64,000 nt of DNA from Myxococcota bacterium (GTDB lineage: Bacteria; Myxococcota; B64-G9): NCBI GenBank assembly GCA_022710975.1, contig JAKLGA010000009.1, forward strand, positions 245,547 to 309,546, in the 5' to 3' direction. Shown one piece after another: positions 1-64,000 of the stretch. Made by a program: the position numbers and the translations under genes. The notes under the pieces were generated by a model that searched no databases, was not told where the DNA came from, and saw nothing but the letters and a program-made list of their open reading frames with translations. Numbering within the stretch: position 1 is the first letter of the stretch; each line of letters starts with the position of its first letter.

Positions 1-1234
1 CCCGGTGGTGGGCGCGGTCGTAGATCACCCCGGCGATCAGGAACAGCGCCGGGCTGATGATACCGTGGTTCCACATCTGCAGCACCGCGCCGTCGATGCC
101 GGCCTCGGTGAAGGCCGCCATGCCCAGCAGCACGAAGCCCATGTGGCTGACGGAGGAGTAGGCGATCAGCTTCTTGAGATCCTTCTGCGCCATGCACACG
201 AAGGCCGCGTACACGATGTTGATGGTGCCGAAGATGGCCATGCCCCACTGGGCCCAGACGGTCGCCTCGGGCAGGATGGCGAAGTTCAGGCGCAGGATGC
301 CGTAGGCGCCCATCTTCAGCAGGATGCCCGCCAGGATGACCGAGATGGGGGTGGGCGCCTCCACGTGCGCGTCCGGCAGCCAGGTGTGGAAGGGGAACAT
401 GGGGATCTTGATGGCGAAGGCGATGAACAGCCCCACCCAGACGACCTTGGGGAAGGCCATGCCCAGCAGGTTGCCCACGCTGCCGAAGTCGTTCTCGGTG
501 GCCAGCTTGATGAGGTTGAAGGTGTGGTTGGCCGGGGAGCCGTCGACCAGCGTGGTCGGATTGGAGGCGAAGTACAGCGCCAGCATCCCCAGCAGCATCA
601 GCACCGAGCCGGCCAGGGTGTAGAGGAAGAACTTGATGGCGGCGTACTCCTTGCGCGGGCCGCCCCAGATGCCGATCAGGAAGTACATGGGCAGCAGCAT
701 CAGCTCCCAGAACACGTAGAACAGGAAGAAGTCGAGGGCGCAGAACACCCCGAACATGGCGGTCTCCAGCAGCATCAGCAGCGCCATGTAGCCCGGCACC
801 GAGCGCCGGGAGAAGTGCTGGCCGTTCTTCGCCCCGGGGACCGGGCTCGCATGGCCCGCGTCGTCCCTGGGGATGCCCCAGGGCAGCGAGGCCAGCACGG
901 CGATGAAGGAGACGAGCGCGGTCAGCATGACCATGGTGATCGACAGGCCGTCGATCCCCATGAAGTACTCGATGTTGAAGGCCTGGATCCACACCGCGTG
1001 GTGGACGAACTGCAGCCCGGAGGCCCGGGAGTCGAAGCCCAGCCACACCACGGCGGTCAGCCCCAGGGAGGCCGCCGAGCCGAGCAGCGCCAGCGCGCGG
1101 CTGGCCTGGTCGAGCACGGCCTGCGGCAGCCGGGTCAGCGGCCGGGTGAGCAGCAGCAGGCCGATGCCGCCCATGGCCAGCAGCGGCGCGAAGGTGATCC
1201 ACGAGAGCAGGCTCGAATTGCTTAGGGTTGGCAT
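1..1234 (-). CDS. nuoM: NADH-quinone oxidoreductase subunit M (partial; 3' end runs off the window)
   Basis: Minus-strand translation from ATG at 1234 gives MPTLSNSSLLSWITF...LIAYSSVSHMGFVLLG, typical of NuoM. Immediately downstream of nuoL. Absent from the ORF track because there is no stop inside the window. Confidence 0.8.
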   Translation of the reverse strand, partial: MPTLSNSSLLSWITFAPLLAMGGIGLLLLTRPLTRLPQAVLDQASRALALLGSAASLGLTAVVWLGFDSRASGLQFVHHAVWIQAFNIEYFMGIDGLSITMVMLTALVSFIAVLASLPWGIPRDDAGHASPVPGAKNGQHFSRRSVPGYMALLMLLETAMFGVFCALDFFLFYVFWELMLLPMYFLIGIWGGPRKEYAAIKFFLYTLAGSVLMLLGMLALYFASNPTTLVDGSPANHTFNLIKLATENDFGSVGNLLGMAFPKVVWVGLFIAFAIKIPMFPFHTWLPDAHVEAPTPISVILAGILLKMGAYGILRLNFAILPEATVWAQWGMAIFGTINIVYAAFVCMAQKDLKKLIAYSSVSHMGFVLLGMAAFTEAGIDGAVLQMWNHGIISPALFLIAGVIYDRAHHR

Positions 1235-1259
1235 CGTGTCGCGTACCCCGTGCGTGGCC

Positions 1260-3401
<2,142 letters not shown>

Positions 3402-3406
3402 GCGCG

Positions 3407-3718
3407 TCAGCCCTTCAGGGTGTCCAGGTGATCCACGTCCGCCTCGCGGGTGCGGCGGTGGATGGCCAGCACCAGCGCCAGCACCACGGCCGCCTCGGCC
3501 GCGGCCAGCACGATCAGGAACAGGGCGAAGAGCTGGCCGTCGAGCGTGCCCGAGCCGTAGCGCGAGAAGGCCACCAGGTTGAGCCCGGCCGCGTTCAGCA
3601 TCAGCTCGATGCCGACCAGCACCGCGATGGCGCTGCGGCGCACCAGCGCGCAGGCGAGCCCCGCGGCGAACAGCAGCGCCGCCACCACCAGGAAGTGCGG
3701 CAGGCCGACCTGGATCAT
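3407..3718 (-). CDS. nuoK: NADH-quinone oxidoreductase subunit K
   Basis: 103-aa membrane protein in three helices (LVGIELMLNAAGLNLVAF). Conserved position between nuoJ and nuoL. Confidence 0.9.
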   Translation of the reverse strand: MIQVGLPHFLVVAALLFAAGLACALVRRSAIAVLVGIELMLNAAGLNLVAFSRYGSGTLDGQLFALFLIVLAAAEAAVVLALVLAIHRRTREADVDHLDTLKG

Positions 3719-4263
3719 CGCCCGCCCTCCTCGCGCCTGGCGATCACCACCGCGCCGATCACCACGGCCAGCAGCACCAGCCCCAGGAGCTCGAAGGGCA
3801 GCAATCCCCTGGTGAGCAGGATGCGGCCCAGCTCGACGGTGGTGGGCGCGTAGGGCAGGGGCGCCTCGGCGGGGGCCCAGGGCGCCAGCAGCGCGAGCGC
3901 CACCAGCATCACCGCCGCCCCCGCGCCCAGCAGCAGCCCGAGGGCCGTGGACGGCAAGCCCGGGTAGCGGTTGGAGCGGGAGGCCACCTCGATGCGGCTG
4001 GTCAGCATGACCGCGAACAGCATCAGCACCAGGATGCCGCCCACGTAAACCAGCAGCTGCACCACCGCCACGAAGTCCGCGGCCAGGCAGGCGTACAGGC
4101 CGGCCACGCCCAGGAAGGTGCCCAGCAGCGAGAACACCGACCGCACGATGTTGCGCGAGAGCGCCGCGTACAGGCCGCAGCCCACGCTGAGGGCGGCCAG
4201 GCCGTAGAAGGCGAGATCCGCGAGCGACCAGGCGCGCTCCACCAGGCCCGGATCAGCCGGCAT
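3715..4263 (-). CDS. nuoJ: NADH-quinone oxidoreductase subunit J
   Basis: Internal Met of the 3715..4431 ORF (MPADPGLVERAWSLADLAFYGLAAL...) gives a ~182-aa NuoJ-like membrane protein. The upstream 56 codons are Arg/Pro-rich and overlap nuoI. Confidence 0.75.
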   Translation of the reverse strand: MPADPGLVERAWSLADLAFYGLAALSVGCGLYAALSRNIVRSVFSLLGTFLGVAGLYACLAADFVAVVQLLVYVGGILVLMLFAVMLTSRIEVASRSNRYPGLPSTALGLLLGAGAAVMLVALALLAPWAPAEAPLPYAPTTVELGRILLTRGLLPFELLGLVLLAVVIGAVVIARREEGGR

Positions 4264-4819
4264 GCTCGCCTCCCTCTGGCCGGGCGGGCGGCCGCGGCCG
4301 GTCCCAGGGCCCGGGCATGCGGGCGCGCAGGATGGAGCCCAGCGGCTTGGGCGCGGGCGGCGGCTCCTGCTTGGCCTTGGCCGGCTGCCGCGGCGCGTCC
4401 ACGAAGGGCACCACCAGGGCGCGCACGTCACCGGTGCCGCCCTCGAACTCGTGGCTGTGGCGGATGGCGCCGGTGGGGCAGGCCTCAGTGCACAGCCCGC
4501 AGAACATGCACTTGCCCAGATCGATGTCGAAGCGCTGGATCAGCCGGCCGCGCTCGGCGTGCTTGACCACCTCGAGCGCGATGCAGTCGATGGGGCAGGC
4601 CCGGTCGCAGGCGGCGCAGCCGGTGCACAGATCGAGATCGACCTCCAGCATGCCGCGGCTGCGCTCGGGCAGCAGCTCGATCACCGGCACCCGCATCCGG
4701 TCGGGGTACTGCAGGGTCACGGGCGCGCGCAGCAGGTAGGAGAAGGTCACCGCCAGGCCGTCGCCCACGCTCAGCACGGTCCGGCCGATGGCGCGGAGGT
4801 AGCTCGCCAGCGCGCCCAT
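4253..4819 (-). CDS. nuoI: NADH-quinone oxidoreductase subunit I (2x[4Fe-4S] ferredoxin-type)
   Basis: C-terminal 188 aa of the 4253..6079 ORF: MGALASYLRAIGRTV...CTGCAACDRACP...CMFCGLCTEACP. Two CxxCxxCxxxCP motifs. Its ATG overlaps the nuoH stop (ATGA). Confidence 0.85.
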   Translation of the reverse strand: MGALASYLRAIGRTVLSVGDGLAVTFSYLLRAPVTLQYPDRMRVPVIELLPERSRGMLEVDLDLCTGCAACDRACPIDCIALEVVKHAERGRLIQRFDIDLGKCMFCGLCTEACPTGAIRHSHEFEGGTGDVRALVVPFVDAPRQPAKAKQEPPPAPKPLGSILRARMPGPWDRPRPPARPEGGEHAG

Positions 4820-6111
4820 CAGCGCTCCTCCTGGCCGCGGGCGGCCTTGCGGAAGGCGCCGTAGCGCCGCGTCTGCCAGGCCGGATCGAACGCGCCGCGC
4901 GCCCCGCGCTGCAGCACGTCCAGGCTCACGCGGTCGCCCGCCCGCCGGATGTGGTGGGCCACGCGCCAGGCGAACAGCGCCCCACCGAGCGCGCCCAGCC
5001 CGGTCGTCCCCAGCCGCAGGCCGAGGTCGAGGGCCGAGCCGGGGACCACCGCCAGCAGCAGCAGGCTGGTGCCCAGCAGGCAGGCGAAGGCCAGCGGGAT
5101 CAGGTAGCGGTAGCACAGCCCCATGAGCTGATCGACCCGCAGCCTGGGCAGCGTCCAGCGCAGCCAGACCACCACGAACACCAGCGCCCAGGCCTTGGCG
5201 AAGAAGATCGCGAAGCCCAGCAGCTGCAGCCACACGGAGCCGGCCTGCTCGGCGGGGCTCACCCCCGGCACCTGCCAGCCGCCCAGGAACAGGCTGGTGG
5301 CGATGGCGGACAGCAGGTAGATGTTGGCGAACTCGCCCAGGAAGAAGCCGCCGAAGCGGATGCCCGAGTACTCGGTGTTGTACCCGGCCACCAGCTCGCT
5401 CTCCGCCTCGGGCAGGTCGAAGGGCGTGCGGTTGCCCTCGGCCACCGCGGCGGTGAAGTACAGGAAGAAGGCCACCAGGCAGAAGGGATCGCGGAAGACG
5501 AACCAGTTCCAGGGCGCCCCGCCCTGGGCGCGCACGATGTCCTGCATGGACAGGCTGCCCGCGCCCAGGACCACCACCAGCACCGCCAGGCCGGCCGGCA
5601 GCTCGTAGGACACGATCTGGGCCGCCGAGCGGACGCCGCCCAGCAGGCTCCACTTGTTGTTGGAGGCCCAGCCGGCCATCAGCACGCCCACCACCACCAG
5701 CGAGGTGATGGCCAGCAGGAACAGGATGCCCACGTTCAGATCGGCGGCGATCAGCAGCTGGCCGAAGGGCACGCTGACGAAGGCGGTGAACACCCCCAGC
5801 ATGCAGGCGTAGGGCGCCAGGCGGAACATGGGTCCATCGGCCTGGGCCGGGATCACGTCCTCCTTGAGGATCATCTTGGCGCCGTCGGCCAGCCACTGCA
5901 GGAAGCCGAAGGGGCCCACCCGGTTCGGGCCGACACGGCTCTGGGTGCGGCCGGCCACCCGCCGCTCGACCCAGGTGATGATCCCCGCGTAGGTCAGCGC
6001 CACCACGAACACCAGCGCGGCCACCAGCAGGATGGCCGCGGCGGCCAGCAGCTCCTGGCCCCAGGGGCCCAGGGACCAACGCGCGGAGAGGTGCTGGACG
6101 AGGCTCTCCAT
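4819..6111 (-). CDS. nuoH: NADH-quinone oxidoreductase subunit H (430 aa, C-terminally extended)
   Basis: NuoH/ND1 signature (GPNRVGPFGFLQ, YNTEYSGIRFGGFFLGEF). Roughly 90-aa C-terminal extension. Confidence 0.9.
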   Translation of the reverse strand: MESLVQHLSARWSLGPWGQELLAAAAILLVAALVFVVALTYAGIITWVERRVAGRTQSRVGPNRVGPFGFLQWLADGAKMILKEDVIPAQADGPMFRLAPYACMLGVFTAFVSVPFGQLLIAADLNVGILFLLAITSLVVVGVLMAGWASNNKWSLLGGVRSAAQIVSYELPAGLAVLVVVLGAGSLSMQDIVRAQGGAPWNWFVFRDPFCLVAFFLYFTAAVAEGNRTPFDLPEAESELVAGYNTEYSGIRFGGFFLGEFANIYLLSAIATSLFLGGWQVPGVSPAEQAGSVWLQLLGFAIFFAKAWALVFVVVWLRWTLPRLRVDQLMGLCYRYLIPLAFACLLGTSLLLLAVVPGSALDLGLRLGTTGLGALGGALFAWRVAHHIRRAGDRVSLDVLQRGARGAFDPAWQTRRYGAFRKAARGQEER

Positions 6112-6115
6112 GGCC

Positions 6116-7246
6116 TCACCGATCCACTTCGGGCGCGATCGGGTCCAGGCTGGCGATCAGCGCCACCAGGTCCGCGATCATCAGCCCCCGGCTGAGGTGC
6201 TCGACGATGCTGAGCGCGGCGAACGAGCTCGAGCGCCACTTGGCCCGGCTGGGCTTGGGGCTGCCGTCGGACACCAGGTACAGCCCCAGCTCCCCGCGGG
6301 CGCCCTCCACGGGCTGGTACACCTCGCCCGCCGGCGGCTTGATGGAGCGGGGCACCTTGGCCAGGATGTCGCCCGCGGGCAGCCGCTCCAGCGCCTGCCG
6401 GAGCAGGCGCACGCTCTGGCGCATCTCGGCCACCCGCACCGTCCAGCGGTCGTAGCAGTCGCCCACCTGGCCCTGCTCCCCGCGGCCCACCGGCACCTCG
6501 AAGCTGAGCTCCGGGTAGACCGAGTAGGGCCGGTCACGCCGCAGGTCCCAGTCCACGCCGGAGGCCCGCAGGTTCGGGCCGACCAGGCCCCAGCCGACCG
6601 CGTCCGAGGCGCAGATGACCGCCACGCCCCCCAGCCTGCGCACCAGGATCTCGTTGCCGCCGACCAGCGAGTGCAGCTCGTCCAGGATCGGCTCCAGGTG
6701 ATCCAGGTAGGCGCGCACCTTGCCTTGCCAGCCCTCGTCCACGTCGTGGGCCACCCCGCCGATGCGCACGTAGTGGTAGGTCAGGCGGTTGCCGCACAGC
6801 GCCTCGAGCAGGTCGTTGATGGCCTCGCGCTCGCGCAGCAGGTAGACGAAGGGCGTGTAGGCGCCCACGTCCATGGCGATCGAGCCCAGGGCGATGCAGT
6901 GGTTGGCGATGCGGTTCAGCTCGCAGGCGATCACCCGCAGGTACTCGGCCCGGCGCGGCACCTGCAGGCCCAGCAGGCGCTCCACGGCCATCGACCACAC
7001 CTGGTTGCAGAACATCGACTCCAGGTAGTTGATGCGGTCGGTGAAGGGCACGTAGGCCGCGTAGGTGTGGGCCTCGGCCAGCTTCTCCAGGCCGCGGTGC
7101 AGGTAGCCCACCTCGGGCACCGCCCGGCGCATGATCTCGCCGTCGGTGTGCAGCACGAAGCGCAGCACCCCGTGGGTGGCCGGGTGGTGCGGCCCCATGT
7201 TGAGCACGAACTCCTCGCGCCCGACCTGCTGCAGCTCGGGGCTCAT
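6116..7246 (-). CDS. nuoD: NADH-quinone oxidoreductase subunit D (49 kDa)
   Basis: MGPHHPATHGVLR...RIGGV motifs of NuoD, 376 aa. Directly upstream of nuoH with no nuoE/F/G between them. Confidence 0.9.
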   Translation of the reverse strand: MSPELQQVGREEFVLNMGPHHPATHGVLRFVLHTDGEIMRRAVPEVGYLHRGLEKLAEAHTYAAYVPFTDRINYLESMFCNQVWSMAVERLLGLQVPRRAEYLRVIACELNRIANHCIALGSIAMDVGAYTPFVYLLREREAINDLLEALCGNRLTYHYVRIGGVAHDVDEGWQGKVRAYLDHLEPILDELHSLVGGNEILVRRLGGVAVICASDAVGWGLVGPNLRASGVDWDLRRDRPYSVYPELSFEVPVGRGEQGQVGDCYDRWTVRVAEMRQSVRLLRQALERLPAGDILAKVPRSIKPPAGEVYQPVEGARGELGLYLVSDGSPKPSRAKWRSSSFAALSIVEHLSRGLMIADLVALIASLDPIAPEVDR

Positions 7247-7866
7247 GCGCCGCCTCCGCCGTCAGGCTGGCCGCCGGCCGGATCCCGGCCCAGGCCGCGG
7301 GGGGCCAGGTAGGTCTGCTTGGCCAGCTCGCCGGCGGTCGCGCGCGCCTCGCGCCGGGTGGGGATGCCGCGGTACTCCGCCGGCTCCTGCCAGTCCTTGC
7401 GCAGCGGGTGGCCCGGCCAGTCCTCGGGCAGCAGCAGGCGCCGGAGATCCGGGTGGCCGCGCAGCCGCACGCCCAGCAGATCCCACAGCTCGCGCTCGTG
7501 CCAGTCGGCCGCGGGCCACACCTGCGCCACGCTGTCCAGCTCGGGCGCGGCCCGCTCGAGCGAGGTGCGCAGCACCAGCGCGCGCCGGTGGCGGTAGGAG
7601 AACAGGTGCGCCACCACGTCGATCCGCCCGGCCTCCGGGCGGTCCACGCCGGCCAGGCTGCGCAGGAAGTCGAAGCCGAGCTCGGGCAGGTCGCGGGCCG
7701 CGCGGCAGGCCTCGCGCCAGCGCGCCGCGGGCACCTCCAGCCAGGCGTCGCCCGCGGGCGCGGCGGCCCCCGCGGGATCGGGCGCGGCGCCGCCCACCGT
7801 GGGCGCCTCGCCCAGCGCGCCGGCCAGGGCCGCCTGGCAGGTGGCCAGCTCCTCGGCCGGGCTCAT
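7243..7866 (-). CDS. nuoC: NADH-quinone oxidoreductase subunit C (30 kDa)
   Basis: Internal Met ([14 protein letters not shown]...) of the 7243..8097 ORF. The NuoC-like core ([28 protein letters not shown]) is present. The upstream part of the ORF overlaps nuoB. Confidence 0.8.
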
Positions 7867-8420
7867 TCCTTGCACTCCTTGCCCGCGGGCCAGGGATCGG
7901 CCGGCAGGGGCAGCTCGCCGCGGATCTTCCGGAGGTAGGGCTCGCGCTCCACCTTCTGCTGGAGGAGCATCAGGCCCTCGAGCAGCGCCTCGGGCCGGGG
8001 CGGGCAGCCGGGGATGTACACGTCCACGGGCACGATGAGATCCCCGCCCTTGACCACGCTGTAGCTGCCCTGGAACAGGCCGCCGGTGTTGGCGCACGAG
8101 CCCATGGCGATCACGTAGCGAGGCTCGGCCATCTGCTCGTGCAGCCTGCGGATGCGGCTGGCCATGCGGTAGGTGATGGTGCCGGCCAGGATGAGCACGT
8201 CCGCCTGGCGCGGGGTGGGCCGGAACAGGAAGCCGAAGCGGTCGGCGTCCGCGCGCGGGCCGCCTGTCTGCATCAGCTCGATGGCGCAGCAGGCCGTGCC
8301 GAAGAGCAGGTACCAGAGGCTGTGCTTGCGCGCCAGGTTGAGCAGGCCGTCGAGCGGGCCCAGGGCGAAGCCGCCCTCCGGTCCGGCCTCGATGATCGGG
8401 CGGTCGCCGGCGGCGCTCAT
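7863..8420 (-). CDS. nuoB: NADH-quinone oxidoreductase subunit B (20 kDa, N2 cluster)
   Basis: Internal Met MSAAGDRP... then NuoB motifs: [23 protein letters not shown]. Confidence 0.9.
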
Positions 8421-8848
8421 GGCGCGGGGCTCCTCGGGCCCACCTCGACCTCGCGGCACTCCCCGGCGGTCAGCGCGCGCACCCAGGTGAGGTCGCCGCG
8501 CGCCCACACGTACACCAGCGCGACGAGCAGCACCGCCAGGAAGAGGAACATCTCGGTGAAGGCCAGCAGGCCGGCCCCGGCGGCCACCGCCTCGCGGAAC
8601 ACCACGGCTACCGGCACCACCAGCGCCACCTCCACGTCGAACACCACGAACACCAGGGCGATGACGTAAAAACGGTTGTTGAAGTTGAACCAGGCTGGCC
8701 CGACCGCCGGCTCGCCGCACTCGTAGGTGACCCGCTTGCTCGCCTCGGGCCGGTGGGGCCGGAGGAGCTTGCCCAGGAGCAGCAGGGCCAGCAGCGCGAC
8801 CCCGCTCACCACCAGGAAGCCGAGCACCATGCCGAGATCGAAGCCCAT
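8417..8848 (-). CDS. nuoA: NADH-quinone oxidoreductase subunit A
   Basis: Internal Met [14 protein letters not shown]... then YECGEP and [10 protein letters not shown], the NuoA/ND3 pattern. First gene of the operon. Confidence 0.8.
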
Positions 8849-8967
8849 GCGGCGCACTCTCCAGGGCGGATGCCCTCGGACGGCCCTAAGGAAATCCGCT
8901 GGATAGCCAGATGTCAAGCGTCCATTTTCCGGCGGCCGGACGGAGATCCCGTCGCCCGGACGGGCGG

Positions 8968-8998
8968 TTGACAGGGGCGCGGGCCAGGGTCTACAACC
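8968..8998 (+). promoter_or_regulatory. Possible sigma70-like promoter (TTGACA ... TACAAC) for the lipoprotein gene at 9042, in the divergent region shared with nuoA
   Basis: TTGACA at 8968 and TACAAC about 19 nt downstream. Spacing is longer than optimal. Visual call only. Confidence 0.2.
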
Positions 8999-9041
8999 AA
9001 CCGAGGCACCCCGGCCTTTCGCCAGGGGGCGAGGAGCGAGC

Positions 9042-9860
9042 ATGCGCGAGCGATCCCTCCCGGTCCTGGTCCTGGTCGGCGCCGCCTGCCTGGCCGGCTG
9101 CTACTACTCTCCCCAGACCCGCAGGCCCAAGGCCAACGCGTCCTACCTGGGTGAGGCCGAGGCCGAGGAGGTGATCCAGCGCCAGCTCGCGCCCCACGGG
9201 GTTAAGCTCGTCAGCAACATGAAGCTGCAGCGGGACAGCGTCGCGTTCGAGGCCGACGGCTACGACCGGGCCCTGCGGGTGGGCTACGAGTACCGTTCGC
9301 ACGAGGGCATGGACTTCGAGGGCGAGGAGGACTCCACCGCGGACGGGCTCAGCGACGCCGAGATCGAGGCCCTGGTCGCCCGCCAGGACACCTTCCGCGA
9401 GTTCTTCCTGATCGTGCCCGAGGGGCCGCAGGAGGCGGTCACGCAGGCGGTCGACGCCTTCGTCAAGGAGCTGTACGCCATGGAGGTCCTCAAGCAGGCC
9501 AAGAAGGAGACCAAGCAGGACAACCTCTTCCCCGACGATCAGAAGAAGAACAAGGAGTTGCTTCCCTGGGAGGCCACCGGAGATCTTAAGAAGAAGCGCG
9601 AGGAGATGGAGAAGCAGGAGAAGGACAGGGACGAGGACGCGCTCGCGCCGGACGATGACTCCTGGAAGGGCGAAGAGGACGAGGACAGCGACAAGAAGCT
9701 CGACACGGACACGAAGAAGAGCCCGGCCGCGGACGAGCCCCGCCCGGCGGCGAAGAAGAAAACGGCCGAGGAGAAGAAGAAGCCCGAGGAGAAGAAGAAG
9801 ACCCCGGGCGACGACAAGCCGGAGGACGTGTGGGCGGACGACGGAGACGAGGACTTCTGA
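9042..9860 (+). CDS. Lipoprotein with a Lys/Glu/Asp-rich low-complexity C-terminal tail
   Basis: Signal peptide with lipobox (LVGAACLAGC). The C-terminal 120 aa is KKEEKKKPEEKKK-type low complexity. Confidence 0.65.
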   Translation: MRERSLPVLVLVGAACLAGCYYSPQTRRPKANASYLGEAEAEEVIQRQLAPHGVKLVSNMKLQRDSVAFEADGYDRALRVGYEYRSHEGMDFEGEEDSTADGLSDAEIEALVARQDTFREFFLIVPEGPQEAVTQAVDAFVKELYAMEVLKQAKKETKQDNLFPDDQKKNKELLPWEATGDLKKKREEMEKQEKDRDEDALAPDDDSWKGEEDEDSDKKLDTDTKKSPAADEPRPAAKKKTAEEKKKPEEKKKTPGDDKPEDVWADDGDEDF

Positions 9861-9921
9861 CGGTGCGGGGCCGGGCTGCGAGAGGCGGGGACGGTGAGAT
9901 GGGCTGCGAGAGGATGGACGC

Positions 9922-11997
9922 ATGAAGGGTAGCTGTCCGGAGTGCAGCCGCACGTACGAGATCAGCGACGAGTTCCTGGCCATGGGCGGCAAGGCCAAGT
10001 GCCCGCACTGCATGCTCGACCTGGACTTCGCCCCGGCCGGGAGCGCGGAGCCGGCGGACGCCCAGCCGCGCTCCCGGCGCCACCCGAAGCGCGCCCCGAC
10101 GCGCATCGCCCCCGACCTGCGCCCGGCGGCTCCCGTGGCCGGTCCGGAAGAGGTGGACGCCTTCTGCGACGCCTGCGGCAAGCGCTTCAAGATCGACGCC
10201 GAGTACCTGCGCATGGGCGGCGCGGCGGCCTGCCCGCACTGCGCCCAAAGCCTACGGATCGATCCGGCCACGGACCCCCGCCAGCCAGCCTCGAAGGAAG
10301 ATGACCTGTCCACCGACCGGCACGACGACGAGCCGGGCCAGGAGCCCTACGGCCAGACGGGCGGGTTCGGGCTGGGCGATCTCGGCCTGGACGCGGAGGC
10401 GGGCGAGGCGCAGGACGGGGCCGCGCCCGTGTCGGTCGACGACACGCGCGAGCCCCACGAGGGGGAGCCCGCGCTGGAGACCGAGGACACCGCGCTGCCC
10501 ACCGAGGTGATGAACTCGCCCTTCGTGGCGGCCCGCGAGCTGGCCGAGCCCGCTCCGCGGGCGGAGCCCGAGCCGTCGGCCGAGCCCTCGTCGCCCGAGA
10601 TCTCGGACGGGGGCTTCGATCTCCCGCCCATGCAGGTGGCGCTCCAGGACCGCACCCTGGCCGACCAGACCGTGGCCGAGCACAGCCTGGACGAGATGTC
10701 CCAGGACCTCGGCGCGCTCGCCGACCCGGCGACCTCCGCGGCTGATCTGGAGCGGGCCGTGGAGGAGGGCGCGGGCTTCCAGGAGTCCCTCGACGGCCTG
10801 TCCACGTCCCTGGAGGGTGAGCTGACCGCGGCCGAGGGCGCCGAGGAGACCGAGGCGGGGGAGGAACCGGCCGCGGCAGGATCGGAGGAGGACGGGGGCG
10901 GAGGTGGGGACCAGCCCGGCGAGTCACCGGCCGAGGTGGCCGGGCCCGGCCCCGGGCAGGAGGCCGGCCAGGCCGAGGCGGGGCGGTCCGAGGCGCGCCA
11001 GCCCCTGGACCTCGACGCCGCCCCTGCCCGGGAGATCACCGGCGAGACCGTGGAGGTGGACAGCCTGGCCGCGCAGGCCGCCTCCGGGGACGACTCCGGG
11101 GTGTTCTCCGGGCTGGCCAGCAACGACGACTGGGCCGAGGCTGCCCAGCGCTGGGCCAGGAGCGGCTTCAAGGCCGAGGAGATGCCGGGCTTCATCAAGG
11201 GCTCTGGCGGCGCGACGATCCCCGACTCCTCCGCGGAGGCCTCCCCGCCGACAGTGGCGGTCCAGCCTCCCCGGGCGCAACCCAAGGACTCCCCGCCCAC
11301 CGTGGCCGCGGTGCCCCCGAGCGCAGGACCGACCCGCACGACGCCCCACGGGGCCGTCCTGGCCGAGGCGCGTCCGGACACGGTGGAGGTCTCGGACGCC
11401 GACATCCTGACGCTCTCGGAATCCGAGATCCAGGAGGTGCCGGAGGCGCCCCCGGTGGGCGGCTGGGCGGCGCGGGCGGCCGAGGAGATCCGGGCGCAGA
11501 AGCCGGCCGAGCAGCCCAGGGTCCCGAGCCGGCCCAGGCTGCAGGCGGCCTGGCTGGGCAAGCTGGCCAACCCGCCGGTGCTGGCCGCGGTGCTGGGCCT
11601 GGTGGTGCTGGCCGTGGTCACCTGCCTGTGGTTGTTCCTCGGACGGACCGAGGACGTGGGCTCCCGCGTGTTTCCGGCTGAGGGGCTGAAGAACCCGATC
11701 GTGCCGGCGGCGGACCCGTCCCCGTACCGCACCCGGGACGAGGCGCTCCGGCACTACGGGCTCGGCAACCGCCTGGCCTTCGCCGGGGACGCCGAGGGCG
11801 CCATCGCGGAGTACCAGGCCGCGCAGCGCATCGACCCGGGCTTCCCGCACCCCCACCGCGCGCTGGGCGCCATGTTCGCCGCGCTGGGCAAGACCGAGCT
11901 GGCCGTGCAGTCCTACGAGTCCTACCTGCGCCTGAGCCCCCGCGGCCCGGACGCCGAGCAGGTTCGCCAGATCGTCCAGAAGTCCAAGGGGCAGTGA
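9922..11997 (+). CDS. Double zinc-ribbon (MJ0042-like CPxC...CPHC) protein with long acidic disordered linker, one TM helix and a C-terminal TPR-like domain
   Basis: CPECSRTYEISDEFLAMGGKAKCPHC and CDACGKRFKIDAEYLRMGGAAACPHC. TM helix LAAVLGLVVLAVVTCLWLFLG. TPR-like end (AIAEYQAAQRIDPGF...LAVQSYESYLRLSP). Confidence 0.7.
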   Translation: MKGSCPECSRTYEISDEFLAMGGKAKCPHCMLDLDFAPAGSAEPADAQPRSRRHPKRAPTRIAPDLRPAAPVAGPEEVDAFCDACGKRFKIDAEYLRMGGAAACPHCAQSLRIDPATDPRQPASKEDDLSTDRHDDEPGQEPYGQTGGFGLGDLGLDAEAGEAQDGAAPVSVDDTREPHEGEPALETEDTALPTEVMNSPFVAARELAEPAPRAEPEPSAEPSSPEISDGGFDLPPMQVALQDRTLADQTVAEHSLDEMSQDLGALADPATSAADLERAVEEGAGFQESLDGLSTSLEGELTAAEGAEETEAGEEPAAAGSEEDGGGGGDQPGESPAEVAGPGPGQEAGQAEAGRSEARQPLDLDAAPAREITGETVEVDSLAAQAASGDDSGVFSGLASNDDWAEAAQRWARSGFKAEEMPGFIKGSGGATIPDSSAEASPPTVAVQPPRAQPKDSPPTVAAVPPSAGPTRTTPHGAVLAEARPDTVEVSDADILTLSESEIQEVPEAPPVGGWAARAAEEIRAQKPAEQPRVPSRPRLQAAWLGKLANPPVLAAVLGLVVLAVVTCLWLFLGRTEDVGSRVFPAEGLKNPIVPAADPSPYRTRDEALRHYGLGNRLAFAGDAEGAIAEYQAAQRIDPGFPHPHRALGAMFAALGKTELAVQSYESYLRLSPRGPDAEQVRQIVQKSKGQ

Positions 11998-12001
11998 GCG
12001 C

Positions 12002-12672
12002 TCAGGGCCTGGGTGCGAGCGCGAGCTCGATGGAGACCTCGGGCTGATCCGCCGGGACGGAGCGCGTGGCGGGCAGGTGGCGCTCGGCCTCGACGACCAG
12101 GTCGTAGGCGGCCGCGTCCAGCGGCAACCCCAGCTCGAGGAGGCCACCCGGGCCGGTCGCGTGGACCGCGCTCACGCCCTGCTGCTTCTCGCCGCGCACC
12201 CGTCGGGTGGTCACCAGGGCGTCGGCCAGCGGGGCGCCGGCCGCGTCGGTCACCCGCAGGCGGACGCGGGTGCGGGCCTCGAAGAACGCCACGGAGGCCC
12301 GCAGGCGTTCGCCGCGGCCCAGGCAGCGGAGCTGGTCGCCCTGCACCAGGCCGAAGCCTGGCAGGGCGCCGGTGGCGTGGTAGCGGCCCGGCGGGACCTG
12401 GAACGCCGCCACGCCCGAGGCGTCGCTCCGCGCGCTCAGGCGCCGGAGGGGAAACCCGTCGCCCAGCAGCTCGATCTCGGCCTGCGGCAGCGGCACGCCC
12501 GTGCGGTTGACCGCCACCTGCACGCTGCACGGCTGGCCGCGCTCCGGCGCGGCCTGGACGGGCGCGGCGGCTGGCGGGTCGGTCGGCGTGTCGCGGCACT
12601 GGCACAGCAGCAGCAGGCAGCCAGCGGCCGCCAGGGGTGCGGCCAGGCGGAGGGTGCGTGGGCTCACGGCCG
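12002..12672 (-). CDS. Lipoprotein with a carboxypeptidase-regulatory-like beta-sandwich domain (GTG start)
   Basis: Lower part of the 12002..15124 ORF. GTG start at about 12672 gives VSPRTLRLAAPLAAAGCLLLLCQC (lipobox), then RSDASGVAAFQVPPGRYH. Protein-like composition. Overlaps the protease stop. Confidence 0.5.
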
Positions 12673-15144
12673 CGGTACCTGCCTGGACCGCGACCTGGGC
12701 CTGAGCGCCAGGGCCAGGCCCGCCAGGCCTGCCAGCCCGGCCGGGGCGCCCGCGCCGCCGCAGCCGCAGCCGGCCCCGCCGGGGGAGGCGACCTCGAAGG
12801 CGTCCTCGGCCACGCTGGTGAGCAGCGCGTGGTGGCTGGCGATGGCATCGCGGGGGCCGAGCTCGGCCGTGGGCGAGACGGCCAGGCCGGTGAGCCGGAC
12901 CAGGCCGGCGTCCACCACCTCGAGCGACTGGAACGCGACATCCGGGCCCAGATCGAGCTGCATGCCCGGAGCGAAGTCCTGGCCGTGCACCTCGACCAGC
13001 TCCAGCACGTCTCCGGGCGCGGCCGAGGACGGCTCGAGCGAGGTCACCCGCGGGGCCAGGAAGCCGGCGCTGACGAACAGGGCGTAGCCCTGCGCGTCCG
13101 AGCCCGGGTCGCCGTTGCCAGGCACTGACCGCGCGCGGACCCGCACCTGGTAGGCGCCGGCGTCCGGCTGGGCCAGGAAGACGCACTCCACGTTGTTGCG
13201 CTGATCGGTGTCGCCGCGCCAGTCGGGCATGGAGAAGCCGGCCTCGTCGAACTCCTGGTTGCCCAGGAAGTGCTCGCCGTTCGGCGCGACGAGCTCCAGG
13301 TCCAGATCGTTGACCAGCGCGGGCAGCGCGCCGGCGGCCGCGGGCGGATCGCTCCACGCCAGGGTCAGCTTGAGCGGCTGGTCGCTCGCCGCCAGCGGCA
13401 GCTCCCAGGTGCGCTCGTCGCCCGTGCCGAGCGCCGCGCCGCCCTCGGGGAAGGGCGCCGGGCTGGCCGTGAGCATGGGGTTCTGCGGGGCCGGGTTGGG
13501 CACGTCGGTCAGCACCAGGCCGATCCGGGTGTCGCCCTGGAAGGTGAGCGCGTTGTCCAGGTGCACGCGCCCCCAGCCCTGGGCCACGCTGGGCGGCTGG
13601 GTGAGCGGGCTGTCGTCGCCCATGCCGCGGATGGCGCCGGTCAGCGGCTTGGCCCCGTTGATGAGCACCGCCTTCAGCAGCGCGTTGGTGGGGTTGAAGC
13701 CGGCCTGCGGGTCGGGCACGCCGGTGCGCCAGTAGCCCTCGACGAAGTACTGCCGGGCGAGCAGGGCCGCGCCCACCGCGATGGGAGAGGAGAAGGAGGT
13801 GCCGAAGGTGCCCCAGCCCGAGTCCACGTCGCAGTTGCCGTCCTGGTTGTTGCTGGCCCGCTTGGGGTTGCCGTACACGTCGCAGCAGCCCAGGTCCACC
13901 GCCGCGTCCTCGTCCGAGCTGGCCGAGAACACCATGCCCGGCGCGACCAGATCGGGTTTCAGCCGGTTGTCGCCGGTGGGGCCCTGGCTGGAGAAGACCA
14001 GCAGATCCTCCTGCAGGCGGAAGATCGAGCCGTAGATGTCGAGCTCCACCGGCCCCGAGCCGCCCAGCACCAGGCTGTTCTTGGCGGTGGAGCCGGTGCC
14101 GCCCAGGGAGCGCTGCACCGGGTTGCCCTGGTCGTCGCTGCCCGCGTTGCCCGCGGCGAAGACCACCAGCAGGTCGTTCAGCTCCCAGGCGGCCCGGTCG
14201 ATCGAGGCGGAGTCCGCGTCGTAGCCGATCGAGATCACCGAGCTGCCGTAGGAGTTGTTGTGCACCCGCGCGCCGGTCTGGTAGGCCTGCTTGAACAGGT
14301 CGTACATGGACACGCCCATGAGCCCCCGCAGGCTGCCGTCGTGGGCGCCGATGTCCTGGAACACGATGCGCGCGCCGGGCGCCATGCCGTCCTGGGCGTC
14401 GTGCCCGGCCGCGGTCGGGGTGGCCAGGTTCATGTAGTTGTCCCCGGCCACGTTGCCGGTCGTGTGGGTGCCGTGGAAGCCGCCGGCCGCGTCGTCGTAG
14501 GCCTCGGCCGAGCCGATCAGGTAGTAGGCCAGCACCTTGTTGCCGAGCGCTGGCTCGCTCGCCAGCGGCGGCTGGGGGAAGATGGCGGAGGTGGTGACGG
14601 CGCCCGGCTCGCCCGACAGGCGGAACTGGCAGGCGTCCGCGTCCAGGCCGCTGTCGGCCACCCCGGCCACCTGGCCGGTGCCGGTCAGCCCGTGGCGCCA
14701 GATGCTGCGGCCGTTCACCTCCTCGTCGCCCGACTGGATCAGCCAGGAGGAGTTGTCGTTGAGGTACTGCATGGGCACGTAGCGCTCGATCCAGGCGAGG
14801 TCGGGGCGGGCGGCCAGCGACTCGAGCGCGGCCTGGACCTCGTCCTCGCCCACCCGCAGCCACACCCAGCCCCAGCCGGCCGCGTCGGTCCCCGCCGCCT
14901 GGAAGCCGCGCGGCGGCAGCAGGTGACGCACGGCCTGGAGCGCGGGCTCCGGGGCGGCCCCGGGGCGGGTGAGGGCGCGCAGGATGATCGGCCCGCCCGG
15001 GCGGGTCTGGCCCGAGAGGAGCGGCAGCAGCTCGGGCGCCAGGCGGGGCAGGCCGGGGCGGGCGGGCGCCGGATCCGCAGCCCGGGACGGGACGGCCACC
15101 AGGGCGGCCAGGGAGGCGAGACATCCGAGCAGCGCGACCCGCAT
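12664..15144 (-). CDS. Subtilisin-like serine protease (peptidase S8) with a MYXO-CTERM-like C-terminal sorting tail
   Basis: Signal peptide. Asp/His/Ser catalytic motifs (VADSGLD, HGTHTTG, GTSFSSP). C-terminus GCGCGGAG...GLAGLAGLALALRPRSRSR. Confidence 0.85.
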   Translation of the reverse strand: MRVALLGCLASLAALVAVPSRAADPAPARPGLPRLAPELLPLLSGQTRPGGPIILRALTRPGAAPEPALQAVRHLLPPRGFQAAGTDAAGWGWVWLRVGEDEVQAALESLAARPDLAWIERYVPMQYLNDNSSWLIQSGDEEVNGRSIWRHGLTGTGQVAGVADSGLDADACQFRLSGEPGAVTTSAIFPQPPLASEPALGNKVLAYYLIGSAEAYDDAAGGFHGTHTTGNVAGDNYMNLATPTAAGHDAQDGMAPGARIVFQDIGAHDGSLRGLMGVSMYDLFKQAYQTGARVHNNSYGSSVISIGYDADSASIDRAAWELNDLLVVFAAGNAGSDDQGNPVQRSLGGTGSTAKNSLVLGGSGPVELDIYGSIFRLQEDLLVFSSQGPTGDNRLKPDLVAPGMVFSASSDEDAAVDLGCCDVYGNPKRASNNQDGNCDVDSGWGTFGTSFSSPIAVGAALLARQYFVEGYWRTGVPDPQAGFNPTNALLKAVLINGAKPLTGAIRGMGDDSPLTQPPSVAQGWGRVHLDNALTFQGDTRIGLVLTDVPNPAPQNPMLTASPAPFPEGGAALGTGDERTWELPLAASDQPLKLTLAWSDPPAAAGALPALVNDLDLELVAPNGEHFLGNQEFDEAGFSMPDWRGDTDQRNNVECVFLAQPDAGAYQVRVRARSVPGNGDPGSDAQGYALFVSAGFLAPRVTSLEPSSAAPGDVLELVEVHGQDFAPGMQLDLGPDVAFQSLEVVDAGLVRLTGLAVSPTAELGPRDAIASHHALLTSVAEDAFEVASPGGAGCGCGGAGAPAGLAGLAGLALALRPRSRSRQVPRP

Positions 15145-15223
15145 GGGACCTCCTGGGTAGGGAGCGCTTCGAGCCTACGGAATCCCCGGGCGGGGCACAA
15201 GGGCCTGGGAGGCCGGGGCAGGG

Positions 15224-15694
15224 TCAGAGGGTGCTGGAGACCGAGATGCGGGGGAAGGAGCTGGCCAGGCACACGTCCATCACGTCGATCAGATCCTGGT
15301 AGGCGACGCTGTCCTCGCTCATGACCACGATGTCGCTCTTGTCCGGGTAAAGGCCGTGGAGCTCGTGGAGCTTGCGCCCCAGGGCCGCCGTGTCGTAGCG
15401 ATCGTCCCGTTTCAGGATGTCCGCCAGCGGCTGGCCGTTGCCGGTCACCAGGTAGCTCTGCGGGGTGATGGCCACGACCAAGCTCGGGGAGAGCGGATCC
15501 TCGCGGGCCACGTCCGGGCTCGGGCCCTGGCCGGCCTGCGCCACCGAGATCTTCCCGATCTGGATCCACACCGCCGCCATGAGCAGGAAGCAGATCAGGC
15601 AGGTGAGCAGATCGATGAACGGGACCAGGTTCAGCTCGACGTTGAGCGGCTTCTTGCCGTGGCCGCGGCCGCCCGGTGCGCTGACGCTCGCCAT
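15224..15694 (-). CDS. exbD: ExbD/TolR-family biopolymer transport protein (solo)
   Basis: Internal Met MASVSAPGGRGHGKKPLNVELNLVPFIDLLTCLICFLLM... matches the ExbD/TolR topology and motif. No ExbB/TolQ gene on either side. Confidence 0.75.
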   Translation of the reverse strand: MASVSAPGGRGHGKKPLNVELNLVPFIDLLTCLICFLLMAAVWIQIGKISVAQAGQGPSPDVAREDPLSPSLVVAITPQSYLVTGNGQPLADILKRDDRYDTAALGRKLHELHGLYPDKSDIVVMSEDSVAYQDLIDVMDVCLASSFPRISVSSTL

Positions 15695-15843
15695 GTCCAC
15701 CTCCCTGGGGTTCGGGACCTTGCCGTTCGAGGTGCCTGGAGGAAAAAGGTTCCCATGATTTCGCCGAACTTGACCTGGGCGGGGGGACGGGGTAGCAAGC
15801 CGACCAGGGTACGGATCCACGGGTTCGCCGGATCGGAGGAGCC

Positions 15844-16896
15844 ATGCGCATCGCCATCCTGGGGCTGCCCACCTCGGGCAAGTCGACCGTGTTCCGGTCG
15901 CTCACCAACCAGCCCGGCGCCTCCGCCGAGGAAGCGGTGGCCTCGGTCAAGGTCCCGGACGAGCGCATCGACAAGCTGTCCGCGCTCTACAAGCCGCGCA
16001 AGACCATCTACGCCAGCGTGGAGTTCCTCGACCTCGGCGCCGCGGCCGGCATGCGCAAGGAGTCCTCCGAGCTCGGCCAGCGCTTCCTGAACGCCGTGCG
16101 CCCGGCCGCCGCGCTGCTGCACGTGCTGGACGGGTTCTCGGTGCCCGAGGCCGCGGCCGAGGCGGCCGCCGAGGCCGTGCAGGTGATCGACACGGAGCTG
16201 GGGCTGGCGGATCTGGCCCAGGTCGAGAAGCGCCTGGAGCGCCTGCGCAAGGAGGGACTCAAGGCCGTCCCGGCCAAGCAGGAGGCCGAGCTGCTGGAGC
16301 GGGTCAGGGCGGTGCTGGCCGAGGGCCGACCGTTGCGCAGCGAGCCCGAGCTGGCGCGCACCGAGGCGCTGCGCTCCTTCGCCTTCCTGTCGGCGAAACC
16401 CATGCTGACGGTGCTCAACACCGCCGAGGGCTCGGGCGAGGCGCTGCTCCAGGCCCTGCCCGCGGCGGTGCGCGCGGCCCGCCAGGGGGTGAACGGCGCG
16501 CTGCTGGGCATGGCCGGCCAGCTCGAGTCCGAGATCGCCGCCCTGCCGCCCGAGGACGCGCGCGCCTTCCTGGCGGACTACGGCATCGCAGCCCCGGCCC
16601 GGGAGCGCGTGCTGCGCGCGGGCTACGAGCTGCTCGGGCTGCAGAGCTTCTTCACCGTGGGCGAGGACGAGGTGCGCGCCTGGACGCTCAGGAAGGGCGG
16701 GGTGGCGGTCGAGGCCGCGGCCGAGATCCACTCCGACCTCGCCAGGGGCTTCATCAAGGCCGAGGTGGTGCCCTGGAACACGGTGCTGGAGCACCAGGGC
16801 TTCGAGGAGGCGCGCAAGGCCGGCAAGCTCCGGCTCGAGGGCAAGGAGTACCCGGTCAAGGACGGCGACGTGATCTCCATCAAGTTCAACGTCTGA
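15844..16896 (+). CDS. ychF: YchF/Ola1-like P-loop GTPase with C-terminal TGS domain
   Basis: G1 motif GLPTSGKST. C-terminal EYPVKDGDVISIKFNV (TGS-like). Confidence 0.7.
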   Translation: MRIAILGLPTSGKSTVFRSLTNQPGASAEEAVASVKVPDERIDKLSALYKPRKTIYASVEFLDLGAAAGMRKESSELGQRFLNAVRPAAALLHVLDGFSVPEAAAEAAAEAVQVIDTELGLADLAQVEKRLERLRKEGLKAVPAKQEAELLERVRAVLAEGRPLRSEPELARTEALRSFAFLSAKPMLTVLNTAEGSGEALLQALPAAVRAARQGVNGALLGMAGQLESEIAALPPEDARAFLADYGIAAPARERVLRAGYELLGLQSFFTVGEDEVRAWTLRKGGVAVEAAAEIHSDLARGFIKAEVVPWNTVLEHQGFEEARKAGKLRLEGKEYPVKDGDVISIKFNV

Positions 16897-16936
16897 CCTT
16901 GACCCCCCGAGACCCGCGGCGCTAGCATGCGGGCCG

Positions 16937-17731
16937 ATGCCTGACGCCCTGACGCCCAGACCCTTCATCGATCCGCACGTGCACGCCGACAGCCGTTCGT
17001 GCGAGGACTTCGAGCGCCTGGCGGCCGCGGGCTGCGCCGGCCTGGTGCTGGTGGCCGGCCCGGGGGCGGGCTACCGCAGCCCCGACTCCGTCCTCGATCA
17101 CTTCCGCCGCCTGGACACGCTGGACCGCGGGCGGGTCGAGCGGGCCGGCCTGCGGGCTTGGGTGGCCCTCGGGCCGCACCCGGCCGGGCTGCCCGAGCGC
17201 GATCTGGACGGCCTGCTCGCGGACCTGGCGGAGGCGCTGCGCGCCTGCCACGCCGACGCGGTGGGCGAGGTGGGCCTGTCGCGGGGCAGCCCGGAGGAGG
17301 AGCGGGCGCTCGCCCGCGCCTTCGAGGTGGCCGGCGAGCTCGGGCTGCCGTGCGTGGTGCACACCGCGGTTCAGGACAAGCGCCGCTCCCTGGAGCGCAT
17401 CCTGGCGCTGCTCGAGCGCGCGCCGCTCGAGCCCGGGCGGGTGCTGCTCGATCACCTGGACGCCAGCTGCCTGCCGCTCGCGTTCGGCTCGGGCTGCTGG
17501 CTCGGGCTGAGCGTGCACCCGGCCAAGCTCTCGCCGGCCGAGGCCGCGGCGCTGGTCGTCCAGCACGGCCCCCGGCGCTTCGTGCTCGACTCGGATCTCG
17601 GGGCCCAGCCCTCCAACCTGTTCGCCCTCCCGGCCGCCATGGCCGCGCTCGAGGAGGCCGGCGCGGACGACGCGACCATCCGGGCGGTGGTGCACGACCA
17701 CGCCTTGAGCTTCCTGGGCGGGACGCCGTGA
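16937..17731 (+). CDS. TatD-family metal-dependent hydrolase
   Basis: IDPHVHAD N-terminal metal-binding motif. Length and His/Asp pattern consistent with TatD. Confidence 0.75.
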   Translation: MPDALTPRPFIDPHVHADSRSCEDFERLAAAGCAGLVLVAGPGAGYRSPDSVLDHFRRLDTLDRGRVERAGLRAWVALGPHPAGLPERDLDGLLADLAEALRACHADAVGEVGLSRGSPEEERALARAFEVAGELGLPCVVHTAVQDKRRSLERILALLERAPLEPGRVLLDHLDASCLPLAFGSGCWLGLSVHPAKLSPAEAAALVVQHGPRRFVLDSDLGAQPSNLFALPAAMAALEEAGADDATIRAVVHDHALSFLGGTP

Positions 17732-19911
17732 GGGACACCGACGAGCGCGCGTTGGCCGAGCGCCTGTGCCAGGCGCTGGCCGACGGAGACCGGCCCGGCG
17801 GGCTGGCCCTGGCGCGTCTGCTGGAGGCGCTCCACCTGCCGCCGCACGCCCGACGCGGGGTGACGCGCCTGCTGCGCGGGCTGGTCGGGGAGGGGCGGGT
17901 CGTGGCCGAGGGCCGCGGCCGCTACCGGCTCGCTCGCGCGCGGGCCGAGGTGACGGGCCGGCTTGCGGCGGGCAGCCGCGGCTGGAGCACGATCGAGGCC
18001 GAGACGGACGGGCGCTCGCTCGCGCGCGTGCCTGCCGAGGCGCGCGGGGGCGCGGTGCCGGGCGATCGGGTGCGGGCCGTGCTCGAGGCGGGCTCCCGGG
18101 AGCTGCCCACGGCCCGGGTCGAGGAGATCCTGGAGCGCGGCGGCCGCCCCATCCTGGGCACCTTCTGGCGCCAGGGCCGGGCGGCCTTCGTGCTGCCGGG
18201 CGACGACGAGCTGTGCCCGCCCGTGCGCCTGGCGGCGCTGCCGGCCGGCGCCGCCGCGCCGGCCGACGGCGACCTGGTGGCGGTGAGCCTCGACGATCCG
18301 CGGCCGCTCGCCAAGCCCCACGGCCGGCTGGTCGAGGTGCTGGGCCGGCCCGGCACGCTCACGGCCGAGCTCGGCCGCTTGCACCTGGAGCACGGGCTCG
18401 AGCGCGGGTTCTCCGCGGAGGTGCTGGCCGAGCTGGAGTCGGCGCCGGCCGAGCCCGCGGACGAGGGCAGGGCGGACTGCCGCGCCCAGCCGCTGGTGAC
18501 CATCGACCCCGACACGGCCAAGGACTTCGACGACGCGGTCTGGGTCGAGCGGCAGGGGCGCGGGCATCGCCTGTGGGTGGCCATCGCGGACGTGGCCGCC
18601 TTCGTGCCTCCGGGCTCGGCCGTGGACGTGGAGGCCCTGCGCCGGGGTTGCAGCGTGTACCTGCCCGGCACGGTCTTCCCCATGCTGCCGTCGGCGCTGT
18701 CGGAGCGCCTGTGTAGCCTGGCCCCGGGCGAGACCCGCGCGGCCATGCTGCTCGAGCTGGATCTGGACGAGGCCGGGCGGGTGCAGGCAGCGCGCGCGCG
18801 CCGCGCCCGCATCCGCTCCCGCGCTCGCCTGACCTACGGCCAGGTGCAGGCGGCACTCGACGGCGCGGCTGGCGCTGGCCCGGCCGAGGCGCTCGGCCCG
18901 GAGCTGGAGGTGATGGCGGAGTGCGCCGGGCGCCTGCTCGGGCGCATGGATGCGCGGGGCGCCCTCGACTTCGACCTGCCCGAGTCCGAGGTCCTGCTCG
19001 GCCCGGACGGGCGGCCGCGGGAGGTGCGTCCGGCCCGGCGGCTGTTCGCCCACCGGCTGATCGAGGCGTTCATGGTGGCGGCCAACGAGGCCGTGGCCGT
19101 GGGCCTGCGCGGGCTCGGCGCACCGCTGGTCTACCGCACCCACCTGCCGCCGGACGCGGACAGGCTGGCCCAGTTCACCGAGCTGGCCGAGACCCTGGGC
19201 GCGCCGGCGCGTTTCGGCGAGAAGCCGACCGCGCTCGCGCTCTCGCGCTACCTGGCCGCGCTGCACGGCCGGCCCGGGGCCGAGGTGCTCGAGCACCACC
19301 TGCTGCGCAGCCTGATGCAGGCCCGCTACGGCACGGAGTGCGAGGGCCACTTCGGGCTGGCCAGCGAGTGCTACCTGCACTTCACCTCCCCCATCCGGCG
19401 CTACCCGGACCTGTGCGTGCACCGGCAGCTCGGCGGGCTGCTCGAGCGCGCCGGTCCCGAGGGCCTGGAGCTGCCGCTGCGCGGCCAGGCCGCGGCTGGC
19501 GCCCCTGGGCGGCGAGGGAGCTTCCCGGTCAGCGCGGAGGAGGCGGCCCGCGTGGCCGCGCAGAGCTCCCGGGCCGAGCGGCGGGCAGTGCTGGCCGAGC
19601 GCGAGGCGACCAACCTGTACCACGCCGCCTTCCTCGAGCCGCGCGTGGGCGAGGTGATGGAGGGGGTGGTCGCCTACCCCGCGGAGTTCGGCGCCTTCGT
19701 GCGCCTCCTGCCCAGCGGCATCGAGGGCCTGGTGCACATCGCGCGCATGGACGACGACTACTACGAACACGACCCGGAGCGTCTGCGCCTGCGCGGCCGG
19801 CGCACGGGCCGGGTGATCAAGGTGGGCCAGGCCGTGCGGGTGCGGGTGGAGTCCGTGTCGCTCGCCCGCCGGCAGGTGGAGCTCACCTTCGTCCCGGAGG
19901 CGCGCCCATGA
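17728..19911 (+). CDS. rnr: Ribonuclease R / RNase II-family 3'-5' exoribonuclease with C-terminal S1 domain (GTG start overlapping the TatD stop)
   Basis: RNB-domain motifs (TIDPDTAKDFDDAVWV, HFGLASECYLHFTSPIRRYPDL). C-terminal S1 (GEVMEGVVAYPAEFGAFVRL). Confidence 0.85.
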   Translation: MRDTDERALAERLCQALADGDRPGGLALARLLEALHLPPHARRGVTRLLRGLVGEGRVVAEGRGRYRLARARAEVTGRLAAGSRGWSTIEAETDGRSLARVPAEARGGAVPGDRVRAVLEAGSRELPTARVEEILERGGRPILGTFWRQGRAAFVLPGDDELCPPVRLAALPAGAAAPADGDLVAVSLDDPRPLAKPHGRLVEVLGRPGTLTAELGRLHLEHGLERGFSAEVLAELESAPAEPADEGRADCRAQPLVTIDPDTAKDFDDAVWVERQGRGHRLWVAIADVAAFVPPGSAVDVEALRRGCSVYLPGTVFPMLPSALSERLCSLAPGETRAAMLLELDLDEAGRVQAARARRARIRSRARLTYGQVQAALDGAAGAGPAEALGPELEVMAECAGRLLGRMDARGALDFDLPESEVLLGPDGRPREVRPARRLFAHRLIEAFMVAANEAVAVGLRGLGAPLVYRTHLPPDADRLAQFTELAETLGAPARFGEKPTALALSRYLAALHGRPGAEVLEHHLLRSLMQARYGTECEGHFGLASECYLHFTSPIRRYPDLCVHRQLGGLLERAGPEGLELPLRGQAAAGAPGRRGSFPVSAEEAARVAAQSSRAERRAVLAEREATNLYHAAFLEPRVGEVMEGVVAYPAEFGAFVRLLPSGIEGLVHIARMDDDYYEHDPERLRLRGRRTGRVIKVGQAVRVRVESVSLARRQVELTFVPEARP

Positions 19912-20981
19912 GCGACGAGATCCGCATCATGCTCGAGGCCCAGGAGCACCAGAGCCTGCACCCGCGCGCGGCCTTCTCCGATCAGAGCCGGGGTCGCGCA
20001 CGGCCCGAGCCACACTGCCCGGTGCGGCCGGCCTTCCAGCACGATCGCGACCGCATCCTGCACTCCAAGCCCTTCCGGCGCCTGCTGCACAAGACCCAGG
20101 TGTTCCTCTCGCCGCAGGGGGACCACTACCGCACCCGCATGACCCACACCCTCGAGGTGGCCCAGATCGCCCGCACCCTGGCGCGGGCGCTCAGGCTGAA
20201 CGAGCAGCTCACCGAGGCCATCGCGCTCGGCCACGATCTCGGCCACACCCCGTTCGGGCACGCCGGCGAGGCGGTGCTGGACGAGCTCCTGCCGGGCGGG
20301 TTCAGGCACGTGCAGCAATCGGTGCGGGTGGTGGAGCTCTTGGCCCGGGACGGGCGCGGGCTCAACCTGACCCGCGAGGTGGTCGACGGCATCGGCAAGC
20401 ACTCCAAGGGCCGCGGCTCGATCCTGGCCGGAGCCGGGGACGAGCTGCCCATGACCCTGGAGGGCCAGCTGGTGAGGCTGGCCGACATCGTGGCCTACGT
20501 GAACCACGACCTCGACGACGCCCTGCGGTCCGGGGTGCTGCGGCTGGAGGACATCCCGCCCGACCTCCTGTCGACGCTGGGCGGGTCCCACTCCGAGCGC
20601 ATCAGCCGGGCGGTGATGGACGTCCTGGGCCACACCCGCCTCGATCAGGGCGGACCCATCCGGCTGTCCGCGGAGATCGAGCAGGCCCTGGCGCGCATGC
20701 GGGAGGTGCTGTACGAGCGGGTGTACGACAACCCGCTGGTGCACGAGGAGTTCCTGAAGTGCCGCAAGGTGCTCAGCGACCTCATGCACTCGTTCCTGGA
20801 GGCGCCCGAGAGCTTCGCCAGGCTCACCGGCCAGCGCCTGCCGGAGGACGCCCTCGAGCGCCGCCGGGCCGTGGGCGACTTCCTGGCCGGGATGACCGAC
20901 CGCTACGCGCTGCGCCTGTTCGAGGCACTGTTCGTGCCGCGGCCCTGGCCGCTGTCGGTGCGCCTGGACGAGACGCGCTGA
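19908..20981 (+). CDS. dgt: dGTPase-like HD-domain phosphohydrolase
   Basis: HD motif region HTLEVAQIARTLA...GHDLGHTPFGH. ATG overlaps the rnr stop (ATGA). Confidence 0.8.
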   Translation: MSDEIRIMLEAQEHQSLHPRAAFSDQSRGRARPEPHCPVRPAFQHDRDRILHSKPFRRLLHKTQVFLSPQGDHYRTRMTHTLEVAQIARTLARALRLNEQLTEAIALGHDLGHTPFGHAGEAVLDELLPGGFRHVQQSVRVVELLARDGRGLNLTREVVDGIGKHSKGRGSILAGAGDELPMTLEGQLVRLADIVAYVNHDLDDALRSGVLRLEDIPPDLLSTLGGSHSERISRAVMDVLGHTRLDQGGPIRLSAEIEQALARMREVLYERVYDNPLVHEEFLKCRKVLSDLMHSFLEAPESFARLTGQRLPEDALERRRAVGDFLAGMTDRYALRLFEALFVPRPWPLSVRLDETR

Positions 20982-20982
20982 G

Positions 20983-22260
20983 TCAGTAGACGCAGTTCGG
21001 CGGGGTGGCGGGCTCGGCGGCCCCGTTGGTGACCGCGCTGAGGTGACCGGCGCTGTCCCCGCTGGCGCAGAAGTAGTTCCCGCGGATGTCGCCCTCGTTG
21101 CCGCCGCAGGCGCTGATCCAGCACCGCTTGCCCCCCAGGGTGTCGCCGCAGTCCCCGCTGTCGCAGTCGCGGTCGCTGCCGCAGCCGCTGGCGCAGTCGA
21201 TGCCCCAGTCGTCGTCCGAGCTCCAGGCGCCCATGTCGTGCGGGTCGTTCGCGTCCCAGGCGCGGAAACAGCGCGGCTCGCCGCCGTCGTAGTAGCGCGC
21301 GTTGCGGGCCTTGCACTGGTCCTCGGCGCTCGCCGCCGGCAGGCAGGTGGCGTTCTCGGCGCGCGAGCAGCAGTAGGAGGCGCAGTCGAAGTTGTAGAGG
21401 CAGGCCTGACCGTCCTGGAAGTGCAGGCCGCAGGCGCCGTCCTGGCAGCCGAACACCGCGCCGCAGGCGTGCTCCCGCAGCACGGTCGGATCGAGCTGGC
21501 AGGTGCCGCCGGGCTCGCACTTGCCGTCCCAGGGGCAGTTGACCAGCAGGGTCGGGGAGTCCGCGGCGCAGCGCCGCTCCGGCAGCATGCCGTCCTGATC
21601 GGCCAGGGCGCAGTACAGGTCGCGGCCGACGGCGCCGGCGATCACCCAGCTGTAGGTGATCGGCTGCTGGAACCCCGCGGCCAGGCAGAGGTAGACCGTA
21701 CCGTTGCAGTCCCTGCGCTGGCAGGCGTGCGCGAAGTCGCACGGTCCCAGGCAGCAGAAGCCGTCGGCGCCCAGGTTCTGGCAGGTCTCGCCCGCGCCGT
21801 TGTCGCAGGGCAGGCAGGCCCAGCCGCAGTGGGTCGAGTCCTCGCAGGGCTTGCACTGGTCAGTGGCCTCGTCGCAGTACTGGCTGGGCAGGCAGCCGTC
21901 GGGGCAGGGCGCCCCGTCGGCGCCGTCGGGCTGCTCGTCGGCGCCGTCGGGCTGCTCGTCCGTGCCGTCGGGCTCCTCGTCAGCGCCGTCGGGCTGCTCG
22001 TCGGCGCCGTCGGGCTGCTCGTCCACGCCGTCCGGGCCCGCGTCCCCGTCGTCGGCCGCGTCGGCGTCGGTGCCGTCCGGGCCGCCGTCCGGAGGGGTCT
22101 CGTGTACGCATACGCCGCCGTTGCACACGTGACCCGAGGGGCACCCGCCGCCCGCCGCACAGCTCGTGCCCTCGTAGCTCGGGTGGTACACGCAGCCCGC
22201 CAAGGCCACGGCCAGGCCGGCGACCAGCAACCAGAGCGCGTTGATGCTTCGGTTCCTCAT
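20983..22260 (-). CDS. Cysteine-rich secreted lipoprotein with a 6x DEQPDGA tandem acidic repeat
   Basis: Internal Met MRNRSINALWLLVAGLAVALAGC (lipobox). About 50 Cys. DNA shows 21-bp tandem units at 21915-22045. Confidence 0.7.
   Translation of the reverse strand: MRNRSINALWLLVAGLAVALAGCVYHPSYEGTSCAAGGGCPSGHVCNGGVCVHETPPDGGPDGTDADAADDGDAGPDGVDEQPDGADEQPDGADEEPDGTDEQPDGADEQPDGADGAPCPDGCLPSQYCDEATDQCKPCEDSTHCGWACLPCDNGAGETCQNLGADGFCCLGPCDFAHACQRRDCNGTVYLCLAAGFQQPITYSWVIAGAVGRDLYCALADQDGMLPERRCAADSPTLLVNCPWDGKCEPGGTCQLDPTVLREHACGAVFGCQDGACGLHFQDGQACLYNFDCASYCCSRAENATCLPAASAEDQCKARNARYYDGGEPRCFRAWDANDPHDMGAWSSDDDWGIDCASGCGSDRDCDSGDCGDTLGGKRCWISACGGNEGDIRGNYFCASGDSAGHLSAVTNGAAEPATPPNCVY
21915..22045. 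repeat. 21-bp tandem repeat (about 6 copies, gccgtcgggctgctcgtcggc-like) inside the Cys-rich lipoprotein CDS
   Basis: Read directly in the sequence. Encodes PDGADEQ repeats on the minus strand. Confidence 0.8.
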
Positions 22261-22280
22261 CCTACCTCGCCCCTCGCCAC

Positions 22281-23336
22281 TCAGAATCGGATCGCCGCCC
22301 CTCCGGGCGCGGCCTCCACCACCGGCGCGTCGTCGGCCCCGGGCTCGAGGATGAACAGGACGACCGCAGTGATCGCCGCGGCGCCCGCCACGCCGAACAG
22401 GATGTTGGCCGCCAGCGCCTGGTCGCGGCCGGAGCTGTCGGTGGAGGGATCCCACTGCTGCTCGACCGAGTCCTGCGCGTCCATGGAGGCCAGCCCGAGC
22501 CCCAGGCCGGCCCCGCCGGCCGCCAGGCCGATCCCCAGGCTGATCACCGAGCCGAGGTGGCGGCTGAAGAAGCCGGGCCGCTCGGGCGCCCCGGCCTGCA
22601 CCTCGGCGCCTGGCGCGGCGCCCTCGAGCCGCTCGACCTTGACGTTCCCGCCGTCCGCGATCCCGGGCCCGGGTCCCGGCTCGCGCGCGGGCTCGACGGC
22701 GGGCGCGGGCTCGGCCTTGGGGCCGGGCCGGGTCGGCGCGACCGGCTCGGGCCGGGTGGCCAGCCTGGGCGCGGGCGCGGCGCCCTCCTCGGCGATGGGC
22801 ACCGGCTCGACGTCCCCGTCGAACGTGGCCGCCACCCCGCTGGTCAGGCCGCCCATGAGCAGCTCCGAGACGCTGCCCTCGACCACCGAGTTGAGCTTGG
22901 CCGGGGGCTTGCGCTTGAGATCGATGGACTTCAGCACCAGGCGGTACCCGCTGGCGGTGCGCTGCAGCTCGGCGCCGATCATGCGGTCGGCCTTGAGCAG
23001 CCTGCCGATGGCCAGCAGGCAGGCGTCGCCGCCGTCGCAGCGATCGAGCTCGGGCTGGCCGGCCTCCTTGAGCTCGGTCTTGACCCGCGCGCGCGGGACC
23101 AGGCGGAAGTCGCGGCGCTTGTCGAAGTCCTTGAGCACCTGGGTCTCGACCGCGCGGGCGTCCTCGGCCTTGATGCCCGGACCGGCCGCGAACCAGACCA
23201 CCAGGCGGGGCGCCTTCTCGTCCACCAGCGGGACCACGCCGAAGTCGTCCAGGCCCGGGGCCTCCTGGGCGAGCCCGGTCCCCGCGGCCGCCAGGCAGGC
23301 CAGGCACAGGCTGGCCAGGATTCGCGCGCGCATCAC
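22281..23336 (-). CDS. Secreted/membrane-anchored hypothetical protein (signal peptide, Pro/Ala-rich linker, C-terminal TM)
   Basis: MMRARILASLCLACLAAAGTGLAQ signal. C-terminal hydrophobic helix. Abuts the Cys-rich lipoprotein gene. Confidence 0.6.
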   Translation of the reverse strand: MMRARILASLCLACLAAAGTGLAQEAPGLDDFGVVPLVDEKAPRLVVWFAAGPGIKAEDARAVETQVLKDFDKRRDFRLVPRARVKTELKEAGQPELDRCDGGDACLLAIGRLLKADRMIGAELQRTASGYRLVLKSIDLKRKPPAKLNSVVEGSVSELLMGGLTSGVAATFDGDVEPVPIAEEGAAPAPRLATRPEPVAPTRPGPKAEPAPAVEPAREPGPGPGIADGGNVKVERLEGAAPGAEVQAGAPERPGFFSRHLGSVISLGIGLAAGGAGLGLGLASMDAQDSVEQQWDPSTDSSGRDQALAANILFGVAGAAAITAVVLFILEPGADDAPVVEAAPGGAAIRF

Positions 23337-23447
23337 GGCATCCTCCCGTCCGGCCAGGCTGGATCGCTTGAAGGGACTGCGGGTTGCGCTGGCTGGACCA
23401 GAGGCAGTCTAGCACTCGGGATCGGGGGCATCAAGTGGGGGCGGACG

Positions 23448-23482
23448 CATGGGTCCACCCCTACGGGAACCCGGGCGCCCCC
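23448..23482. repeat. GC-rich stem-loop repeat, copy 1 (GGGGGCGGAC-GCATGG-GTCCACCCC + TACGGGAACC)
   Basis: Inverted repeat read in the sequence. Near-identical copy at 24831. Confidence 0.7.
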
Positions 23483-24046
23483 CCATCCCAGCCTCCACGA
23501 AGTAGCCCCCGCCCTGGGGGGTCCCCCACCGCGCTGCGCGCGTGGGGGAAGGGGTCGCGGCCGGCCGCGGCAGGGCCGCGGGCGGGCCGCGGGCCGCGGG
23601 CTGAGCCCGCGGCCACGATGCCCAGCTGGCGCTGGACTGCTGCGCGGCCCCCTTCGGGGACCGCTTCGCTGCCTCCGGCAAGCCCCCCTTCGGGGGGCTG
23701 GGTTGCCCGCGGATAGGTGCCAGTCGGCTGCATCAGGGGGGGATCGCCCTCCTGCCCTTCACCCCTCGTTGAAATGTCCTGGGCGATCCACACACGGCGG
23801 ATCAGCCAACGCCAGGCGGGCGGTGGGCGACTTCAGCGCGACCAGCTCCGGACCGGGTCGGCTTGCACCTGTGACCCGGCTCGCGGTACAGTCGCCACCA
23901 CCTCGGGCAAGGTGCGGGGGATCGAGGTGCTGGCGTACGAACCCGGCGATCGCACCCAGGCAGCGATCACCTTGAAGATCAGCGAGTAGGCGGACGGTCG
24001 ATCCGTCCGAACGATCCGAACCGTTCGACAAGGGGAGGGAAAGAGA

Positions 24047-24316
24047 ATGAAGACGGCGATCTTCGGTGTCATCATGCTGGTGCTCGGCGGTGTGGCCTAC
24101 CTGTTCCGGGTCGAGTTCGTCAGCCTGGGCATGAGCTCCAGGGAGAGCAACTTCGCGGGCATGGCCATCATGGCCGACGGGGACTACCGGCTGGCCTACG
24201 ACATCCTGACCTACGCCGGCATCGGGGTCGCGGCCCTCGGGCTGATCCTGCTGGTCGTCGGCATCCTCAAGCTCCTCAAGGCCAGAGCACCCGCTCCGCC
24301 CGCGGCGGCAGCCTGA
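24047..24316 (+). CDS. Small two-helix membrane protein (89 aa)
   Basis: Strong SD (GGGGAGGGAAAGAGAATG). Two hydrophobic helices. Sits alone in a repeat-rich non-coding pocket. Confidence 0.65.
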   Translation: MKTAIFGVIMLVLGGVAYLFRVEFVSLGMSSRESNFAGMAIMADGDYRLAYDILTYAGIGVAALGLILLVVGILKLLKARAPAPPAAAA

Positions 24317-24580
24317 CTCTCGCGGGCGCCAGGATCGACTCCACCCGCGCCACGCTTCCTGCCAAAGCCCCCACGCTTCCTGCCGCCCGCTAGGCGGATC
24401 CTCACGGGCGGTCTAACCTCCGCCACGGTTGCGCTGCGTATCCTCACAGGCGTGCCGCACATGCCCACGGGCGGAACAAGCTTCCATCCAGGAGGAACAC
24501 GTCTCTTCGAGGAAGAGGAAGGGAAGATGGACGGTCGGGGCTGGGTCCTCCCACCCGCGCGCGAGCTCGCTGGACAGGCG

Positions 24581-24766
24581 CCAGAAGTCGTCGGCTGGGC
24601 GCCACACATCGCTGCACGCACCCCAGAAGTCGCTGGCTGGGCGCCACACATCGCTGCACGCACCCCAGAGGTCGCCGGCTGGACGCCAGACATCGTTGCA
24701 CGCGCCCCAGAGGTCGTCGGCTGGACTCCAGACATCGCCGCACGCACGCCAGAAGTCGTGGGGACC
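24581..24766. repeat. 42-bp tandem direct repeat, about 4.4 copies (ccagaagtcgtcggctgggcgccacacatcgctgcacgcacc)
   Basis: Four full units with 3-6 substitutions each, then a partial fifth. No spacers, so not CRISPR. Coding status unresolved (14-aa PEVVGWAPHIAART repeats in one frame). Confidence 0.8.
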
Positions 24767-24784
24767 CAGGGCCGATTCTCTGTA

Positions 24785-24808
24785 GGGGCAGACCCACGTG
24801 TCTGCCCC
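24785..24808. repeat. GC-rich stem-loop repeat, copy 2 (GGGGCAGAC-CCACGT-GTCTGCCCC)
   Basis: Same stem architecture as the 23448 and 24831 copies. Confidence 0.6.
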
Positions 24809-24830
24809 AGACCTTGGTCGTCCGTGGTTC

Positions 24831-24863
24831 GGGGCGGACGCATGGGTCCGCCCCTACGGGACC
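24831..24863. repeat. GC-rich stem-loop repeat, copy 3 (GGGGCGGAC-GCATGG-GTCCGCCCC + TACGGGACC)
   Basis: Perfect 9-bp stem with the same loop and 3' tail as copy 1. Confidence 0.75.
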
Positions 24864-24890
24864 AGCGGTCCACAGCCGGGCCGCCGGCGG

Positions 24891-26300
24891 CTACTCCCTG
24901 GACTTGGGCATGGAGCCGGTGCGGGACGAGTAGACCGAGGCGCGGGCCGAGGCCAGGGTCTGGCCGGCCTGGCGGGCGAACAGGATGAGCATCTCGAACT
25001 CGCGCTCGGTGATGGTGCCGAGCTTCTCCGAGCGGTCGATGCCCAGCACCCCCAGCACCTTGTCGCGGTAGGTCATGGGCGCCAGCGCGAAGGGGTTCAG
25101 GCCGATCTTCTTGGCCAGCTCGCGGTTGATGCCCTCGAAGCTCAGCGGGTCGGTCACGTTGAAGGCCTGGTCGTCCAGGGCGCAGCGCGCGGTCAGGCCC
25201 TCCTCCCTGCGCAGCGGGATGTTCACCCGCATGGGCGTTCGCGCGCTCTCCGGGACCCGGCTGTGGTAGGCCACCCGCCGCAGCTTGAGCTCGCCGCCCT
25301 CGGCCACGTACATCAGGGCCCGGTCCAGCTCGAGGCCGGTGACCAGCACCTCGCAGATGCGGTCGACCACCTCCTCCAGGTTGCGGTGGTGCTGGAGCAC
25401 CTCGCTGACCTGGTAGAGCATGCGGAACAGGCCGGCCTGGCGCTCGAGCAGCAGGTTCGACTCCCGGAGCTGGCGGGCCTTCTTGTGCACCTGCCGGATC
25501 AGGAAGCCCGAGGCGCTGGCCACCGCGGCGAAGGCGAAGAAGTTCACCAGCATCATGAGGATGATGTAGCTGCCGCGGTGGGCGAAGTTGTCGAGCGCCA
25601 CGAAGTAGGACACGTGGGGCAGGACGCCGGTGACCACCAGCACCGCGATGGCCGAGTAGACGACGCCGGCCAGCGCCGCCATGGTCATGCCGGCCGCCGG
25701 CCCCACCAGGATGCTGCCGCCGATGATGGGCAGGAAGTACAGGAAGGAGAACGGGCTGGTCACGCCGCCGGTGCGCCACACGTAGGCGGAGAACACCAGC
25801 ACGTCGAGCGCGAGCTGGAGCCAGATGAACTTGCGCAGGTCCCAGCGCTGCCTGCGCAGCTCGAGGAAGTACAGGCCGTTGAGCAGGATGGAGATGACCG
25901 CCACCAGGCCGGTGGACAGCAGCGTCTCGCGCGACAGCGGGCTCGAGCCCCGGGTGATGCCCTGCCAGTTGGTCAGGAACATCAGCACGAACACCGACGG
26001 GTTGACCACGAAACGGACGCGGATGATCCAGGCGATCTTCTTGCGCATCTCCTCGCGCGTGTCGCTGAGATCGAAGTCGATCTCCAGCATCTTCTTGGGG
26101 AGCGCCATGGCCATGTCGCGGGTGCCGGCCAGCAGCACCTCGGTCACCGATTGGCCGCGCGGGCCCTCCGCGCTCGGGGGCGGCGGGGCGTAGCCCGGCG
26201 CGGGGGCGTCCGCCGTGGGGGGCGGGGCGTCCTGCGCGGGCGCTGGCGGGCTGGCGTCCACCGGGGGCGCCGGGCGCTCGGGCTGGGCTTCGTCGGACAT
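24891..26300 (-). CDS. Multi-pass membrane protein with C-terminal GAF-like sensor domain and Pro-rich N-terminus
   Basis: Six or more hydrophobic helices, then LEEVVDRICEVLVTGLELDRALMYVAEGGELKL... (GAF-like). Confidence 0.65.
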   Translation of the reverse strand: MSDEAQPERPAPPVDASPPAPAQDAPPPTADAPAPGYAPPPPSAEGPRGQSVTEVLLAGTRDMAMALPKKMLEIDFDLSDTREEMRKKIAWIIRVRFVVNPSVFVLMFLTNWQGITRGSSPLSRETLLSTGLVAVISILLNGLYFLELRRQRWDLRKFIWLQLALDVLVFSAYVWRTGGVTSPFSFLYFLPIIGGSILVGPAAGMTMAALAGVVYSAIAVLVVTGVLPHVSYFVALDNFAHRGSYIILMMLVNFFAFAAVASASGFLIRQVHKKARQLRESNLLLERQAGLFRMLYQVSEVLQHHRNLEEVVDRICEVLVTGLELDRALMYVAEGGELKLRRVAYHSRVPESARTPMRVNIPLRREEGLTARCALDDQAFNVTDPLSFEGINRELAKKIGLNPFALAPMTYRDKVLGVLGIDRSEKLGTITEREFEMLILFARQAGQTLASARASVYSSRTGSMPKSRE

Positions 26301-26391
26301 GGCTGGAAGGGTAGCCAGCCCTTCCCGGCCCTGTCAATCGCGCCCGGAAAAACCTGTCCTCCGGGGCCCGGGCTGGCGTACTGGTGAGAGG

Positions 26392-27021
26392 ATGGGCAGC
26401 GAAGCCCGTATGCGCACCGAGCTGGCGGTCGAACGCGAGGTGCTGGCGCGGTTCCGGAGCGGCGAGGGCCAGGCCTTCACGGAGGTCATGCGGGCCTACG
26501 CCGGGCTGGTGCGCGCCGTGTCCCGCGGGTTCTTCCGCGACGCCTTCCGCCAGGAGGAGGCCATGCAGGAGATCTGGCTGCTGGCCTACCACCAGCGGGA
26601 GCGCCTGGATCCGGAGCGGCTGGACGAGTTCGAGGGCTGGCTGCGGGTGCTGGCGCGCCGCCGGTGCATCGATCTGCTGCGCCGGGAGCGCCGCATCCAG
26701 GCGCGTGAGACCAGCCAGGACCCCGGGCAGCTCGGCGAGCGGGCCGCGGTCCCGGCCGAGCAGCCGGGCCAGCTCGAGCTCGCGGAGGTGCAGGCCGCTC
26801 TGCAGGAGTTCCAGGCCCGCCTGCGCCCGGCCTGGCGGGCGTTCTTCGAGCTGTGCTTCATCCAGGGCAAGGACTGCGCGGAGGCCGCGCGCCAGCTCGC
26901 CCTGGGCCGCATCCGCTGCAAGTACATGAAGCGGGTCCTGGCCGCCAGGGCGCGCCGCAGCCCGCGGCTCCGCCGGGTCCTGGGGCTGGACGTCGGCGCG
27001 GGAGGGGCTCCCCATGTGTAG
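26392..27021 (+). CDS. ECF-type RNA polymerase sigma factor (sigma-70 family, group 4)
   Basis: Internal Met MGSEARM. Regions 2 and 4 recognizable (EVMRAYAGLVRAV, LAYHQRERLDPE, CKYMKRVLAARARRS). Confidence 0.8.
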   Translation: MGSEARMRTELAVEREVLARFRSGEGQAFTEVMRAYAGLVRAVSRGFFRDAFRQEEAMQEIWLLAYHQRERLDPERLDEFEGWLRVLARRRCIDLLRRERRIQARETSQDPGQLGERAAVPAEQPGQLELAEVQAALQEFQARLRPAWRAFFELCFIQGKDCAEAARQLALGRIRCKYMKRVLAARARRSPRLRRVLGLDVGAGGAPHV

Positions 27022-27889
27022 CCGGGCCGAGATCGATCGCTACCTGCTGGACGGACTTCCCCCCGGGCGGGAGGGCCGCCTGCGCGCCCACCTGGGAGTC
27101 TGCGAGCGCTGCCGCGGTCAGTACGATGAGCTGGTGCGATTGCTGCGCGGCCTGCAGGGCGCGCCCCAGGGCCCGACGGCCGAGGAGCAGGCGCGCCTGG
27201 AGCGGCTGGTGCTCGGCCGGGCGGGGCTGGGCGCTCAGCCCGCATCGGCCGGGCGTGGCTCGTGGCGCGACGGCCTGGTGTGGGCCTCGGGGCTGCGCCT
27301 GGCGGGCCTGGCCGCGGCGGGCCTGGTGCTGGTGCTGGCCCTGGTGTGGTGGCTCGCCCCGGCCGGGCCGCCCGAGCTCGAGGTGGGCGCACCCGGGCAG
27401 TCCCTCGAGGGGACCCGCGAGCTGCACCTCGCCCGCGGTGGCCTGCTGAAGCTCCTGCCGGGCACCCGCGCGCGCCTGATCGACGAGGAGCGCCTCGAGC
27501 TCGAGCAGGGCGTGGTCTGGTGCCAGGTCGACCCCGGGCGGGGCGGCTTCTCGGTGCGCACCCCCCTGGCCGAGGTGCGGGTGGTCGGGACCTCCTTCGT
27601 GGTCGAGGAGCGCGCCGGGCGGTCCACCGAGGTCCGGGTGTTCGAGGGGCAGGTCGAGCTGTCCGCCCGGCTGGCCGGAGGCAGCGTGCGGCTCCGGGCC
27701 GGAGAGCGCTCCGCGGTCCTGCCCGGCCGGACGCCGCCGGAGGTCCGACCCTTCGATCCCCGCGCGGAGCCGATCGACTGGGAGCGGCTGCAGCGCCGGG
27801 GCGAGCAGGCGCTGGAGCGCGCGGGACGCGAGGCCGACAAGACGTTCCACCGCGTGGAGAGAGAGCTCCGCGATCGCCTGCCCCGTTGA
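27014..27889 (+). CDS. Anti-sigma factor: zinc-finger HxxxCxxC N-terminus, one TM helix, FecR-like periplasmic domain
   Basis: AHLGVCERC motif. TM helix. FecR-like (VVGTSFVVEERAGRSTEVRVFEGQVEL). ATG overlaps the sigma factor stop. Confidence 0.75.
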   Translation: MCSRAEIDRYLLDGLPPGREGRLRAHLGVCERCRGQYDELVRLLRGLQGAPQGPTAEEQARLERLVLGRAGLGAQPASAGRGSWRDGLVWASGLRLAGLAAAGLVLVLALVWWLAPAGPPELEVGAPGQSLEGTRELHLARGGLLKLLPGTRARLIDEERLELEQGVVWCQVDPGRGGFSVRTPLAEVRVVGTSFVVEERAGRSTEVRVFEGQVELSARLAGGSVRLRAGERSAVLPGRTPPEVRPFDPRAEPIDWERLQRRGEQALERAGREADKTFHRVERELRDRLPR

Positions 27890-27949
27890 CACCCCGACGA
27901 GATACTCCTAGGATCGCGCAACGATTCCCAGCCAGGGAGCAACGACGCG

Positions 27950-29524
<1,575 letters not shown>

Positions 29525-29549
29525 GCCCCGGGCCCCGAGGTGAAGCGCG

Positions 29550-30098
29550 ATGAGCGAAGCCCCCATCGACCCGGCCCTGGCCGCGGAGGTCGAGATCCTG
29601 GCCCTGCAGCTCGAGGGCCTGTCGTACTACCAGGTGCTCCAGGTGGACCCGCGCGCCAGCGCCGGCCAGGTGCGCTCCGCCTACCACCAGCTCTCGCGGC
29701 AGTACCACCCGGATCGCTACTTCCACCTGCCCGAGTGCTCCTTCAAGGCCCACATCTACAGGATCTCCAAGCGCATCACCGAGGCCTACGTGGTGCTGCG
29801 CGAGCCGGGCAGCCGCGCCCAGTACGACCAGCAGCTGGCCGCGTCGAAGGGCGCCAAGCTGCGCTACACCGAGGAGTCGGCCAAGGCCCAGAAGAAGGCC
29901 AAGGAAGAGGTCACCGGCAAGACCGAGAAGGGCCGCAAGAGCTTCCAGCAGGGGCAGGCCGAGGTGAAGAAGGGCAACTTCCCCGCCGCGGAGCGCGCCT
30001 TCAAGATGGCGCTGGTCTTCGAGCCGGACAACGAGCTGTTCAAGAAGGCCCTGGCGGACGCCCAGAGCAAGATCAAGGTGGACTACACCGTCAAGTAG
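29550..30098 (+). CDS. J-domain co-chaperone (HPD motif) with Lys-rich C-terminal region
   Basis: YYQVLQVDPRASAGQVRSAYHQLSRQYHPDRY. 25 bp downstream of the Hsp70 gene. Confidence 0.8.
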   Translation: MSEAPIDPALAAEVEILALQLEGLSYYQVLQVDPRASAGQVRSAYHQLSRQYHPDRYFHLPECSFKAHIYRISKRITEAYVVLREPGSRAQYDQQLAASKGAKLRYTEESAKAQKKAKEEVTGKTEKGRKSFQQGQAEVKKGNFPAAERAFKMALVFEPDNELFKKALADAQSKIKVDYTVK

Positions 30099-30117
30099 CC
30101 CGCCGCGCCCGCCGGAG

Positions 30118-32010
30118 GTGCCCATGCCGGAGCTCCTGCAGTACGCCCTGGTCGTGGACGCGGCGGACGGATCCCACGAGCTGCGCGAGCTGCCCTTCCC
30201 CCAGGTGATCGGGCCGGTCGACTTCGGCTGGGCCATGGCGCGCGAAGGCGACTACGTGTGCATCGGCGCCGGCGTGCTGGCCGGCAGCATCATCCCGGGC
30301 TCGAACCGGCTCGTGTTCACCGGACAGTCGCCTGCCTGGGGCGGCTTCTACGTCTCGACCATGGGCGGGGCGGCGCTGCTGTGGGACGGCACGGGGCTGT
30401 CCTTCCTGGCCATCGGCGGGCGCGCCGCGCGGCCCAGCGCGCTGGTGCTGCGCGGCGTGGAGGGCGAGTTCCCCAGGGTCACCCTGGTGCCCGTGGATCT
30501 CGAGGCGATCTGGGCCGACCCGCGCGGGCCCGGGGGGTTCTACGCCCTGCAGCAGCACGTGTTCGAGCAGCTGTGGGAGGCCGAGGGCACGCCGCGGGTG
30601 CTGGCCGTGGGTCCGGCCGCGCTGCACACCGCCAGCGGCGCGATCGGCTCGTCCAAGACGCGCCAGGGCGCGCTCACCCCGGTCGACTGCTGGGCCGGCC
30701 GCGGCGGGCTGGGCTCGCGCCTGCTGCAGCGCCACAACATCTGCGCGCTGGTGTACGGGGGCGACTTCGAGGACCAGGATCTGGTCGACCGGGCCGAGGC
30801 CAACGGGTACTTCCAGAAGCGCTTCTCCAAGGAGATGAAGCTGGTCGACCTCGAGGCCACCACGAAGTACCGCTACGACCCCAAGTTCCACTCCGGCGGG
30901 ACCTTCGGGGTGAACTACTCCAGGCTGGCCGACCTCATGCTGTCCTTCAACTACCGTTCGGTGGGCTGGCCGAGGGCCGAGCGCCAGGCGCTCTGGGAGC
31001 GGCTGGTCCGCGATCACTACCTCGCGCAGTTCAACGCCGAGACCATCGAGGGCAAGCAGCAGTCCCAGTGCGGCGAGCCCTGCCCGGCGGTGTGCAAGAA
31101 GCTCAAGGACGAGTTCAAGAAGGACTACGAGCCCTACCAGGTGCTCGGCCCGCTGGCGGGGGTGTTCGACCAGCGCGTGGCCGAGGCGCTCAACCACCGG
31201 GCGGACGCCCTCGGCTTCGACGGCATCCAGATCGGCGGCCAGGTGGCCTGGGTGCTCGAGTGCCTGCACGAGGGCCTGGTGAGCGCCGCGGAGCTCGGGC
31301 TGCCCGGGGACGTCCCGCCCCGGCCGGTGTTCGAGCCCCGGGGCTTCGACCCGGTGGCGCACTCCGAGCACAACGGACGGCTGGCGCTGGCCGTGCTCGA
31401 GCTGTGCGCCCGGCCCGGTCACCTGCTCGCGCGCGGCATGCGCGCCGCGGCCCGGGCCCTCGGGCCGGCCGCCCGGGACCGGGCCGTGTACCTGGCCAAC
31501 GGGCCCGAGGGCTGGATGGTGCCCAACCAGTACTGGACGCCCGGCATGTTCGGCCCCCAGTGGCTGATGGGGCGCTACTACACGGACTACGGTTATGAGT
31601 TCCGCCCGCCCGAGGAGCTCGGGCGGCAGTCGGCCGAGCGCATGCTGGTCGAGCTCGGCACGGACAACGCAGGCGTGTGTCGTTTCCACCGCGGCTGGAG
31701 CGAGAAGCTCTGGCCCGACATCGTCCAGGGCCACCTGCAGGTCGAGGTGGACTACCCCGGCCACCACGCCCGGCTCGCCAGGCAGCTCCACCGTCAGGGC
31801 CAGCCGGTGGCCTGGGAGAGCGCGCGCATCGCCGAGCTCATCCACGCGTACCTGGTGAACCTCCGCGAGGATGCGCCCGGGGACGCCCGGCTGGGCGAGT
31901 GGCTCGGCCGTTTCGAGGCCGATCGGGCCGCGGCCGCGCGGGCCTTCTGGGAGGGCATGCGCGCCGGGATCGAGGCCCGCCTGGGGGAGATCGCCGATGA
32001 CGCCCCTTGA
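30118..32010 (+). CDS. Aldehyde:ferredoxin oxidoreductase (AOR)-like protein, divergent
   Basis: N-terminal region resembles the AOR N-domain (LVFTGQSPAWGGFYVSTMGGAALLWDGTGLSFLAIGG). GRGGLG motif and a Cys cluster (CGEPCPAVC). Assignment is tentative. Confidence 0.45.
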   Translation: MPMPELLQYALVVDAADGSHELRELPFPQVIGPVDFGWAMAREGDYVCIGAGVLAGSIIPGSNRLVFTGQSPAWGGFYVSTMGGAALLWDGTGLSFLAIGGRAARPSALVLRGVEGEFPRVTLVPVDLEAIWADPRGPGGFYALQQHVFEQLWEAEGTPRVLAVGPAALHTASGAIGSSKTRQGALTPVDCWAGRGGLGSRLLQRHNICALVYGGDFEDQDLVDRAEANGYFQKRFSKEMKLVDLEATTKYRYDPKFHSGGTFGVNYSRLADLMLSFNYRSVGWPRAERQALWERLVRDHYLAQFNAETIEGKQQSQCGEPCPAVCKKLKDEFKKDYEPYQVLGPLAGVFDQRVAEALNHRADALGFDGIQIGGQVAWVLECLHEGLVSAAELGLPGDVPPRPVFEPRGFDPVAHSEHNGRLALAVLELCARPGHLLARGMRAAARALGPAARDRAVYLANGPEGWMVPNQYWTPGMFGPQWLMGRYYTDYGYEFRPPEELGRQSAERMLVELGTDNAGVCRFHRGWSEKLWPDIVQGHLQVEVDYPGHHARLARQLHRQGQPVAWESARIAELIHAYLVNLREDAPGDARLGEWLGRFEADRAAAARAFWEGMRAGIEARLGEIADDAP

Positions 32011-32758
32011 CCTGATCGTCACGGGCGTGGTGCTGCTGTTCGGCCTGCTCGGGTTCCTGTCCGGGTTCTGGATGCAGATCATGCGCCTGGCGGTCATGCT
32101 GGGCGCCTACCTCCTGGCCCCGGTGATCGGCCAGCCGCTCGGCCTCCCGCTGGCCAGGGCGCTCGGCATCCCGCCCCTGGTGGGGCTCGCGGCCGCCTCC
32201 TTCCTGGCCTTCATCGGGCTCTACCTGGTGCTCGGCACCGTGGGCTGGGCCATCCTGCGCCGGCGCCGCAAGGCCAAGGACGAGGCCTCGGCCAAGCGCC
32301 GCCAGCGCTGGGACGGCCTGGCCGGGGCCGGCCTCGGCCTGCTCAAGGCGGGCTTGCTGTGCTACCTGATCCTGTGCGGCCTGGTGCTGGTGGAGGGGCC
32401 GCTGCGGGACGCGCTGCGCGGCTCGGAGCTGGGCTACGAGCGCTCCGTGGCCGTGGCCTTCGCGCGCCAGCACAACCTCCTGTCCAGCCTCCACCTGCCG
32501 GTGGTCGGGGATCTCGCCGCCCTGTCGCGGCTGAGCCACGACCCGACCTTCAGGGAGAAGGTGGCCAAGGATCCCAAGGTCCAGCGGCTGCTCCAGCACC
32601 CCAAGCTGCAGGGCCTGCTGGGGGACGAGGCCGTCCTGCGCGCCTCCGAGGGAGGCGATCCGGCCGCGCTGCTCGGCAACCCGCGCGTCAACCAGGCCTT
32701 CCAGGATCCCGAGATCCAGAAGCTCCTGTCCGAGATCGACCTCAGCCAGATCGAGTGA
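31997..32758 (+). CDS. CvpA-family membrane protein
   Basis: MTPLDLIVTGVVLLFGLLGFLSGFWMQI... Four hydrophobic helices, CvpA-like. Confidence 0.65.
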   Translation: MTPLDLIVTGVVLLFGLLGFLSGFWMQIMRLAVMLGAYLLAPVIGQPLGLPLARALGIPPLVGLAAASFLAFIGLYLVLGTVGWAILRRRRKAKDEASAKRRQRWDGLAGAGLGLLKAGLLCYLILCGLVLVEGPLRDALRGSELGYERSVAVAFARQHNLLSSLHLPVVGDLAALSRLSHDPTFREKVAKDPKVQRLLQHPKLQGLLGDEAVLRASEGGDPAALLGNPRVNQAFQDPEIQKLLSEIDLSQIE

Positions 32759-32872
32759 GATGGTCCGCGTTCCGCCTCGGCTGAAATCTTCCTTGAGGTG
32801 GGCCTCTGTTTGAGGTAGCGTGCGGCGAGTTTGTCCTGGACAGGCGCCGATGAGACACGTAAGAGCACCCTC

Positions 32873-33640
32873 ATGAAGATCCTGGTCATCGACGACAGCG
32901 TGCTGGCCCTCGAGTTCGCCAAGATGACGCTCGAGTCGATGGGCTACGAGGTCGAGACCAACCCCACCCCCTTCGGCACCCAGAGCATCATCCAGACCCG
33001 GAAGCCCGACGTGGTGCTGATGGACGTGGACATGCCCGCCCTGAAGGGCGACGCCCTGTGCGCGCTCATCAAGAAGAACCCGCGCATGGCGGGCACGCGC
33101 GTCGTGCTCTACTCCTCCATCGAGCCCGTCGAGCTGGCCCGGCTGGCCAAGGAGTGCGGAGCCGACGGCTTCATCCACAAGACCGGCGATCCGGCCGTGC
33201 TGCGCGACAGGCTCGAGCGGCTGCTGGGCACGCAGCCCAGGAGCGAGGACGGCGCGCCGCGCCAGGTGCGCATCAGCCTGGTGGACGACAGCCCCATCAC
33301 CCTCATGTGGGTGCAGCGCGTGCTGGCGGCCGAGAACTACCAGGTCGAGACCTGCCAGGACGCCGAGCTGGCCGAGCAGTTCGTGGAGCGCTCCCGGCCG
33401 GACGCCATCCTGCTGGACGTGAACATGCCCTTCAAGAGCGGGGACGCGATCTGCCGCGCGCTGAAGGCCGACCCGCAGACCCGCGGCATCCCGGTCATCC
33501 TGTACTCGGTGCTGCCGGCCCAGGAGCTCGAGCGGCTGGTCCAGGACAGCGGGGCCGACGGCTACATCGTCAAGAACGACGACCCGAACCACCTGGTGCG
33601 CCAGCTGCGCGCGCTGCTGGACACGCTCCAGGCCCGCTGA
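32873..33640 (+). CDS. Tandem double-receiver (REC-REC) response regulator without output domain
   Basis: Two receiver modules, each with the phospho-acceptor Asp context (VVLMDVDMP and AILLDVNMP) and KILVIDD / ISLVDDS N-terminal acidic pockets. Confidence 0.8.
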   Translation: MKILVIDDSVLALEFAKMTLESMGYEVETNPTPFGTQSIIQTRKPDVVLMDVDMPALKGDALCALIKKNPRMAGTRVVLYSSIEPVELARLAKECGADGFIHKTGDPAVLRDRLERLLGTQPRSEDGAPRQVRISLVDDSPITLMWVQRVLAAENYQVETCQDAELAEQFVERSRPDAILLDVNMPFKSGDAICRALKADPQTRGIPVILYSVLPAQELERLVQDSGADGYIVKNDDPNHLVRQLRALLDTLQAR

Positions 33641-33645
33641 GGACG

Positions 33646-34179
33646 ATGGGCCGCGCGCGCAACCAGGCGCCCCGGCCGGCGCTGCCGCTGCACCCGGCCT
33701 GGTGGGCGCCGCTGGCCGCGGCCCTGGTCGCCCTCGACGTCCTGGTCCTGGGCCTGCCGGTGCCGGGCCTGCTGGCGAGCGTGGCGCTGTGCGTGGTCCA
33801 CGGCGCGCGCCTGGTGCTGGCCATGCTGCGCCGCCAGCGCCGGCGCCTGCTCCGGCTGGCGCTCAGCATGGCGACCTTCACCCTGGCGGTGGCCGCGTGC
33901 CTGGTGCTCACCGGCCTGGACCGGCAGCTCGGCGCCGAGCGCGCGGGCGAGCTGGCGCGGGCGCTGGAGCGCCACCGGGCCGAGCAGGGCGCCTGGCCCG
34001 AGCGGCTCGAGCAGCTCGTGCCGCGCTACCTGCCCGCCGTGCCCCGGGCGGGCTTCCGCCTGTGCTTCGCCGAGTTCGAGTACCAGCCCGACCCTCCCGA
34101 GCTGTCCTGGACGGTCTGGCCGCCCAGCGGCCGCCGCGTCCTCGAGCTCGACGACGGGCAGGCGCGGGCGCTGCGCTGA
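33646..34179 (+). CDS. Hypothetical membrane protein (3 TM)
   Basis: Hydrophobic N-terminal two-thirds. No recognizable domain. Confidence 0.45.
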   Translation: MGRARNQAPRPALPLHPAWWAPLAAALVALDVLVLGLPVPGLLASVALCVVHGARLVLAMLRRQRRRLLRLALSMATFTLAVAACLVLTGLDRQLGAERAGELARALERHRAEQGAWPERLEQLVPRYLPAVPRAGFRLCFAEFEYQPDPPELSWTVWPPSGRRVLELDDGQARALR

Positions 34180-34215
34180 GCGCGGCCGAGCGCGGCCGAG
34201 CGTGGGAGGAGAGCG

Positions 34216-34728
34216 GTGCCCTCGCAGAACACCAAGGCGTTCCTGCCCGCGAGGCGGAGGCCGACCTGGCCCTTCTGGCTGGGTTGCCTGGCGCTGGCCG
34301 GTCTGGGTCTGGCGCTCGTGCTCTGGCTGCGGCCGCCGGCCTTCAACGCGCGGACCTTCCTGCGGGTGGCGGAGGTGTTCGAGCGAGAGACCGCGGGGTT
34401 CTCGCAGGCCCGGGAGGACTACCCGCTCCAGCCCGGGCCCGAGGCCTGGCGGGAGCTCGCGTACCTGGAGGGGCTGCCCGCGGCCCTGGACCCCCGGGCC
34501 AGGGGTTGCGCTCCCACGGCCAGGGCGCTCGAGGAGCGCCTGCGCGCCTTCCGGGCGGAGGCCCGCGCGCCGTCGCTGTTCCAGCCCGCGGCCCGGGTGG
34601 TCCGGTCCCAGGAGGGGCAGGACTTCGTCCACGGGCTGTCCGGGCAGATCCCGGACTCGGCCCTCCGCCTGGCCCCGGCCCGGCGCGAGGTGCCCGAGGA
34701 GGCCGACGCGCGCATGCGGCTCCTCTAG
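34216..34728 (+). CDS. Hypothetical membrane-anchored protein (GTG start). The frame stays open after an in-frame TAG.
   Basis: One N-terminal TM helix. After TAG (34726-34728) the same frame continues for 47 codons of helix-like sequence to TGA at 34870. Confidence 0.4.
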   Translation: MPSQNTKAFLPARRRPTWPFWLGCLALAGLGLALVLWLRPPAFNARTFLRVAEVFERETAGFSQAREDYPLQPGPEAWRELAYLEGLPAALDPRARGCAPTARALEERLRAFRAEARAPSLFQPAARVVRSQEGQDFVHGLSGQIPDSALRLAPARREVPEEADARMRLL

Positions 34729-34999
34729 GAGCGGACCGACCGCCTGGCCATCGCCACCCGCGCCCTGGCCGCCCTCCGGAGCTCGCTCGAGGCGGCCGAG
34801 CGCTTCAGCGAGGACTGCGGGGCCGAGCGCGACGCGGCCCGGCAGGCGCTCGCGTACCTGCTCGAGCCCTGACGCAGGAGACCGGAATCGTGAGGCTATC
34901 CAGCCGAGGCGGAAGACTTCGAACATCGGCGGGGGCCGCGGCGTCCAAGGACTCGAGCGGGAAGAGGGGGCCAGACCGCCAACCACGAGGAGGCACGTG

Positions 35000-35380
35000 A
35001 TGCGCTCGATGATCTGGACCGTGATGTTCCTGGGGCTGGCCCTGCTCCTGGGCGGCTGCATCGGCAACACCAGCGGCACCTGTAGGGCCGGCCACACCTG
35101 CGAATGCACCGGCATCGGCATCTGCGACCGAGACTGCCCGGACGGCGACTGCAACCTGGTGTGCGAGGGGCTGGGCAACTGCAACTTCAGCTGTGACGGC
35201 GGCGGCTGCCAGTTCCTTTGCAACGGCACCGGCAACTGCATCACCGACTGCACCGGCGGCGGCTGCACCCTGAACTGCGCCGTGACCGGCAACTGCGTGC
35301 TCGACCTCTGCCCCTCCGGCTGCAGCATGGTCTGCGGCGGCGTCAACAACTGCATCTGCTCCGAAGGCTGCACGCCCTGA
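35000..35380 (+). CDS. Small cysteine-rich repeat lipoprotein (126 aa, 4 x ~20-aa GGGC...C.G.GNC...C repeats)
   Basis: SD GAGGAGG. Lipobox LLLGGC. About 28 Cys in regular spacing. Confidence 0.6.
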   Translation: MRSMIWTVMFLGLALLLGGCIGNTSGTCRAGHTCECTGIGICDRDCPDGDCNLVCEGLGNCNFSCDGGGCQFLCNGTGNCITDCTGGGCTLNCAVTGNCVLDLCPSGCSMVCGGVNNCICSEGCTP

Positions 35381-35529
35381 GGCTCCTCCCTGCGTGGATT
35401 CCTCGGGAGACTCCCCCTGCGCGCGGCCTGGGGGCCGCATGGCTACAGCGCGACTGAAATCGGGCCCCGTTTCCTGGAACAGCGAAGTTTCCACTGGCCA
35501 AACCCCGCGCGCGCGGTATTCATGAGCCC

Positions 35530-37710
35530 ATGATGGCCAGAGATCGGGTGGTCGATGGGTGGTTGCTCGTCGGGGTCCTGGGCTGGCTCGCGGCCGCGGG
35601 AGGGGCGCGCGCCGCGGAGGAAGAGGCTCCGCCCGCGGAGGCGGGCCGGGCAGCGGACGAGGAACAACCCGAGCTCGACGGGCTGCTCCAGGGTGTGCAG
35701 GACTACTCCCAGCTCGATCTCGGCCAGCTCCTGGGCCTGCCCGTGGTCGAGTCGGCCTCGCTCCGGCGCCAGTCCATCCTGGACTCGCCGGTCTCGATCT
35801 CGGTCCTGACCCGCGAGGAGATCGAGTCGAGCGGGGCGACGAACGTGGCCCAGCTCCTGCGGCGCCTGCCCGGGGTGCTGGTGCTGCAGGAGTCCGCCAA
35901 CGCCTACCTGGTCGGGGTGCGGGGGCTCAGCGCGCTCGGCAACAACCGCACCCTGCTGCTGGTCGACGGCAGCCCGGCCATGGACCGCATGACCGGGCTC
36001 CAGCTCTGGCCGGCGCTGGCGGTGCTGCCCGGCGATCTCGAGCGCATCGAGGTGATCCGCGGGCCGGGCGCGACGCTGTACGGCAGCGACGCCCTGAGCG
36101 GGGTGATCAACCTGGTGACCAAGCGGCCGGTCGATCACCCCGGGTTCGAGGCCACGGCCTGGGGTCTGCTCGATCTGATGGCGGACAGGCCCGACGGCAG
36201 CGCGGACGACGTCTGGATGGCCAACGGCGGCGGCGCGCACCTGGCCTACGCCTGGGCGGACGAGGGCCGCACGCTCGGGGTGCGCCTGGCCGGCGGGCTG
36301 GCCCTGGACCCGGAGTGGAGCCCCACGATCGCGACCCAGGAGAACGGTCCCCTGGCCTACGATCTGCGGGCCACCTTCGAGTACCGGCCCGACAAGAACC
36401 TGGAAGTCCTGGCCAGCTTCAGCCACGCCGCGGCGGAGACCAACCGGGTGCAGAACTGGATCCCGGTGCGCAACCCCATGCAGGTGCAGACCCTCAGCCT
36501 GCACCTGGAGAAGCGCGAGCTGGGGGTGGACTGGCTCACGCTCAGGCTGGACGTGGACGGGCACCGCCAGGCCATCGAGTACATCGCGCTGCCGCACCCG
36601 GAGGACTCGCTGTTCCAGCTGCTGCCGCTCGACATGTTCCGCATGCCGTGCGTCACCTGGGACGCGCACGTCCGGGCCCAGCTCGATCTGACCTTCTGGG
36701 ACCGGCGCGAGGTGCTGTCGGTGGGCGGGGAGGTGACCTACTTCGGGGTCGAGGAGTTCTACACCCAGCCGTGGATGGTGTTCGGCGGGGTGCTGGTGAA
36801 CAACGATCTCACCCTGCTGGACGACCGCTCGCTGATCCTGAGTCTGGGCGGCCGCTACGAGGCGGTGACCTCGCGCGAGGCGGACTTCGGCGAGATCCTC
36901 TACCAGCACCTCAGCCCCAAGGCGGCGCTCATCTGGAAACCCACCAGCGAGCACAGCCTGCGCCTGGCGGGCGGCTCGTCCTACCGCACCCCCCAGCCCA
37001 TGGAGACCTTCATCGACTGGTCGGTGCACGCCACCGACCCGAACGATCCGCCCTCCCACGTGCTGATCGGCAACCCGCGCCTGCTGCCCGAGCGGCTGTA
37101 CGGCGGCGAGCTCGGCTACCAGGGGCTGCTCTACGAGGGCCTGCGCCTGGACGCGGTGCTGTTCGGCCAGGCGGTGCAGGATCTGGTCGGCATGGTGCGC
37201 GAGACGCGCGTGCCGCTGTTCATGGAGAACGTCCAGGACCTCTACCAGGTCGGGCTGGAGCTGGCGCTGAGCTACAGCCTGGCGCAGGTCCTGCGCGCCT
37301 ACCTGAACTACACCTTCGTCTACAGCCTGGACGCCGAGAGCCTGGACGCGGTCAAGGACTGGCCCACGCACCTGTGGTCGTTCGGCCTGGAGGCCGCGCT
37401 GCCCGCGGAGGTGCGGCTCGGGCTGGACGTGGGCCTGGTGTTCGACTACCGGCCCCTGGTGGCCTCGGCCTCCTCGCCGACGACGGGCGTGGGCAGGCTC
37501 GACTGGAGCGCCCGGCAGGCCGCCGACGCGGCCCACATCGACCTGCGCCTGAGCAAGCGGCTGTTCGACGACCACGTGGAGGTATTCCTCATGGTGCGCA
37601 ACCTGGTGGGCTTCTTCCGCGAGCCGGCCGGGCTCAAGAGCATCCCGGAGGACTACGCCCTGCCCATCGGCGGCACCGTCCTGGCCGGCCTGCGCCTGGG
37701 CGGCTGGTGA
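35530..37710 (+). CDS. TonB-dependent outer-membrane receptor (copy 1)
   Basis: Plug-domain motifs (DSPVSISVLTREEIE, IEVIRGPGATLYGSDALSGVINLVTK). Beta-barrel-length C-terminus ending in an aromatic residue (…LRLGGW). Confidence 0.85.
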   Translation: MMARDRVVDGWLLVGVLGWLAAAGGARAAEEEAPPAEAGRAADEEQPELDGLLQGVQDYSQLDLGQLLGLPVVESASLRRQSILDSPVSISVLTREEIESSGATNVAQLLRRLPGVLVLQESANAYLVGVRGLSALGNNRTLLLVDGSPAMDRMTGLQLWPALAVLPGDLERIEVIRGPGATLYGSDALSGVINLVTKRPVDHPGFEATAWGLLDLMADRPDGSADDVWMANGGGAHLAYAWADEGRTLGVRLAGGLALDPEWSPTIATQENGPLAYDLRATFEYRPDKNLEVLASFSHAAAETNRVQNWIPVRNPMQVQTLSLHLEKRELGVDWLTLRLDVDGHRQAIEYIALPHPEDSLFQLLPLDMFRMPCVTWDAHVRAQLDLTFWDRREVLSVGGEVTYFGVEEFYTQPWMVFGGVLVNNDLTLLDDRSLILSLGGRYEAVTSREADFGEILYQHLSPKAALIWKPTSEHSLRLAGGSSYRTPQPMETFIDWSVHATDPNDPPSHVLIGNPRLLPERLYGGELGYQGLLYEGLRLDAVLFGQAVQDLVGMVRETRVPLFMENVQDLYQVGLELALSYSLAQVLRAYLNYTFVYSLDAESLDAVKDWPTHLWSFGLEAALPAEVRLGLDVGLVFDYRPLVASASSPTTGVGRLDWSARQAADAAHIDLRLSKRLFDDHVEVFLMVRNLVGFFREPAGLKSIPEDYALPIGGTVLAGLRLGGW

Positions 37711-37727
37711 ACGTGGAGGGACGAGAC

Positions 37728-38195
37728 ATGCGCGACTGCCTGGTGCGCCTTTCTGGTGTGGTGCTGGCGGGCGTCCTGGCCTGCGGCGCGGTGGCCTGCG
37801 GCGCGGACCTGCCCCCGGAGCGGCTGCTGGGGGTGGTGCAGGGCAACATCGTCTACCGCGGCCAGGGGCTGGAGGGGCAGACGGAGCCGCGGCTCTCCAT
37901 CGTCGTGCTGCTCGAGCCCTGGTCTCTCGACGACTGGGAGTCCTGGACCTTCCCCAACGCCTTCCGCATCTACGAGGCTGCCCCGCTCGCGCCCGATGGC
38001 CTGGACTTCGAGCTGACCCACCTGGAGCCCGGCCACTACGAGGTGCTGGCCTTCCTGGGCGTCGAGGGCCGTCCCAGCACCGAGCCGGTGGCCGTGGGCG
38101 CCTACCCGAACCTGCTCCAGATGGGCGATCGCCCGGTGGAGGTGCTCGAGGCTCAGGTCACCGAGGGCATCGACTTCGAGCTGTACGACTTCTAG
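37728..38195 (+). CDS. Companion lipoprotein of the TonB-dependent receptor (copy 1), carboxypeptidase-regulatory-like fold suspected
   Basis: Lipobox VLACGAVACG. Paralog of the 40631 ORF (shared YPNLLQMGDRPVEV...GIDFEL). Confidence 0.65.
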   Translation: MRDCLVRLSGVVLAGVLACGAVACGADLPPERLLGVVQGNIVYRGQGLEGQTEPRLSIVVLLEPWSLDDWESWTFPNAFRIYEAAPLAPDGLDFELTHLEPGHYEVLAFLGVEGRPSTEPVAVGAYPNLLQMGDRPVEVLEAQVTEGIDFELYDF

Positions 38196-38409
38196 CCCGC
38201 CGGGGTGGGCCCGTCCGGGATCGCACTGGCACCCCTGGACGGGCATGGCCCTCGAGAGCACACCCCGAGTTTCATGCCCCAAATGGGGAATTGATCCTCC
38301 CGATCCGCACAGGGTACTTTCGCCTGGTCACCCGGAAAGATGGGGTTCCGGCGTTGGCCCGGCCGCGGAGCCCGCGAGGCCCCGGACCGTGGCAAATGCG
38401 AGGGCGGGC

Positions 38410-40614
38410 ATGCGGTCGCACGCTTTCCGTGGGTGTGTGTGGTCGACAGGGCTGAAGTCATGTGCATTCCTCGCGTTCCTCCTGACAGGGCCACTTGCCG
38501 CTGCCAGGGAGGGCGAGCCAGGCGAGGATGGCGAGGTAGACGAAGAGCAGGGCGAGTCGGACGGCCAGGCCGGGGTCCTCGACGGCCTGCTCCAGGGCGT
38601 CAGCGACTACTCCGAGCTGGATCTCGGCCAGCTCCTCGAGCTCCCGCTGGTCGAGTCGGCGTCCCTGCGGCGGCAGTCCATCCTCGACTCACCGGTGACC
38701 GTGTCCGTGCTGACCCGGGATGAGATCGAGTCGAGCGGCGCGGTCAACGTGGCCCAGCTCCTGGCCCGGCTCCCGGGCGCGCTCGTGCTCCAGGAGGGCG
38801 CGAACACCTACTGGGTGGGGCTGCGCGGCCTGTCGGCCCTGGGCACGAACCGCACCATGCTGCACGTCGACGGCAGCCCGTTCCACGACCGCCTGACCGG
38901 GTTGCAGCTGTGGCCCATCCTGCCCCTGCTGCCCGCGGATCTGGAGCGCATCGAGGTCATCCGCGGCCCGGGCTCGATGCTCTACGGCAGCGACGCGCTG
39001 AGCGGGGTGATCAACCTGGTCAGCCGGCGGCCGCTCGATCACGCCGGGTTCGAGGCCTCGGGCTGGGGCCTGTTCAACCTGCTCGGCAGCCAGCCAGACG
39101 GGTCCTCCCCGCGCGTCTGGATGGAGAACGGGGGCGGGGCGAGCCTGGCCTACGGCTGGGTGGATCCCTCGGGGCAGCTGGGCCTGCGCGTCTCGGGAGG
39201 CTTCAACCACGAGCCGGAGTGGTCCAACCAGGCCGGTGACTTCGCCAACGGGCCGTTCGCCTACCAGGTCCGGGCCAGCCTCCAGCTCCTGCCCGATCCG
39301 TACTCGGAGCTGCGCCTGAACTTCGCCCACGCGGCGGCGGAGACGATGCGGGTGTTCGTGTTCTTCCCGGTGCGCAACCCCGTGTCCGCGCAGAGCCTGG
39401 ATCTGCACTACAGCCGCAGGCACCTGGGCGCCGACTGGCTCGGGCTGCGGCTGGACGCCGACGCGCACCGCATGACGGTCGAGTTCGTGTCGCTGCCGCA
39501 GGAGGATGATTCGCTGTTCGTGCTCATGCCCTTCGACCTGTTCAGCATCCCCAGCGAGAGCTACGACGCCCACCTCAGGCTCCAGCTCGACGCCAGCCTC
39601 TGGGAGGACCGTGAGCTCCTCAGCCTGGCCGGGGAGGTGACCTACTTCGGCGTGGCCGACTACACCTCCCGGCCCTGGATGCTGTTCGGCGGGGTGCTGC
39701 TGAACAACGACCTCGTCCTGCTGGACGATCGCTCGTTGATCATCAGCCTCGGCGGCCGCTTCGACTACGTGCGCTCCCACGAGGGATCCTTCGGCGACAT
39801 ACGCTACCGCCACCTGAGCCCCAAGGCGGCGCTCATCTGGAAGCCGGCGCCGGATCACAGCCTGCGCCTGTCGGGCGGCTCGGCCTTCCGCACCCCGCAG
39901 CCGGCCGAGACCTCGATCGACTTCCAGGTGCGGCCGGGCGGCCCGGACGGGCCGGCAGCCCACGTGCTGGTCGGCAACCCCCGTTTGCAGCCCGAGCGGC
40001 TGTACGGGCTGGAGCTCGGCTACCAGGGCAAGCTGTGGCAGGGGCTGCGTCTGGAGGCGGTGGTGTTCGGGCAGCGCGTCGACGATCTGGTCGGGCTGAC
40101 CCGGGAGACGCGCGCGCCGATCTTCAAGGAGAACGTGCAGAGCGTGCACCAGGCTGGGCTGGAGCTGTCGCTGCGCTACCTGGACCCGGACCGGGTGCGC
40201 GCCTCCCTGAGCTACACCTTCATCTACAGCCTGGACGCGGACACGGGCGCGGTGGTCAAGGACTGGCCCATGCACCTCTGGTCCCTGGGTGCGGACGTCG
40301 AGCTCGGCCTGGGCTTCAGCCTGGGCGTGCAGGCCGGCCTGCAGTTCGACTACCGCCCGCTGGTGGCCGTGCCCATCACCCCGGATCTCGGCACCATGCG
40401 CATCGAGTGGCAGCCCCGCCAGGCCGCGGATCAGGCCCGCGTGGACCTGCGGCTCGGCAAGCGGCTCTTCGACGGCACGGTGGAGATCTTCCTGATGGCC
40501 CGCAACCTGGCCGGCTTCTTCCGCGAAGCCCAGGGGCTGCAGGGCATCCCCATGGATTACGCACAGCCGATCGGCGGCAGCCTGCTCCTGGGCGTGCGCG
40601 CCGGCGGATTCTAG
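38410..40614 (+). CDS. TonB-dependent outer-membrane receptor (copy 2, paralog)
   Basis: Internal Met MRSHAFRG... Collinear with copy 1 through plug and barrel (roughly 50% identity by eye). Confidence 0.85.
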   Translation: MRSHAFRGCVWSTGLKSCAFLAFLLTGPLAAAREGEPGEDGEVDEEQGESDGQAGVLDGLLQGVSDYSELDLGQLLELPLVESASLRRQSILDSPVTVSVLTRDEIESSGAVNVAQLLARLPGALVLQEGANTYWVGLRGLSALGTNRTMLHVDGSPFHDRLTGLQLWPILPLLPADLERIEVIRGPGSMLYGSDALSGVINLVSRRPLDHAGFEASGWGLFNLLGSQPDGSSPRVWMENGGGASLAYGWVDPSGQLGLRVSGGFNHEPEWSNQAGDFANGPFAYQVRASLQLLPDPYSELRLNFAHAAAETMRVFVFFPVRNPVSAQSLDLHYSRRHLGADWLGLRLDADAHRMTVEFVSLPQEDDSLFVLMPFDLFSIPSESYDAHLRLQLDASLWEDRELLSLAGEVTYFGVADYTSRPWMLFGGVLLNNDLVLLDDRSLIISLGGRFDYVRSHEGSFGDIRYRHLSPKAALIWKPAPDHSLRLSGGSAFRTPQPAETSIDFQVRPGGPDGPAAHVLVGNPRLQPERLYGLELGYQGKLWQGLRLEAVVFGQRVDDLVGLTRETRAPIFKENVQSVHQAGLELSLRYLDPDRVRASLSYTFIYSLDADTGAVVKDWPMHLWSLGADVELGLGFSLGVQAGLQFDYRPLVAVPITPDLGTMRIEWQPRQAADQARVDLRLGKRLFDGTVEIFLMARNLAGFFREAQGLQGIPMDYAQPIGGSLLLGVRAGGF

Positions 40615-40630
40615 GCGGGGAGGGAGCGAC

Positions 40631-41098
40631 ATGCGGCGACACCTGCTGACCTCGATGGCGCTGGCGGCGAGCCTGGTGGCGGGCTGCGGGGTGGATCTGC
40701 CGGACGGGGGCTTCGGGCAGAGCGTGCGGGGCGAGCTGACCTACCGCGGGCGAGGGCTCGAGGGGCTGTCGCGGCCCACGCTCGGCGTCCTGGTGGTGGT
40801 CGAGCCCTGGGCGTCCACGGATTGGTCCACCTGGACCTGGCCCAACGCGTTCCGCATCTACGATCCTGTCGCCTTCGAAGTGCAGCGCTTCGAGTACGAG
40901 GTGACGGGCCTCGAGCCGGGCAGCTACGAGGTCATGGCCGTGCTGGGCGAGGCCGACCGGCCTGCCACCGACCCGATCGCCATGGGCGCCTACCCCAACC
41001 TGCTCCAGATGGGCGATCGCCCGGTCGAGGTGCCCGAGGTCGGGGCCGCGGAGGGGATCGACTTCGAGCTGTTCGAGGTCGAGCTGGGCGGGATCTGA
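40631..41098 (+). CDS. Companion lipoprotein of the TonB-dependent receptor (copy 2)
   Basis: Lipobox LVAGCG. Paralog of the 37728 ORF. Confidence 0.65.
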   Translation: MRRHLLTSMALAASLVAGCGVDLPDGGFGQSVRGELTYRGRGLEGLSRPTLGVLVVVEPWASTDWSTWTWPNAFRIYDPVAFEVQRFEYEVTGLEPGSYEVMAVLGEADRPATDPIAMGAYPNLLQMGDRPVEVPEVGAAEGIDFELFEVELGGI

Positions 41099-41176
41099 GC
41101 GGATCTGAGCGCCGCCCAGTTCGCCCTTGATCCCCGCTCCGGGCTGTGGTCCCCTCTGGCCCGAGGAGGACTACCG

Positions 41177-41671
41177 ATGGCCCGCAAGAGCGAGAACGTG
41201 ATCCGCTTCGACTTCCCCCCCGAGCGCCTGATGCAGGTCCTGCTCGATCCCGGCTTCCAGGTGGCCCGCGACAAGGCCAACGGCTCCCTGGAGTCGCGCG
41301 TGGAGGAGAAGAGCCGCACCGCCGAGCGCTTCGTCTACTCGATGCACACCAAGGACTACGCGCGCGGGATGACCGGCATCGACAAGTCCAAGATCGAGGA
41401 CAACCGCGCGGACTACGAGTGGGACCTGAAGGCCCGCAAGGCCACCTGGACCTACCACCCCTCGGCCCAGCTCGGGCCGGTCAAGGTGTGGGGCACCATC
41501 AAGGTCGAGGCCGACGGCGCCGGCTGCCGGCTCACCAACACCTTCGAGGTCGAGGTGAAGATCCCGCTCATCGGCGGGCAGGCCGAGAAGATGGTGCTCA
41601 AGGAGGTCGACAAGTCCTGGCCGGGCTTCGAGCGCACCATCCGCGAGCACCACGCCAAGCTGCCGAAGTGA
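41177..41671 (+). CDS. SRPBCC (START/Bet v1-like) fold hypothetical protein
   Basis: 164 aa with alternating beta/helix pattern. Weak resemblance to DUF2505/SRPBCC. SD-like GAGGAGGA upstream. Confidence 0.45.
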   Translation: MARKSENVIRFDFPPERLMQVLLDPGFQVARDKANGSLESRVEEKSRTAERFVYSMHTKDYARGMTGIDKSKIEDNRADYEWDLKARKATWTYHPSAQLGPVKVWGTIKVEADGAGCRLTNTFEVEVKIPLIGGQAEKMVLKEVDKSWPGFERTIREHHAKLPK

Positions 41672-41674
41672 CCG

Positions 41675-43756
41675 TCACATCCTGGACGCCACCGCCGCGA
41701 CGATGCCGCCCGCCACCAGCAGCAGCGCCCACACGATCTTGGCGTGCATGGCGTAGCAGCCGCGCGTCCTGCCGCCGCCCACGATGCTGCGCAGCTCGAT
41801 GAAGGGCACCGGCGCCCGGCGGTACCAGCCCTTGGCCACCACCTCCTGGCCGTCCAGCGAGCCCCGGCGCATGAGGCCGAACAGCAGCTCGATGAAGTGC
41901 AGCGGCTGGCGGTAGTCCAGGAAGATGATGCCCGTGTCGTCGCGGATGACGAAGTCCTCGCTCAGGATGAGGCCCGGCACCCCGCGGCCGATCACCGTGC
42001 CGCGGATGGTGCAGGGCACCCCGCGCACCCCCGAGACCTTCACGTTCTTCAGCAGCCCCGCGATGCTCATCTCCGGGAACTCGCCGCCGCGGTAGCTGAA
42101 GAGCGTGCGCAGGAGCAGCCCGGCGCCGTAGCCCGAGATGGCCAGGAACATAATGCGCTCGTCGTTCTGCAGGCCGCCGTACACGAGCAGCGCGATGGGC
42201 AGCAGGTAGGGCAGGAACAGCACGAACAGATCCACCAGGAACTCGTCCCAGTAGGACTCGGGCTTCCTGTCGTCGAACATCACGTAGGGCGCCTGGCCCT
42301 TGGTGGCCGCCTGCCGGCTCAGGTGGTCCAGGCGCGAGGCGATCAGCGGGTGGGTCGAGCCCAGCTCGTAGAACCTGGCCCAGGGGTTCCAGCGGTCCCA
42401 GCGCATGGCGCCCTTGAGGTTGTCCGTGTCCACCGTGCTGCCGCCGGCGCCCACGCGCGCGGAGGCGATGGCCAGCGAGCGGCCCGAGCCGGCCGAGAAG
42501 ATGCCCATGGCGCCCATGGCCTCCAGGCCGGTGGCGCGGGCCGGGGCGGCCTCGGCCTGCCCGCGGGCCTGGGCCTTCTCGCGCTCCTTGGCGTTGGTGG
42601 GCCGGCCGGCCAGGCCGTAGCCGATCTTGACCAGCGCGCTGGACAGCGCGTTGGGCTCGCCGGTGGCCTCGCCCGCGAAGCGATCGGCCCCGTACTCGCG
42701 GGTGCGGGACAGCCACAGCACGATGTACTCGGAGATGATGTAGACGATGAAGGCGCCGATGGCGATGGCCAGGCGGGCGGCCGCGGTCTTGTCCTTGCCG
42801 CGCACCCGGATGCGGATGACCACGCGGTAGACGTAATAGGCGATCAGCGGCACCAGGTAGGCCATGGTCATGATGAGCGTGTCCCAGCGCAGCGCGTGAC
42901 CGAGCTCGTGGGCGGTGACCGCCTCGAGCTCCTTCTCGTCGAGGATCTCCATGAGCCCGCGGGTGAGCACCACGCGCGCGTTGTTGGGGTGGTGGCCGTA
43001 GGTGAAGGCGTTCGGCGCCCCGTCCTGGATGATGCCCATGCGCGGGAACTTCTTGCCGTGCTTGTCGACCACCTTCTGCACGAACTCGCGCAGGTGGGCC
43101 GGCAGCTCGTCGGGCGTCACCCAGCGGCACTGGAACAGGCCGCGGAGCGACCAGTCCATGATGATCGGGCCCAGGCCGAACTGCAGGGCCGCGATGATGA
43201 CCCCGATCATCACCGCACCGCCCGGCGGCAGCCCGGCCACCTCGACCAGCAAGATGAGCAGCGCCGCCAGCAGGCCGTACAGGAAGGTGAGCACGCCCAC
43301 CGAGCGCAGCGTCAGGTTGGGCAAGCCCTTGCCCGCCGCCGCGTAGGCCTTGAGGGAGGCGGGCAGCATGGCCGCGGCCGGCACCGCGTTGACCGCGGCA
43401 ACCCGGGCGTCCATCTCCAGGGCCAGCTTGGCGTCCGAGCGGGCCAGGATCTGGCGCATCTCGCCCCGGTCGAGCCACAGCCCCTTGGTGCCCGGGCACT
43501 GGTCGATCTCCACCTCGTCGAACAGCGTCAGCCGGTCCATGAGCGCGCCCGTCTTGGGGCTCTTGAGGTCGCCGGGCTTCGCCAGGGCGCGGGCCTTGTT
43601 GATCTCCGCGGTCAGCACCTTGGGCTTGGCGGCGAAGTAGTAGATCTCGCCCTTGTCCAGCCACACCCCGCCGCAGGCCGGGCAGGTGTCCACCTCCACG
43701 CCGGGCTTGGTGAGCCCGGGTTGGAGCTGGGAGCCGGCGCAGCGTGGGCAGTCCAT
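41675..43756 (-). CDS. M48-family zinc metalloprotease (HtpX/Ste24-like) with N-terminal zf-TFIIB-type zinc ribbon and C-terminal extension
   Basis: MDCPRCAGS...CPACGGVWLDKGE (zinc ribbon). TM helices. HELGHAL (HExxH) plus downstream EYGADRFA. SD AGGAGG upstream of ATG at 43756. Confidence 0.8.
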   Translation of the reverse strand: MDCPRCAGSQLQPGLTKPGVEVDTCPACGGVWLDKGEIYYFAAKPKVLTAEINKARALAKPGDLKSPKTGALMDRLTLFDEVEIDQCPGTKGLWLDRGEMRQILARSDAKLALEMDARVAAVNAVPAAAMLPASLKAYAAAGKGLPNLTLRSVGVLTFLYGLLAALLILLVEVAGLPPGGAVMIGVIIAALQFGLGPIIMDWSLRGLFQCRWVTPDELPAHLREFVQKVVDKHGKKFPRMGIIQDGAPNAFTYGHHPNNARVVLTRGLMEILDEKELEAVTAHELGHALRWDTLIMTMAYLVPLIAYYVYRVVIRIRVRGKDKTAAARLAIAIGAFIVYIISEYIVLWLSRTREYGADRFAGEATGEPNALSSALVKIGYGLAGRPTNAKEREKAQARGQAEAAPARATGLEAMGAMGIFSAGSGRSLAIASARVGAGGSTVDTDNLKGAMRWDRWNPWARFYELGSTHPLIASRLDHLSRQAATKGQAPYVMFDDRKPESYWDEFLVDLFVLFLPYLLPIALLVYGGLQNDERIMFLAISGYGAGLLLRTLFSYRGGEFPEMSIAGLLKNVKVSGVRGVPCTIRGTVIGRGVPGLILSEDFVIRDDTGIIFLDYRQPLHFIELLFGLMRRGSLDGQEVVAKGWYRRAPVPFIELRSIVGGGRTRGCYAMHAKIVWALLLVAGGIVAAVASRM

Positions 43757-43863
43757 GCGGGTCCAGGTCGCGCTCAAGGGGAACCTCCTGGTTCGTTGCC
43801 TGCTGGGCGGCGATTGTACCAAAGAGGGGCGGGGAGCGGGAGGCGAAAGAGCGCCGCCGCGCC

Positions 43864-44460
43864 TCAGGCGCTGGGCGGGGTGGACAGGGGCGGCACGGTC
43901 ACGGGCGGCTGGGGCGGGCGGGCCGCGAAGGCCGCCAGCAGGCTGCGGCAGACCTGGTCCTCGATCTGGGCGGCGTTCTCCGCGGTGAGGTCGTGCACCT
44001 CGATGCCCGGCATGTACTTGACCTCGCGCACGAAGCCGCGGCCCTGCTTGGCGGCGCTGGCCAGCACCGCCACCTCGTCCTTCTTCATCAGCATCTTGGC
44101 CATGACCGAGAAGGTGCGCGAGATGGTCTCCATCGGCCCGATCTCGTCGATCACGTACAGGTCGATGCCCATGCGGAAGGAGATGGCCTCGAGGGTCACG
44201 GCCTCGATGGCCTGCTCGTCCACGTAGAAGTTGTCGACCCGGGTGCCGCGGCCCTTGCCAGAGGTGGCGATGGGGACCTCCTGGCCGTCCATGGTGCGGA
44301 TGACCCGGATGGGCTTGCCCTTCTCGTTCTCGGCGTTCAGGTTGAGGAAACCGGCGGCGTGGATGTTGGCGGCCTTCACGGCCAGCAGCTTCTCGACGAT
44401 GTTCTTGATGAGCGTGGTCTTGCCGACGCCCGGTGCCCCGGTTATCAAGATCTTCGGCAT
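43864..44460 (-). CDS. THEP1-like (NTPase_1 family) P-loop nucleoside triphosphatase
   Basis: MPKILITGAPGVGKTTL Walker A. Length of about 198 aa and DEIGPME Walker B fit the THEP1 family. Confidence 0.65.
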   Translation of the reverse strand: MPKILITGAPGVGKTTLIKNIVEKLLAVKAANIHAAGFLNLNAENEKGKPIRVIRTMDGQEVPIATSGKGRGTRVDNFYVDEQAIEAVTLEAISFRMGIDLYVIDEIGPMETISRTFSVMAKMLMKKDEVAVLASAAKQGRGFVREVKYMPGIEVHDLTAENAAQIEDQVCRSLLAAFAARPPQPPVTVPPLSTPPSA

Positions 44461-44645
44461 GGCTTTCACGGCGGGGCTCCTCTCCGGTACCAACGACCAC
44501 GCCGGCCTGGCCGGCGTCGGGCGCCACCTTAGCCTTCCAGCCGGGCCGCGTCAAGGGTGGACCGCGCGCCGCGCCCGCCGGTTGACAGGCCGCGCCCGGG
44601 TCTGGGATAGGTGGAGCGGACCACCAAACCCAAGGAGGGTGTCGC

Positions 44646-45896
44646 ATGAGCCGCTTCGCGCTGCCGCTTCTCTTCGCCCTGTCCCTGTCCGCCTGCAACA
44701 AGACCGAGACACCGCAACCGGCGGCCCCGGCCGAGCCCGCGGCCGCGGCACCGGCCGCCCCCGCGGCTCCGGCCGCGCCCGCGGCCGGCCAGGCGCTGCC
44801 CGTGCCCGACGAGCTCGCCAGGAAGGCCCAGGACGTGGCCGACAAGGCCACCGCGCTCACCGACACCGAGGCCCCGGCCCTGACCCCCGCGCAGTACGAG
44901 CAGCTCCTGCTCGGGCTGGCGAGCTGCAAGGTGACGGACACCGGCCACATCGACGGCGCCTGCCCGGCCCTCAAGGAGTTCGACCAGGCCCGCAGGGCGA
45001 AGACCGCCCTCAAGGATCTGGCCGGGATGATGGGCCCGCTGGGCAAGAAGCACATCGGCCACGAGAGCGCGGCCGTGCGCGTCAAGGCGGCCCAGCTCAT
45101 GGGCTCGATGTTCGGCGCGGACGCCGGCACGCAGCAGGTCATCCTGGAGGCCATCGCCAAGGAGGCCGAGCCGGCGGTGCTGCGCGCGATGATCGAGGTG
45201 GTCGGCTCCAAGGGCAAGTCGAACCCCGAGGTGGGCAAGATGCTGCTGGCCCAGGCCGATCACCCGAGCCCGGTGGTGCGCAAGGCGGCGCTGAACTGGC
45301 TGACCACGAGCTTCAACCAGGGGCTGCCGGGCGGGGTGGAGAAGCTGATCGCCAAGATCGAGGGCGATCCGGATCCCGACGTCAAGCGCTTCGCCTGCGA
45401 GTACGCCGGCAAGCTGGCCGACGACAAGCTGCTCAAGGTCTATGACAAGCTCACCGCGAACGCCAAGGACGCCAAGCTCTACTCGGCCTGCATGCAGGGC
45501 CTGGCGCAGATGTGGGTCTCCTTCCCGTTCTTCGAGAACGCCAACCAGAAGGCCTACGAGCTGACGCTGAAGCGGCTGGCCGCGAAGCCGCGCTCCCAGG
45601 ACCTGCCGCCGTGGATCCTGATGGACAACTTCAAGCACCTCGGCCAGGACAGCGACAAGGTCAAGGCCTGGAAGGCGAAGGCGACCTGGTACAAGCAGGA
45701 GAAGCTCCTGGCCGTCCTCCAGCAGGTGATCGAGGACCCGCAGGCCAACTGGATGGCCAGGAACGGCGGCATCGAGTCCCTGCTCGGCCTGGGCGCGCCC
45801 AAGGCCACCTTCGAGGCCATGCTCACGAAGTGCGGCGACAAGTGCGACACCAACATCAAGCGCAAGTTGACCGAGGCGGTCGCCAAGGCCAAGTAG
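44646..45896 (+). CDS. Lipoprotein with HEAT/PBS-lyase-like alpha-solenoid repeats
   Basis: Lipobox LSLSAC. Pro/Ala linker. Repeated helical pairs (AAVRVKAAQLMGS, PVVRKAALNWL). Confidence 0.6.
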   Translation: MSRFALPLLFALSLSACNKTETPQPAAPAEPAAAAPAAPAAPAAPAAGQALPVPDELARKAQDVADKATALTDTEAPALTPAQYEQLLLGLASCKVTDTGHIDGACPALKEFDQARRAKTALKDLAGMMGPLGKKHIGHESAAVRVKAAQLMGSMFGADAGTQQVILEAIAKEAEPAVLRAMIEVVGSKGKSNPEVGKMLLAQADHPSPVVRKAALNWLTTSFNQGLPGGVEKLIAKIEGDPDPDVKRFACEYAGKLADDKLLKVYDKLTANAKDAKLYSACMQGLAQMWVSFPFFENANQKAYELTLKRLAAKPRSQDLPPWILMDNFKHLGQDSDKVKAWKAKATWYKQEKLLAVLQQVIEDPQANWMARNGGIESLLGLGAPKATFEAMLTKCGDKCDTNIKRKLTEAVAKAK

Positions 45897-45931
45897 GGGC
45901 GTTGATCCGCAGCTCCCGCCCGGGTTAGTTT

Positions 45932-46537
45932 GTGGCCGTGCTCACCCTGGCTGCACCCTGCGCGCTCGAGGTGGAGATCAAGAAGAGCCGCTTCATCGCG
46001 CGGGCGGCGCGGGCCGGGACGCGCGAGGAGGCCATGGCCTTCATCGCCCAGGCCGGTGAGCCCAAGGCCAACCACAACTGCTGGGCCTACCGGATCGGCC
46101 CGGACTACCGCTTCAGCGACGACGGCGAGCCCGGCGGCACGGCCGGGCAGCCCATCCTGCGCGCCATCGAGGGCCAGGGGCTCGACTGCGTCGCGGTGGT
46201 GGTGACCCGCTGGTTCGGCGGCATCAAGCTGGGCGCCGGCGGGCTCGCCCGCGCCTACGGCGGGACCGCGGCCGAGTGCCTGCGCACCGCGCAGCGGCTC
46301 GAGGTGCGCCCGAGGGTCGAGCTCCGGGTGACCGCGCCCTTCGCGCTGACCGGGGCGGTCTACCCTGTGCTCGAGGCCTGCGGCGCCCAGAAGCTCGCGG
46401 AGAGCTACTCGGAGGCCGGCCTGGTGCTGCGGATCTCGCTCGAGGCCGGGGCGCTCGAGGCGTTCCGGGCGGCCCTGGCCGACGCCACCCGGGGCAAGGC
46501 CACGCTCGAGCCCTACGATCTTTCTACAAACGCTTGA
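45932..46537 (+). CDS. yigZ: YigZ/IMPACT-family protein (GTG start)
   Basis: KKSRFIARAA...ANHNCWAYRIG...SDDGEPGGTAG, a UPF0029/IMPACT N-domain signature. Confidence 0.75.
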   Translation: MAVLTLAAPCALEVEIKKSRFIARAARAGTREEAMAFIAQAGEPKANHNCWAYRIGPDYRFSDDGEPGGTAGQPILRAIEGQGLDCVAVVVTRWFGGIKLGAGGLARAYGGTAAECLRTAQRLEVRPRVELRVTAPFALTGAVYPVLEACGAQKLAESYSEAGLVLRISLEAGALEAFRAALADATRGKATLEPYDLSTNA

Positions 46538-46618
46538 CCCGCCGCTGAGACCTGCAGGCCGATTCCGCGGGATGATCCGTCCATTGCAGGCAGGTCAACC
46601 CAGGAAAGGTGGAACGCC

Positions 46619-48571
46619 ATGCTCCAGACGCGCCTCGCCCCCGTCGGCTCCTCGCTGCTCGCCCTGGTCCTGCTCGCCACGGCCGGCTGCGCCCACGCAC
46701 AGGCCGCGGCCGGCCCGGAGCGCGTGGCCGCGGCGCCAGAGCCCACGGCCGCGCCCGCCGTCCAGGCCCAGGACGTGCCCGACGCCGAGAGCGACGCGCG
46801 CGAGCTCCAGTCGAAGGTGACCCGGGTGACCGTCTACTCCGACCGCGCCCGGGTGACCCGCCAGGCCCGGGCGGAGGTCCCGGCCGCGCCCGCGGTGTTC
46901 GCCTTCCGCGGGCTGCCGGGCTGGGTGGACGACGGCTCGGTGCAGGTCTCGGCCAGCGCCGGCCGCATCGTGGACGTGCGCGTGGATCGCCGCTTCCTGT
47001 CCCGGGCGAGCGACGCGGGCTGGCAGAAGCTCGAGGCCGAGCACCGCAAGCTGGCCGGGCGGCAGGCCGTGCTGCGGGACGAGCTCGGGGTGCTCGAGGC
47101 CCAGCGGCAGCAGATCGAGGCCCTCAAGGCCTTCTCCACGGCCAAGATCAACCAGGACACCCTGCTCGGCACCATCCAGGTGTCGAGCTACGGCGAGCTG
47201 CTGCGCTTCATCGGCGACTCGCTGCGCGGGACGGCCGAGGCCCGGCGCGCGGTCCAGCAGCAGCTCGACGACCTCGCCCCCGAGCTCCAGGCGAGCCAGC
47301 GCCGGCTCGAGGACGCCAAGGCGATGATGCAGCTCGAGGAGACGGTGGTGCTGGTCAGCCTGCAGGCTCCGGCCCCCGCGGACTGCACCCTGGAGCTCAC
47401 CTACATGCTGCCGGGCGCGACCTGGGAGCCCCTGCACGAGCTGCGGGCGAGCACCGCGGACGCGGGCAGCGTCGAGGTCACCTCCTTCGCCGCCATCTCC
47501 CAGACCAGCGGCGAGGACTGGGGCGGGGCGGAGCTGGTGTTCTCCACCCAGTCCACCACCAAGTCGGTGCGCATCCCGGAGCTCGAGGCGCTGGTCCTCG
47601 GCGAGACCACCACCGCGACGCGGGTGCTCACCAGCCAGGTGTCCTCCTTCACCCGGGCCGAGGAGGCCTTCAAGGGGCAGAGCGGGCTGTGGAACAAGGT
47701 CCACGGGGACAAGAGCGCGGAGCGCGCCCGCGAGAGCTTCGAGTCCGTGTTCCAGAGCAACCTGCAGTACCTGCAGGTGGTCCAGGGCCGGACCGTCAAG
47801 CTGTTCGAGAGCCTGGAGCGGCGCGGGACCACGGCGCACTTCCGGGCGGAGCCCGCCGCCAGCGTGCGCGGCGACGGCCACCCGGTGCGGCTGCTCATCG
47901 GCCGGCAGGTGCTCGCCTCGCGGCAGCGGCTGGTGGCCGCGCCCGAGCAGAGCCTGAACGCCGCGCGCACCCTGGTGATGACCAACTCGACCGGCCGGCC
48001 CCTGCTGCCCGGCCGGGTGGCGCTGTACCAGGACGGCGCCTTCCTGGGCATGACCGACATCGAGTTCATCGCCAAGGCCGAGGAGTTCGCGCTCTTCCTG
48101 AGCGTGGCCGACCAGCTCAAGCTGTCGCGCGAGCTCGATCGCAAGCAGAGCCGGCTGGTGCGCAAGACCCGCAGCCAGATGCAGGTCGCCTTCGTGGTCA
48201 CGGTGGAGAACCTGGGCGCCGAGGAGGCCACGCTCACCCTGGCCGACCGCGTCCCGGTGTCCGAGAACAAGGACATCCGGATCGACAAGGTGTCCCTGAG
48301 CCCGTCGGTGAAACCCGACTCGAAGGGGCTGGTCCACTGGGAGCTCACGCTGAAGCCCGGGGAGAAGAGGGAGCTCCGGCTCGGCTACCAGATCGAGTAC
48401 CCGGCCGAGCTGATGATCGAGACCAGCCGCCGGCGGGCGGCCAAGGCGGCCCAGCCCGCCCGGCCCGGGATGCGCGCGCCCGCGGCGGACCCGAACCGCT
48501 ACGACTTCGACGGGGAGAGCGTGTCCCCGGCCGTCGAGGAGCAGATCCTGGATCTCGAGGAGCGGTTCTAG
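46619..48571 (+). CDS. DUF4139-type (mucoidy-inhibitor-like) lipoprotein
   Basis: Lipobox LLATAGC. Long coiled-coil middle. Beta-rich C-terminus resembling DUF4139. Confidence 0.55.
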   Translation: MLQTRLAPVGSSLLALVLLATAGCAHAQAAAGPERVAAAPEPTAAPAVQAQDVPDAESDARELQSKVTRVTVYSDRARVTRQARAEVPAAPAVFAFRGLPGWVDDGSVQVSASAGRIVDVRVDRRFLSRASDAGWQKLEAEHRKLAGRQAVLRDELGVLEAQRQQIEALKAFSTAKINQDTLLGTIQVSSYGELLRFIGDSLRGTAEARRAVQQQLDDLAPELQASQRRLEDAKAMMQLEETVVLVSLQAPAPADCTLELTYMLPGATWEPLHELRASTADAGSVEVTSFAAISQTSGEDWGGAELVFSTQSTTKSVRIPELEALVLGETTTATRVLTSQVSSFTRAEEAFKGQSGLWNKVHGDKSAERARESFESVFQSNLQYLQVVQGRTVKLFESLERRGTTAHFRAEPAASVRGDGHPVRLLIGRQVLASRQRLVAAPEQSLNAARTLVMTNSTGRPLLPGRVALYQDGAFLGMTDIEFIAKAEEFALFLSVADQLKLSRELDRKQSRLVRKTRSQMQVAFVVTVENLGAEEATLTLADRVPVSENKDIRIDKVSLSPSVKPDSKGLVHWELTLKPGEKRELRLGYQIEYPAELMIETSRRRAAKAAQPARPGMRAPAADPNRYDFDGESVSPAVEEQILDLEERF

Positions 48572-48583
48572 GAGGAGGGGAGG

Positions 48584-48600
48584 GCGGGGGCTGGATTTGA
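48584..48600. repeat. 17-bp exact direct repeat of the tRNA-like 3' end (gcgggggctggatttga; second copy at 48739-48755)
   Basis: Exact match read in the sequence. Resembles att-site duplication at a tRNA 3' end. Confidence 0.7.
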
Positions 48601-48696
48601 CCCGTGGCCCACCTTGGTGGGCCACGGACCATCGCACCCGCTGCGCGGGTGCTCAGGCCAGCACGCGAAAACTCGAACTCCAACCCCTTAGCAAAC

Positions 48697-48731
48697 AAAA
48701 GGCCCCGGTAGGAACCGGGGCCTTTTGCTTT
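48697..48731. terminator. Bidirectional rho-independent terminator (GGCCCCGG-tagga-ACCGGGGCC flanked by A-run and T-run)
   Basis: Perfect 8-bp GC stem with AAAA upstream and TTTTGCTTTG downstream. Read in the sequence. Confidence 0.65.
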
Positions 48732-48736
48732 GCTAT

Positions 48737-48780
48737 AGCGGGGGCTGGATTTGAACCAGCGACCTTCGGGTTATGAGGTC
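48737..48780 (-). ncRNA. tRNA/tmRNA-like 3' element: helix + T-arm (GCTGG-TTCAAAT-CCAGC) + 7-nt acceptor 3' strand (CCCCGCT) + A, with no CCA encoded and no 5' partner found
   Basis: Minus-strand read ...GACCTCATAACCCGAAGGTC GCTGGTTCAAATCCAGC CCCCGCT A. Canonical T-loop. Followed immediately by the terminator. A 17-bp piece is duplicated at 48584-48600. Confidence 0.3.
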
Positions 48781-49013
48781 GCGTAAAGCACTTCGGCAAG
48801 CGGGCGTCTTTGTTCGAATTTTCAGGCAGTCCGGGTACCTGACCTTAGGGTCGAGTCCACGGGAGTCCACGCCAGAGCCCCTGAATGCACGCGGGTTCCG
48901 TCAAAGTTCCGTCCACGTTTTCGGCGTCGTCGTAGGGTTTTCAACCCGAAGGTCGGATGGTAGGCCCACCAGTCCCTGGGTCCCAGCCGTTGGTCCTGGT
49001 TTTTTAGGGGGTC

Positions 49014-49550
49014 TCACAGCAGGGAATACGGGTCGGGGCCGAGGTGGCGGTCGTTGAAGTCGGAGACGATCTTCGCCGCCTCCTCCAGCACCCGCGCGTG
49101 CTCCGGGGGGCACAGGACGCCCGGCAGCATGGTGACCGCGGCGAAGCCCCTGAGCAGCCCCGGGTGGTGGCAGGCCACATGCTCGACCTGCCTGACCAGC
49201 ACCCGGCCCGTGTAGCAGGGCGTGCTGCGCTGCATCGCCCCGCGGCGCTTCAACGGCAGGACGAGCGGGGTCTCCGGGGGCGGCTGCGCCAGCGCGCGCA
49301 GCTCGAACTCGAGCCAGGCCAGGTGGGCGCCGGTGTCCAGCCCCTCGAAGTCCCGCACGAAGGCCAGGGGGAAGGGCCGGCCGCCCTCGCCGAGGAAGGC
49401 CTGGCAGAGGGTCCGGAGGCCGGCCTCGAACTGGACCGGCACCACCTCACCGTCCACGGTCCGGCAGCGCAGGCACGCGAGCCGGGGTACCACGCGTCGC
49501 CGGGGCTTGTTCACCATCTCCTTCAACCACTCGAGGTTGGCTCGTTCCAC
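49014..49550 (-). CDS. Hypothetical protein (178 aa)
   Basis: Protein-like composition with no recognizable motif. First gene read after the non-coding stretch. Confidence 0.5.
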   Translation of the reverse strand: MERANLEWLKEMVNKPRRRVVPRLACLRCRTVDGEVVPVQFEAGLRTLCQAFLGEGGRPFPLAFVRDFEGLDTGAHLAWLEFELRALAQPPPETPLVLPLKRRGAMQRSTPCYTGRVLVRQVEHVACHHPGLLRGFAAVTMLPGVLCPPEHARVLEEAAKIVSDFNDRHLGPDPYSLL

Positions 49551-49563
49551 GGCGCGCCTCCGT

Positions 49564-49827
49564 TCACTTCCTGTAGTGCTTCATCAGCAGGTCCTGGGCC
49601 TCGGTGAGGAGCTCCTCCAGTCTGGAGGTGATCTGCCCGAGGGCAGTCGCCAGCTCGTCGGCCTCCTGGTCGTCGAGCGCCTGCAGTCGTCGGATCGCGC
49701 TGGTGGCGACGCACAGCTGCTCCTGCAGCTCGAAGAGCGCCTGGGCCCGCTCGAGCAGGCGCCGGTCTCCTCTCTTGAGAGGGGGCTGTCTGATCAGGAC
49801 CACGTTGTCCTTCTTGTCTTCCGCCAT
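49564..49827 (-). CDS. Small coiled-coil hypothetical protein (~87 aa)
   Basis: Internal Met MAEDKKDNVVLIRQPP..., then heptad-like LQEQLCVATSAIRRLQAL. Confidence 0.45.
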   Translation of the reverse strand: MAEDKKDNVVLIRQPPLKRGDRRLLERAQALFELQEQLCVATSAIRRLQALDDQEADELATALGQITSRLEELLTEAQDLLMKHYRK

Positions 49828-49991
49828 CTCCCACCTCCACCAACCTCGACGCACCTGCGCGTACCTTTCTGACCCGGCCCAGGCCTGTTTCTGCCCCCTC
49901 GCGGATTTCTCGTCCGGGCATGTCAGAGCGCTCCAGTCCAGGGCGTCAGTCCTCCTGGTGGGCCGAGAAGGCGGGCTTTCAGGAGGAGATC

Positions 49992-51941
49992 ATGGGCAGG
50001 CCGTTCCGCATGCAGAGGTTCCCAGCCGCGCCGGCCAGGACGCCCGTGGCCGCACCGGCCGAGGTCACGCGCTTCGCCACCCACGACGACCTGCTCGAAG
50101 GCGCGCTGGGCATGCTCGAGGCCCGCGCCCACGCCCGCCGCCAGGCCGAGCAGCAGGAGCGCAGCCCGGAGCGCGACCCGGCTCAGGTGGCCGCGGCCTG
50201 GGAGCTGTCCGAGTCCTGGGCGGCCTGGTTCCACGCCAGCTTCGAGCGCAGCAAGGACCGGCTCGTGCTCTGCCGCCGCGTGCTGGAGGCCGGCCTCCTG
50301 CCGCTCGAACGTGAGCTGCTCCTGGCCCTGCTGCTCTCCCAGCTCGGCGCCACCCGCGCCCGCATCAACAACATCGGCGACCTGGTGGACGAGGTGCGCA
50401 CCCCGGGCATGCGCGCCCTGGAGGCGCTGCGCGCCCTCGGCGAGGACAGCCGGCTGGTCCGCTCTGGGCTGGTGTGCTTCGAGGACCCGGACGAGGAGCC
50501 CTCCGAGCGCACCCCGCTCCCGGCGCCCGAGCTGCTGGCCCGCCTGCTCGGCCCGGACGCGACCGCGGGCGAGGAGCCGCGCGGGCTCGAGGTGGACAGC
50601 CAGGAGGCGCTGTTCGGGGCCCTGACCGGCTTCACCCGGGCCGCCCAGGCCAAGGCCGAGGCGCTGTCCGACCGCGCCCGGGCCATGATGATGCGCCGCT
50701 CCCCGGGCCTGCTGCCGCGCCGCATCTACCGGCTCGAGTGCCTGTTCCAGGCCGTCCAGGCCACGCTCGGCGCGCACCCAGACTGGCCGCTCGCCACCCT
50801 GTTCGCCCAGCCCGGCCTCGGGAACGGGGAACGCATGGCGCTCCTCGTGCTCCTCGGCCGCGACGGCGGCCATTTGCCGGCCGATCACCCGCTGTACCTG
50901 GGGCTCGGCCTGGCGCGGGTGCTGGCCCCGTCCGAGGCCCGGGTGGCCGACTGCCTGGGGGCCCTGTCCCCGCGGGGGACCCTGCTCGGGACCGGGCTGG
51001 TGCAGGCCTGCGACGGGCCGGCCGAGCTGCTGTCCGACCACCCGTCCGCGCTGGCCGAAGTCGCCTTCGAGCTGGGCGACCGGGCGCGCGAGCTGCTGGG
51101 GCTGGACGAGGCGCGCAAGGCCCGCGCCGGGGCGGAAGGGGTGCGCGAGGCCCGCGTGCGACTGTCCCAGCTCGTGCTCCCGCCCGCTGTGCGGCTCGCG
51201 CTGCGCATGGCGCTCGCCCAGGCCCGCCACGGCCGGGTGATGCTCGGGGACTGGGGGCTGGGCAAGAGCATCGCCTACGGCCGGGGGGTGACCCTGCTGT
51301 TCTCCGGCCCACCCGGTGTGGGCAAGACCGCCGCGGCCGAGGGGCTGGCCCGCGAGCTCGGGCTGCCCATCCTGGTGGCCGACTACGCCCAGATCCAGAA
51401 CATGTTCGTGGGCGGGACCGAGAAGAACATCGCAGCCACCTTCCGGCGCGCCCGACGGGCCCACGCGCTGCTCTTCTGGGACGAGGCCGACGCCATGTTC
51501 TACGGCCGCGACCAGGGCCAGCGCCCCTGGGAGGTGCGCGACGTGAACGTGCTGCTGACCGAGCTCGAGCGCTTCGAGGGGGTGTGCGTGCTGGCCACCA
51601 ACCGGCCTGGCAGCCTGGACGCGGCCCTGGAGCGGCGGGTGACCCTGAAGGTCGAGTTCAGCGCGCCGGACCGCGTGGCCCGGGAGAAGATCTGGCGGAA
51701 GCTCCTGCCGAGGAAGCTGCCGCTGGCTGAGGACGTGGACCTGGCGCGCCTCGCGGAGGCGGCCTTGAGCGGCGGGGAGATCAAGAACGCCGTGCTGAAC
51801 GCGGCCCGGCTGGCCATCCTGCGTGGGCCGAGGGCGCGGGTGCGCATGGCGGATCTAGAGAAGGCCGTGGCGCTCGAGCTCGGCGGCAGGCTGCAGAAGA
51901 CGAACGTGCATGCCCTGGGATTCCAGGCAGGAGGTGCGTGA
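49992..51941 (+). CDS. AAA+ ATPase with ~400-aa N-terminal domain of unknown function
   Basis: SD AGGAGG before the Met at 49992. C-terminal Walker A (LLFSGPPGVGKTAAAEGLA), Walker B (LLFWDEADAMF), sensor and arginine-finger region. Confidence 0.8.
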   Translation: MGRPFRMQRFPAAPARTPVAAPAEVTRFATHDDLLEGALGMLEARAHARRQAEQQERSPERDPAQVAAAWELSESWAAWFHASFERSKDRLVLCRRVLEAGLLPLERELLLALLLSQLGATRARINNIGDLVDEVRTPGMRALEALRALGEDSRLVRSGLVCFEDPDEEPSERTPLPAPELLARLLGPDATAGEEPRGLEVDSQEALFGALTGFTRAAQAKAEALSDRARAMMMRRSPGLLPRRIYRLECLFQAVQATLGAHPDWPLATLFAQPGLGNGERMALLVLLGRDGGHLPADHPLYLGLGLARVLAPSEARVADCLGALSPRGTLLGTGLVQACDGPAELLSDHPSALAEVAFELGDRARELLGLDEARKARAGAEGVREARVRLSQLVLPPAVRLALRMALAQARHGRVMLGDWGLGKSIAYGRGVTLLFSGPPGVGKTAAAEGLARELGLPILVADYAQIQNMFVGGTEKNIAATFRRARRAHALLFWDEADAMFYGRDQGQRPWEVRDVNVLLTELERFEGVCVLATNRPGSLDAALERRVTLKVEFSAPDRVAREKIWRKLLPRKLPLAEDVDLARLAEAALSGGEIKNAVLNAARLAILRGPRARVRMADLEKAVALELGGRLQKTNVHALGFQAGGA

Positions 51942-52363
51942 TGTCCATCGCCTACGTGACCTGTCCCGACTGGCAGTACATCGAGCTCGCGGGCGAGCAC
52001 CCGGTGATCTCCGGCTGCCGCCGCATCGACGTGCAGCCGGACGACCCGCTGCTCGACTGGAAGAACATCGTGGTCTATCTGGAGTTCCACAGGCCGGATC
52101 GGAAGAACCCGGACGACACCCGCCCCAAGGGGTACACGGGCCGGTTCCTGATCCGGAAGATCGCCCAGTGCATGCGCGGCTACCCGGGCATCCTGCCCAA
52201 CGCGGTCATGCTGCTGCTGGACGAGTACGAGCCGAACGACGTCGAGACGCTGATGATCAAGGAGCAGGTGACCGATCTGCTGGTGCGCGCCGAGCGGGTG
52301 GGCGGGACCCTGAAGGCCCGCAGCATGCTCGAGATCGCCGAGACCACGGCCCCGCCGGCGTGA
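51941..52363 (+). CDS. Hypothetical 140-aa protein translationally coupled to the AAA+ ATPase
   Basis: SD AGGAGGTG 6 nt upstream. ATG overlaps the ATPase stop (TGATG). Confidence 0.55.
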   Translation: MSIAYVTCPDWQYIELAGEHPVISGCRRIDVQPDDPLLDWKNIVVYLEFHRPDRKNPDDTRPKGYTGRFLIRKIAQCMRGYPGILPNAVMLLLDEYEPNDVETLMIKEQVTDLLVRAERVGGTLKARSMLEIAETTAPPA

Positions 52364-52365
52364 GC

Positions 52366-52788
52366 TCACCCCTCCATCTTCGTCACCTTCACCCCGACCT
52401 CGCGCAGCACCCACGCGCCCGTCCGCAGCATGCGCCGCAGCAGGCCGAGGCGGGCGTTCAGGAACCGCTCCAGGCTGAGCCCGACCAGCTGGGTGAATAG
52501 GGTGTAGGCCCCCTTCGAGCTGGAGGGCGGCTGGTAGGTGGGGATCTCCAGGTACTCGGCCGGCGGCTCCCAGATGGCCTCCCAGGTGACCGGGACCAGG
52601 TAGCAGGCCTCGGGGTGGAGGGCGAGCAGGTGCTCCCGGTCGGCCAGCAGCTGGTCCCAGCTCCTGGGGTCATACAGCTCGGACAGGAAGCGCGGCGGCG
52701 GCTGGCCGGGCCAGGCCGGGCCCTCCACCAGGTGGCTGGGCGCGAGGCTCTCCTCCGGGACGACCGCCACGATCAGTGCGTTGCCCAT
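52366..52788 (-). CDS. Hypothetical protein (140 aa)
   Basis: Last gene of the minus-strand XRE-lipoprotein operon. No motif recognized. Confidence 0.45.
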   Translation of the reverse strand: MGNALIVAVVPEESLAPSHLVEGPAWPGQPPPRFLSELYDPRSWDQLLADREHLLALHPEACYLVPVTWEAIWEPPAEYLEIPTYQPPSSSKGAYTLFTQLVGLSLERFLNARLGLLRRMLRTGAWVLREVGVKVTKMEG

Positions 52789-52801
52789 CAGGGGCCTCCG
52801 C

Positions 52802-53868
52802 TCACGGCACGGGGACGATTCTGACCTCGAGCCGGGTGAGGTAGGCGCCCTGGGTCCAGGTGAAGCCGCCAGCCTTCAGGGAGCTCAAGCTCAGCGGGTC
52901 GGCCTGCACCCCCCCGATGAACTCGTAGTCGGTCACGTCGCTGTCGTAGGCCATGAACATCCAGCTATCCGTGGCGTAGATGTCCTCCTGGAAGGACTCG
53001 TTCCACACGGGGTTGTAGTTGTCCGACTTCTCCGTGGTGCTGAAGATTGGCTGCCCGGTGTCCGGGTCCGAGTTGCGGTAGACGCGGACGATCGGATCGG
53101 GCATGCCGCCCGGGAAGTCCCACGCGTCGCCGGACTGGTCGTAGTCGGAGACCGTGGCCGAGACGATGGTGAAGGTGTACCGCCGACCGTAGGCCGGCAC
53201 GCAGTCCCCGCCGATGCACAGCGAGCTCGAGTCGCACACAGCGTGGCTCGCGCAGGTGCAGCGCCCCGTGGCGTCGCAGCCCTGGCCCGTGGGGCAGGTG
53301 CCGCACGACTGCCCGCAGGTGGGATCCGGGCCGCACTCCCGGCCGGTGCAGGTCGGGGTGCAGCCGCCCACGCACAGGCCGTTCCCGTCGCAGGTCTCCC
53401 CGGTCGGGCAGCTGCCGCACGCGGCCTGGCCGCCGCACCCGTCGTCCCAGGAGCCGCACTCGTGGCCGAGCTGGGGGCAGGTGGCGGGCGTGCACGAGCC
53501 GCACCAGCCGTCGTTGTCGAGCACGTCGACGATGTTGTTCCCGCAGGCGGAGCTCTCGATGCACCCGGACAGGATGTTCTCGGGGATGACATAGTCGATG
53601 AGGTCCAGGGTGCAGCTTCCGTCCTCGAAGGTGTGGTCATCCCCGTACGTGAGGCAGGTGCAGTCGCCGTCGTAGACCAAGGGGTACTTGCCCTGGGTCA
53701 CACAGTCGCACTGACAGCAGTCGCGGCCGAGGCAGTAGGTGCCTACTGCCTGGTACACCTGCATCGCCACCCTGGTGCAGTCGTCCTCCGCGTTGCCTCC
53801 CTCGCCGCCGCAGCCGGCGAGCAGGGCAACGAGCATCAGCGCAATCGTCCACTTGCCTTTCCTCATGG
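52802..53868 (-). CDS. Cysteine-rich lipoprotein with CGxCPTGxxCDxxGxC repeats and a C-terminal C2-like (Ca2+/lipid-binding) beta-sandwich
   Basis: SD AGGAGG. Lipobox LLAGCG. CGSCPTGETCDGNGLC / CGTCPTGQGCDATGRC repeats. C-terminal ...RVYRNSDPDTGQPIFSTTEKSDNYNPVWNESF resembles a C2 domain. Confidence 0.65.
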
Positions 53869-54138
53869 TTCTCCTCCTTGGCCGACCGCGACCGCGCTCT
53901 CCGGTCCCAGGCACTGGAGCAGCTCGGCTGGCTGGACCCCGAGCGCGCGGGCCAGGCGGATGATGTTGAGCACGCTCAGGTTCCGCTCACCGCGCTCCAC
54001 GCTGCCCACGTAGGTGCGGTGGAGGCCCGAGCGGAAGGCCAGCTCCTCCTGGGTCAGCCCCTGCTGCTGGCGCTGGTCCCGGATCCATCTCCCCAGGGTC
54101 ACGAGGTCGGGGTCCATGCGCACCTCACGGTAGGCCAC
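53863..54138 (-). CDS. XRE-family helix-turn-helix transcriptional regulator
   Basis: LTQEELAFRSGLHRTYVGSVERGERNLSVLNIIRLARAL (Cro/C1-type HTH). Confidence 0.75.
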   Translation of the reverse strand: MAYREVRMDPDLVTLGRWIRDQRQQQGLTQEELAFRSGLHRTYVGSVERGERNLSVLNIIRLARALGVQPAELLQCLGPESAVAVGQGGEP

Positions 54139-54383
54139 ACCTTGGCGATCGGTCTACAGACTCCGAGTAGCAATGCGGCCTCCAGCGCGGGTTCTCGCAT
54201 CCGCGCGCCACTGCGAGGGTGCATGAGCAAGGCCGGTGCCAGCGGGCTCCCACGCGCGGAACGCCCCGGCGCAAAGGGGATCCGGGCTGGACCCGGGCTG
54301 AAAGGCCGTTCAGCGGGGGATGAGACTCCGGGTCATCAGATTCTGAGCACCCTCCCTTGGAAATGGAAAAGGTCGGAGGATCC

Positions 54384-55109
54384 ATGTCCGATCCGCTCCG
54401 CCTCGGTCGTCAGTCTTCCTGGGGAGAGAGGGCAGGGCACTTGAAGGTGATTGTCCCAGCGCAGGGCGGTCCTGGTGCGAGGATCGAGGACGGGCGGGTG
54501 CGGGTCTGCCTGCACCTGCACACCCGGCCCCGCTCCTCGGACGCCTCCCTGGATCCAGTCGACGCGCTGTGCATGGCCGCCGCGGCCGGGGCGGACTTCC
54601 TGGTGCTGACCGAGCACGACGCATCCTGGACCCCTGCGGCCCTGGCCGAGCTCCGCGCGGCCGCCGGGCCCGAGGCCGCCAGGACCGTCCCCCTGGGCGG
54701 CCGGGAGCTGTGCCTGCCCGACGCCCACCTGCTGGTGGTGGGCGCCTTGCCACCGCTTGCGCCGGAGCTGATGGGACCAGGCCAGACCCGGGCCCTGGTC
54801 GAGGCGCTGCACCGGGCTGGCTGCGCGGTGGTGCTGGCACATCCCTGGGACGTTCGCTGGCAGATCCCGCCCCGGATGGCAAAGGAGTGGGGCGTGGATG
54901 CGGTGGAGGTCGTGGGCGCCCGGCACCGCGAGCCTGGCGATGCCGGGCTGGCCGCCATGCGGGCCGCGGGCCTCCCGGGCGTGGCCGGCGTGGACGCCCA
55001 CCACCCGGAGCACCTCGGCCTGATCCCGGCCTGCCTGACCCTGGTGCCTGGCTGGGTGAGGGACGAAGCAGGCTTGATCCGGGCCATCCGGAGGGGAGAG
55101 GTGGCCTGA
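54384..55109 (+). CDS. PHP-domain metal-dependent phosphoesterase
   Basis: SD GGAGG before the Met at 54384. CLHLHT...SSDAS N-terminal His motif, later HPWDV / VDAHHP. Confidence 0.65.
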   Translation: MSDPLRLGRQSSWGERAGHLKVIVPAQGGPGARIEDGRVRVCLHLHTRPRSSDASLDPVDALCMAAAAGADFLVLTEHDASWTPAALAELRAAAGPEAARTVPLGGRELCLPDAHLLVVGALPPLAPELMGPGQTRALVEALHRAGCAVVLAHPWDVRWQIPPRMAKEWGVDAVEVVGARHREPGDAGLAAMRAAGLPGVAGVDAHHPEHLGLIPACLTLVPGWVRDEAGLIRAIRRGEVA

Positions 55110-55146
55110 ACCTGTCGACGCCTGCGGGATGTGGGATCTGACTGAA

Positions 55147-55204
55147 CACCGTGTCTGGTGGCAGGTGTCTGGTTTGAACCAGCCACCAGACTCCAGACAC
55201 GGTG
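55147..55204. repeat. 58-bp imperfect palindrome centred on CTGGTTTGAACCAG. Outer arms CACCGTGTCTGG / CCAGACACGGTG perfect.
   Basis: Read in the sequence. The core is related to the tRNA-like motif at 48744-48763. Confidence 0.7.
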
Positions 55205-55281
55205 CCTCGACCATCGCACCGTTTGTCAGATCCCCGCCCACCCCGGCGTCGGTATTCTCAGAAGCAAGGAAAGGAGCCCCC

Positions 55282-55488
55282 ATGTACGCGAAAGCCAGGC
55301 AGGGTGAGCTGACCGACCTGTCGTCGCAACAGGTGTCGCTGGTGAAGTGCGCGAGCGAGTTCAACTACCGGGTGCTGATGAGCAAGAAGGACCCGTGGGT
55401 CGAGCCGGACCCGCGGACCTTCCCGAAGCTCGACCAGCTGGCGCAGATCCTGTTGACCGCGCCGGCCCCGCTGCTGCCCGACTGCTAG
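55282..55488 (+). CDS. Small hypothetical protein (68 aa)
   Basis: SD AAGGAAAGGAG. Moderate-complexity sequence. Confidence 0.4.
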   Translation: MYAKARQGELTDLSSQQVSLVKCASEFNYRVLMSKKDPWVEPDPRTFPKLDQLAQILLTAPAPLLPDC

Positions 55489-55561
55489 GGGCACCCGGGG
55501 AGAGTCAGATCCCTGGCGTACAGATCGTCTGTTCCCGTAGGGACAAAGGAGGTCCCGGACC

Positions 55562-56896
55562 ATGGAGACGATCGCGAGCGCGGCGGTGGCGTTCCTGGTG
55601 GGTGGCGTGCTGGCCTTCCTGGTGACCGCGCTCCTCATGCGCCGGGCCGCCAGCGCCGAGCTCGCCCGGCTGGCCGGGTTGCTGTCCGTCGAGCGCGAGG
55701 GGCGCATCCGGGTGGAGAGCCAAGCCCAGGAGACCGGGCGGCGGCTCGAGGAGGAGAAGGCGCTCCTCTCCGAGGCCCAGACCCGGCTCACCGACGCCTT
55801 CAAGGCGCTGGCCGGCGACGCGCTCAGCGCGAACCAGGCCGCCTTCCTGCAGCTCGCCCAGGAGCGCCTCGCCAAGCTGGTCGGCCAGGCCCAGGGTGAC
55901 CTCGGCCAGATGGCGGTGCAGACCCGGGGCGACCTGGGCAAGCACCAGGAGGCGCTCACCGGGCTGCTCGCCCCGATCGCCGAGAAGCTCAAGGCCTTCG
56001 ACGACCACCTCCACGTCCTGGAGAAGCTCCGGCTCGAGTCCGCCACCCGGCTGGAGGGCCAGATCAGCGGCCTTACCGGCTGCCAGGAGAAGCTGCAGAA
56101 GGAGACCAAGAACCTGGCGAACGCGCTCCAGCACCCCCAGGTGCGCGGCCGCTGGGGCGAGGTGACGCTGCGGCGGGTGGTGGAGCTCGCCGGCATGAGC
56201 GCGCATTGCGACTTCGACGAGCAGGTCACGGTCCAGGACGCCGAGGGCGCCAGGCAGCGGCCCGATCTGGTGGTGCGCCTGCCGGGCGGGCAGAACCTGG
56301 TGGTGGACTCCAAGGTGGCGCTCGAGGCCTACCTGCGCGCCGTCGAGTCCCCGGACGAGGCCACGCGCCAGGCCTGCCTGGCGGACCACGCCCGCCAGAC
56401 CCGGAAGCACATGGACGCCCTGGCCTCGAAGAGCTACTGGAGCAAGTTCGAGCCCACCCCGGAGTTCGTGGTGATGTTCATTCCAGGGGAGTCCTTCTTC
56501 GCCGCGGCTGTGGATCAGGACCCCACCCTCATCGAGGACGGCATGGCGAGCAGAGTCGTGCTGGCCACCCCGACCACGCTCATCGCGTTGCTGCTCTCCG
56601 TGGCCTACGGCTGGCGCCAGGAGCAGCTCGCGGAGAACGCCCAGCGCATCAGCGAGGCGGGCCGGCAGGTGCACGAGCGCCTGGCCAAGCTGGTCGGCTT
56701 CCTGGCGAAGTTCGGTGGGCAGATCCACAGCCTGACCGCGTGCTACAACGAGGCGGTCGGCTCGCTCGAGTCGCGGCTCCTCCCGGCCGCCCGCAGGCTG
56801 GAGGAGCTGGGCGCAGGCAGCGAGAAGGCGATCCCGGTCCTCGAGCCGGTGGACCTGGTGCCCAGGGCGCTGGAGGCGGGGAAGGAGGGGGAGTGA
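55562..56896 (+). CDS. rmuC: DNA recombination protein RmuC
   Basis: N-terminal TM and coiled coil. RmuC core (GRWGEVTLRRVVELAGM, FVVMFIPGESFF). Confidence 0.85.
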   Translation: METIASAAVAFLVGGVLAFLVTALLMRRAASAELARLAGLLSVEREGRIRVESQAQETGRRLEEEKALLSEAQTRLTDAFKALAGDALSANQAAFLQLAQERLAKLVGQAQGDLGQMAVQTRGDLGKHQEALTGLLAPIAEKLKAFDDHLHVLEKLRLESATRLEGQISGLTGCQEKLQKETKNLANALQHPQVRGRWGEVTLRRVVELAGMSAHCDFDEQVTVQDAEGARQRPDLVVRLPGGQNLVVDSKVALEAYLRAVESPDEATRQACLADHARQTRKHMDALASKSYWSKFEPTPEFVVMFIPGESFFAAAVDQDPTLIEDGMASRVVLATPTTLIALLLSVAYGWRQEQLAENAQRISEAGRQVHERLAKLVGFLAKFGGQIHSLTACYNEAVGSLESRLLPAARRLEELGAGSEKAIPVLEPVDLVPRALEAGKEGE

Positions 56897-57025
56897 AGGT
56901 CAGCACCGTACCCGGCGAGGTGCCGCCAGGTCTTGCCTCCCATTTGACCTCTGTCAGTCGCTTGCTGCTCAGGCTGCGGGAGGTGGGGTCGCGATCGGAC
57001 GATTCGGAAGAGGGCGGCGTGAGAG

Positions 57026-59326
57026 CTATTCGATGGCGATGATGTACACCGCCCCAGAGTTGGTTCCAAGAGTATCCTGCGTGTAGTCCCCAACGATTGC
57101 AGTGCTCCCGCTGAGCGAAACTGAGTTTCCAAAGGAGTCGATCCCTTCGGTCACAGGTGAATCTACACGCAGGAGCAGGCTCCAGGTTGCGTCTGGATTG
57201 CGGCGGAAGAAGTGAACGTCGTTTTCGGTATGGCTACTTCCGACAGCTAGAGTGTCATTGAACAGGCTTACAGATAGGCCAAAACCATTCTGGGCTGGTG
57301 AGCTTGGTAATACCTTAGCCTCGTGCTCCCATGTGTTTGACCCCGTTCTCCTGAAGATGTAAACAGCTCCGGAACCGGTCGTTATGCCGTCCTTTCCTTG
57401 CGCTCCCATGGCGATCCAGTCGCCATAGATACTTGCCGCAAAGCCGAAATTGTCGTCGGCTGCAGCGTCGTAAGCCACGATCTCAGTGGCGTTACCCCAC
57501 GAATTTACGTCGGTACGTTGAAACACAAATGCCGTTCCAGCCCCTCCACTAGCGCCGACGACTGCGTAGTCTCCATCGACTGCAACTGAGGATCCAAAGC
57601 CTTGCCCGCCCGGCGCGGCGATGACCGTGCCAGCATCCCAAGTGTTTTCTCCAGTGCGATGATATATGTACGCTGTGTTGGCGTTCCGGGCTCCAACGAT
57701 GGCATAGTCACCACTGAGGCAGACAGCGGCTCCGAAGAAGGCGCCTCCCTGGAACCTTACTCCAGCATCCCAGGAATTGATGTCTGTTCTGTGAAAAATA
57801 TACGCTGAATTTTTCCGGTGTTCACCGACAATTGCATAGTCACCACTGATCGAGACGAACATGCCGAAATTCGAATTCACTTCAGGATTGTGGGAGTACA
57901 CCCTTGTCCCAGTGTCCCACATGTTCGGCCCAGTCCTGTGGATGATGTGCGCTGAGCCAGCATTCGAGTCCACACCATAGGAACCGATTATCGCATAGTC
58001 CCCATCAATTGCTACCCCCGTCCCAAAGTATCCATACTCTGAGGGCTCAGGTGAATAGAGCTCGGATATGTCAACACAGATGCTCTGATTGATGCACGAC
58101 TCTCCTTCACGGCAGCATGTTCCGTTGCAGACCACCCAGCCGCAGTTGCAGCTTCCACTGGCATCGCAGAGTTCGCCAGCCTCACATGTTCCGCAATCGA
58201 ACCCACCGCGCGGCGAAGGACCGCACAGCCTCCCGACGCAATCATCGAAGCATTGGCCATCAGCATCACACCATTCAGTTGCACCCGGACAAGTACCACA
58301 ACTGTATCCTGCGTTGGGAGATGGCCCACAGCTTCGACCGATGCAGTCATCCTCACATTGGCCAGCAGCAGTGCAGTATTCTGTCGCCCCGCCACATGTT
58401 CCACAGTTATGTCCATCGTTGGGCGACGGTCCACAAGTTCGGCCCAGGCAGTCGTCAACGCATTGACCAGCGCTTGTGCAATAATCCGTCACTCCTTGGC
58501 AACTCCCGCAATCAAGGCTCAAGTGAGGCGAAGGACCGCAGACTCTTCCAAGGCAATCGTCACCGCACTGGCCGCCATCGGAGCAATAGTCGTCTGCCAC
58601 TGAACATACCCCGCATGAAAGGCCAAGTGTAGGCGACAGCCCACAAATTCGCCCAACGCAGTCGTCAATGCAATGGCCCTCTGGATCGCAGTACTCTGTC
58701 TGGAGAGCACAGGAACCGCAGAAGAAGCCCGGACGGTTTGGGGATGCACCGCAGACCCTGCCAGCGCAGTCGTCCAGGCACTGCCCCGCGGCCGTGCAGT
58801 AGTCGTTCTCTCCGCTGCAGGTCCCGCAGGTGTGGCCGAGCGTCGGGGAGAGGCCGCACTCCAGGCCCGCGCAGTCATCCACGCAGGCCCCCTCCTCCGA
58901 GCAGTACTCATCCTCTCCCTCGCATCCGCCGCAGTCGAACCCCGCCACGGGCGAGGTCCCGCACCGGCCCAGACAGTCGTCGATGCACTGGTTTCCGGCA
59001 GGGACACAGTACTGGGTCGGGCCTGAACAGCTGCCGCAGAGCTTTCCGATGTTCGGCGACTGACCGCAGAACCGTCCAGCGCAGTCGTCGATGCATACCT
59101 TGGCTGGCGTGCAGTACAGGTCCCCATCACAGGTGCCATCGGAGTAGCAGGGCTCGCCGAGGTTTCCAGCCGCGAAGCATCGGTAGTCGACGCAGGCCAG
59201 GCCGCTGTTGCAGGTACCGTTGTCCCTGCACGGTTCGCCGGAGTGGCCGACCCCGTGGAGGCCGATGTCGCAGCCTGCGGCACCGGCCAGCAGCGAAGCC
59301 AGGATGACGAGCGTGGAGTTGCGCAT
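57026..59326 (-). CDS. Lipoprotein with ~9 tandem Cys-rich repeats (DDCxGRxCGxSPxxGxxCGxCxGxxxYCxxxGxC) and C-terminal FG-GAP-type beta-propeller repeats. Reduced GC.
   Basis: SD GGAGGTG before the Met at 59326. Lipobox LLAGAAGC. Repeated GDYAIVG...FG.SV...GDYA blades. Confidence 0.7.
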   Translation of the reverse strand: MRNSTLVILASLLAGAAGCDIGLHGVGHSGEPCRDNGTCNSGLACVDYRCFAAGNLGEPCYSDGTCDGDLYCTPAKVCIDDCAGRFCGQSPNIGKLCGSCSGPTQYCVPAGNQCIDDCLGRCGTSPVAGFDCGGCEGEDEYCSEEGACVDDCAGLECGLSPTLGHTCGTCSGENDYCTAAGQCLDDCAGRVCGASPNRPGFFCGSCALQTEYCDPEGHCIDDCVGRICGLSPTLGLSCGVCSVADDYCSDGGQCGDDCLGRVCGPSPHLSLDCGSCQGVTDYCTSAGQCVDDCLGRTCGPSPNDGHNCGTCGGATEYCTAAGQCEDDCIGRSCGPSPNAGYSCGTCPGATEWCDADGQCFDDCVGRLCGPSPRGGFDCGTCEAGELCDASGSCNCGWVVCNGTCCREGESCINQSICVDISELYSPEPSEYGYFGTGVAIDGDYAIIGSYGVDSNAGSAHIIHRTGPNMWDTGTRVYSHNPEVNSNFGMFVSISGDYAIVGEHRKNSAYIFHRTDINSWDAGVRFQGGAFFGAAVCLSGDYAIVGARNANTAYIYHRTGENTWDAGTVIAAPGGQGFGSSVAVDGDYAVVGASGGAGTAFVFQRTDVNSWGNATEIVAYDAAADDNFGFAASIYGDWIAMGAQGKDGITTGSGAVYIFRRTGSNTWEHEAKVLPSSPAQNGFGLSVSLFNDTLAVGSSHTENDVHFFRRNPDATWSLLLRVDSPVTEGIDSFGNSVSLSGSTAIVGDYTQDTLGTNSGAVYIIAIE

Positions 59327-59327
59327 C

Positions 59328-61016
59328 TTACCACCTCCCCCCAAAGGAGAAGGTCGCTCCACCGTCGGTGGGGACGATGGAGAGCGCTTCCGGGTGGTCC
59401 TTGAACCACTCCCTGTCCTCTGGCGCCATGAACCACAGGACGGCGCCGGCCACGAGCAGGGCGAAGCCGGTGCCGAAGCTCGCGTACATGACGCCCGCCC
59501 AGGTCCGGCTCTTCCCGGCGGCGTCCGGGTCTCCTGCCTTGTCGTCATCCCCGTACGTGTAGGTGAGGCCGGTCGCGGCCGCTCCGAGCACCGACAACCC
59601 CACGCCCGACCAGAAGAGCCCGTGAGCCCACCTGGCCATCGGGTTCATGGGGTAGATCCGGGCCAGGGACAGGGCGACCACGGCTTCTTGCCCCGCCTGG
59701 AGATCGACCTCCTGGACCACTCCCACGTGGCCCTCCAGCGTGGCCTCGATCCGGTACTTCCCCGCAGGGAGATCCCTCCTCAGGGGGGCGGAGGCGCCCG
59801 GCTCCTGGCCGATGGCGACGAGCGCACCGGGCGGATCCGTCTCGACGACGAGGCTCGCCGGCGGAATCGTCCGCAAGGCCACCTTCAATTCGGTTCGCAT
59901 CCCGTTGGCGATCACGAACTCCCGCCTCTCGGGCAGGTACCCCTCCATCTCGATGACCGCGAAGTACGAACCAGCCTCCAGGTTGTTGGCCGCAAAGGGG
60001 GCCTCAGCCTCGGCCAGGGTCTGCCCTTCCGAGTTCTCCAGCGACACATTGGCCCCCCTGGGCTCCGAGGTGACCCACAAGACACCGGGCTGGGTGTTCC
60101 TCAGGGTGATCTTCAGGGTGGTGTCCTTGTTGGATTCCACGGTCACCTGGTACTGGTTGGCGGCGAAGCCCTCGAGCTCCGCGGTCACCTTGTAGGTGCC
60201 CTCGCGCAGCGCGACCAGGATGGGCGAAGGCCCCAGCTTGTTGTAGCCGCTGATCAGCACAGAGGCGCCAGCCGGCTCCGTCGTGACCGTGAGCCGTCCC
60301 GGAACGATCTCCCGCAGCAGCCTCTGCCCCTCTGCCTCGTAGGGATTGTCGCCGGCGTACGCGGAGAGGAAATGATGGAGCAAGCGCACTCTCGTTTCCA
60401 GCTGGACGGACTCATCCTTCGCCAGAGAGTAGAGGTACGACCAGTTGCTCCTTATCTCTTCCTGCAGCTCCTTGGCATTCCTGGTGTCCTTGAGTAGCTC
60501 CTCGAACTCGAGCACCGCCTGTGTGGAGCCCGCTTCCCTGGCTTTCGCGGGCTGGCAGAGCTTCGCGGCGATCGTCCTGATGGCCGCCAGCAGTGATTCC
60601 TCCTTGCAGGTGGAATCACCCGTCGCGGCGCCCTCCGTGGCGGCTTTCTTCAGATCATAGAGTGTCGCGGTCACCTGGCAGGTGTTGCCGATCTTCAGGA
60701 TCTGGGAGGAGAGGGTCTTCTGCGCGGCCAGCTCCCCGCCGAGCTCGATCTGGCAGCTCGCGTCGTAGCAGGCCTTGTAGCTGTCCTTCTTCTGCTGGAC
60801 CAGCCTCTCCTTGATCTGTTCGCGGGGAACCAGGCCGAATCCGCACTCGGCCAGGCTGGCCGAGAGAAACTCCGTCAGGTTCTGCCGGGTCTTCGGGTCG
60901 AGCCCCGAGCCGCGGTCCTCCATGTCGAACACGGCCACGAGGGGCAGGTTCTGCCCCTGGGCCACGCTGGGCCATACGGGAAGGCCAATGACCGCCAGCA
61001 AGACTAGCCGCCTCAT
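59328..61016 (-). CDS. Secreted protein with three PEGA domains and a C-terminal TM segment
   Basis: Internal Met MRRLVLLAVIGLPVWPSVAQG. PEGA-like TTEPAGASVLISG...YKVTAELEGF (x3). Confidence 0.65.
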   Translation of the reverse strand: MRRLVLLAVIGLPVWPSVAQGQNLPLVAVFDMEDRGSGLDPKTRQNLTEFLSASLAECGFGLVPREQIKERLVQQKKDSYKACYDASCQIELGGELAAQKTLSSQILKIGNTCQVTATLYDLKKAATEGAATGDSTCKEESLLAAIRTIAAKLCQPAKAREAGSTQAVLEFEELLKDTRNAKELQEEIRSNWSYLYSLAKDESVQLETRVRLLHHFLSAYAGDNPYEAEGQRLLREIVPGRLTVTTEPAGASVLISGYNKLGPSPILVALREGTYKVTAELEGFAANQYQVTVESNKDTTLKITLRNTQPGVLWVTSEPRGANVSLENSEGQTLAEAEAPFAANNLEAGSYFAVIEMEGYLPERREFVIANGMRTELKVALRTIPPASLVVETDPPGALVAIGQEPGASAPLRRDLPAGKYRIEATLEGHVGVVQEVDLQAGQEAVVALSLARIYPMNPMARWAHGLFWSGVGLSVLGAAATGLTYTYGDDDKAGDPDAAGKSRTWAGVMYASFGTGFALLVAGAVLWFMAPEDREWFKDHPEALSIVPTDGGATFSFGGRW

Positions 61017-61084
61017 GCCCGACCCTCCGAGATGTTCTCGCCGTGGGAAGTGTACCACGGCGGACAGGTAGCGTGAGCGGCAGG

Positions 61085-62752
61085 TCACTCGCTGGGCCAG
61101 CCGTTGAGGCCCTTCATGGCCTCGAACTCCGACGGGTCGGGGTAGCGAGAGCACTCCTGGACGGCCATGCCGGTTTTTACGTGGTACATGGATGGCTTCT
61201 TCCGGTCCAGCCTCAGGGCCACGCAGAAGCTGTCCCGGATCATCTGGCCGAAGGCGTTCGGCGCGTCCACCACGACGTGCACGATGTACAGGTCACCGCG
61301 GTTGGCGACCACGTTGACCACCTGGAACACCGCCTCCATCGGCGAGCGCAGGTTCTCCAGGATCTCGCTCCGGGCGGCCAGCTTGGCCTCCCGGTGGTGG
61401 GCCTTGCCCCATGCGAGCAGCGTCCGCTCGGCCTGCTTCTCGGCGCGCTCGGCCGCGGCCTCGCGCCTGGCCTCGACAGCGTCCGCCTGGTCCAGGACCG
61501 CCTGGCAGCTCTTCGTGTGGCGCTCCGAGTCCATCCCCAGGCACTCGTTGGCCGCCTCCCGGGCCGCCTCCAGATCGCCTCGCGCCAGGACGGTCCTCGC
61601 CTTCGCGAGCTGCGCGTCCGCGCGGCGCAGGTCCACCTTCGCCGTCAGCGCTGCCAGGGCCAGCGCCCCGGGGTCGTCCTTGGGCAGCAGCCCGGCCGGT
61701 GCGGCCGCCTCGTCGGTGGTCTCCGCGGCCGCGTCGAGATCGCCCTTGGCCAGGGCCTTCTCGATCTGCTTCACGGCCGCGGCCACCAGGCGCTGGCGCT
61801 CGGCGCGATCGATCTCGTCCTGCTTCTGGCGTTCCGAGGCGCGGGCCTGCTGGAGCCTGACCCGCAGCTCGGCCAGGCCGGCCGTGTCCTTGTCGAAGGT
61901 GTCGGCGCTCCGGAGGGCGGCCTCCGCCTTGTCCAGCCCGCCCGCCTCCATGGCTACCCTGGCCTGGGCGGTGAAGGCCACGGCCTTGAGCTTGTGCAGC
62001 GGGAGGGTGGCCAGCCTGTTGCCTTCCGAGTGGATCACCGCGTCTTCCCACGCCGACGGCTCTTCCCAGACCCTGCGCAGGCGTTCCTTCAGCCCGATGC
62101 GCAGCTCGCCGCGGGCGTCGGTCCTGCCCAGCGGCAGCGGCCTCTCCAGGCTCCTGTGCACCAGGGAGAGCTCCACGTCCGCTGCCGGCGTCTCGCGGCA
62201 CCAGCGCAGGTCCCGGCCCTTCTCGACGGTGACCTCGGGGATCTCCTCCTCGTAGTCCGCGTTCCGCGCGGCCTCGGCGGTGAACCAGATCAGCACGGGC
62301 ACCGACGCGCCCACCCCGCCCACGCCGCCCCACTTCAGGACCTCGAGCGTCGTCTCGGACGGGCCGTCGACCGGATCGGGCTCGGCCGCGGCGCCCACGA
62401 TGGCCAGGATGGAGCCGCCGATCAGCAGGAAGCCCCCGAGCACCGCCGGGAACCAGGGGCCGAAGCCGCCGGCCTGCTCCCGGACCACGAAGTGGGTGCC
62501 GGCCTTCTTCACGAAGTGGGGCAGGGCGCACTCCTCGCGGCGCGTGAGCCTGCAGACGGCCTGCATGCCTGGCTCCTCCTGGCATTGCCCGAGGAGCTCG
62601 GTCTTGCCCGTGGGCGTCTCGGCGCCGTCGAAACGGCCGATCTCGCGCCACTCGTCCCGCGTGGTGACGTTCTGCGCCATGCAGCCCGGCAGCTGCGCGG
62701 TGAGCAGCGCGGGGAGCAGCATGGCCAGGATGGGTCGCAGGAACGCCCTCAT
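61085..62752 (-). CDS. Hypothetical lipoprotein with central coiled-coil/Ala-rich region
   Basis: Lipobox LTAQLPGC. An internal TM-like segment (FPAVLGGFLLIGGSILAIVGAAA) precedes the long AEAALR/DLEAAREA-type helical region. Confidence 0.55.
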   Translation of the reverse strand: MRAFLRPILAMLLPALLTAQLPGCMAQNVTTRDEWREIGRFDGAETPTGKTELLGQCQEEPGMQAVCRLTRREECALPHFVKKAGTHFVVREQAGGFGPWFPAVLGGFLLIGGSILAIVGAAAEPDPVDGPSETTLEVLKWGGVGGVGASVPVLIWFTAEAARNADYEEEIPEVTVEKGRDLRWCRETPAADVELSLVHRSLERPLPLGRTDARGELRIGLKERLRRVWEEPSAWEDAVIHSEGNRLATLPLHKLKAVAFTAQARVAMEAGGLDKAEAALRSADTFDKDTAGLAELRVRLQQARASERQKQDEIDRAERQRLVAAAVKQIEKALAKGDLDAAAETTDEAAAPAGLLPKDDPGALALAALTAKVDLRRADAQLAKARTVLARGDLEAAREAANECLGMDSERHTKSCQAVLDQADAVEARREAAAERAEKQAERTLLAWGKAHHREAKLAARSEILENLRSPMEAVFQVVNVVANRGDLYIVHVVVDAPNAFGQMIRDSFCVALRLDRKKPSMYHVKTGMAVQECSRYPDPSEFEAMKGLNGWPSE

Positions 62753-63005
62753 GTCACCTCCTCGTGGATCGTCGCGGAAGGGTCTCCTCCGAGCGTAGTG
62801 CCCGACCCGCCTCGGCTTCTACAGCCGATAGTCATCATGGGCGGGACCAGACTTCTGCCCGACTGGAAGGGAGGACGACCATGGGCGTGGGAATCTGACC
62901 GGTTGGGCAGAGAAAACGGCGTGCGAGTGTGCTAGAATTCCACTTCGTTGGTGCTCTGGCGAGGAACCGACGCTGAAGCCGTGGCGCAAGAGGGAGGTGG
63001 ATTCC

Positions 63006-64000
63006 ATGGGTCTCGAGGAAGAACTCGAGCGAAATCAAGCTGCACTGGAGGAGATTATTGAGATCACTTGTGAGAGACCCGATTCGATCATCCTGTTCCT
63101 ACCTGTAGATTCTGGTGAACGGTTGGCTGAAGCAGAAAAGGCGAGGCTTGCTTTCCCAAAGCTGTTCGGACTTGAGCCGAAGTTATGTTCCGCTGAAAAC
63201 GCTTTGTTGTCTGCTAGCACGAGGGATGCGAAATCTGAAGCGAACCCTCTGCGACATTGTGTATTCGGTATAAAGCGGATGTCTATCGGAAGCCTCACCC
63301 AACAGATCGATCGGCTGCCGAGGTCACTATCCATCTATTGCGATGCAAATTGGTTGTCGGGGTCGATGGCTTTTAGGGCATTCCTGTTGAAACACTACTA
63401 CATTCGATGGTTGGTTTGGATTGATAACGAGAGAGTGACTTGCTCTATTCCTGCCGTGATTTCTAGATTAGTTCTTATTCGCGCCATTGCGAAGGGTAGT
63501 TCGACTCCGCCATTGCTTCGGGTGGCTTCGATTATGGGTAACGATCTTACAGCCTCAGTTGATAGGATTAGAGAGTGCCGAAGGATGAAATCAGTCGGTG
63601 ACTATGGACGGACGATTATCATAGCATCTAGTGAATCGCTACTTCCGGGTATGCCTTGGTTCTTTGGCAGCTTTCAAAAAGACCACTTTGAAAATCTCGG
63701 GGCCTTTAGCGAGCTGATCAAGATTGGAGAGGCGGTGCACCTTCGTGATGTAGCTGCCCTTCTCCGCCCAATCGCAAAGGGTGCTTTCGGAAAAGATGAT
63801 ATTGATGAAGACGAGTCGACACCTGGGGATAAAGGTGTCCCATGCTACTGTGGCTCTGATGTTTGCGCGGACGGAACGCTAAGGAATCCTAGCCGCTATG
63901 TTCCTAGGGATTCTGTTGACAAGGACAACCTTCTTCTTGAAGGAGATATTCTGGTTCCTTCGGTTTACTCGGGAACACTGCTGCCAACCGCAAGGATCAG
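63006..64000 (+). CDS. Partial ORF of unknown function in a low-GC segment (>331 codons, no stop before window end)
   Basis: SD GGAGGTG before ATG at 63006. Open frame to 64000. Visual GC about 47% vs about 70% elsewhere. Not in the ORF track because it has no stop. Confidence 0.5.
   Translation, partial: MGLEEELERNQAALEEIIEITCERPDSIILFLPVDSGERLAEAEKARLAFPKLFGLEPKLCSAENALLSASTRDAKSEANPLRHCVFGIKRMSIGSLTQQIDRLPRSLSIYCDANWLSGSMAFRAFLLKHYYIRWLVWIDNERVTCSIPAVISRLVLIRAIAKGSSTPPLLRVASIMGNDLTASVDRIRECRRMKSVGDYGRTIIIASSESLLPGMPWFFGSFQKDHFENLGAFSELIKIGEAVHLRDVAALLRPIAKGAFGKDDIDEDESTPGDKGVPCYCGSDVCADGTLRNPSRYVPRDSVDKDNLLLEGDILVPSVYSGTLLPTARI

Follow-up and report, generated by a model that had tools for sequence, protein, structure and literature searches.

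Near its right-hand end, the 64,000-nt stretch of DNA from a Myxococcota bacterium analysed here (hereafter the window) falls abruptly in G + C content, and a long open reading frame (ORF) runs from there off the edge, so the question is whether this DNA is foreign, whether the ORF is a real gene and what its product might do. The first-pass annotation, which was made from the sequence alone, had placed the change to about 47% GC at about 62930, had pointed to AT-rich codons such as AAA, ATT and TTT, and had taken the stretch as foreign DNA carrying an "unannotatable" ORF that opens at 63006 with a good Shine-Dalgarno sequence, is still open at 64000 and may belong to an uncharacterised family.

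The Low-GC Gene and Its Extent

The background GC of the window is 0.65-0.79 per kb, as against 0.490 for 63001-64000. The drop from about 0.70 to 0.49 takes place at about 62900-63000: 200-nt windows have a GC of 0.65 (62700-62899), then 0.55 (62900-63099) and then 0.465-0.535 up to 64000, so the position and level given at first were essentially right, and over the intergenic region and the gene start the series is 0.65, 0.625, 0.55 and 0.49. The codons had also been read correctly, since the ORF contains 14 ATT (10 ATC), 6 AAA (8 AAG) and 5 TTT (7 TTC) codons and uses GAT freely as well; the adjoining lipoprotein gene has no ATT, no TTT and one AAA. The features at this end of the window are the following.

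62753..63005, no strand, intergenic region from which the lipoprotein gene (minus strand) and the low-GC gene diverge, from the sequence, with the GC transition at about 62900-63000
62992..62997, plus strand, Shine-Dalgarno sequence GGGAGG, 8 nt upstream of the ATG, from the sequence
63006..64000, plus strand, first 331 of the 753 codons of the acquired gene, from the translation, 100%-identical contigs, GC and GC3, and homology to the relatives P0001-P0010

The lipoprotein gene (61085-62752, minus strand) has a product beginning MRAFLRPILAMLLPALLTAQLPGC, the lipobox LPGC included, and an exact-sequence look-up of this lipoprotein gave 14 public metagenome contigs. L003 (ENA ERZ27257456) and L005 (JGI 3300010429, a 319-kb contig) are 100% identical to 51085-64000 of the window, so the extension of the contig that the first-pass annotation had called for could be made through identical contigs. 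The whole gene occupies 63006-65267 in extended window coordinates (L005:9747-7486, minus strand of L005, where a window-oriented position is 72753 minus the L005 coordinate). In the 100%-identical contigs the ORF is neither short nor disrupted downstream but continues without interruption for 753 codons plus a stop, and the same sequence is present in four contigs from four samples. The good ribosome-binding site and the 331 codons open to the window edge are thus as first described; the translation quoted at that time came from the same ORF, but the true N-terminus, MGLEEELERNQ, has one E more. The intergenic region 62753-63005 contains no convincing sigma-70 promoter and no terminator above shuffle expectation.

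The 753-codon gene has a GC of 0.508 and a GC3 of 0.557, as against a GC3 of 0.88-0.97 in the flanking genes, so it has not yet adapted to the composition of its host. Moreover, the 2.26-kb window from 63001 has the lowest GC of the 72.7-kb extended contig (0.508; mean 0.702, sd 0.047) and the largest tetranucleotide distance (0.73; mean 0.255, sd 0.092), and by these measures, too, the foreign-DNA claim was sound. The anomaly covers one gene only: GC is 0.47-0.57 over L005 7350-9800 and 0.65-0.73 outside, returning to the latter level about 130 nt past the stop. The low-GC DNA is a single horizontally acquired gene, not a multi-gene island. An adjacent integrase, transposase or tRNA, which had been suggested as something to look for, was not found: integrase and transposase Pfam domains are absent from the called genes within 10 kb on either side of the lipoprotein gene (8.7 kb past the window end), and the low-GC locus has no detected tRNA, no Rfam family and no meaningful flanking direct or inverted repeats.

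The public gene callers took only the C-terminal 304-355 of the 753 codons on each of four contigs (L003, L004, L005 (7486-8544) and L006), which is best explained by a gene model trained on high GC. Consequently, the N-terminal methylase-like and TRD part, left uncalled by the public pipelines, is missing from protein databases, and for this reason a first homologue search with the N-terminal 331 amino acids was empty. These calls would also suit the notion that the ORF arose by chance or that only its C-terminal part is translated, but this is scarcely credible, because 753 open codons at 50% GC have a chance of roughly (61/64)^753, about 2e-16, a good Shine-Dalgarno sequence and ATG stand at 63006, and relatives are collinear with the product from residue ~95 to the end, the in-window part included.

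A Rare Family of Proteins

Neither the 331-aa fragment nor the full-length window protein has a sequence match in Pfam, NCBIfam, PADLOC or PDB. A phmmer search of 1.84 billion representatives with the fragment gave 10 distant relatives (P0001-P0010) of 720-774 aa with E values of 1.5e-9 to 4e-4, and pattern scans added one further MAG locus (Thermoanaerobaculia) and 14 metagenome loci. The full-length window protein is collinear in alignments with all the relatives found, the nearest of which, P0001, matches it with an E value of 2e-68 over 619 aa at only 30.5% identity, so the donor of the gene is unsampled. In the numbering of the window protein, R124, G198, W218, H475, R480, E502, R599, H604, C705, C708, E712, G732 and H733 are invariant; across 16 members, R599 and H604 never vary and N600 is kept in at least 90%, and the window protein reads WRNEASHL at 598-605. 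In a neighbour-joining tree, the members that lie in operons form one clade, and the solo members, the window protein included, branch deeper.

Scans of phage, plasmid and viral-contig collections with the window protein, and of viral contigs with a family profile, gave no relatives, nor did a scan of genome contigs with the window protein alone. In PADLOC-DB v2, no family was matched by the full-length window protein or by the L011 member. Matches to CSS_CxxC (E 0.17), PDC-M05B (E 0.058), WXG100_2 (in P0006, E 0.007) and mad5 (E 0.003) were sub-threshold and were rejected. The gene belongs to a rare, unnamed family of anti-phage defence islands. The suspicion of an uncharacterised family has therefore held, with no match in the four sequence databases and 10 relatives among 1.84 billion representatives; the ORF is not "unannotatable", since extension of the gene, the family alignment and fold comparison allow an architecture and a likely defence role to be assigned.

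Domain Architecture

The domains were assigned by way of an AlphaFold2 model of P0001 (11-sequence alignment, pLDDT 78, pTM 0.60), which was compared with the PDB; the model of the window fragment itself is weak (pLDDT 61). Foldseek with the P0001 model gave M.TaqI (E 2.7e-9), CamA, M.BseCI, BrxX/PglX and BpuSI, that is, a fold of the gamma-class N6-adenine methyltransferases of the Eco57I/TaqI type followed by a TRD. The predicted parts are as follows.

63282..63764, plus strand, methylase-like Rossmann core, codons about 93-253, with motifs around R124, W135 (IRWLVWID), G197-G198 and W218
63819..64000, plus strand, putative TRD start, codons 272-331 of about 272-397, from alignments, domain mapping and fold searches with the P0001 model
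Codons 272-397, putative TRD as a whole, mapped from the P0001 model
Codons 399-462, beyond the window, specificity-subunit-like helices
Codons 465-636, beyond the window, putative HEPN domain with R599-N600-x3-H604
Codons 639-739, beyond the window, Cys/His beta domain with C705, C708, E712, G732 and H733 (the invariant CxxC...E...GH signature)

At the level of the fold, the protein thus appears to have a four-part architecture made up of a dead gamma-class N6-adenine methylase fold, a TRD with specificity-subunit-like helices, a HEPN domain and a C-terminal beta domain, of which the window takes in the methylase-like domain and the TRD as far as its first third. HEPN and the TRD were assigned from the predicted model of a relative that is 30% identical, built on a shallow alignment of 11 sequences. 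The region assigned to HEPN is an all-alpha, up-and-down helical bundle with the conserved Rx4-6H motif; Pfam HEPN models did not detect it, the best being HEPN_Swt1 with an E value of 0.15 in one of the 16 members, and a PDB profile search found no HEPN chain. The protein does not have the make-up of HsdS (two TRDs with two conserved-region helices and an adjacent hsdM), since there is one TRD with helices and no hsdM at the locus; PADLOC Specificity_I matches three relatives weakly (E 1e-3 to 6e-3) and the window protein not at all.

The catalytic motif IV, (D/N/S)PP(Y/F/W), searched for as [DNS]PP[YFWH], is absent from all 16 members, the corresponding position reading FGIKRM in the window protein and VPPR or IPPR in a few relatives, and the SAM-binding motif I, an acidic residue with a Gly-rich loop, is conserved in none of them. 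Because of this, the methylase module is very probably inactive. The best structural matches (M.TaqI, CamA, M.BseCI, HsdM and PglX) could also be taken to mean that the protein is an active N6-adenine DNA methyltransferase, either an orphan or one resembling Type IIG, but this is highly improbable in view of the two missing motifs, of residues 1-100, which are the least conserved block (majority fraction 0.27-0.30), and of the Pfam models Eco57I, N6_Mtase and MmeI_Mtase, which match neither the window protein nor any of the 16 members even at E values up to 5.

Neighbourhoods of the Relatives

About 12 neighbourhoods are informative, and the relatives are associated with defence islands, most of these neighbourhoods holding bona fide defence systems. 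P0006 lies behind a Type I HsdR and a YgjP-like gene, L010 adjoins Zorya ZorA, ZorC (EH_Signature domain) and ZorD (SNF2 + Mrr nuclease), in L017 Kiwa (KwaA/KwaB) and GmrSD adjoin the family gene, and P0010 has a STAND-like protein, GmrSD-HNH, YjiT and YjiV downstream. P0002 is followed by a CTD2/unknown/SMC_N trio, which we take to resemble Wadjet. The neighbourhood of P0004 (FtsH-like, SpoIIE, metallophosphatase) is not clearly defensive.

In one clade, the family gene is translationally coupled to a STAS-GHKL-STAS partner inside DISARM-like operons. A gene of this partner type, encoding STAS_2 + HATPase_c + DUF4325 (STAS-like) in 400-490 aa, lies directly upstream in L007, L008, L011, L015-17, L019, P0003, P0005, P0009 and P0010, and where the overlap of the two genes was read it is 4 nt (L007, L011, L019 and P0003) or 8 nt (P0009). 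With an E value of 1e-77, this GHKL-STAS partner aligns with the N-terminal end of a PADLOC DrmA model. In addition, a DrmMI-like Eco57I methylase is present in P0005, P0009, L011 and L017, an SNF2 (DrmD/DpdE-like) helicase in P0005, L011 and L017, and a 1730-aa DEAD/Helicase_C/MZB DrmA-like protein in P0005; loci of this type (P0005, P0009, L011 and L017) are DISARM-like operons.

Two further observations concern the same module. At L017 4882-6296, Kiwa (KwaA, E 5e-37; KwaB, E 6e-69) lies nested, with the DrmMI-like methylase on one side and the pair of GHKL-STAS and family genes on the other, and GmrSD is directly downstream. L020 127-1062 and L021 4225-5041 are degraded remnants of the module, containing a fragment from the C-terminal end of the methylase, codons 1-50 of the GHKL-STAS gene and about 95 codons of the family gene (residues 384-477).

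The Window Locus

Downstream of the low-GC gene there are, in order, two Zn-ribbon ORFs, a 156-aa ORF, a DEAD helicase, a HATPase_c_3 protein and a STAND gene. No methylase and no GHKL-STAS partner lies beside the gene, and none of the DISARM genes drmA, drmB, drmC, drmD and drmMI was found at the locus. The HATPase_c_3 protein was ruled out as the counterpart of the relatives' GHKL-STAS partner because the two are not homologous, and it has no PDB relative either.

The two small Zn-ribbon ORFs (L005 6813-7274, extended window 65479-65940) are directly 3' of the low-GC gene, one of 82 aa with two CxxC pairs around a Gly/Ala-rich segment and one of 61 aa with a double zinc ribbon; the relative P0004 has a 195-aa Zn-ribbon protein upstream (L024 4323-4910). 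After them comes a pair of genes of native GC on the plus strand (L005 1590-6114, extended window 66639-71163), which encode an 851-aa DEAD/Helicase_C helicase and then the HATPase_c_3 (MORC-like) protein of 631 aa. The helicase matches BrxHI (1e-34) and SngC (5e-28) in PADLOC, no PADLOC system is matched by the two as a pair, and the pair presumably resembles prokaryotic MORC/paraMORC + SF2 helicase modules of the restriction-modification (R-M)-like kind. About 6 kb beyond the low-GC gene at 63006-65267, on the minus strand (L005 1-1609, extended window 71144-72752), lies another low-GC gene (GC 0.49, GC3 0.52) for a 700-aa STAND-type ATPase (ATPase_2/nSTAND6, weak matches), and since this gene, too, abuts high-GC genes, repeated single-gene acquisitions of defence-type genes in the region are suggested. 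The best explanation of the low-GC gene at 63006 is that it was acquired recently and is set in the defence-gene neighbourhood of a bacterium of about 70% GC.

Further inside the window, a second compositional dip is seen at 57026-59548 on the minus strand, where the 3' two-thirds of an 840-aa ORF have a GC of 0.49-0.60 and the called 766-aa gene a GC3 of 0.62. The product has Cys-rich CGxSP repeats and then seven FG-GAP repeats, and the public callers split or shorten the ORF differently from contig to contig (766, 278 or 298 aa). In a PEGA-domain lipoprotein gene (59328-61154, minus strand), 13 substitutions, which change 9 amino acids, set L006 apart from the window; all of them fall within the 182 bp of 60686-60867, and over 14.4 kb the two sequences are otherwise identical, which makes this stretch a local patch of hypervariability or recombination. 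The substitution types are mixed and so do not look like the adenine-specific mutagenesis of a diversity-generating retroelement.

Proposed Mechanism and Alternatives

We lean towards the explanation that the window gene encodes a solo, recently acquired defence protein in which a dead methylase/TRD DNA sensor would act through a HEPN RNase. The dead-methylase/TRD module would be a sequence-specific, possibly methylation-state-sensitive DNA sensor, the specificity-subunit-like helices would dimerise the protein as in half-HsdS and pair two HEPN domains, and recognition of DNA, or loss of an inhibitory partner, would switch on the HEPN RNase, whose activity would lead to translation shutdown or abortive infection. 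Where the gene lies in an operon, its STAS-GHKL-STAS partner may control the RNase through partner switching, as CapK-like kinases suggest by analogy. For the window protein we thus infer DNA binding, dimerisation, RNase activity, a trigger and an anti-phage or anti-plasmid role. The solo state of the window copy, which has neither an adjacent methylase nor the GHKL-STAS partner, counts against the sensor model with respect to self/non-self discrimination. A bolder form of the proposal is possible but doubtful, namely that the protein is a self-contained, single-polypeptide "restriction-like" immune sensor in which a dead adenine methylase and TRD, reading a DNA motif or the state of its methylation, directly gate a fused HEPN RNase, so that recognition of foreign DNA would lead to cleavage of RNA without a DNase, and that the operonic form is a new effector arm of DISARM-like systems under STAS-GHKL partner switching.

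A different role, which we consider unlikely, is that of a non-catalytic specificity or adaptor subunit of an R-M or DISARM-like system, with a HEPN domain that is merely structural or regulatory, so that the solo copy would be an orphaned and possibly functionless remnant. This would suit the operonic clade, in the whole of which the gene is the last of DrmA-like/SNF2/Eco57I-methylase/GHKL-STAS operons, as well as the TRD with its specificity-subunit-like helices and the want of all these partners beside the window copy. However, R599, N600 and H604 vary little or not at all across the 16 members, the solo ones too, the solo copies are full length and occur in several deep branches, and four samples carry the window copy in identical, intact form. 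Still less probable is a HEPN protein with a role outside defence, such as the toxin in an addiction module of the toxin-antitoxin kind, or a regulatory or RNA-processing factor that mobile DNA happens to carry along. HEPN domains are also known from toxin-antitoxin systems and from RNA processing (PMC3710099), and the setting of P0004 and the small Zn-ribbon ORF after the window gene would agree with such a role, but the family has no conserved antitoxin-like partner such as MNT, bona fide defence systems occupy most of the informative neighbourhoods and the DNA-methylase/TRD module points to DNA sensing.

Comparison with Known Systems

The sensor-effector reading, in which a dead methylase/TRD module acts through HEPN, can be compared with several known systems. 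The gamma-class N6-adenine methyltransferases with a C-terminal TRD (M.TaqI, CamA, M.BseCI, and the Type IIG Eco57I-type modules, BREX PglX/BrxX and DISARM DrmMI) lack the HEPN and Cys/His beta domains of the window family, and the family in turn is without motifs IV and I and without a Pfam methylase match. In DndH of the DndFGH system, a TRD with an inactive MTase has been proposed as a DNA-recognition module (PMC10853773), and the window family would likewise reuse a decayed methylase and TRD for DNA recognition in a defence effector; unlike DndH, which has a REase DNase and a HerA/FtsK ATPase (PMC10853773), it would have a HEPN effector and another domain order, and no sequence relationship between the two was found.

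HEPN RNases linked to R-M, namely the PrrC/RloC anticodon nucleases and 16 or more HEPN clades in R-M neighbourhoods, are regarded as latent, RNA-targeting effectors of the second line, and for HEPN proteins of this kind, PrrC among them, it has been argued that DNA recognition or loss of an inhibitor releases the RNase (PMC3710099). The window family resembles them in that an Rx4-6H HEPN would be coupled physically or genomically to R-M components, but the known ones are fused to ABC ATPases, helicases, REases or AAA+ (PMC3710099), whereas here the partner would be a dead methylase/TRD and the HEPN region has no Pfam match. The 2013 HEPN survey stated that R-M-linked HEPN domains are fused to nucleases, helicases and ATPases "but not to the methylases" (PMC3710099); a methylase-fold partner without modification, as predicted from the model, fits the logic of the survey, yet would be a new architecture.

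As for Class 1 DISARM (DrmA, DrmB, DrmC, DrmD and DrmMI), one clade of the family lies in operons with DrmA-like, DrmD/DpdE-like SNF2 and DrmMI-like Eco57I methylase genes, but PADLOC counts neither the family protein nor its GHKL-STAS partner among the components of DISARM, the family protein matches no DISARM model, and there is no DISARM gene near the window copy. Esub1 (8VSQ) is a half-HsdS homodimer with one TRD, held together by a dimerisation helix (PMC11754733); compared with it and with Type I specificity subunits, the TRD of the window family sits as a single one in a four-domain protein with no hsdM beside it. CapK-like STAS-GHKL kinases control the VapC RNase toxin in a STAS-GHKL + STAS + VapC module (PMC13373217), and the partner in the operonic clade, STAS_2 + HATPase_c + DUF4325, stands directly before a protein with a putative RNase domain in the same manner. 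This likeness to CapK/CapS applies to the relatives only, the window locus being without such a gene.

Biological Meaning

The window gene is a variation on known kinds, that is, R-M-linked HEPN effectors and inactive-methylase sensors, and is not a categorically new system. It is also a reminder that low-GC defence genes in high-GC genomes can be cut by gene callers, as only the C-terminal 40-47% of this one has ever been called. If the proposed mechanism is true, the family would represent a new wiring, in which sequence-specific DNA recognition by a decayed methylase/TRD feeds an RNA-targeting HEPN effector, and the GHKL-STAS protein together with the family protein would be an unrecognised effector-regulator pair in DISARM-like operons.
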